A DNA stretch of 64,000 nt from Lingula anatina (GCA_051362555.1 CM120649.1:16506567-16570566), one strand, 5' to 3'. Shown: positions 1 to 64,000, counted from the stretch's first letter. The notes: a model not told the origin generated them from the letters alone. Made by a program: numbers and translations.

Positions 1-1270
1 ACAGAAAAAATTGTCCAGTACAATATGGGTACTTCCTCGCTAGTAAATAGTTATATCTCTACATGACATTTTTCATACAGTTAGTAATCTTACTTATATA
101 ACTATTTTTATAAAGAAATAACTAAAGGATATACAAGAAAATTACAACAAATCTACATCTATTTTTACGACCCAAATAAAGATAAAGACAAAAATAAAGT
201 AAACATATAGACCACTGTTAAAGAATAATATTATATCACGGCTCACTAGGACTACACTGGATTTTAGATACTAAATACTATAACTTAACGACAAAGAACT
301 CTGGTCCTAGTTCCATATCTCACTCTTAGTATTATGCCAGTAACCAATCTGTCACTTTTTAAGGGGAGGGGGCATGGTTTGACCAGTAGACAACAATTAC
401 TCATTCCAATCTTTCAAGTCAAGATAGAATTTCAGATTCAGCCTCTAACAAGGGGAAAAAACATTATACAGGAGCACATTTCACACTCTCGTGTCTGCAA
501 AATATCTCTGTAGTTGGAAGAGGCAAAGAGTAGAGAAAGGAACAATATCTGACACCCCCCCCCCCCCCCCCCCCCACTTCTCTTTTCTATCCTAGATCCA
601 TCACTGTGAAATGTGGGATAAAAGATAGAATGTTTTGTATTGGGATGCTAACATTTTTAATTTCAATTTTGGGGCTAAATTCCCCTTTGCTGTCGTACCA
701 ACATCTTTTTTTTTTTTCAAGATTTTTTACACTAAAATTAATTTGTTTTTCTTTTTTTCACACCAAGCAGAACTCATTCTTAGGCACAGCACCAGGGTTA
801 AGCCGAGACTTCTAAAGTGAGACTTTTAGTCAGGGAAAGTCCCTGTGACAAATCTATCTTCTTCTAGAATTTACTGCCAAAATCCATCACAATATTCAGA
901 ACCCATGTAATACTGGAAAGTTATACTGTACAATTGCTCTCAGCACTACAATGTGAAACTTGAAAATAAGTGCATCAATTCAAGAATTTACATACATACA
1001 TACATATATTCTCACATACTACACTCTGTGTTGCTTCAGAATTTTAAACATTCCCATATCACTGGGCATACTTAACCACAAGACATGCCTGTATGTGTAT
1101 ATGTTTTTTTTGTGTGCGTGCATGTGTGCGTGCATGTGTGTGTTTGGGTCACATCCTGAGCATACCCTTTTCAAACACAGAAAGAAAGAAACAGTCAAAA
1201 TGGGATGCCTGCTGTCATAATGAGCTTAAAACAGAGATGTCATTATTATCATACTAGTATGCCACCAGGG

Positions 1271-1575
1271 GGAGCCTGTTTCACAAGTCTGAAGTTCTTG
1301 GCTCAAGCTTAGACTGCTCAACCATGATAGCCGACTATGTAAGGTTCATGATGCAACATTAGTGTAAGAGTTATATAATAATATCTAGCTAATGATCTTT
1401 TGTCAGCTTTTGTTGAGACGATCCTAATTTGCTGCAAGGGCTCAGCTGAAAGACTGAATTATAATGAGTTTTCTAAATTTTTTTGGAAACGCAACAAAGA
1501 CAACCCAGTGTTAGTAGTAAGAAAATGATTTTAGCCCCCAAAATTGACTTTTAAACGATTTGTGAAACAGGACCC
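1271..1575. mobile_element. Probable MITE (Harbinger-like termini) downstream of, or in the 3' UTR of, the USP gene
   Basis: Imperfect terminal inverted repeat GGAGCCTGTTTCACAAGTC (1271) / GATTTGTGAAACAGGACCC (ends ~1575). A similar terminus GAGCCTGTTTCACAAA occurs at ~23185. Confidence 0.5.
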
Positions 1576-1902
1576 AGTATTACTGAATGTGTGGGTCTCT
1601 TCTTCAGTAAACATCTCTGTATTCTACCAATGAGTACACATCACTTGTCTGTCACTTCAAAGCACCTGAACCAACTGTAATCTCAATACTTAGCCATATC
1701 TTACATCATAGCACCCGAGTTGTATCTCCAGAATCCTGACAGAGTTTCCACATTTTTCATTTTTACCCAAGTCACAATTTTTGATTGAGATAAATCCAAA
1801 AACCCAGCCATTTTTTTCCCATTTTTTCAGTCTGTGAGAATTTTTCCTTCTCCACTGTCAACCTTTTTACCCATTACAATTTGAGTCATTCTTCTTTCTC
1901 AT

Positions 1903-4900
1903 TCACTCTAAGCCTTCTACAGCACCGCCCCCTACTGGCTCGGCATCACCTTCCCCATAGGTGCCGCCACCAGTCTTGGTCCTTGAATCACTTCCTGCAG
2001 CAATACCTCCCCCACGCCCATTATCTCCGACCACTGTGTCTTGACTGCCTCGCTCGCTGCCCAGATCATCTGTACTTGTGCCCACATCCTTGGGTCTGGC
2101 GTCATCTCGTTTCTGTCCATCTCTTGCCAAGTCGTCCAGTATTCGGCTGATGGTCTCCTGTGTGATTGGCTGATACGGCACCATCTGAAGATCTGGGCCG
2201 ACCTTGCTCGTTACCAGTGTCAGAGGAGGAGGCACTGGCTTACGGAAGTTGACGAGAGTGCCTGATAAAAGAAAAATTACAATGAATTATTTCTTCAAAC
2301 AATGTACCATTATACTGTTCACTATAGGACCAGGGATAAGGCTGTTCTGATACCAAAGATGTTCCAGCCATATACTTCTTTATTCAGTCATTTGTTAGAA
2401 CTTAAAAATTAAATCATCATTAAGTGCAATGTGAAAAAAAATCTTAATTTTCGCATCAGAAAGAAAACGGTTTTCAATCTATTCATTCAACTACCACCCA
2501 TTCAAAAATTCAACACTATTTTCAGTTGGATCTAAACTTGGGGTCGGATGTTAAAACCAAGTGCAAAAAATTAAAATCAGAGTCGCCTACCTTTTCTCTG
2601 GTAGAACAGGATGTAAGCATTGCTGTAGTCATCCTCAGTGGGCCTCTGCTCTGTGACCAGTTCATCATTGTAGTAAGACCACCTGTTCAGCTGAGGGTGC
2701 TTGCTGTAGGCTGTGTAGTGCCCTGCTGTCACACCTGGAGCAGTAATGGGAGGGTCAAGGTTGATTCAGGGTCAAGGTCAATACAAGGTCAAGGTCAGTG
2801 AAAGGTCAATACAGATGAAAAATTAGCAAAATGCTGCTGTGTATGATGCCGACTCAATAAATTAAATTGCAAAAACAAACAAACAAAAATCTATTTATAC
2901 CCTAACAAATGACAAGTTCAAAGTTGAATGTAAGTTATAAATCATCTGAATAAATTTACCTCCAAAATGGCAAACACAGGCGTGGAGATCAAAGGTCAGA
3001 TCATGTGTCTGTGGTCCTGAGATAAAAGTGGACAGGTCAAGGTCCTCCACTGGAAAGGAGACCTTGGTGTCTATCTTTGTGCTGGTTCGTTCGTGGAACA
3101 CAAACCTAAGGGAACACAGGGTTTTTATGATAAATATTGTGCAACATGATAAACATGAATAACTCTGATACTGGAACTTGCATCTAGCAGAATACAGGAT
3201 CTTTTGAAAAACATTCCATTACTGATGAATCAATATCATAAATGCCCCTTTTGGTTACAAGTTTAGGCTCAACAGAATGAGCACTGACTTGGGTTACACT
3301 ACTTTCATATTCTCCCCACAACTTTCTGAATGTCCTCACCTTTTTAGATAGACCACCAAGGTATCCGGGAGACTCCACACTGTCATGGACTTCCTGGCAC
3401 ACTGATTTCTCTTGCAGCAGGGACAAAACCAGGGATTGTGTTCATCAAGGACTTCACTGGAGAGTATAGAGAGATGAAATCAATTTTTAAACACAAGGTG
3501 TTGTGTTCCTTACAATTTCATTGGAAAGAACTATGGTTTTTGAAAGAATCTGACATGACACACTTAACTTACAATTAAAAGAATTTGCATAAGTGGCACA
3601 AATGCGTAATTTTCAATTACCCCTCCGACAACCTCATTTAAGTTACTCAATCTTTTTTTTTTTTTTCTTTTGCCATTGATTAAAATAGTACATAGTGCAT
3701 GCCACTTAAATAAAATTCTACACACATCAAGACACCATAGCAACACTCCAAACATCTTTCAACTATGAGTCAAACATAACTTTTCTCGACAATAAATGTC
3801 AGCACAATATTACACACCTTCAAGACAAGCTCACCTCTCAGTAAATGCCTCAAAGCATTCAAATAGTGTTAAAGGCCTGTTAGGTCGTAGCAGCTCCATG
3901 GATTTGTGGTCAAGGCAGTGCAGGGCAGTGTCCAGTTGATCCTGGGAGATCTCGGTGTACCTCACGGCCAGGTGGTCACTGGGAGCGAAGTGGACCTCCC
4001 CCTCACGAGGGATCTCACAACCACGACAGTGGTCAGTAAACATGCAGCGTGCACAACGGTAGCCCTGAAAAGGTCAAAATATCACTGGTGTTCGTGAATT
4101 TTTTCTATGAAAGGCAAGTAAATATAATCTTATTTATTTTATTTTTATTACAACTTCTGTACAAAAGTTAGAAAGTTGATAAGGTATAAACATATGACTA
4201 TTATCACCCTTTTTCGTAATTTAAAATATATACACTTTCTAAAAATGTCATTGTAAAATATTTTTATTAGATATCAATATTTATTTTCAAGGGACAATCA
4301 AAATCCTCTTTATTTTCTGATTCATTCTCTAACACACCGGCCTCCATAATTTAAATACAATCTATGTACCTCCTGCAATAATACAGACTTAATTTGGAAA
4401 AAAATATATACACATTAAAAAAAAAAACTGGAGTTGCCACCCTACCTGTCCATCTGTAAGCAATAAAGAATAGGTCCCAATGAAGGGAGCTGTCCTGTCC
4501 ACCAAATCATAGAGACGGTCAGCGGTGAGGTCACTGGGGACATACAGGATGTTAGGGTGACCAAATAGGGTCATTTTGACCTCCCCGTCACTGGGGTCAA
4601 CCTGGTCGTATCTGTACAACACAGGCATAGAGAGGATCCTGAAATATTGAAAAATTAAGGTAATTTTCCCTAGAATCATGGCATTACTGATATGAACTGA
4701 TATTTCGATACAAAATTAATATTTCACCTTGCATACTTTCTGTTCAGCCAAATGAAATGCCAACATGGGTGATATCCAAAGGACAGTGGTTCTTTTTTCT
4801 CTCAACATCTATTTTTCATTTCTTTCCCATTCACAATTATTATATAATAATGTCCTAAATGGTGAGCTTTGAAAGAGATATCTTTGTTCCGAGGTCACGT

Positions 4901-4963
4901 AATGAAAGCCAGGTGATGTATTTATGTTCAATTTATTGTTTGTGGTGCGTGCATGTCTGTGAA

Positions 4964-5006
<43 letters not shown>

Positions 5007-8000
5007 GTATTCACCTAACGTTAGGTCCTCCGTCCCCCACACTGCTCAGCACCACAAAATCTTCCGCAGGTTTCACAGCACAGGAACAAACCTGTCAACG
5101 TCAGTCGGTGAAATATGACCATTTAATATATCAAATTCAAATCAAGACTGATAGCTTAATAACATGGAAAGTTCTAACTAAACTGGAACTAAACTGATAA
5201 TTCTACTGTATTTGACAAAGCAATCTGTAAGGAATAACTGAGTAATAAAAGAGGATTTGAAAGGTTTGGTGAGTGACACAAATTCAGCACACTTACTGGA
5301 CAATTCAGAGCTGCTTCCCCATAATGTTTGAATGACATCTGAAATTGAAGAAAACAAAATCAATTTCGCAGCAAAAGGAAAAATGGCATACTTTACCATC
5401 AGTACCATTAGCTTCATCATTCCCATTTTGCTAGTAAGCAGGGATCAAGATCAACTTCACAGAGTTTAACTCTGGACAAACAGACAAGTCCAGATATAAA
5501 ATTGGAAAATTTCATAGTTCATAGCCATAACCATAAGTTTCATCATTCCAAAGTGCAAAGTAGTTATCAATATCAAAGTCATGAAAAACACCCTCAGACA
5601 GGCATTTTTAGTTCAGATAAATTCTATTCATTTAAAATTGGTCTTTACATAAGCCTGGTCACTTGACTGACATTGGCAGTGACCTCACCTCTAGACAAGG
5701 TTGACACAGAGTTCCCCCACAGCTGAGGTGAACCAGTAATTCCGAGTCCACCATTTCCTCCAGGCAGATTGCACAAGTCTTCCACTGCTGCGTGGACAGA
5801 TTAATACAACTCGTCTTGGGTGCCAGGCTGTCATTATCAACAGAATCGCCGCAATTTCTACTGTCTTCGGGGCTGGCGGAACCTTTCCAAACGTCAGGAC
5901 CAGACGAGAAGTCACCGCTGCGCGAGTTGTTGTCATCACTACCCCAAGTGGCATTGCTGTCATCCCCCGCTCCCGTGGCAGAAGACGGAAATGCTCCCCA
6001 GATGGCATCACTGGTGACATCTAGTGGATTCCTCTGCAGTCCGAACCCAGAGTCCAATGATGGCCCTCCTTCCATGTCTTTACTGTCTCCGTCCAAGTCT
6101 CCCTGGCTACCCTGCCACACCCCTCCCCCACTCACTGTTCCTGAGGGTGAGAAATAATTCTGATTCTCTATGTCATCAGGGTCCCAGTTTAGTGGCTTCG
6201 AATCCTCTGTGGTTGGCCACAAATCCGAGTCCGTACCCTTATTCACTGCACTGTTGTCCCTTACATCACTTTCCCTGTATGCCGTAGAGGTGGACGGAAT
6301 AGGATCATCCCATCGAACGTCGGATGAGTCCTCACTCGGAGCCCTGCCCTGGGCGGCACTGGCTTTATTATGGGGCGCCTGTAGTCCCCAGTAACCCATG
6401 TTAGCAAACACATCGCCTCCGCCACTGCTGCAACCCGCCATAGAGACACCAGCTCTCAGTGGGGCTGTGTTGTTCATGACCGGGGTGACATCACCAGTTT
6501 CTGTGCTGATGTCATTGTTTTCTGTGCTTATGTCATCAAACTGTGGGGCTGGTGGCATCTCGAAGGCGTACACCTTCCTGTTGTGGTCATTTAAATAGCG
6601 CAGCATTGTGTTCTCATCCTGAAATAAGACATTAATCAGATATCTTTTATTCAGAACTAAAATGATGGCATACAATGGAGAAAGTGAACTGTTCATTTAT
6701 TTTTAATTTTTGTCTCATCACGAAAAGTTTCTTGCTGTCAGCTTTATGCTTCCTGTCACAGCAAGAGGCAATGTCTCTCTGGAGGTGTATGCAGCAAATA
6801 AAAGTGGTCCATTTATTTCATTTTAAACAATCTGACCAATTCATAATGTGAGGATCTTTTATTGTCCAACTCCCATTCTTAGTTAAGGCACACAATATCA
6901 ATCGACAAGCACCAATATCTATTTTTTCCCTAAATTCAGACAAAAAAATCTTACCACAATTCTTGCGACATGATTTTCTAGCACCTCAGCAATTATGAGA
7001 TCACATGACTCATCTAAGCCAATCATAGTCCTCAATCCCTCCTTCAGTTTCCTGATACAATCTCCCTTGAACAGTGTTAAACAATAGCGTACTGGGTGTT
7101 TGCTCTCGCTGGCCACATATGTCACAACTGAAAATAAAAGTAGTAAAACATATACAAGTATTAATACTAGTACAACCATATTATATCAAAACAATATACA
7201 TGTCAACACAAGATAAACTTGTCATTCAAATTCTATGCAAAAATCGAATTTCACAGTTTTTCTTTCATTTAGATTCTTTTATACAAACTCAACTTCAGAC
7301 TTTTGACTCTTAGGTTACTTTAATGCTATCTGTTATGCATTCTCAGCTGCTTATTCAGAAATTAAATTGCTCTGTGTATAACTTCTAAAGTATTAACTTG
7401 AAATCAAAAGGATATAACTGTATTTAAACAAACAGAAAAAAGTCGATCATCTTACTTATCTGCCTCTCCATTGCCCTGGGGAGGGGCACAGACAGGTACA
7501 TGAAGGGTTCAAAGGTCACAGATATATGCTGACACTCCTCACAAATCACCTGAAAGTCAAACATGGACAATTAATTAAGATGATGTCCGCCATATTCATC
7601 AACTGGTCTCATGAATCATGCACCCACTACATTTGCAAGAGAGACCGAACAAAGGATGAGTGAAACAGCAATTTTAGCATTTGATACTGTAGCTAAGAAA
7701 TTTTGACAGCAAGAGCTTCCTGAAACCAGTGCATCAGGAATGGTAGTAATAAATAGAAGACACGGTCCCAGATGATTGGTAAGAGTTGAGGTACTTTTCC
7801 AATTGTCAGTCACTGGCTGATTCTCCAAATCTTTTCAAATCAAAACAGATATTTCTTAACATCTCAATAACAGAGATGAAAGTGGACTGTAATTCAAATA
7901 CTAGTAAATGCTGAAAATGCTAGTGCTTAATGAGTGCAGGCATATATGAAAAGTTGAGGGAGGGATGCCCCTGAAAAATTCTGAACAGGTATTTTTTTTA

Positions 8001-11000
8001 CAAATATCTGAGTTTCCAGATAAATCCAGAAGCCTTTCATCTCTGCCACAAAAACCATGACCAAACAAAGACCAAATCATACTCACAGTGCTCTTGAATT
8101 GGCCCTGAAATGTGTCCACAATCACGCTCTTGTTCTGACTCAGATACTCCTTCCACGATTTTTCCGCCGCTTCAACATAGCGATGATGCTCTAGTGACTC
8201 ATTTTTAGAAGCCACTGTGTTTTTCAAATCTGTCCCTATCACATGGTCAGAATTGCTAGCCTCCTCGGGGGAGACGCCCCATGCTCCTTCTTCTGAAGCC
8301 ATAGGAGAGCCCTGATCTGATTGGTCCATTTCAAGGTCAAGGTCTCTTGTTGGATTCTTGGCTGTAATGACTTTGCGTTTTAATTGTCTAGTCTTGTGCC
8401 CTTTGTGTCTCTCTTCCTCAATTTTTATCCTTTTAATGTTATTAATACTGTTATCATCACCTTCGTTGTTTGCTTTATTATGCTGAGCGTAACCATCTCC
8501 GTCAAGATCACGAAATATATTGGTCATTTTTATCCTCTTCGGCGTGTGTTTTTCTACCTCCATCATCTCTTCGTCCAGGGTATTCTGGGCCATTTCCTGC
8601 TCGTGCTGTCGGTTGTCGTGCTTGGCAAACTTCTCGCTGTCTGTCTGCACCTCCTCTACCATGAACTCCTTAGCGAGCACGTTGACGTTTTTCGTCTTCG
8701 TGTCCTTCATGTACATCTCTTCCAGACCAACGAGACGGATTGAATGAGCTTTGTTGTTTGAGATCACGTTTTTCTCCAGTTTATTGTTAGACAAAGATGG
8801 ATCCGTAATCATGGTCACAGATTTTGGATCCAGAGCCGGACTCTCTGTCAGCGCCCTCTTTTTAATATCCTCCGGCACTGCCTGCATCCTGTACGAGGAG
8901 TTCTCCAAAAGCTTGTGAGAGTCCGAGCTCTGCAGGGAGGCAGATGAGTGATTGCTGTCCTCGGAATGAAGGTGACTAAGACTATCCACTGGGGACTGAG
9001 ACTGACTGTGGGCAGCCACCAGACGGTCAGTATCCTCCACCATGGCGTCCAGCTGGTCACCCTCCGTCCCAATCTCTGTGATGTCCGACTGATTGTCTGT
9101 CATCACGTCGGACTGATTGGTGCCAGCGTCAGTCACGTCTGATTGGTCATCTCTGATTGCATCTGATGATTGGTCAGTATTTGTTTCCATGGTATCCATG
9201 GTAGCAGGCTCTGTTTCAATGGTGTCATGGACAATATTGGTCTCCATGGAAACAGGGTCTACATTTGAGCATTTGATTTGTTGATTGACGGCAACTCCAG
9301 CCCCTGCATTAGAAGTTGTCACCCCCTCTTCTGTGGACAGCTTGGCAGCCCGTGTTGTATTGTTCTGTGGGGACGCCACATTCAGCTGTTCATGCAGTGT
9401 GTCGAGAAGAAGGGCCAGGAATTCCTGGCAGTCATGCTGAAACAATGGAAGACAGGTATAAGAGATGAGACCTCTAAACAAAGGTGCAATAACATTTCCC
9501 AATTCTCAACATTTACACAAAATCCAAGAATCATTTATAAGTCACAAAATGGGACTTCTCCCAAATGAAAATGCCACGTTGAGTAATTTTCCAAAATGAA
9601 AACACCCTTTCTAAATACCAGGTTGGGAAATAAAAACATGGCAACTGAAAACAAAACTAAACTACATCTTGAAGACAGGAGTTTTAACAGGTGCTACTAA
9701 CCTGCCTGAAGTCCCTGAACTGAGGATGATACATGCCCAGGATCTCCTTGAAGTCCAGAGGGTATATCCCTGAGAACTGTCCACACCAGACTTTGTGGAG
9801 GAGATGACAGAACTTGCCTGTCAGCGTACTGTCCTCAGTCAGACTCTTTCCCTGGACCTGGGGAAATTGATAGTGAAGTTTGATATTAAATTTTCAGTTT
9901 TGCCCAAGAAAGTTATTAAGTTGAAAGGGAACTTACCAAAGTGGAGATTTAAAAACAATTCTCTCATTCTATTGTTTGTAATTGCTTCTTAGATTGACCA
10001 ATTGATAACAAAATAATCACGATTACACAATTTGACATTTTTTTTTAAACTTCAGAAATAAGCATGGACAAAACAATACCGATTCACTTCTCATATACAC
10101 ACATACCCCAATTTGACATTATTTATACTTTTTGTTGAAATGACTTTTGTTGTAAAAAACTATAACAACCAAACCAGACCCTGATTCACTTACATAATTC
10201 TCCACAAAGAACTTGACCAGGTAGGGGTTGCTGAGCACACACTGCAATCCCGAGTTCATGAAGCAGGTGTTGCCTAAGTTACGCAGACCACACACTCCCG
10301 GGGTGGCACTGGAATCTGAGGAGAGAAGAAGAATATGAGGAGGAGGATGCTTGGACTTTTTCAATGTATGACAGATGAAAATGTTATAATTGTTATTCTG
10401 TAAAAACTGTACAAGGCTAATGGGGGCACGGACTTGTAAATCATGCACTGCACAAGAAATGTATTTTTCACCATTACTACTTTCACTAGTGCGCTTGATT
10501 TGGTCTTAAAGTGCAATTTAAGATCACAGATTGTCTTACATGATCTTAAACCATGAGTAAGACCATTTCTGGTCTAACATCCAATTTTAAAAGTTGTCTC
10601 CCCTTACACATTCTCCTATTGTGAGCAGAGGTGTCCTCTATTGTGAGGGGAGGAAACTGCTTGACCACTTAAGTAGATGTTAGATCATTTTTGAACTTAA
10701 AAGCAGATTCAGTCCATTTGAAGACTACTGATGTAATGATAAAGATCGTGTAAGATCACTAGTGTTCTTAAATTGCACTTTAAGACCAAATCCAGCCCAC
10801 TAGTGTTTGCTCTGACTTATGGGAATAATTGTGTTGTTTTTTATGTATTTGTATATTTGGATAAAAAATAGCCCTCTTTTTTTGAACAGTCACTTATCTT
10901 ACCCTTTACATCCTTGCTGCAGGCGTCCTTCCCCTCTCCCTGAGCCTGAGGGCTGCTCTGGTGGCCCGGGGGGTAGTAGGAGGGTAACAGCTCCACACTG

Positions 11001-11487
11001 GGGGGTAAGTACAGCGACTTGGACAGGGGTTCATTGTTGGGGTCTGGACTGTTATTATGCTGGGCTGAAAACATTGGGTGTATTTTAAGGTTGGTTTTAG
11101 TCTACTGCTAATAAAAAATGTCCTTTCAGAATAGGAATTTATACTCTGCTTAATAATTTGAATCTTAATACGTGAATCTTCAAAACATGTTGATGACAGG
11201 ATTTTTTTTCTTGTTTCCCAACAACTTTTTTGGGTCATAAACTTATAAATTCTGTTAAAGAAAATTAAGATAAAGTGCAAATGGTTACATTCACACACTC
11301 AAGCACCACATTTAATTACACTTTGCCTACCTTTAGGTACAGTTACAGTGTTAACTGACTCGGTATAATACGGCAGCGGTATTGCAGTGTTTGGAGTCAG
11401 TGGTGATGGTGGTGACCCCTGGTGTGACGTTTCTGGTGCATCAGGTGTCGGGTCCACAGCAAGTTTGTTGTCCTCAGCAGCCGTCAT
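1903..11487 (-). CDS. Ubiquitin carboxyl-terminal hydrolase (USP family, USP4/11/15/32-like group) with long insertions and an internal RING-like finger; 16 coding exons, ~1483 aa
   Basis: Phase-consistent GT-AG exons: 11487-11331, 11064-10903, 10315-10194, 9857-9702, 9436-8087, 7549-7456, 7127-6955, 6618-5689, 5338-5297, 5091-5015, 4638-4446, 4064-3835, 3456-3340, 3105-2960, 2734-2591, 2261-1903. Motifs: Cys box [69 protein letters not shown], His box [29 protein letters not shown]. Catalytic residues are intact. Confidence 0.93.
4961..5006. repeat. (AAAT)n microsatellite; others at 14575-14616 (TTTA), 14841-14898 (CT/CA), 22694-22741 (AT), 43226-43289 (AAT), 51502-51536 (AT), 54247-54293 (CT)
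   Basis: Directly visible simple repeats, all intronic. Confidence 0.95.
10484..10805. mobile_element. Non-autonomous TIR element (MITE) in a USP intron
   Basis: ~38-bp inverted repeats CACTAGTGCGCTTGATTTGGTCTTAAAGTGCAATTTAAGA / TCTTAAATTGCACTTTAAGACCAAATCCAGCCCACTAGTG, flanked by TTT on both sides. Superfamily is ambiguous because CACTAGTG is palindromic (either terminus or 8-bp TSD). Confidence 0.8.
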
Positions 11488-12199
11488 TCTCAAAACTGGG
11501 AAATTAAATAAGGATGTATGAAACAGCAATTTTGCATAAATGCAAAGAAAAAAAAGGCATAAAAATTAGTGTGTTCAAAACATGTTATTTTAAGATCTTA
11601 ATACCACCATTAAATATAAATTCTCAGAAGGTGTGAATCTATAATGAAACGGCTTTATAAAGATTGCACCACAAACAGAATTTCTACTCCTAGTTTAACT
11701 TTGTCAAGGTATGGCAAGTCGAAGATCTTGTTTACATTCCCCCTACGGTTCCTCTTTATTCTTTAATACTTGAAAAACCAATTTCAGAAAAGCTTGCTGA
11801 TTAATGCAGATATCTAATTTCACAAATATGCTTATGTTTGAACTCGAACTTTTCCTGATCTATGTTATTAAAAGTTGAACAATCATTCACTTTCTCTTTC
11901 GGATACAATTTTTACCAGGGAATAAATAATACATTCTGGGTCTGTGCTTATTTCATTTTTGCTCTGAGTGGGAAAAACACCTGTTTTTTAATTAAGTGAT
12001 AGGTCCGTAAACATCGATGCATCCGCGACACTTTCTTATCTCCCATCTACTGATATAGTAAGAACAATAAGGATTAGGAAACCTACATCTCGTTCTTGAA
12101 ATTGATTGATTGTACATCAAAATCCAAGAACAGTTAGAGTAGAAATCACGCGATCATAAGTATCACATCGCATCGGTATGATATCAAGTACTTTGGACT

Positions 12200-12396
12200 T
12201 ACTTTCAGAAACCCTGCAGGTTTCTATTCTGCTTAGTATTTATGGTTTAATTGAGTTTCAAAATACTACGCTTCCTCATTCTTCTTTCTCTTGGTATCTA
12301 TTTGTACATGCGCATTGATGACTTCCGCCGGTTTCCTTTACACGCGCGCGTGCGCGAAAAACCCCGCGAAATATTGTGAAGATTGTGCAGGTAAGT
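12200..12396. promoter_or_regulatory. Bidirectional promoter region shared by the USP gene and RFC4, with two E2F-type sites
   Basis: Local CpG-rich patch with GCGCGAAAA (12352-12360) and CCGCGAAA (12364-12371), both TTT(T)CGCGS on the minus strand; ETS-like ACTTCCG (12321); NRF1-like TGCGCA (12309). Plus-strand donor CAG|GTAAGT at 12390/12391 and minus-strand donor GTAAGT at ~12197-12202 mark candidate non-coding first exons of each gene. Confidence 0.7.
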
Positions 12397-12460
12397 AGTG
12401 AACATTGTTTATGTCCGTTGTTTCCTTTTTAACCAACAGTAAGAACATTTACATAACACA

Positions 12461-12603
12461 CTTGTGTGAACGAGAAATATCTGATCAAAATGAGATGATT
12501 ATGGGACTGTGACAATGCACTAAGATGAGTCCCGACGTGTCTGTATTTACAAATAAACTTGAATCAGTGGATTAGAGAGAAGAGGATGTGTGTGTGTGCG
12601 CGC

Positions 12604-12634
<31 letters not shown>

Positions 12635-12913
12635 TGTGAAGGGGGAGACACACAGTATGTCAAAACAAACTTTGCACGTGTTAACATTTTCTTCTCTATG
12701 CTTGACACTGCTACAATATGATACTACTACTAATATCCACAGATTTTTGCCCATTGTCAGTCTCACATTTTCCTTGTAACTTGTAATGCTTGTGTGAACG
12801 AGAAATATCTGATCAAAATGAGATGATTATGGGACTGTGACAATGCACTAAGATGAGTCCCGACGTGTCTGTATTTACAAATAAACTTGAATCAGTGGAT
12901 TAGAGAGAAGAGG

Positions 12914-12950
<37 letters not shown>

Positions 12951-13098
12951 GGGGGAGACACAGTATGTCAAAACAAACTTTGCACGTGTTAACATTTTCT
13001 TCTCTATGCTTGACACTGCTACAATATGATACTACTACTAATATCCACAGATTTTTGCCCATTGTCAGTCTCACATTTTCCTTGTAACTTGTAATGCT
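12461..13098 (+). repeat. Tandem direct duplication (~328 + ~310 bp) in RFC4 intron 1
   Basis: Copies start CTTGTGTGAACGAGAAATATCTG at 12461 and 12789 and are identical apart from the internal (TG)n/(CG)n tract and one CA unit. The ORF track shows the same peptide twice. Confidence 0.92.
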
Positions 13099-13253
13099 GC
13101 AACAGTTTATTTTTCTTCATTCTTTTGTATGATAATGTGCAGGTCATATTGTGTACGAGACAGCCTTTCTGTTTTATCTTTCAGCCTGTCGCATATGTAA
13201 TACCTTATCTGCAATCAATCAAAACAGGAATCTGATTTTTACAGGTTTTCAAG

Positions 13254-14576
13254 ATGCATGCCTTTCTGAAAGGAGGGACCTTAGGCTCTGCGACTTCTAG
13301 TGCCAAAGAAAAGGACAAAGGGAGTACCTCAGGAAAGCAGTCCAAGCAAACCAAGAAGCACATGCCATGGGTGGAAAAATAGTGAGTTAATGTGGTGGTT
13401 GTGATTTTATGGCATTTCAGATGTGTATATTACTATATGGACATTTCCAACCAAGGCAATGTAAAAAATAAAAGTGAATAGTTAAATAGATAAAATAACG
13501 TAAAATAAAACCAAAAATTATATTGATTTGACTGTGCGAAATTTTAAAGCCGTCTGATTCCTTTGGACACCAGAGTCTAAGAATCTAATGGACCAAAACA
13601 GAAATTATGGCCAGTAACTTGAAAAATTAAATAAATTTTAATGGTCTGACTTCATTTTTACTGGTGCTTAACATTGGGTGCAAATTAACATTGCAAACTG
13701 GGATATAAAGTTTTATGAAAGATGGTTTAATATGTGGCTTTGATTCTTAGCCGTCCCAAAACAGTGGAGGAGGTAGCTCACCAAGAAGAAGTGGTTGCAG
13801 TGTTGAAGAAGTCTTTACAAGGAGTAGATGTAAGTCATTACAGATGTCTGTCATTACTGGCACACCTGGCACATTTTACTTGTCCTGTCACACCTAACAC
13901 ATTCTTCATGTACTGGCACACCTATAACGTGCTTTGTATACGGTCACACCAAACACAATCTTTCCCACCCATCAAATTGTGCTTTTAATGGTTTTTCTAA
14001 CACATTCATCATATTCTGGCACCCCAAAAGCATTCTTGTACTGGCACAACTAACACATTTTTGTACTTTCATAACAAACACATTCTTGTGCTGGCACAGG
14101 TAACACTCAGTTGCACTCTTGTTGCACTGTCACACCTAACACATTCTATGTATGATAACACACCATGCATATTGTAAGTATATCAGCACTCCTAACACAT
14201 TCTGCTTGTACTGGTATACATAACACAGCTGACACAGTTTGCTATACTTTCTCATCTAACATATCCATGAGATTGACATTTGTGAGCAGTCACCTCTTAA
14301 TATGATATATTTGTGAAAATTTATTCACTGATTAAATACCTTGTACAATTATATGCTATAAATGGTCCAAGGAAATCAATATTATTTATCAAAAATGCCT
14401 TATTTGTTTCTATTTTAGCTGCCAAATCTGTTATTCTATGGTCCTCCGGGAACAGGAAAGACATCAACCATACTGGCTGCTGCCAGGGAATTGTATGGGT
14501 GAGTGGAGTTCATTTATGGGAAATAGTTTATTATTATTATCATTTGTGCAGTTGGTAGTTTTATTCATTCATCCAT

Positions 14577-14615
<39 letters not shown>

Positions 14616-14838
14616 TTACTGCTATTTCTACTACTACAAATATGAGGCAGGGTATCTGCTTATGCCCAGATTATATTCCATATTCGTATATTTTTTTAAT
14701 TTTTCCCCCCTAGCCCTGAGATGTTTAAGACCAGGATTCTAGAACTGAACTCTTCAGATGAGCGTGGCATTAATGTCATACGTGAAAAAGTGAAGAACTT
14801 TGCACAGCTGACTGCCAGTGGACAAAGACCAGAGTGAG

Positions 14839-14898
<60 letters not shown>

Positions 14899-17877
14899 AA
14901 CATTTTTATCGTCTACACACACATACATATTTTCATCATGTAACTTGTACATTTTTAATAAGATTTTTACTGACACAATCTCATCTGTAATGTTTCAGTG
15001 GGAAACCTTGTCCACCATTCAAGATAATTATTTTAGATGAAGCAGACTCTATGACTGGGCCGGCACAGGTGAGGGGATTGTGAAATGTTAAAATATGTGT
15101 ATGTCCTTGCATGTGTGTAGATATGTGTGTGTGTACTTTTGCAAGTGTGCCTATGTATATGACCTTTATATGCATTAACATATTTAAACAGTTATGCATT
15201 TTGAGTGGGGGCGCAGCAAATAGCACCAGATTGTAATACGAAATTATAGAGAAAAAACGAAACTATTAAATCAAATTTGAATAAAAGTCATATCATGTAC
15301 TGTATTAATTTTTTTCCAAATGGTATGAAAAGAATTGTCAATTTAAAATCATATTCCAGGCAGCCCTGAGAAGGACAATGGAGAAGGAATCCAAAACAAC
15401 CAGGTTTTGTCTGATCTGTAATTACGTCAGTCGTATTATAGAACCCATCACATCCAGGTGTGCCAAGTTCAGGTTCAAACCACTGGCCAGCGACGTGCTG
15501 CAGACAAGATTGAGGGAAATTGCGGAATTAGAAAGCGTTAAAATATCTGATGAGGTGAGGAAATACAGTGATAAAGTTTTTCTTCTATTTTTTTTTTTTT
15601 TTTTGCACTTTTGCACATTTATGGTGATACTGAGATGTATAGTTAATAAACAATATTGAATTTTTTTTATTCTCAAACTTATAAATGTTTGTGGAAACCT
15701 CTTGTGTTTCTGTAAGGTAATTTAAATGTTAAAACAACCTGCATCAACCTTAAATTAATTTCTGAAGGGGATTTTATTTTAAAAAAATATTTTTCATTTT
15801 TCCTCAAGAGATGTTTTCTGTTCCAGGCAATCTCAGCATTGGAAGCTGTATCTGAAGGTGACATGAGGAAAGCTATCACTTTTATGCAGAGCGTGGCAAG
15901 GTTAAAAAGAGAAGAGGAAATAACAGAAAAAGATATATTTGAAATTGCTGGGGTAGGTGGTAAACTGATTTTATATAGAAATGAGCAATTTTAGTCAAAT
16001 GGCTGCTCAAGGTCATCTCTACTAATTTCTTCTCATTACTGCAGCTTTTTATTGAACAGTTTTATAATTATTTATTTATGAATTGAGACCAAGTTTAATA
16101 ACAATTTGAATTACATCTTAAATCCCAATCATTGAGCATCACTGATATTTTTAAAGAAAATTGCAAAAGAAGGCTTTAAATTCTGATATAAATATTATTT
16201 GAATGAATAAACTACTGACTGTTATTTCTCTTGCAGGTCATACCAAATGATATAATAGATGACTTATTGAGGGTTTGTCACTCAGACTCTTACGAAAAAC
16301 TCGAGGCATTTGTAAAGGTAAGGTCATCTGCAATTATTTTCTAGTAGACTTGAATTTTTTAAGAATTATAGGAAATTGTAGAGATTGAAACAGTTAACCA
16401 CAGTGAATGCCATTGCATATTTTGTCGGAAATCCAATCTGATGCCTTACCTTGAACAGATTTTTGATATAAAGATAATAAATGATTAATTAATTCATTAT
16501 TATTATTTATTTCCATAATTATTCAGAGATAATAAGAAAGGAAATTATGTTAGAAAGATGCTCAGTGTACCAAATCACATAGAATTGTTTAAAATTGTAC
16601 ATTCCAGGAAATAATGTTAGAAGGACACTCTGCGTACCAAATCATCACGCAGTTACATGAACTTCTAGTGGTGCACCCAGAACTCGGGGACAAACAGAAG
16701 TCTGTCATCATGGAAAAACTAGCAGTAAGTTTAGTACAAGTTTCCATGCTTTCCTTCGAGAGGAAGAAAATTCCTGACTGCCAAGTTGGTTATAACAGCC
16801 TAACTCAAAGGTTATGAACAAATTTCATAAATTTCTGAAAGATTGTTCTTTACCAGCTGTTTTTGAAGAGCATTGTTTTCTAATTCCAGCAAATCAATTC
16901 TTTCCTTTATATCTCCAATGTCCATTTTATGCTTGTCTTCTATTTTATCTAGTCCCCCCCCCCCCCCCCCCCCGGGATTTCTTCTTTCAAATTTAGTAAA
17001 AGTTTAGAAACAGTTTCTGCGACTATTTCTTGGACAATGTCTTTAACAGTATTTCTGATTTCACATTCAATTTCCTCTAGTTTTGCCAAAATTAAAGATG
17101 TTTCTTCCTTTTTGCTGGTTGACTGGTGGATTTCTGATTAGCTGTAATTTTCATTCTACCTGTAGCAGAGTTCTTTGAATCTTTGTTAATGTTAAAGTAT
17201 TTTGATTTGCTGTGTGAACTCATAGTGATATGTTTATATTTATATGTAGATGTATATTGTTGAGGCAATAAGGCTGACTTGAGCTATTGCTACCCAGTGA
17301 GCACTACTCATCAACGCACCTGTCGCAATCTAGTGTCATTTATGTAGTTACATACAGTATACGTTATGATAGATATGTCAAAAAGTACTTTATGGCTAAA
17401 TTCAAGTCAGCTAAACGGCTTTCATTCGCAGGAGACGGTTAATATACACAATTTTATGTATCCGTAGATTTTGCACTTCTTACCGATTGATAGAGTTTGT
17501 AAGAAATTTTTGGAGTGCTCTTTCGGTAGCTGTCTCCCTCTTGGCCTTGTTCTCGTATCCTCGTTTTTCTGTAAAGGTCACAAATGGGGTTTCTTACAAT
17601 TTAGTATTAGGTCAATATTGGTGTTGTTCCATCAATTCATTGTTATTTAATCATTAAAATAAAAGTAGGTGATTGGTTTGGTTAAGATTATCAATCTTTT
17701 AACAGCTTCTGTGTTGAAATTTCATTTGGGGATGTTTTATTTATATAAAGAAACCAAAAAGTTTGTTTTTTTCTCCAGATTGTTGACAAATGTCTAAGTG
17801 ATGGAGCAGACGAGTACCTTCAGATCATGGGACTTTGTACCACCATCATGCAGCAGATATGTCACGGAGAGAAATAA
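13254..17877 (+). CDS. RFC4: Replication factor C subunit 4 (clamp loader AAA+ ATPase), 10 coding exons, 364 aa
   Basis: Exons 13254-13381, 13751-13829, 14419-14498, 14714-14833, 14999-15068, 15360-15554, 15827-15952, 16237-16317, 16608-16724, 17779-17877. Motifs: MHAFLKG start, PWVEKYRP, Walker [40 protein letters not shown] ([10 protein letters not shown]), [16 protein letters not shown]. Confidence 0.97.
13848..14270 (+). repeat. Degenerate ~30-bp tandem repeat (core CTGKCACACCTAACACATTCT) in an RFC4 intron
   Basis: Recurring CTGGCACAC/CTGTCACAC..CTAACACATTCT units start just after the donor at 13830. Confidence 0.75.
17251..17622 (+). ncRNA. Candidate structured intronic RNA (two long hairpins joined by long-range pairings); family unassigned
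   Basis: Complementary helices read by eye: 17251-59/17440-48, 17272-83/17401-12, 17498-510/17587-99, 17542-48/17574-80, plus cross-pairings 17299-305/17514-20, 17289-94/17525-30, 17431-38/17530-37. G-U pairs favour the plus (RFC4 sense) strand. Confidence 0.5.
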
Positions 17878-20504
17878 TCGAAGTCTGGGAAATTAAGGGA
17901 TCGGAATTATCTTCATTTGAACAATGCCCCACTTTCTCTGTGAAAAAAAAGGGAATTCAGAAAGTTTCTTGGATTTTGTATATTCCCTAGGAGTGGAGGA
18001 AAATCAAGGAAAAGAAGTGAAAAATGTCTTGTATTTTTGTAAGCATTCTTTTTTTTTTTTTTTTTTCATATCTGTGGAAGTTGGTCTTTGAAAGGACCGG
18101 TGGTTGCGTCATACAAACATTCTGTGGAATATTTTTGACCTGGCAAGCACTTGTCGATGTTGAAAGGTGTGGGAACAGTACCGGCTGTCGATTGGAGATT
18201 GTTCTGAGAATGTTTTCTTTTTATGTCCTGAAATATCTGCTTTTGGGGAAAAAGTAAAATATTTTTAGTACAACTGAACAAAAAATATTTAATGCAACAA
18301 CTGAAAAATTCAAATTCAAATGAAACCATCCAGAAGATGAAAATTCTGAAAAAATACTTCTTTGTTTTCTCATCATCCATTTATTACTGTGCTTACTGAG
18401 AAGTTTTTCTCAGCATATAAAAAGTGTGAATTTAAAACATATTTAAAGCCCTTGCTATGTCATACATTAAGTGCTGGGCATGATAACGTGATCAGTACAA
18501 ACACACTGAGTGTACAGCAGGCCACTGTATATTAACAGAATATAAAACATCTTCATAAAACTTTGCATAGGTATATATATTGTAAGGAGATCACTTTAAA
18601 GCTGTTGATAAAAATAGTTATGTTAGTAATTCTACTTTTGAATCAGTTACGGTACAATTTAAATTAAAAGATTATTTGTTTCTGAAAGTTATAATTAGTT
18701 CATATACCTAATAATGCAAAGTTATCACAATGTTATCTGTTCCTTAACCCTGAACAGTGGGCTATATATATAGATATATGAAATGTGAATATACCTACTT
18801 TATAATAAAAATTCACTGTACACTATATGTGATTGTATTCAAAATTATATCTAGCACATGAAACCACTACTCCCACCCTATGAGACTTATTCTGAAGGCA
18901 AAACAGATGAATTGTTGGCAATAATTAAGGCCTTTTGGTGACCATGTTTTAATACTGTTGTCCAGAAAGTCCAGTGTCAATCTTGCCCAGTTATTGACTG
19001 CTTGAAATGTCTTAAGAAAAAAAAATGTTTACCGTTTTGTTTGGGACCCATTTTCACCTTAGGTTTCAAAAATGTGTGAAGTCTTGTATAATTCAAAAAC
19101 ATTAGTTTCTGTTACTGGGGGATGTTTAAAAAATAACTTATTTCCCAAGAATTGGTCCTAACTTAAAAGACAAGAATTTTAGTCTTCTTTGACTAAATTA
19201 AATGAAATGATTAGCCTGTTTTACAGCAAGAAAGACATTAACATTTTTGTCCAAAATTTAGACCAATTACTTCGGTACAGTTCTTTTGGGAAACAAACCT
19301 AGGCAAGCAATTCCAATTTTCTTTTTTGAATTCAACAGCAAGCAAATCCAAGTGTTCTGTCAGGACTGAAATTTAATGTGTCAGCTGATTATAACTGTTA
19401 AAGTATATATACTATCTAAAATTTCAAGCGCTGAATACTCGTATCGCTAGTATTTAAGTATTATGTCAATACGCTTTGAGGTCAAGCTTATCTCAAAACT
19501 GTATTTCAATTTCATAAGTTCTAAACTTATCTACACTGTATACATTAATACTAATATCCTGTAAAAACTAATCTGATTTATAAAAAAGTTGCTGACAGTG
19601 ACAGGTGTTTGATTATTGCTTTTTACAATAACACAATACTCGCAACTGAATAATACTTGATAAATGGTTCTGATAAATATATAATTTCATAAATTTAAAT
19701 AAAATTCATACAACAGACACAGAATCGGTCATCAATGCCACTATTACTGTTATTACTCTTACTAATACCATTTTGAAATTTTGTTTTTAACAAAATTATG
19801 GCAACTCAAGGGTCTCAATCTGTCTGTAAAAAAGTGAATATGCATTTTCAATTGCACAGAGAATTGTAAAGCCTTCTTCACATGGGCGGCAGCTCATCTT
19901 TGTCTGTTGCTTGACTAAAGCTCACTTTCTTCAAGAAAAAAAGGTTATTCCCCTCAATCTGATTCCAAAAGTCAGTCATGTATCCTGCAATCATTCATAG
20001 TTTTAACTTAACATTTTCCAATCTAAAATTCCCAACTCAAAATTCCTGCCTTCGTGTCACTGTAAATATGACAAGTTTTTCTCCTGTACCCAGACTCGTG
20101 CTCATGACCACTGTGTAGCCAATAACGTCCCAAATGTTAAACAGGGTAAAGCTTACCATAGTTTTATCTTTAGTTAAAAGGTGGCAGCACTGCTTTACAA
20201 CTGTCTCCATGCACTGCATGCTTTCCAGTAGTACAGGATCTGTTTTAGGTATGTCATGGAAGCAAACGATATACATTTTGGTATAAGTGTAACACTTGTA
20301 TGTAAAAATTATGCAAGCCTCCATATACTCCTACTGGTTTTAGATCCATCTGCATTGATCTTCATCAAATAATAGACCCTCTGAAGAACATTGTTATAAT
20401 CCTGAAAGATAAAAGACAGATCCAGCTATTTTCGCACTGAATTGTACATATTTCCAAATTAATCGTGCCACCTTTTCTGCCATTTATTTTGGGAACATTT
20501 CCCC

Positions 20505-22690
20505 CTATTTCATCTCCTGCAAACTTGACAGAATTCTCTTCCTGTGTTCAGCATTACTGATGTTCATGTCCTTGAGGTCTTGTTCCATCATGTCCTTCAT
20601 GTACGCCATAGTGTCCCAGCCGTTTTCCAGAAAGATGTCGTTGTAAAATGGCAGACCGAGCTCAAGCAGCCATTGTGTTAGAGTAACAGGGGTGCGTAGT
20701 GAGGCATATGATCCCTAGGAGAGAAAAAAATATACATAATATAAAAGCAGTGAATTTACATTTAGGAATAACTGAGAGAAGCAGAAAAGTGAGGCAAAGA
20801 TGTGTTATAACATGTAGGCAAACAGTAAGGCCCACAAAATAAACCCAAAAAATATATGCAATGTACAAATCTTTGTGGAGCATATTGTATAACAAAGTTG
20901 CTTTTATTGCTATTTTCTACAAACAGGATAAAAGGTGTTGGTTTGAGGCCAAGTAATTTTATACTTGTTCATAATCAAGAATCATGCAACATCATTAACT
21001 TGGTTTGAGGAACTGTAATTTGACATCGGTTCATAATCAATAACCATGCAAACATCATTTAACTTCTAACTACGAGGTATCAGTGGTTCAAGGGAAGATC
21101 CTTTTTCTCATAGGGAGAGGATGAGGAAAACTGCAGTCAAGATAATCAAATATACATCTATCATGGGGTACTTACCGAATCACTGAAGGGTCTGGTTTTT
21201 TCAGGGAGAGGAGGAGGAGAGGTGTACTCAGAACTGTCAGAGTCCTGCCGAGTCAGTAAATGAGTGTAATAATTTTCCGCTGTTGAAGGATCATGACCTT
21301 CAGCATGACCTTGACCTACCAGTCCAGACTGAGGCTTATTAGAAGGACACGGCTTCAAATCAACAAGTCTCTTGCTGTCCAAGTTATTCTTCACTGGAGA
21401 CTTAGGTGGAGCGGTCCCGTCTGACATCCTTCGAGAATCTTTCTGTGGCATTTTCCCTCCCCTTGGGGAATGCCCCTGTTGTCCATGCTTTAAGAACGAA
21501 AATCCACCGAAAGTGCCAAAAATATCATCATCATCATGATCTGTGGGTGGTGCTGATGGAACCAAAAGTGGCGGGAGTTCAACTGGGGCTGGGCTCATCT
21601 TGTGAGGCCTAGGTGGCACCACTGGTTCTCCACCTCCAGATGGCACCACTGGGCTGACTGCACCAAAAGATGGGGCCACAGTGCTGTCGCTAAGGAGATC
21701 TGTAGGCCTTGGTGGAAGAGGAGGCCCCCTGTCTTTTGATTTGGCCGATCCAACAGATAATGGCACCGATGAAGATTTGGTGAGCGACAATTTCTTCCCG
21801 AGTTCTTCAACCACTGGACTAAGCATTGCCTGACCTGCAGGCGGGGTAGGGGGTCCTTTCAGTATGTCCGTGTCCATGTACACACATTCTGAAAGGTTTA
21901 ATACATATACACATCATACTTGTAACAAAAGAACTGTCTATATTTATTCCTACACATATACATGTATTACGTCTCAATAGTTTTTTAAATCTCTAACTAA
22001 CTCCACTCCCATTGTAGTGTAGGAAGTTGAATTGCTTAAACATCTTTCATGATTAAAGAATCTACCTTTTGGCAAATTTATGCACTGAAAAAATAAGCCA
22101 ACAACAATTTAAGTACCCTTCATTTTTTTGAAATTGTTATTTTTCAAATAACATAAGTAATTCTTAGATATTATTGTATCATTGCATTTTCTCACTAAAT
22201 TTTAAGCTTGTATCGTTTGCTCACCATAACTTTTTCTGGATTGATGACGTCTTGTACTCTCTGCATTCTTTGCCACAATGTGCACAAATCCACTGAAACA
22301 GAAAAAACATTTTTTTTAAAAACATAGTAAAGTACAAATTAATTTTGCATATCACTAGTAACAGTCACATCATTAATTAACAAAAAAAAAAAGACAAATG
22401 GGCATATCTCTCATTTAAAATATGCTTACCGAATCATTCATGTTAACAAAAGTACCACTTGCTGTTTACATCAAAAAAAAAAAAAAAGATATATATATAT
22501 ATATATATAATTATAACAGAGGATTTATAAAAGAGTGGATTCACATCACCCAACTCCTCACCTCACAGAGCCTGTCTCCTCTCCCTGATGTAACATATAG
22601 CAGGTAAATGGCTGAGCTGACACACTGAACTTCTGCTTCAAGGACACAACAAACTCGCCTGATTTGTAGTCCAGAAAAAGTTATCATTAT

Positions 22691-22744
<54 letters not shown>

Positions 22745-25700
22745 ATCACTGAAAGTTTCTAGATATAATATTGCAAGATGGAGGTGTATCAGGCAAACAT
22801 TCAGAGGTTGTAGCAAAATTTTAACTTACAATTTTGATATGCATAAAAATTATAATAACATAAAGCTTTTAATTAGTTAATTATTCAGAAAACTGAGTGA
22901 GAAATGCAAACAATATATCATAAATAAAAATATCAAATTTGAATAATCATAACAAAAACTGACAAAGCAATCATCACATCTTGATCCTCATACTACTTAA
23001 TTTTTTTTTTAATTCATAAAATATTCTTAAATATGAATATACCTTACCGTATGAGTCAGACTCGTCCTTGGCTTTGACAGCTACTAGAATGTGCTGATCC
23101 TCCAAGTAGTCCACGTCAGAGAATATAGGGTGAAGCTAAAATGCATAAAAAGAGTTTATATCAAATAAAAAACATAATATACCTGAGCCTGTTTCACAAA
23201 AATCATTCCGTAGGCAAAAACCTTACCCTGCTATGACTAATCAGACTACGCTGTGTTTCACAAAAATAACAAAATAACAAGAAATCAAAAAGATAAGCAT
23301 CTTCCATGCTTTAAATAAGTTTCAACCAAAAAAAGAAGAGGTACATCAGTACAAAATATATCAAAACCATGAATTTCTTTTTCCACAATCTTTGCAAATA
23401 ATTAAGTTGTTGGGTACAATCAACATTCCCTGTTTGTTGCCTTTTCAACTTCTAAATATGGACACATCACTATTAGAAGTGACAGGTGCCCAAATATCTC
23501 TACCTTTGGTAGCAGTTCATGCTCCCACTTAGGATAACATTTTGCATTGTCATTGCTGCTGCCGTATGTCTTGTTGGGCTGACTGACAACTGGGCCTGAA
23601 AACAATGAATAATCTTTGCTCTTATTTGAGATATTTTTCATGTTAACAGAAATAAAAAAATAGAATGTATACTTCTGCACCATTTTTGGTTTGGACTTTC
23701 AAGTGTTTCTTACATAAACATTTTCTACATATCATCAATTTTGTGCAAGATATAATTATCTTCAAGTTTTCATCTACAGATTTTACCCACTAATCAATAA
23801 ATTGTATTAATTTTCATTCTCCATTACAAAATAACATGAAGGATAAAAGTTATTTTCCAAAAAGATATTTCCTGTTGGTACACCATCAAATATTTCATAA
23901 TTCCAAAAATCGATAATCAATAAATAAAATAAAACACAACATAATCATTAAAGCACATACTCTCCAAACAATTAGAATGAAAATCTAGCTGAAAGTGTGG
24001 CTTTGAGCATGTCTTGACTTCAATCTTGACCTCTTGGAAAATAATCTCAAGGTCGTCACTGCGCTGGGCCCCCGGGACCGTCTGCGGAATGACTCCAATT
24101 TCAAATGAAGAGAAAACTGGTTTGTGATCGCTGGACCAGATTTCCTCCACACAACCTACAACAACAAAGATGAAGTGAATACTTCGTTTAAGCATTCTGC
24201 TAGCGTAAACCTAATAATTTATTTATCATAATTTTTCTTAGTATGGTCAAGGATGTTTATTGAATTATATGTCCTTGGTATGGTATATGCCAATACTTTT
24301 GGCCTGTATTAGTAGTAATATCACAAGCTTTTATTTAAATTACTGCTTTGGTCTTACTTGGGCATATGGAATTATGTCAACCCAAAGTGATAACCTAATA
24401 ATGTGGGCTAAGTACTACATGTATAAACAGGGCTAAGTTAAGCAGATGAAATTTGATTGGAAATTTAAAATTATCCTAAGCTGTGTTATTAACAGAAGTC
24501 TGAGTGTGTGACTTCCATAACAAGGCAGAGTAAAGTAGACCTAAAATTAGACTGGAAACTCTACTTTATATATTACCATATGCTGTGTTATTGACGTAAG
24601 TCTGAGGGTACGATTTCCATAATGTCCTATCACACCAAGAAGGCACATTGATTCTCACCTAGAAATACATCACAATTACGGTGACCTTGTAGCTTGCTAT
24701 AAGACAGTAGGTTTATTTATCATGGGCTAGACTAAAATTTTGGTCTTAAAATATAGAACAATTCACAATTTAAATTTCTTCAGTGAAGCCAGCTCTGGGA
24801 ATAAAATCCTGACTGCAATATAAGAAATATAAAAAATATAAGTAGTGTACTTGCTTTCAATTGTTTATTTATAATTACAAAAAAAGAATAACTGTACATT
24901 ACAATAAAAAAAACAATATTATGTTGTCCATTTAATTTTATCTTTAAATTCTACATATTAGAAAATTTTCAATCAGCTGCAAATTTTAACATGTTCATTT
25001 CTTATTCATCCACCTACCCCGGTTTTCTTGACTTTCTTCCACTCGTACTTGTCCAATGTATTCCGTGCTATCCTGTAAGTTGGTGGAAATGTGATGTCTT
25101 CCTCAGCTGTGAACATGTGATCAATAAACAATGTTTAACTAAATGTTGTTTTTATCTGTTTTTCTAATTTACACCAGACAACAAAACTGTCAAACATACA
25201 GACATCCAGCTAAAAATTACCTGACAACTACAAAATGTCAAGGTTATCCCATCAATGCAGATGAAAAGCAATCAAAGCTAGCAGATATGCAAAATTAAAC
25301 TGAAACTTTGTTTATCTTTTTCTATCAAACTATAAATCTCAGAACTGACTTTGTTGTATTGCCTTCTATCATGTTATAAGCACACAGTAAGTGGTCAAGA
25401 AAACTGATTTTGGATATTGGATTCAGTTTTTGACCAAATTGTAATAGTTTTTAGTCATGAGCTACATTTAACAAACAGTGGGATGTTTTTTGAAATTAAT
25501 GCCAATACATACCAAAGTTAACAAAAACTTCTTTATATTTCATGCATTTTCTCAGTTGATCTCTCTCTAGTAGAGCATGGAAATCCTTCTCTTTAATCTT
25601 ATTGATGATTTCCTATAAGGCAATATTATGAAAATACTTTTTGATAAATATAAATCAACCTAAAATTGTCACCATTTTGTAATATATCAGCAACCTGTTT

Positions 25701-28700
25701 GCACTAGTTTAGTTTTTTTCCTTAAAAGCAGTATCACTAACTTAATCAACTTGACATTATGATCTAACAACATTTCCAATTTTATAAGCAACTTTCCCCT
25801 CCAATTTATAATAATTATTGCAACTGTTACAATATTGCAAAAGAAGAAAATACACTGTAACTGACTGGGCAAATCATACCAGTAATGACTCAGCATTTTA
25901 GCAATACTTACATTAGCATCCTCCCCCTCCAGTCTGTAATTGAGATCTCCAAGGAAGAAGATATGATGAAACTGATTGGTCAGATCAAACATACTCAGCT
26001 GTTTCTGGCCTAGCGACATACCTTTCAAAATGTCGCGGTAATTTTGATTTCTCCTGAGATAAAAAATATTAAGTTAATAAACATGAATTCCATGATCATT
26101 TTTTTCTTTGGTTGGAGTTGATTTCTTTAATGCACAAATTTGTGGAATATATAAAATCTTAGAATTTAATTTAAGTGATCAAACTCCCCCAGATTTGGAT
26201 CAATCTACATTGAATGATACTTCCATTGAGTAGTTTGTCTATCTGGTGACATCAGACAGCATATTTCCAGTGCAGGTCACACTGCCTTGCCTTGACTGTA
26301 GGTCACCTACCTGTGGTTCTTTTCATGTCCAGACGTCAGATGACAGTTTATGAAACAGAAGGATGTTCCGCCAAAGTAGAAGGAAACTCCCACTGCTCCC
26401 TTGTTGCCTGTGCAAATGGTGGAAAAAAATTAATTCATGGAATAGAAAATATTCCCGAAGTCTTGTTGTTTTACAATGTGTCAAAATGCTTTTTATTTCT
26501 TGTCATTTTTATATAACATTTGCTAAATACTTCTTTTGTAAGTATCTAATGATAACCACCTTAAAACAGAAACAATTCTCAAACAATATAGGAAACAAAG
26601 GTGGAAATTTGAAGCATTTAACTGGTGTTCAGTGGCACATTACAGCTTCTAATATTTATTTGAAAGGCAATCTGGTTTATTTTGCATGAGCACATCCAAG
26701 ATATCGGAAAAAAAGTGGTTGGCAAAGTGGTACCCATCCAATTTTTTTCTAACTTTTTTTTTTTAAATTGTGCACTTCTGAGTAGCACTTTACAGTGACC
26801 TACCCAATGCGTTAGCAATGCCAGTCTTGACTGTAGAGTGCTGTACATGGCTGATCCTGTTCTTGTGCTCTGGTTTCACCAGTACCAACAGCCGTATACC
26901 CCACAGGCTACAGATTGTCACCTGAAACAGAACACTCGACTATAGCAGACTAGACTAGACTATAGCAGACTAGACTAAACTAGACTAGACTATAGCAGAC
27001 TAGCCTAGACTAGAGCATGCATCATAGGGATACCCCACAGGCTACAGATTGTCACCTGAAACATAACACTTAGACTATAGCATACTAGACAAGACTATAG
27101 CAGAGTAGACTAAATTATAGCAGACTAGACTAGACTATAGCAGATTAGACTATAGCAGACTAGACAAGACTATAGCAGACTAGACTAGACTATAGCAGAC
27201 TAGACAAGACTACAGCAGACTAGACAAGACTATAGCAGAGTAGACTAGACTATAGCAGAGTAGACTAGACTATAGCAGACTAGACAAGACTATAGCAGAC
27301 AAGACTATAACAGAGTAGACTAGACTAAAGCAGACTAGACAAGACTATAGCAGACAAGACTATAGCAGAGTAGACTAGACTGTAGCAGACTAGACAAGAC
27401 TATAGCAGACTAGACTAGACTATAGCAGACTAGACAAGACTATAGCATACTAGACTAGACTATAGCAGACTAGACAAGACTATAGCAGACTAGACTAGAC
27501 TACAGAAAACTAGACTATGGTTTAATAAAAAAAAGACTACAGTAGCTAAGACTAAAGTATGCTAGACCAGATACTGTGGTAGATTAAGTTGGACAAGACT
27601 GTAGTAAAAGCACTCCTGTTATAATGAAACAAGTCAAAAAAATATAAATTAACTGACACAAACTTAGGTAATCACTCTTCTAAAATATCACAATTTTTCT
27701 ACAAGTCATCATTCTTGTTAGATCTAAAATATTTTTCCATTTGGCACTTTTTAAATGGTATCTTTAAAGACGATAGGTTCAGAGAGAGTTAAGCTAATGG
27801 TACCAACTTCCAGTGCAGATAAATTTGATATTTCCAAACTATCTTCTGTTGAAAAAAGAAAAAAAAAAGAATGAGGAATTTGTCAAAAAAATGACATTTC
27901 TGGAGTTACACATGACAGTAGACCTTCAAATAAATCAACAAACTGCAGTAAGTTTGCATAATCTTACTGTATGCAAATCAATATTCAAAGCATTCCTGAT
28001 GGCCTCCGTCACACGTTTCACCCAGTCTTTCTCCGCCAGGGCGCTCTCCTGTGTTCCCACCACATAGACATCATGGGGGATCATCCCCAGGGTTTTATCT
28101 CGGCTCTTCCCTGCGCCATAACACTTGAACCACGGGGTGAGGTTCCAAAATGGCGTGGCATCACCTGGAAGATTGTTGATTTTATCATTTTTTATTTACA
28201 TTAATTTTGTTTGTGGTTAACACAATTAGGATATATTTTTGATATCATATTTTCGGCTGTAAAACTAAATTAAGTTCATGAAAAAATAGGCATTTAATTA
28301 AGTATATTATGAGAAAAAATAAGCATGCTGAATATGTGTACCAAATGGATATTTGTTTGAACTGACCATATCAAACAGCATTTAGCAGAAAAAAATTGAT
28401 GGATTACAGGTTTATAAGTCTTTAACAACAACAGGAATCAAGAATGGCATTTTAAACTTAAGCTTACCCATGTTCCATGAGCCAACGAACAACGACACAT
28501 GATCCACTTCAGGGTTGACAGAATGCATGCTCTTCATTTGCTGAATGAGCTGACAGAAACGTTCCCGCTCACGGACGTTCTCAAACTCGTAACTTTCATC
28601 CTTCTTCCGCCCCTCTATCACTATATCCAGCTGCTTGTTATTCTTGGTTGATTTGATTACTTGTAATACTGTTGGGAGAAAATAATTTCAAAATCAATAA

Positions 28701-31700
28701 CAAGCTGAATGAATATAAGCAAATAAGAAAGCATTTATTGTTATTTTGCACAATAACTGTTTACTCAGCTCAAGAGGAGCCAATAAAAGAAATCCTAATT
28801 CTAGAATAACGAAATTCCATTTTTGTATAAAAAATTAATCATTAGTGTTAAACAAAACAGTTACTGTGAATTTAACACATAATTTATGATAAGATAACAT
28901 GAATACATTCTAATTAGCTTATATACTAAGTATAATGTTGATATCAAGTGGAAGCATGAAACTAAATCAATCCCTTTTTTAATTTCTTTAAACATACAAT
29001 AAGAAGTTATATTAAGGTTTGGATAATTAGTTCATTCTTAGTACATCTGGGTTTATTTTCACCATTCTGGGGGGAGGGGGAGAGCAAAGGCAATACCAAT
29101 ATAAACATAAAAAACAAATTAAAGAAAAGTTAGCTTAAGTATTCAATTAACATATCATTAAATAATAATCTTGCTTTTCCAAGTCAAACACTTAAGGCAG
29201 TTAATTCAACATTATAGATATCAGTAAGTTGTGAAAGTAAACCCAGAGTAGGAGCACATTTTACTGTTTAAACATTTCTGGAAAATCAAGCAAATGTAAC
29301 ATCAAAAAACACAAGCAATAATGCAGGAATTTATGTGCAAAATTATCCTGAAATGGGTTCTAAGATATTTGAAATCTGCAGCAAGATCAGAAATAAATCA
29401 CTCAAACTCTGACCTTTGTCAACTTAAATCACTGAAAAATTTCACATGTAGATTCTCATTTATCTGATCAATTCCTTATTGATATTTCACATTTTTTTCA
29501 CAACAGTCTAGAATATTAAACTCACATTAAGTGCATTAACTTCTTCTCACTAAACTTATCTGAGCACAAAATATATTTTTGGATCCACAAGTCAGTCTGA
29601 GCATTGGTAACAAACAATGTTGGAATTTGGAAAAATATTTCTTAGGTGTGGGTTGAAGACTTTTCTTCATTATCCTAGACTGTTAAGGCTAGTTATGAAA
29701 AGAGGATCAAGGGATTTTTAGTTGGAGAAAAAATACCATTTAGCCCAGGTAAATTAGGACAATTTGAGTATTTTGTGGGAAAATCTTAGACTGTGCATCT
29801 TCAACTTGATAGTTTTCAGTGCAAAAAATGCCATAGCCATGCACCAGTACCAGTATACCCTCTCAAATAGCAATCAAAGGATAAGTATAATACAAACCAA
29901 GGAATTTAGATCAGATTACACATAATAAGTCAGAATGAATAAATCATATGGAATGGAGATATGTAATTTTCAAACAAATTCAAGTCAAAAATATAAAGTT
30001 AAGTAAAATGGAAATTTCTCATGCCTGTTGGTGAAAAAGGATAAAGGAATTAATATACAATGAACCATGTTCTGTAAACCTGGACCAGAAATAGACTACC
30101 AAGGGGTGACGCGTAGCAATTTGAATTCCCATATTTATGATTATCCTTCTGTTTTTCTGAAAAATCATGCCCCATTTTTTTTTTTTTTTTTTTTTTTTGG
30201 GGGGGGGGGGGGCAACATCCCTTAAAATTTGAAATTCCATGTTCAGCATTCTGACAATTCTGATCTTCTCATGACATCAGTCAGTCTATGTCCAGTTTAG
30301 GTTCAGTTTTGTTCTCAAAATTCTTTTAGTTATTTAAGAGTTTCAATAAAGAGTTAAGATGGAAGCTTGGAAAACCCACTGTCTGTGATTATGACCAAAT
30401 GCTTCACCAAGGAAAAGGACTCTGAAAACAAAAGTTTGGACTAGAAGACTACAAATTTCACTTTGTACAGATAAGTATATTTTAGTACTACTATATAAGA
30501 TCCAATGAAGTTATCTGGACTACAGAAAAGAAGGGAATTCTATGATTTATTTGATACACTAAGGGCATATCCATTCTAAGTGTTGATGGAGGGGGATTTC
30601 TACAATCTAAGGCACTACTTTAAAAGTTTTTTAATGATATGATTTTTGTGATTGCGAATAAGTTATATTCTACTAAGGCTCTTAAACAATTTCTCTCAAA
30701 TGACATTCAGAATGACAAAATAACAGATCCGTGGTTCAAATTTGGTTGACCCACTTGAAAGCTTGCTACATACAGTAATTGCCAAGGGGAATCAGTAAGT
30801 TGTTTCTACTAGGGGATTATGCGACAAGCTTTCAAGTGGGTTTGCCATATCTGATCAGCAGATCTGTTAGTCTGCGATTCAACTGGTTGCGAATTCGGCC
30901 ACTGATTAACAAAAAATCATAGTGAATGTAAATTTTCCGAGAAATGAGCAGGGTTAATTCCCAAATATCAGAATAATTTATAATTATAAAATTTGGTGGG
31001 TGTATGACAATGGGAGAAAACAGGTGTGGAAAATGAGCACGTAATATACTTTTGCTGTGTAAAAAAGTGTTGCTGTCATCTAAAGAGTCAGCCTTGTTCG
31101 CTTTGACGGCAAACAGTCTCCCCTCTTGGACATCCACCGTTAACGTCACTGCGGCCCTGACCGTGCTCTTGGACTTCCCCCATACTGAGGAATTGTTCCT
31201 AACCTGCAGTTAATTTGTGAGAACATGCACGCCTTTATAATCATAGTGTTAACAAGTGCAATTGTTACAAGATAATATGTGGTTTTTGATGGAAAGGCAA
31301 ATATGAAAGGACCTTGAGAAAGCATTTGATTTAGAATTCTTAAGGTTTGTATATAAATCCAGATTTTTATTTTTTGGAACATTTTTTTAAACTGCATATA
31401 TTGAAGCGTGTTTGTAAATCTGTTTTTGTACTTAAATTTGAGTTAAGACCCAATTTTTTAATTAGACCTTGCACACTGTGACCTGACCATAAAAATAAAG
31501 TCAAAAATTATAGTCTAGTAAATTTCACAATATTATTATCTTACTATTTCTAACACTTTCTCAATGACATTCCAGATATGCCTTTTCCATAAAACTCCCA
31601 CATTCCAAAACTCCAACAAATGAATTTCCCTGTGGTAAAATCTTACTTTTATCATGGACAAATGTATTACTGTTATCCAAAGCATCGGCTTTAGATGCCT

Positions 31701-34700
31701 TGACAGCAAACAATTTTCCTGCCTGGATGTCGACTGTGACCGTCGCTTTGGAGGTCTTGCAGGTGCGATTTGATATAATCTTTACCTGGAAATACACCAT
31801 ATGCAAAATATCGACATACTTTTTTGTCCATAAGTGACATTTCTTTTTCACCCTTGGAAAATTTCATACCTACCCATGAGCTTAAAATTTGGATATGGTT
31901 ACAAATTTTCAAAATGGTCCATTTTTTTTTTTAGTTTTCTTAACAACAGTTTTCCACAATTTGCGTTAAAATAGAATTTGCCATGGGGGATTTATAAGTT
32001 CTGAAGCATGTATAATTTTGATTCAGTTTTCATCAATTCAACTTTTCTATTTATTCCCCCCACTTTTGAATCTTTTGAGTAGGTCAACAGTGAAATGAGT
32101 GCTGTGGCATTCTCTCTGTCTCTTGCTCTCACACTGTTCTTTTTACTTACTTCAAAGTGTGATGGTGGTATTTTGGGTCGCCTAGATGCAGTTCTCATGG
32201 GAACGGAGGGTAAAAAGAATGAGACACGCGAGGGGTTGTCCTCTGATTGGTCAATTTCCTCCTGCATTGACTTGAGTGTAGAAATACCCTTTAAAGGAAA
32301 AACAGAAATTTGTTTTGCACTGAAAAAGAGTGTCTGACATCAGAATAAATTACAAATAAAATACAATGAAAACATGATTATTGAAACTCTACTTAATTTA
32401 ACATTTTCACATTTCTCTTTATACAAAATAAGGATGATGCTGAAATATGACATCTTCTTAAAATCAATATTAGGTTCACTTTTTTTCTGATACTGGCACA
32501 TATTTTCAGATCACTCTTTATAAGACATTTCAAGTCAGATAATAATCTGAGCAGTTGGATGACAAATATTTAATTATTATCACGGTAATAATGCTCAATT
32601 TCAAAAATAAAAATAAAAATAAATAAATAAAAAATAATACAGACGTAAATTAGTACTTTCTCCAAGGGAGGCAAGTGAGTGCATGGAAGAAGAATGAAGT
32701 TAAAACTTTGTGCAGATACCAAAATAAACCACCACCTGTGTGCCAGGTTAGAGGTGACTATGAGGAAATAACCCAGAATTTTGAAATAAATAATATAAAC
32801 TTTTTTCAACTATATGGAAACAATATGACATGCAACGCTATGCAGTTTTAATGATATAATCAAATTATTAATGTGATATTGACTATCAGTTTCATTTTCA
32901 TTGAATACCTTTCCCATGTAAAAAGAGGGTCATCTGTTCCCTTTAAAACAAATGAGAAATTCATTCGAAAAATTTTACATAAATGCGTAATTTAAAATAT
33001 TCAAATTAATTCACACAAAATACACATAAAGTAGAATGTTCCCTTACTGGTGATGATGTGCTTAATTCTGCTGCCATACTGGCTAATGTTGAGGAGGCCT
33101 GGAATTATATATATATTAGGAATACAATATGACTTGAGGTTTAATTACAAACAGACTTAAAAGTTCCAATAGCGTACATCACTGTGTCTGGGAAATTAAA
33201 GTATTTGACCAGTAGCAATGCCACCTGAAAATTAAAAACTTTTTGGTTTTGAGTTCAGCTGAAGATGCTTTCAAATTGTGCTAAACTGGACAGACAAAAA
33301 GCCACTGCCGTGACAGCAAATGGATGGGATCTTATCATGGAAGTTGGTGTCATCTATTTAAGCTGGGTTTCATCCATTCAATGCAAGTTTCCATTTTGTT
33401 AACCAATATGTAAAAGCTCATGCAGGTGAAAGAACAGGGTGCTTTTGTAGTTTAGGATGCTTGAGATGCAGGTGAGTTGATTACTGTTTTTTATTTATTT
33501 CAAGCATAACCCGACATACAATATTAAATACTAGCTGTTATAAGTATCTAGCAGAGGAGAACATGCAGATGAATTAGTAAATAAAGAAATATTTACCACT
33601 ATTATAACCAACTTATCAAATTTGATAACAATTATATTATGAATCAAACAGCAATACTTGGTTACTTGGTTAAGGGTACTAAGCTATTAGTGTCACATGG
33701 TACAATATTTCACTTGGTCATACCTTCTGTTCCAGGGCTGATGTCACAGATTTTAAATTGGCCAACCTCTCGAACAATTCTTCCAGATTCACAGATATCT
33801 GCTTCTGTTGAAGAAAACGAGGGAAAGAATTAAAAAAAAAAAAACCAAGAAAAAGAAAGGTGATAACCTTTAAGACACTTATTATCATTACTTATAATTA
33901 ACATTATCATTATTATCTCAACAATGTTATTCAAATCAAAGGCAAAGGCCTTTAAACTAAAGCTCATAAACTAAAAGATGTTTCAGCTGCTTTGAGCACA
34001 ACTGAATATTGTAGCATTTTTGTTGGCAGAAACTTAACTCTTTTGTTCTCAATCAATGAAATATTTCATAAAAGAGACAACAAAGTGCAATGAATTAAAC
34101 TATTTGATCATGTGTAAAACATATGATGTTCTCTCACCTTGCTGCGCCTTGCTTTGGGCGGTTTACTATTCTGAGTGGCTGTTTGACTAAACAGTTCATG
34201 GCACAACTCTATTTTATCCATAAAATTCTCAAAATGTCTGAAAACAAGTTTTATAAACATATTAGTAAGATTCAGAAAGTTTTATAATTTACTAAAAAAT
34301 TAGTCAAAATTTCACAAATGGTTCAAAGCTAGAAATCTACATACATGGAACAATCAATAGTAATAAAAATAACATTTGTCATGATACTTGTTTACAATGA
34401 GGAACTGGCATCTTATATGGTTTGTTTGCTGAGAAACGGGTGATATTACATTTGGACATCACGTAAAAACCAGATGGAAAGTCCTTAAATCTGTTAGGTG
34501 TGACAGAACACAATGTGGATGAGATGCATTCAGTGTGTTAGGTGTGACAGAACACAATGTGGATGAGATGCATTCAGTGTGTTAGGTGTGACAGAACACA
34601 ATGTGGATGAGATACACTCAGTGTGTTAGGTGTGACAGAACACAATGTGGATGAGATGCATTCAGTGTGTTAGGTGTGACAGAACACAATGTGGATGAGA

Positions 34701-37136
34701 TGCACTCAGTGTGTTAGGTGTGACAGAACACAATGTGGATGAGATGCATTCAGTGTGTTAGGTGTGACAGAACACAATGTGGATGAGATGCACTCAGTGT
34801 GTTAGGTGTGACAGAACACAATGTGGATGAGATGCACTCAGTGTGTTAGGTGTGACAGAGCACAATGTGGAGAAGACTAGTGTAACAAAATAAACCACAA
34901 TGTGTACTGATACAATACCTCTCTAAGTTCACTGCAGCCACTGCCAGCAGCCTCTGCAGCTCAGGGAGATGGGAACTGGTTCCTGATTTGATGGTGAGGA
35001 CGTCATTCTTAGCGCCATAGTCAGCATATTCTTGTAAGGCACCAATAAATGGGCCCTCCACACTGCAAAAGAAAAAAATGCAATGTTCTACCTTTTAGTC
35101 TTAATAAAAAATACAAATATTGATTTGCATTATGCTTAATTTTACTGGAACTATCACTTACTTTGATAACTCCAGCATTGTCAGTTTTTGCTGGAAATGG
35201 CGCGTGATGTTGTCATCATTTGGGCTTGACTCCAGAGTGTCAGCAGTCTCCAGTGACGGAGATGTAACAGTGGGAGGGACCTGCTCAAAGTCTGACTCAT
35301 CATCATCATCGTCTGAAATAAAGATATTAAAAAGTGCACAGCTCGTTCCCTTTCTGGTGACGCAACCAGACACAGGCAAGGGCAATGAGACAGACATAAC
35401 TGTGTCTGTACATAAAAAATGTTTTAAGAAACAGAGATAGGGTGAAGCAGGTTGACCTGTTGCTGACAAAAACAAACTTTTATATAGATCTCTGCCATGA
35501 CTGGTATCTGCAGCTCAAAACTTTATCTCATCTAAATACTAAACATACGTCCACAGTCTGTTGCTATACAATAGACGTTACTCATAAAAACTAAACAGAA
35601 AGGTATATGCTTTATTTATATGGTTTTTAGATTAATTCACCAATCAAGGCAACAACCAATCAAACACTTCTACAGTAAATACCTGTATCACTATCTGGCT
35701 CCTCAGTCAACTTGGCCTGTTCTGGAGGTTTCTTCTCCTCCACGGGATACTTTAGAGCACAAATCAACCCGTTATTACTGCCTCGGTTCACATACTCGTG
35801 GATAAGCTGTGACAGGTCAACATACTTCCTCTCCTGAACCCCCTTCTCTGATTGGACAGACAGTTTTCCGTCCTGACCAGTCAGGATGCGGTATTGGTGT
35901 ATTCGACCCTGGTACCTGAAGAAGAAAGGAGTACGATTTGTTTAATCAGTGAAGAAAGACCTTCAGCCTCAGACTTATAAGTAACCGAAATTTTATACAA
36001 AAGCCATGACCAGACAGCATTATTCTTCATCATCATTGTTCAAATATTGTAGCTGCTTGGCAGTGGATTTATCGTACATCTATGAGTGTTCTCCTCTTTT
36101 CTTTCTTGGTGGAGTATATATAACAGACACCTTCACCCATTTGAAGTCTGCATGACCTAGCCAATGAGATTCTACATGAAACGCCACAACTCAAGTACCC
36201 TCTACCAGGGCGAGTGATAGATTTTTTACAGATATTCACAGATATGTCTCTAGCCAGATAGATGGTCATTTAGGGCTCAACGCACCCTGTTGAGAAATCT
36301 CAAGGCTGATTACATGGCTGATAATTGTTTACATAACTGCTCAGGCACTGCCACTTAGCAGGTCCAGTCTAAGGCTCTATTCCCATAGATTTTAGATCGA
36401 TCTATCCCCGCGGGGAGTCTCACTAGATTACTTTCAGATAATCCGACTTAAATGTCCGTCCCGCCTACTACAAGCTGTAAGAGGGTAATTAACTTTCGTG
36501 TCCGCCCGGCTGACAGCTATTTAGCGTGAACCCCCAGGGAGTTAGGTCGATTCAAAATAGGTCGATCTAATCTATGGAAATGGGGTGTTAGTCTGCGTGA
36601 CAGCAATCAAGACAGTTAATTACTCCGACTTCAATCACTTGCTCTTCTGTGACAGATAAAAAAGCCTTAGACTGGTTGTGTAACGAGAAGTTATCACATC
36701 ATTGTGAAGCTCAGCTCATACAGAGCAAGTACAAAGCCTTTGGCGCACGCAGAGATAATTGTTTCCACATGGGATTCCTCAACAGGGTGAGCTGAGCCCT
36801 AAATGACCCTCTATCTAGCTAGAGACATATCTGTGAATATCTGTAAAAAAATCTATCACTCGCCCTGGTAGAGGGTACAACTCAAGTCTATTTGTCATTT
36901 GATGAAATGTGAAACCTTCATGTACTAGTAAGCTTTATTCTACAGAAGTAAAAAATTATTTTAAAAACAGTCTTAAAACCCAAAGTCCAAACTACTTACA
37001 AAATACACAGAGTATACGCCCCCTGAATACTCTCACTGTCACGTATGAGGAAGCTGCCATCTTTCCCTGACTCCAACAGGAGTTCTTCAGCTTTCAGGCG
37101 TGTAATGTTCTTAAAATGAGCTAGTAGTTGGGCCAT
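20505..37136 (-). CDS. INPPL1: SH2-containing inositol polyphosphate 5-phosphatase (SHIP; INPP5D/INPPL1 co-orthologue, SHIP2-like with C-terminal SAM), ~1220 aa
   Basis: Exons 37136-37000, 35915-35683, 35312-35162, 35062-34919, 34237-34138, 33804-33724, 33098-33048, 32288-32151, [31785-31647 or 31203-31050], 28668-28468, 28164-27968, 26921-26804, 26407-26311, 26053-25912, 25612-25513, 25106-25018, 24658-24577, 24155-23961, 23595-23504, 23135-23048, 22658-22562, 22292-22225, 21888-21176, 20714-20505; phases sum correctly. SH2 (GKDGSFLIRDSES), FVGSWNMG, GNKGAVG, FINCHLTSG, FFLGDLNYRL, FPPTYR, PSWCDRTLW, SSDHKPVF, Pro-rich tail, SAM (WLLELGLPFYNDIFLENGWD..HRKRIL). Confidence 0.95.
26938..27520 (+). 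repeat. Composite 5-bp-based minisatellite (TAGAC / TATAG / CAGAC / AAGAC) in a SHIP intron
   Basis: About 580 bp of TAGACTAGACTATAGCAGAC-type units, interrupted at 27030-27063 by a copy of the neighbouring exon start. Confidence 0.95.
30702..30874. mobile_element. Hairpin-forming MITE-like element, same family as 42741-42908
   Basis: Nested inverted repeats AACAGATC/GATCTGTT and ACCCACTTGAAAGCTTG/CAAGCTTTCAAGTGGGT; the reverse complement aligns with the element at 42741. Confidence 0.75.
31050..31203 (-). CDS. SHIP PH-like domain exon, variant B (154 nt, phase 0-1); tandem paralogue of variant A
   Basis: CTGCAG|GTTAGG...AGCAAAA|GTATAT; open frame encoding VRNNSSVWGKSKSTVRAAVTLTVDVQEGRLFAVKANKADSLDDSNTFLHSK. 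Confidence 0.78.
31647..31785 (-). CDS. SHIP PH-like domain exon, variant A (139 nt, phase 0-1)
   Basis: TCCAG|GTAAAG...GATAAAA|GTAAGA; encodes VKIISNRTCKTSKATVTVDIQAGKLFAVKASKADALDNSNTFVHDK. Confidence 0.88.
34492..34870 (+). repeat. 44-bp minisatellite, ~8.5 near-identical copies
   Basis: TGACAGAACACAATGTGGATGAGATGCA(T/C)TCAGTGTGTTAGGTG recurs at 34501, 34545, 34589 ... 34853. Confidence 0.97.
36196..36877. mobile_element. Non-autonomous Mutator-like (MULE) element with ~105-bp TIRs and a 9-bp target site duplication
   Basis: TIR TACCCTCTACCAGGGCGAGTGATAGATTTTTTACAGATATTCACAGATATGTCTCTAGC... is mirrored at the right end. TSD CAACTCAAG at 36187-36195 and 36878-36886. No transposase ORF. 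Confidence 0.88.
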
Positions 37137-39214
37137 TGTGCCTCATCTGGAAGTATAGTAGACCATTGATGTTCTGAATAATATTTTTAAAGTTTTTCTT
37201 CAAAATAGTTTGTTTAATAGTTTTATAAGTGTACAATAACAGTAACAATTACTTTCTTTCCAATCAAAGTAGTAGAAAATGAAGATGGGAACCCACCAGA
37301 TCAAAATACAATCAGTTGCCACATTCAACACAAAAGCAGGTGCTTCATTCCACAGCACATGCAATATATTTTTAACAAAGGCTAAAGAATACATACTAGA
37401 TAATGTCTCTGAGCACTTTTCTGTTGTAAACAGGAAAATGTCATTTCAGAGTGTTTATTTTAGAGAGTCGATCATTTTTTTTCCTGAATAAAGATAACTA
37501 CCATGAAGTTGATATTCTATGCTGTTTCAACAAAATATAAGGAGTGAGACATAACAAGTACAGGCAGCTCACAATGCAGGCATGTCCCATGGTAACAAGA
37601 CCCCTGGCTCTTATCTTTATTGAACACACCCCACATCCACAAAAAAAAAAGGGTGCACTCACAATGGAACTATCATACTAGGTAGGTTCAACAGACTCTG
37701 TGGGAACTTTGTTGTATACTGTAATCACCAGATTTTCTGTATTATTCTCAATGCCAGGTGGAGGCATGTTACTCTGGTGATCTGCATTCAACAAGAGTCC
37801 CCTCAGATTTAGTTCGAACTACCTAGTGTTATAGTTTTGTTGTGAACGAATCCTAAGTCTCAATTAGCCTTTGTGTAAGCACGCCCTAAAGAGGAAGAGA
37901 CGCCAGGCACAGGCCCACAATACAGGCATGTGTCACAGGGGAACATGATCCCTCAGGGTTTTATGATAACATATATATATGTACATATGTCATAGTGAAG
38001 CTCTCTCCTGGGTCAACACTTACTGTCAGATAGATAACAGAGATGAGCTGCAGCTCTACTTCAAAGAGGGATATGAATTAATCAGTCCTAATTCTCTTGT
38101 ATATATTATACTTTCATCGTTATTGTACATTAAACAAAGATAGCATGTGGAATTTAACACATACTATTACTTCAACGAGGTTTTATCTAAAATAATGCAC
38201 ATAAACTTCGTTTTGGGATGCACACATACATCTTCCACCAAAAAAAGACATTTAGATCAAACTATGATTCAGAGCGGATGATCCCTTTCCAATAATAAAG
38301 TTTTTTCTTACCCATGGCTATGATTTCATCTTGCCTACAGAAGGAACTGAGGAAACTTCCTGGTTAAGAGTTTTAGAAATCTATACAAATGCATTAAAAT
38401 ACTTCCTGTGCACATCAAGTCAGTTGAGCGCATGCATGACTATGCAATTATGCCCATAACCATATGGCAAAAAATGCACTATCCACCTCAATTTAGTCAT
38501 TTCTGACATATGCTCCTATATTGTAAAATCGTTGGATTATTCTTTAACACATGATCGCTTGGTGTCTCTCTATCATTGCTAATCATGGCTGTCAGTGTGA
38601 TCACATTCATGACCTCAGTTTATACGCTTCATACTTCACTATCTCTGCTAAAACTTCCTGGTTTCAAACACATTTACATTCAGTCATCATAGTCATGGCA
38701 AATCGAACACAGCTTCCAGGCTTGTAATTTTTTTATTCATTTGAGCATATATTCCTGCAATAATACCTCACTTATATAACCTACACATATTTATCTCCAA
38801 AATACAAGTATTTATGACATTCCTGGGTTTAATAAATCAAAAACATATCCCAGTATATATATAATTTATATGAGTTTTTTTTTATTTCTTTGAGAGACAA
38901 CTGCATGGCCTTGCAGGCTGACCTAATAAAGATAACCTAATATCTTATCAGATACTAACATTGGTATGTTACTGTATGTTGCTCATATCTAAACGCATTC
39001 TACAAAACTGAAGTTTACAGCACCTACAAGTACTTATGAAACAATTTTTATCAAGTTCTTTGATTTTAATGTTATTTCTCCTATTTTCTTCTCCACCCTG
39101 TCCATTTAGTCCCTCTGCTTCAAGGAGAGAGACGATAGGAGTATAACAGTTTTTAAAATGTAGTCACTATTAATAATTATCATGCTACAGCAGTTATATG
39201 CGCTGAATACCCTT

Positions 39215-39389
39215 GCTGGGGTAGCGTTAGCAATTTTTTTGGCTTAGCCAAATCACCACTTTTTTGTCAATCTGTTATCAAAATGGTTATAATTTGACTA
39301 AAACAAGGCAAATCAGGCTCATTTTCTTTAGCCAATTTAAGTCAGTTTTAGCATTTGGCTAAATTGGCGAGTGTTAGCGCTACACCAGC
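39215..39389. mobile_element. Small MITE-like inverted-repeat element between the SHIP and ATG16 coding starts
   Basis: GCTGGGGTAGCGTTAGCA / TGTTAGCGCTACACCAGC imperfect TIRs; internal TTAGCCAAAT/ATTTGGCTAA pair. Confidence 0.6.
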
Positions 39390-40051
39390 CTTGAATCTCT
39401 ATGTTGCTGTAATACCCTGTGCATATCCCAGTATATCAATATTAATAAACTTATATAAATAGATAACTAATCCGTGAAGATAATTATTCTCAGCACAGGT
39501 GAATCTACAATGTAATGCCGGCGACTTATGTTTTACATCCATTGCCAGGTTTTGACTCGGCACGGTTGTAAAAGAGGATGTTCACTGCGCTGCTACTGCC
39601 TACCAGAGCGCGACTGACAGCTCTGAGCAACGCGGAAGTACTCAAGTTAATTAACTTACCAATGAACGTGCGATGATCCTAAATGAAACCAAAACTAGAC
39701 TTGGATTTAACATTCAAATTACTTGCGTTTTTGACTATTGTTATATCTTCAAAAGGTTCCAAATTACTCAAAAGTCGAGACGTTTACCTGAGACAGTGTT
39801 TGTAGAAGCCGCCAGGGATCTGTAGTTACTAGTCAGAGTTGCTGTAAAATTATACAAAAAGTTTCGCAAATGCAAAAAATGTTTTATGTCAAAAATAACT
39901 AACTTTTAACCATTTTTTGGCTTTAACTTTTATAAATTATAAATTTTACTATTGTTTTTGAAAGGAAAGTCAAAATTATATTAATAAATTACATATTACA
40001 AAATTCGAAAGCAAATACAATCTCATAATTGACTCTGCTGCTCAGGAAAAC

Positions 40052-55365
<15,314 letters not shown>

Positions 55366-56712
55366 GTACTGCCAGAAAGCAATGAAGCAGGAGGAGAAGC
55401 ACACCCAGATTGTGTCCCAGAAGTGGTAGTAAGCACAACTAACACAATGAGATATGCTGGGTCGTCAGTAAAATGGGAAGTGATTGTGCAGCTAGCTCAA
55501 CAACCACAATCAAATTGGATTGAAAATGATAAAATCTGCAAATAAGAGATAATTGACGATCATATCAAGAATTGCTTGGTACACTATGTGGACAGGGTTG
55601 TGCTATTTTTGATTGTGGTCATGATATGTTAAATGTGAATTGTTAAGATTTTTGCCTCATAAACCTAAATTGCCGAGAAGAATTTTTATTGGGTTGTGGT
55701 AAAGTTAAAAGTGTGACATATATGTCATGAGTGAAAACAAAGTGAAAAAAACGTGAAGAAAACATATCTCAACTTCAGATCCAAAATGGCAATTCCTGTT
55801 CAGTACCTAATTTCTGTCATATATTAACCTGTATATCTATATTTAGTAAACCTGTTAAATATGGTGATAAAATCATGACATACTTGTTGAAGCTTATAAG
55901 AGCCAGTAAGTAAGCCAAGATGTCTATTGTAAGAGCTTATTTTCATAAAAGTAAAAATGAATGTGCAGAAATTGATTTTCTATTGAACTTGTTGTAAAGG
56001 ATGCTAATATATTGCTTTTTTTAATCCCAAAGATAAATCCACAAATATCTAAAAAAAGATCTTACCTACAATCTAGAAGCCTGCATTAAGCCCATTCTCG
56101 TCATTGTTTGTTTTGTACTAAATGTGTTGCCTATAGGTAATGTAATCTGTTACATTATTTGTGTACCCCAAAAGATGCTTTTGCCTATTGCATATTTATT
56201 AAAGGAAGCACTTTTCCCAGCTTTATGTTGTGTTGTTGTATTGTGTTAGTGAGGTGCAATTGTTTTTCCCATGTATGAGCACTTGCATGAAATGTAACAC
56301 GAAAAAATGAATGATTTTATGGTGGACTTCTTTAGAAACTTGGTATTGTTTTCCAGAATTTGCTTTTAATTGTTGCCTTTTCTGTGTGCAATTATTCAGT
56401 ATTGCATAGTGGTTTCATCATGCAGTTGCAAAGAACTAAAGTCAAAGAAGCACCGATGTGGTGTCCCAGTGTCAGATATAAAGGAGATATTGTACATTTT
56501 GTAAATTTTTATGTAAATTTTGATGTGAAAATGAGAATAAAGAAAAAATTAACCTAATGACTTGTGTTCAAGTGATCTGGTGTACAAGTTTGTTGTATTA
56601 TTTATTATGTGCAGACACTGCATGTCTCTTTATTTATTTTATTGTGATAAACATTATTATGCTATAAATTGTTGTACCATACCTATGAGGAGAATGTCAC
56701 AGTAAATAAACT

Positions 56713-56872
56713 CAGGCCCATAGCCAGGGGGGGGTTCGAAAGAACCCCCCTTTTTGCTGGAAAAAGGTCCACTCTGGGTAAAATTTGACCAAGGTACATG
56801 GGGATTATATGGTAAAAGGTCCACTTTTTCAGAAAAAGAACCCCCCCTTTGAAATTGCTGGCTAAGGACCTG
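56713..56872. mobile_element. 160-bp MITE between ATG16 and the oxidase gene
   Basis: TIR CAGGCCCATAGCCAG / CTGGCTAAGGACCTG; internal GGGGGGTTC/GAACCCCCC; AAAAGGTCCACT twice; flanking direct repeat AAACT. Confidence 0.7.
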
Positions 56873-58030
56873 AAACTACTACTACTACTCTGTATGTTTG
56901 CTGAGCACTTCAACTCCCTGCCTTCACTGCCTGACACATCACTCCCTGTAACTGCCAAACCATATTTTTGTTTCACTTAAGGGTGTCTTTGTGGTAGTTC
57001 AAGGCCTTTTCAAATATCCAGGAATGGTCAAAGTAACATATATATTTCAGAGGTGGTCAGTCATCAGAAATTATAATAAGTATGTTAAATATCAAAAATC
57101 CAGAAAAGTCCTATAGAACAAAATTTAGAATGTACTATCAAAAAGCGAGAATGCAAATTGATACGGATTAAATTTATAACTCTTGATTGTTAGAAAATAT
57201 TAAAGATATATTCTGTCAGCAGGTTAAACATTTTATATGCCCAAATTTCAAAGTACTAAAATTGTGACTTCTGTACATATTTGAAAAGCTTTGAAACCAT
57301 TTCAATTTTAAATATCTGCATAGAAAGTTGTCATAGAAAACTGTCAATCCCAAAGACGAGGAGACGTATTACATTTCAGTATTAGAAGATTGAATTTGAA
57401 TGAGATATAGACATTTTTAAAAACGCGTTTTGGGATTTTTACAAAAAATAGCATTTTAAAAGAGAATTGCGCTGTAGTTTTACTTTCCCATGCATATCCC
57501 CGAAGAGACATATCTTTTGGTCTTATCAAACCCGAAACTGAAATTATTGTCGATTTGATGTTATTTCATTGGTAGCTCTTATATATGTATAAAAAATATT
57601 GAATGACATCTTGGCATTACAATTTAAATAAAAATTTAATTTCATTTTTGTGCTCGTTAATAGTAATATAAAAAGTTATAAAACAATGAAGACACGATGG
57701 AAAAATATCAGACACAAAACTGTTGTGTGAGTAAGAGAAGCAAAAAAAAAAAAAAAAAAAAAAAACCTCAACAAAATCATTTTGATGTAAGCCAATAACA
57801 TTCCTTTCTCTATAACAAGACCTGCTCGGTTAAAATGCAAATGATAGCTTGAAAGTCTTGTATGACCTATAAAATATAAAATTTTCGGGAATATACCTCT
57901 AAAGTTGAAAAGGTATTCTTTAAAAATAAAGCACAGACGATCTTTTATATTTCATCTTGCGTCCTTGTGCTCAATAGTTAATATATTAATAATTCTGTTA
58001 CAAAAATAAGAGACATTTTAAATTTTACCT

Positions 58031-61000
58031 CTAAAAATATAAAGGTAATAGGGGCAGTACCATGAAAAGGAGTGACAAACACGTGGCCCTTAAACCGTTT
58101 ACACTGTTCACACTGTTTTGTGTTTTGAGTGTAGGACATGGAGCTGATGACGTCTGTGTTACGTCATCCTCGTACTGCCACGTGCCGCAGCGCGGGAAGT
58201 TCCGTGGCGGCTTGGGAAGATCTTCTGGTTCGCCAACCTTAACTATAAGTCCCATTCCAATTTCAACGTGATATTCGATGTGACAGTGCAAAAGCCAGGC
58301 ACCTGCAAAAGTAAATACAGCATACTAATACCTGTGTCTATTTAAATGTCAACATTACAATTCATTCACTACTGGCACAGTTTGACATATCATTATACGT
58401 CGTGATTTCCGTTAGCTAAACGTGACTCTCTTTTTTAAAATTGATTGCCATGACAAACATCAGCGCTGTATTGTAATATTTGTTGGGGAAAAAATTGAAC
58501 ACGTTTTAAAATGATCGCTTTTGTAGCCACTTGATTTCTGAAGATGACATTTACGTTTTTAAGAGTGTCCACATTGTAGACGACACAGCTAAAACGGACA
58601 AAAAGGACCGAACAAACAGAAAAGGATGCAACACTCGGCTGACAGTGTAATAGCACATAAGAATGGAAGATATAGGCCTATATAGAACAAGACCGGGAAA
58701 TAATTTAAAACCAAATCGGCCGTAGGGTTTAATGAGAATAGAACAGTATTCAACGGGCTTTACCTGGATTTGTCGCGTGGAACCGTATGATGGTAAAACC
58801 TCCATCTGGCACCGTGACAGAGTCCTTCTTCACGGCACCTTTGAGCTTACGTGGAATCTCTCCATTTCGATCCATCTGCTTTATCTGTTCCACTGTGACA
58901 GACTGATTAATCTGGAGAAGAAGCAACTTCCATCTGATATATATATACAGAGGTAAAACACATCAGACGAAAACGGCATTTACTAATAAATAATCATATC
59001 TATACGATTATAAATTTTGTGTATTTTTTATAAATAAATATATTTATATCAAGCTTTTTTTAGGGATATGAATATACATTACAACCATCAGACCAATGAG
59101 TTCTTATTGAATAGAATTCTTCTAATTTATCTTGGACTCTAAGTCACGATCAACTTACATGGGTCTGTTACGAATTTTTTAGGCAAAATGACTGCCGTTA
59201 AGCATTTTGCGAATGTTAATTGCATATGTGAATGAACAAATTTGATCTGGCCTCAAAATGAGCTTTAAACTGGCAGCAAGTTTCTAGTTTGGTTTCGTAC
59301 CTTCCGCAGCGCCACCACGCGGAAAGCAAAGCCGTGAAGATGCATGGGGTGATTGGCGTTAAAGGCGAACCCTTCGTCCACCATGACGATCTCGACTACC
59401 TGTCCTAGCTTCACCTCTAACATGTGAACGCACTCGCAGTAGGTTTCTGTGCAGTTGGAGCGAGTTTCTTCGTTGCAGAACAAATCCTGAAATACCATAT
59501 ACAAAAAAATAAATTCTGGGCCGTCGCGTTTCTTCAGAAACAAAACTTCTGAAACATTGAAACAATCAAGTGTTGGGAAGTTATACTTTGCATATTTTAT
59601 GCAGAACAAGACGAAGCTTTCTATACATGTTGCTGAAGAATAAGATTAAAAATGGGTCTGGGAGACAATATCATTATATAAAATCAAGTGCGACATTATG
59701 TCCAAGAAGACTACATGACTATTATGTTATTTCCTAGTTGAAAAAAAAATGCGTACTGTCTGCATCGTAAGTCAAAAGCGTAACTGATACAAATTGCTGG
59801 AAATGGTGTCATGCGTTTGCCTGTAAATAAGGTGCCATTAATAAATATTATATACATCGGACAGGGATAGAAATAAAGTGTACCTTTGGAATGTCCCCAT
59901 ATTGTGTCATAGGCGGGGAAGGAGGGAAAATGTTAGAGATATGGTTGATCTGCGGCGAGTACAAATGACGTCCCTTGTCTATGGCACTGACTGGGTAATA
60001 CATGGGGTTATGGAAGAGTTCGTTGTCTATTTTATTAAAATCCATAGCCAAGTAGAACTTGACGTCAGGCTCCTCTTGCGACGTGGCGTCATCTGGATCC
60101 GTGTTGTTTAGTTGCACCACGGGAATGTAGTTGTCGTCTGCTTTGGTGTTCCACGGGTTCAGTTGCTTAAAATGCATGAAATGGTATAACATACAGTAGT
60201 TAACGGACGCAAAAGCATGTTACATTTTCAAACGGAAAAATGGAATAAAAACGAAAAAATGAAATCCAACCACGTTTTAAGGTATATATTTAGCCATTCG
60301 AGGCCAAAAAATGTCACTTTTTGTTTCGATCGTTGTAACTATTCCTTACCTTTCCACTGCGCATCATGTTTTCGTAATCAGTTGGGGCTTTAGGTTCCTC
60401 AATCGGTGCCCCATTATAACGTAATATTGCCACCTGTTTCGCTTTTTTATTGGCACAGTCGGCAAGACCAACCACGCGGATCCAGTAGTTGTCGACGCTG
60501 GCGTTCGCGTTGAGTACAAAGTCGTACCGTTCCCCGGCAAATATATTGAACGATTCGATCTCAATTGGATCGAAAGGTTTTCCGTCAGACGTGATTGCTG
60601 TCATGTTGTGGCCGTCGACTGATATCTGTGGAAGAAAAGAGTTTGACATTTGTGGGCATTTCGCTACACAGGTACGAGGAAAGAGGGGATATCAAGACTG
60701 ACATACATGAAGCTTTTAAATGTTTAGACTTATTAAAGGTGCTATAAACCCTACTGGGATCTAGCATAATCTATAGGCCCTATAGACATTATCTGACAAA
60801 TTAATTTGAGACTCAAATGAGATAACCATTAAATGCAGCGGATATGCCTTAAAATTCAAACAAGCGCAATTCAAATGAGATACTATTACAATTTCCTGTT
60901 GCTGGTCTCCCTACCTGTATGGGGCAGTTCAGGATGCCATTGCTCGCCACGCGGAACCTATATCTCTTGCCTTGGGTGACATTAAAAACCGCATATGGCG

Positions 61001-63262
61001 TGTAAATGGTTTGGTTGGATTTGTCGTCGGTGTAGGGTTCAAATGCCCCCTTTCCTAAAAGAAATAAAACTCTTTTAATACTGATAGAAAATGGTTGATC
61101 GAGTTAATAAGCAACACGTTCTCTCTCAGCAAACAGCCTGCACACGCGTTCTGAAATGCACATCATACAAGTATTTCATTTTCAAAATTACACAGTGGGA
61201 TAGAATCGCCACTTTCACATTCATTCTCAGTCTTTAAGATGCATGTGTTGTTTCCAAAAATGTGATGGCCATTTTTAACAAACATTTTAAAAAGAAACTT
61301 TTCTCACAGAAACGTTTTTTAAACAATGGTTTATGATGTTTGTTGTTGTTGTTTTTTTTTTTTTTTTTCACAGAAACGTGTTACATTGGTTAATGATGAT
61401 TTTCTCCGGTAAAAAACAGGTTCAGTTTTTCATCTTCTAAAAAAATCTACTCGCATACCGTTAATCAACATGGACTGTGGTTTATTGTCTCCGTCTCTAT
61501 GGTGATGCGCTACGAAACGGTTCACTGTGACGTCACCCAGCCAATCCGTGACGATGATATAGTGTTCTGCGAGATCATAATCGTAAAGGTCATGGTGGGG
61601 GTCAGCTCCCGGCGGAAGTCGGACAACCAGTGGGCCGAAGACGCCGTCGGCACGCTGCATGCCGGAGTGGGCGTGCCAGAAATGTGTCCCCTTTGTAGTG
61701 GCTTTGAATCTGAAAAGGAGTCGCGTGCTTCATTATAAGGGCATTGAATGGCAATTTTGTTCACTGAGAGCTGTAATTTTACTGGTCCACCTACTTTTTT
61801 ATTTCCCTTGAAAACCTCATTTAGAACTTGGGTGAATAAAACGATTTACTCGCATTGCCAGTCCTTTTTTTTTTCGTCAAAGTTTAAAACAACGGTATCT
61901 AATTCAGATGGAAACTACATCTTTTGAAAAATCGCTGATCAAAATGGTCAAAAGTTATTTATCGAAAATTTATCAAAAATGAGATTTTATTTCGTGTTTC
62001 ATCTTAACTTAAAAAAAAGAAGAGATACGTACGCGTTGCCCCCATAGTAAGTTAATTAATTATCACATTTTCGGCAACTTATAAACATAACAATTAATCT
62101 AACTCTATATTTGGAGATGGCACACCAAATCAACACTCACTCGTATCGGAATGTGCTATGTGAGGGTATGGGACACTGTGTAATCATGGCGACACCATCC
62201 ATGTGCGGTGAGTCTTCCTGCAGTATGCCGTGCCAGTGTATGGTGACTCCATCAGACGTGGACATTTTGTTCTTCACGTTGACGATGATAGTGTCGTTCT
62301 GGCAGACCTGGGAATTGACGGTGCCGGCTGTTAGTGTTTCAGCTTTAGTAGAAAACATATCCAGAATATCACTTACCCAGCAAACACGTAACGTTCGGAT
62401 CACGTGGCTAGCACGTTGCTATGACGTTACAATATATGTGGTAGCAACGAGCTAGCCACGTGATCCAAACGTGACGTGTTTGCTGTGTAGCTTTAGATTT
62501 CCCTCCTATTTGAATGTGATGTCGTGTTGTTTTACTGAATTATCAATTCTCTGCCGTGCATCTTGGAAATATTGGTAATTTCCAGTTACACGTGCAATGA
62601 ACATTAACTAATTTCTTCTTGCAGCGCCACTAAAATGCAGCACATTGAGCCATTTTCATTGCATAAGTATCATCTAAATTATTTTTATAGATACAAATGT
62701 ATAATAAGTAGAGTTATATATATAACTGTGCTTATTAACTTACATGGGGACACAGACATCTTTTGAAAAATAGGTACAATGAAAAAATGTCCCTTATTCA
62801 AGGTACCCAATTGTAGGTTACAATTATAGGCCCTATATAGGGCCTATTGATTTATTTAATATAGGCCTATACAAAATAAAGAAAATATATTTTATCCTAA
62901 TAATTGACTTATAAATTTAACCGAAAACTTCAAAAAGCACTCCTGATTTCTGGATATTTTAAAAATTTTCCAACAGCCAGTATTCTAGTAAAAAAAAAAA
63001 AAATAATCACTTACAAATATCCCTGGTCCTGGAAGGCGCCTGTTGACCACAGTGATTGCCTTTCTGACGCCATCTGCCGCCACGCAGTGCGGCCTGTCGC
63101 AATCCGTGCCGTTAAACGGGCAGTCGTAACAGGCCTTGCTCAGCACGTAGTACCACTCCACGGCAAAGTCGTACTCGCAGGTCCTCGGGGTCTCGCCGTC
63201 CACGCAGTCTCTAAGGCAGGGGTGGCTTAGGTCGTCTGCGTCGTAGGTGCTCGTTTTGCCTT
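58031..63262 (-). CDS. Laccase-like multicopper oxidase with N-terminal Cys-rich region and hydrophobic C-terminal tail (possible GPI signal); first coding exon not resolved
   Basis: Exons 63262-63015, 62307-62141, 61709-61459, 61054-60915, 60625-60350, 60165-59884, 59486-59301, 58911-58764, 58302-58031. All four Cu motifs: [32 protein letters not shown] (Met axial ligand). Cys-rich [19 protein letters not shown]. Tail [20 protein letters not shown]. Confidence 0.93.
62374..62489. mobile_element. Near-perfect ~115-bp foldback MITE in an oxidase intron
   Basis: CCCAGCAAACACGTAACGTTCGGATCACGTGGCTAGCACGTTGCTA pairs with TAGCAACGAGCTAGCCACGTGATCCAAACGTGACGTGTTTGCTGTG; TA on both flanks. Confidence 0.82.
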
Positions 63263-64000
63263 CTGCGGAATAAAAACCAACTTCTTGTTATTTAACTGAG
63301 GAGGTTTACCAGCTTGGTAAATTTGTTATACCCAGTAAGAGCTAATTCCCAATAAAACTTTCTACGTAGACCGGGAACTTTTGCAATCAAATTAAAAGAT
63401 TTACACGCCTCATTTGGTTTCAAAGTTCTTGTATAATCTCCAGCTTTTCTGTATTCTACTCAACCCCAAGAGGGCTCTTGTTAATCTGATTGCATTCAGC
63501 AAGATGTAGTGTTCACAAATATAATTCCCAGACATGTAAATTAATTTGATTAGAGTCGATTGCTTGTGCACTCGACTCGTTTTATGGCCTTACCTGTAGT
63601 TATGTAACTTCAGTGGACGTGTGCAATTTGAATAATTAAAATTAGTATGTACCGCCAAATAATGCAGCACAGAATCCACCTTGTGATAAGAAATATGTAT
63701 AAAAGATGTGTAGAATTAAGATCGGGAGTTCAGAAGGAAGAAGACTCGAAGGAGACCGCTCGACGGAGCCATGGGAGACGGCCTAGAGCTTGGAGATTTC
63801 ATGTAGATGATGTAGTTAGACAGAGTCAACCAATAAACCATTAAACTGGTCATAATGTGGACTTGGGTTTTCTTTGCGCGACCTTACGTAAATCTGACAC
63901 GAACTGTGGAATCTTTGGATCGCGTTATCCACTAAGTTAGACGAAAACGTAATGTCCTATTTCGAGCCCACGCTTGAATTAAGCGTTCAAAATTATATAA

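Follow-up and report, generated by a model that had tools for sequence, protein, structure and literature searches.

The last RFC4 intron and the probable insert within it

The DNA analysed is a stretch of 64,000 nt from Lingula anatina (GCA_051362555.1 CM120649.1:16506567-16570566; hereafter, the window), in which a putatively folded stretch at 17251-17622 is the subject of this study. The preliminary description had placed this stretch in the last intron of RFC4, and the assignment was borne out by reads spliced from 16724 to 17779 over a GT..AG joint (31 in run X10 and 4 in run X13) and by the preceding exon, which matches Pfam Rep_fac_C (RFC C-terminal domain). The host intron and the insert within it are as follows.

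16725-17778, plus strand: last RFC4 intron (host), from the GT..AG joint in RNA reads and Rep_fac_C on the preceding exon
16820-16828, unstranded: candidate 9-bp target-site duplication, left (direct repeat)
16829-17716, unstranded: probable mobile-element insert, ~888 bp, its ends placed from the copies and the candidate target-site duplication
17717-17725, unstranded: candidate 9-bp target-site duplication, right (direct repeat)

Contigs sharing words with the element, from four of nine runs, were compared with it at 80% likeness. Extra copies about 80% alike were detected over 16833-17480 in three DNA-like runs from three studies, and the summed contig depth over this interval was 843 versus 46 in X1, 180 versus 16-28 in X4 and 414 versus 68-96 in X9. 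Single related contigs in X1 had depths of 278, 152 and 86; the contig of depth 278, over 17108-17282, showed 31 differences and six gaps. As contig depth does not equal copy number, we claim several related copies and give no count; within the 64-kb window no other copy of the element was found. The preliminary description had itself named extra copies marking a transposon fragment as grounds against its interpretation, and diverged copies at several-fold single-copy depth are indeed present. We consider a mobile-element origin of the stretch very likely.

The ends of the insert are less sharply drawn by the copies than its middle. Beyond 17467 the related contigs drop below 80%, and no related copy at 80% was found over 17481-17640. 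The likeness of loose contig ends reaches ~16830 on the left and ~17490 on the right, where one loose end shares a 13-letter block (17477-89); it is only through this loose end, to ~17490, that the second hairpin of the folded stretch is tied to the family. The 9-bp repeat stands where likeness to the related copy stops. Such a repeat would arise by chance in 6-8% of cases (376 of 5000 shuffles and 263 of 4612 random window pairs), and no empty-site joint was present among the joints listed for four runs. Of the earlier statement that the stretch has no terminal inverted repeat or target-site duplication, the second part is doubtful: the two copies of the repeat, 16820-28 and 17717-25, flank a larger insert.

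Other repeats were observed in the window. A second small repeat lies at 16428-16508, within the RFC4 intron before the last (contig depth 136 versus 20-50 in X1), MITE-like inverted repeats lie at 36222-36850, 10484-10805 and 62374-62489 (arms of 81, 64 and 48 nt, respectively), and 46079-51154 holds an interleaved repeat cluster with periods of ~161 bp and ~337 bp and a duplicated 3-kb block. Over the RFC4 exons (15825-17878), RNA run X16 is more diverged, with 18 of 22 reads at 90-95%; compared with three other runs of the same species label, this suggests a second species or lineage.

A broken minus-strand reading frame beside 17251-17622

The preliminary description had noticed neither that the stretch is multi-copy nor that it lies just ahead of an ORF on the minus strand.

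16815-17223, minus strand: ORF interrupted into three pieces, N-terminally basic and then coiled-coil-like; ATG at 17223, 3' part missing
17224-17716, minus strand: DNA read as the 5' leader of this ORF from its position relative to the ATG

The ATG at 17223 is 28 nt from the folded stretch. From it, three stop-free pieces run down to 16815, and the encoded N-terminus is basic and serine-rich, followed by a coiled-coil-like segment. Two lesions interrupt the ORF in the window copy, namely, a deletion of 31 nt at 17107/17108 and a C20 run at 16954-73. Across both breaks the ORF is in frame in other copies and in one allele: contigs with 31 further letters at 17107/8 and contigs without the G run both keep the frame, as traced by hand. 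The 31-nt deletion segregates (depths of 14.3 and 11.3 in X4). When the related copy was compared with the undeleted allele over nine codons, six of seven differences fell at third positions; with a partial tenth codon included, the figure is six of eight (binomial ~0.02, calculated by hand). The kept frame and the third-position excess show that the element family has been under selection for its protein.

No relatives of the ORF protein were found in protein searches, the Atlas or PDB, and the representative-protein search gave one match only, to an unrelated bacterial-type coiled-coil repeat protein. Pfam returned only weak, sub-threshold coiled-coil matches to the ORF pieces, and the ORF ends before an RRM would begin. 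No reverse transcriptase was seen at the element. Scans with the ORF pieces recovered 0 of 595 metagenome, 0 of 423 genome and 0 of 61 viral candidates, and structure-pattern scans of metagenome, viral and genome contigs gave 0 each; as these collections hold little animal DNA, the empty scans mean little. The element is probably of the LINE class, an assignment that no search supported, and we take the ORF to resemble ORF1 of type II LINEs. The domain description used is that of PMC4120745; in excerpts of this paper and of PMC5786205, type II ORF1 consists of a coiled coil, an RRM and a CTD, and LINEs with ORF1 only are known.

Several short signals were also noted on either strand. The leader may contain a 73-nt minus-strand intron, with a donor-like G/GTAAGA at 17483, a branch-like sequence at 17442 and an AG at 17411; the donor-like site falls inside the 13-letter block common to the related copy, and a related-copy contig in X3 reads through the possible intron (17483-17411) unspliced. 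A minus-strand TATA-like box at 17747-17741, ~30 nt outside the proposed right end of the insert, and a plus-strand AATAAA at 17658, 36 nt past the folded stretch, may both be due to chance in AT-rich DNA.

Helices at 17251-17622 and their alleles

17251-17448, plus strand: domain 1, with closing stem 17251-59/17440-48 and 12-bp helix 17272-83/17401-12
17289-17305, plus strand: segments a and b, complementary to 17514-30 (duplex of -22.6 kcal/mol)
17482-17622, plus strand: domain 2 (hairpin 2 of the preliminary description), with outer bulged stem 17482-90/17612-22

Within 17251-17622, every helix of the preliminary description was found where it had been placed, as were ACACAA at 17446 and ACA at 17596; both ACA triplets sit within the named helices. 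The strongest helices are the 12-bp helix, an 11-bp helix at 17431-41/17527-37 and a 14-bp helix at 17497-510/17586-99, which includes four G-U pairs. The three cross-pairings that had been described between hairpin 1 and a strand of hairpin 2 are all present, but they compete with one another, and the third (c) is longer than described: its 11-bp form, 17431-41/17527-37, overlaps cross-pair a and competes with it and with the closing stem of hairpin 1. Of all these helices, the nested ensemble populates only the 12-bp one (0.91) and cross-pair c (0.97). The described G-U bias to the RFC4 sense strand was reproduced, with 11 G-U pairs inside the named helices for the plus strand and none for the minus strand, counts to be read with the facts that the helices were chosen on the plus strand and that composition already favours G-T there (14.3% versus 9.4%). 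In the flanks of unbiased Watson-Crick runs of at least 7, G-U pairs occurred in 5 (plus) versus 2 (minus) of 12. A second copy of the 3' arm of the 14-bp helix (7 letters, 17477-17483) also pairs with the 5' arm (-7.0 versus -12.8 kcal/mol), giving another competing fold for this helix.

Next to shuffled sequences, the plus strand has a modest excess of helices. With pseudoknots allowed, the sum over the five best mutually compatible helices gave z -3.39 on the plus strand (1 of 300 shuffles) and z -2.24 on the minus strand (9 of 300), and with the whole intron as the unit the plus-strand value was z -2.24 (2 of 60). As the region had been picked for its helices, these z values are upper bounds. 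On the same sum, 12 of 344 tiles of the window beat 17251-17622, several of them lying in inverted repeats or in GC-richer DNA. The comparison of folding energy with shuffled controls, which the preliminary description had proposed, went against it: the nested MFE is within the shuffled range (z -0.67, plus; z -1.61, minus), and hairpin 2 alone gave z -0.42 and -0.83. The register of segments a and b, Watson-Crick at 14 of 17 positions, was equalled by 23 of 300 shuffles.

These values bear on whether the helices are merely a chance set, chosen post hoc in the T-rich strand of a repeat, with no conserved fold even in the parent element. The MFE values of z -0.67 and -0.42, the lower whole-intron z of -2.2, the 12 better tiles and the change of segments a and b in a related copy (at a loose end of a contig) would all fit such a reading. 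The five-helix z of -3.39 speaks against it, as does the rarity in shuffles of the ordered-helix match described below. So does the pattern of the copies: the likeness of related contigs extends over 17108-17282 and over 17403-17467 but is lost between these intervals (a joint from 17282 to 17403 in X3; loose ends in X1), so that the 12-bp helix is better conserved in its two arms than in its loop. We think a chance set rather unlikely; judged from the five-helix z and from the kept arms, the fold is probably real at the level of the family.

The alleles of this copy tell of its present state. Among the 40 variant rows listed of 142, eight fall in 17251-17622, four of them in helices, to which 38% of the bases belong. 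Among the variants listed, three of these four break a plus-strand pair (17252, 17273 and 17517), two of the three being G>A and leaving a wobble pair on the minus strand; the fourth, 17509, found in all four runs, changes G-U to G-C. In addition, one X9 contig of haplotype depth jumps from 17547 to 17664, so that 17548-17663, with the 3' arms of hairpin 2, is absent or replaced. Allelic divergence within the element is ~0.5-2.7%, equal to that of the flanks. The helix-breaking alleles and the haplotype lacking or replacing 17548-17663 make this copy look like a passenger, likely inert, spliced out and degraded with the intron.

The same alleles weigh on the possibility that the segment serves the host as an RNA encoded within the intron, namely, an atypical repeat-derived H/ACA RNA, a stable intronic RNA or a splicing switch. 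The G-U bias to the RFC4 sense strand and the ANANNA at 17446 would suit such an RNA, and the ACA at 17596 stands 15 nt past the upper stem and 22 nt past the loop, near the H/ACA spacing of 13-15 nt (pocket) and 24-28 nt (loop) upstream of the box given in excerpts of PMC5207380. Yet both boxes, expected to be single-stranded in H/ACA RNAs, take part in base pairing when their helices are drawn in the strongest form. The H box stands ~50 nt away from the 3' hairpin, and the 5' hairpin offers neither an upper stem nor a loop where the spacing would call for one, its upper stem being 33 nt off. In addition, the 3' arm of the outer stem falls past ACA+3, and the 3' loop is without a CAB motif. 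As to expression, run X3, whose spliced joints mark it as RNA, gave one 360-nt contig over 17219-17576 (depth 4.3), close in extent to the folded stretch, contigs carrying neither strand nor ends; against its weight, X3 also contains a further piece of intron at depth 2 and contigs of related copies at depth 5-8, and its exons reach depths of 46-111. No RNA run was listed as carrying the element in a run search by its words. Raw reads were aligned from four of nine RNA runs (6-25% of each; polyA, oligo-dT or unspecified libraries), with RFC4 exon depths of ~1-31 and introns almost empty. Three stranded runs, polyA-type or unspecified and sampled at 6-25%, showed no sense-strand depth over 17238-17642, and X10 gave a minus-strand trace (depth 0.95) at 17481-17561; being shallow, polyA-type or unspecified and almost empty in introns, these runs cannot speak to non-polyadenylated RNA. 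No report of an RFC4 intron as a snoRNA host was found in open-licence papers.

A confident Rfam match, which the preliminary description had named as removing the novelty, was not found: Rfam 15 returned 0 at the gathering threshold in the whole 64-kb window, the best score being 24.2 bits against a threshold of 41.5 and located outside the element, and no ribozyme family in full Rfam matched at E up to 10. Together with the helix-breaking alleles and the haplotype skipping 17548-17663, the lack of an Rfam match makes a host RNA very improbable. The preliminary description thus stands confirmed in part as to what was seen and supported in part as to what it means. Of its "folded functional RNA", the plus-strand fold is still plausible, with "ribozyme-like" as the best of the options offered, but the options in which the host owns the RNA (H/ACA, scaRNA, stable intronic RNA or splicing switch) find no support, since alleles break or remove the helices.

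Known ribozyme and RNA classes were also considered. The hatchet ribozyme was rejected, with only 1 nt from CAA (17581-83) to UGGG and no Rfam match; in excerpts of PMC6561176, whose numbering was used, P1, three conserved linker bases and a 5-bp P2 precede the UGGG block. Hammerhead, group I/II, RNase P/MRP, U17 and telomerase RNAs were dropped by eye, and the Rfam scans for them were empty.

An HDV-like helix order and the parent element

17431-17599, plus strand: core with HDV-like helix order (descriptor match)
17431-37/17531-37, plus strand: P1
17497-510/17586-99, plus strand: P2
17517-19/17528-30, plus strand: P3, with L3 at 17520-27
17542-48/17574-80, plus strand: P4

The helices of the 3' half follow the order P1, P2, P3, P1', P4, P2' with G at position 1, which is the helix order of HDV ribozymes. 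P1 is 7 bp, J1/2 58 nt, P2 14 bp, P3 3 bp and abutting P1', and P4 7 bp, followed by C-A-A-A; L3 is 8 nt, pyrimidine-rich and contains CG. Directly after P4, C17581 occupies, by position only, the J4/2 place of the catalytic C. Two features depart from the class: 6 nt (17511-16) stand between P2 and P3, which in HDV ribozymes stack directly (0-1 nt), and the strand after P1' is CUCU, facing a pyrimidine L3, so that with no purine after P1' not one Watson-Crick P1.1 pair is possible. Since the P2/P3 spacing and P1.1 both fail, we do not file the core as an HDV ribozyme. The canonical HDV descriptor gave 0 matches on both strands of the 64-kb window. A relaxed descriptor, loosened after the sequence had been seen, gave two sites in the 128 kb of window strands and two matches in 1000 shuffles; its stricter form matched only 17431-17599 in the window and 0 of 1000 shuffles. 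On the minus strand the descriptor gave 0 matches. The sole other relaxed-descriptor site, 28091-28386, was treated as chance background.

The P3 hairpin is exactly what cross-pairs a and b (-22.6 kcal/mol as a duplex) would occlude, a relation more suggestive of two alternative states than of a single triple pseudoknot. In the closed state, the strand at 17514-37 would be paired to the upstream loop; in the other, it would be taken up into a compact P1/P2/P3/P4 core.

Judged from sequence, 17431-17599 may work like an HDV ribozyme despite the failed features. The plus strand of the parent would then have been a variant HDV-like self-cleaving ribozyme antisense to the ORF, with segments a and b as an upstream off-switch on P3/L3, a predicted cut before G17431 (17430/17431) and C17581 as the putative general acid. 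The helix order, the G start, the lengths of P1, P2 and P3, the pyrimidine L3, the C-A-A-A after P4 and the rarity of the ordered match (2, relaxed, and 0, stricter, of 1000 shuffles) are consistent with it, and precedents appear in excerpts of the literature: active HDV-like ribozymes tolerate a 1-nt P2/P3 insertion (PMC5640933) and, next to a U:A pair, a single P1.1 pair of non-canonical type (PMC13635239), a tolerance that in these papers does not reach the departures seen here, a long J1/2 with an extended P2 is known (PMC4908430), and six LINE clades carry ribozymes (PMC5786205). On the other side stand the empty canonical descriptor, the 6-nt gap, the P1.1 that Watson-Crick pairing cannot form, the post hoc loosening, the absence of any Rfam ribozyme family at E up to 10, the allele at 17517, which breaks P3, and the position of described retroelement ribozymes, which the excerpts place at the 5' terminus of the element's RNA and not antisense to an ORF. 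We regard self-cleavage of this kind as distinctly unlikely.

The explanation that we prefer, with moderate confidence, is that the stretch is the leader of a truncated multi-copy protein-coding element, most likely LINE-type, lying antisense in the last RFC4 intron, that the helices likely survive from a cis-acting fold of the parent's RNA, and that this copy is likely an inert passenger. The helices, the diverged copies, the ORF kept in frame by other copies, the splicing of the intron and the helix-breaking alleles are observed; the element class, the ends of the insert, the formation of the fold and its role in the parent are deduced. A LINE-like element would have inserted antisense into the intron and later lost its 3' part, and the remnant would leave with the spliced intron and be degraded. 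In the parent, the leader fold would be cis-acting, controlling RNA end-processing or access by a two-state switch; self-cleavage at 17430/17431 would be the most specific version of the end-processing role. The wobble bias points to the strand antisense to the ORF, which is not where the LINE ribozymes of the excerpts lie; an element copied from this antisense strand, with its left end truncated, would be consistent with the bias.

As a host RNA the stretch is of no weight, being most likely a transposon remnant. It is of value because it points to an unclassified family of repeats, in whose leader a conserved, pseudoknotted RNA with two states may reside, and family copies at ~20% divergence make covariation directly testable. 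If the fold self-cleaves, the HDV class would be widened beyond its two-pseudoknot definition, and nature would provide a case of a ribozyme gated within its own molecule and lying antisense to the ORF of a retroelement. The fullest form of this proposal has a slim chance of being right: an animal mobile-element family with a new ribozyme variant antisense to a coiled-coil ORF1, with no P1.1, a 6-nt P2/P3 junction and a 200-nt upstream off-switch domain pairing with the catalytic loop, in which the plus-strand RNA may be the one copied or inserted. No description of such an element was found in the parts of the open-licence literature covered, namely, listings and main-text excerpts.

Compared by description with LINEs that have a type II ORF1 (L1, CR1 and L2) and with ORF1-only HAL1 (excerpts of PMC4120745 and PMC5786205), the element shares dispersed related copies, a candidate target-site duplication and a leader of ~0.5 kb followed by an ORF that opens with basic residues and continues into a coiled-coil-like segment. 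It differs in that the RRM and CTD, ORF2 and a 3' tail are absent at this locus and that its ORF family is unconfirmed by search; it keeps the 5' side of the ORF and not the 3' side, the reverse of ordinary LINE 5' truncation. With AluACA RNAs (excerpts of PMC5207380) the stretch has in common a repeat-derived, intronic origin, a long 5' hairpin and an ACA ~15 nt past the upper stem of the 3' hairpin; unlike them, it has paired boxes, a 50-nt hinge and a 3' loop without a CAB or BIO motif.

The likeness to the HDV-like ribozymes of non-LTR retrotransposons and fungi (excerpts of PMC3774820, PMC5640933, PMC13635239 and PMC4908430) comprises the order P1-J1/2-P2-P3-L3-P1'-P4-C-P2', the G at position 1, the long J1/2, the extended P2 and the association with a mobile element. 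The 6 nt between P2 and P3 (0-1 in those ribozymes), the missing P1.1, the orientation antisense to the ORF and the complementary upstream domain set the present core apart. Finally, Penelope-like elements, as presented in excerpts of PMC8557442, PMC4209133 and PMC7761336, have ribozymes in terminal repeats, may or may not carry a coiled-coil ORF1, and occur with introns retained and as truncated copies in inverted orientation. The element at this locus is unlike them in having no hammerhead match in Rfam, no RT/GIY-YIG seen and no tandem pseudo-LTR in the window, whereas copying from the strand opposite the ORF would be a layout nearer to that of Penelope-like elements.
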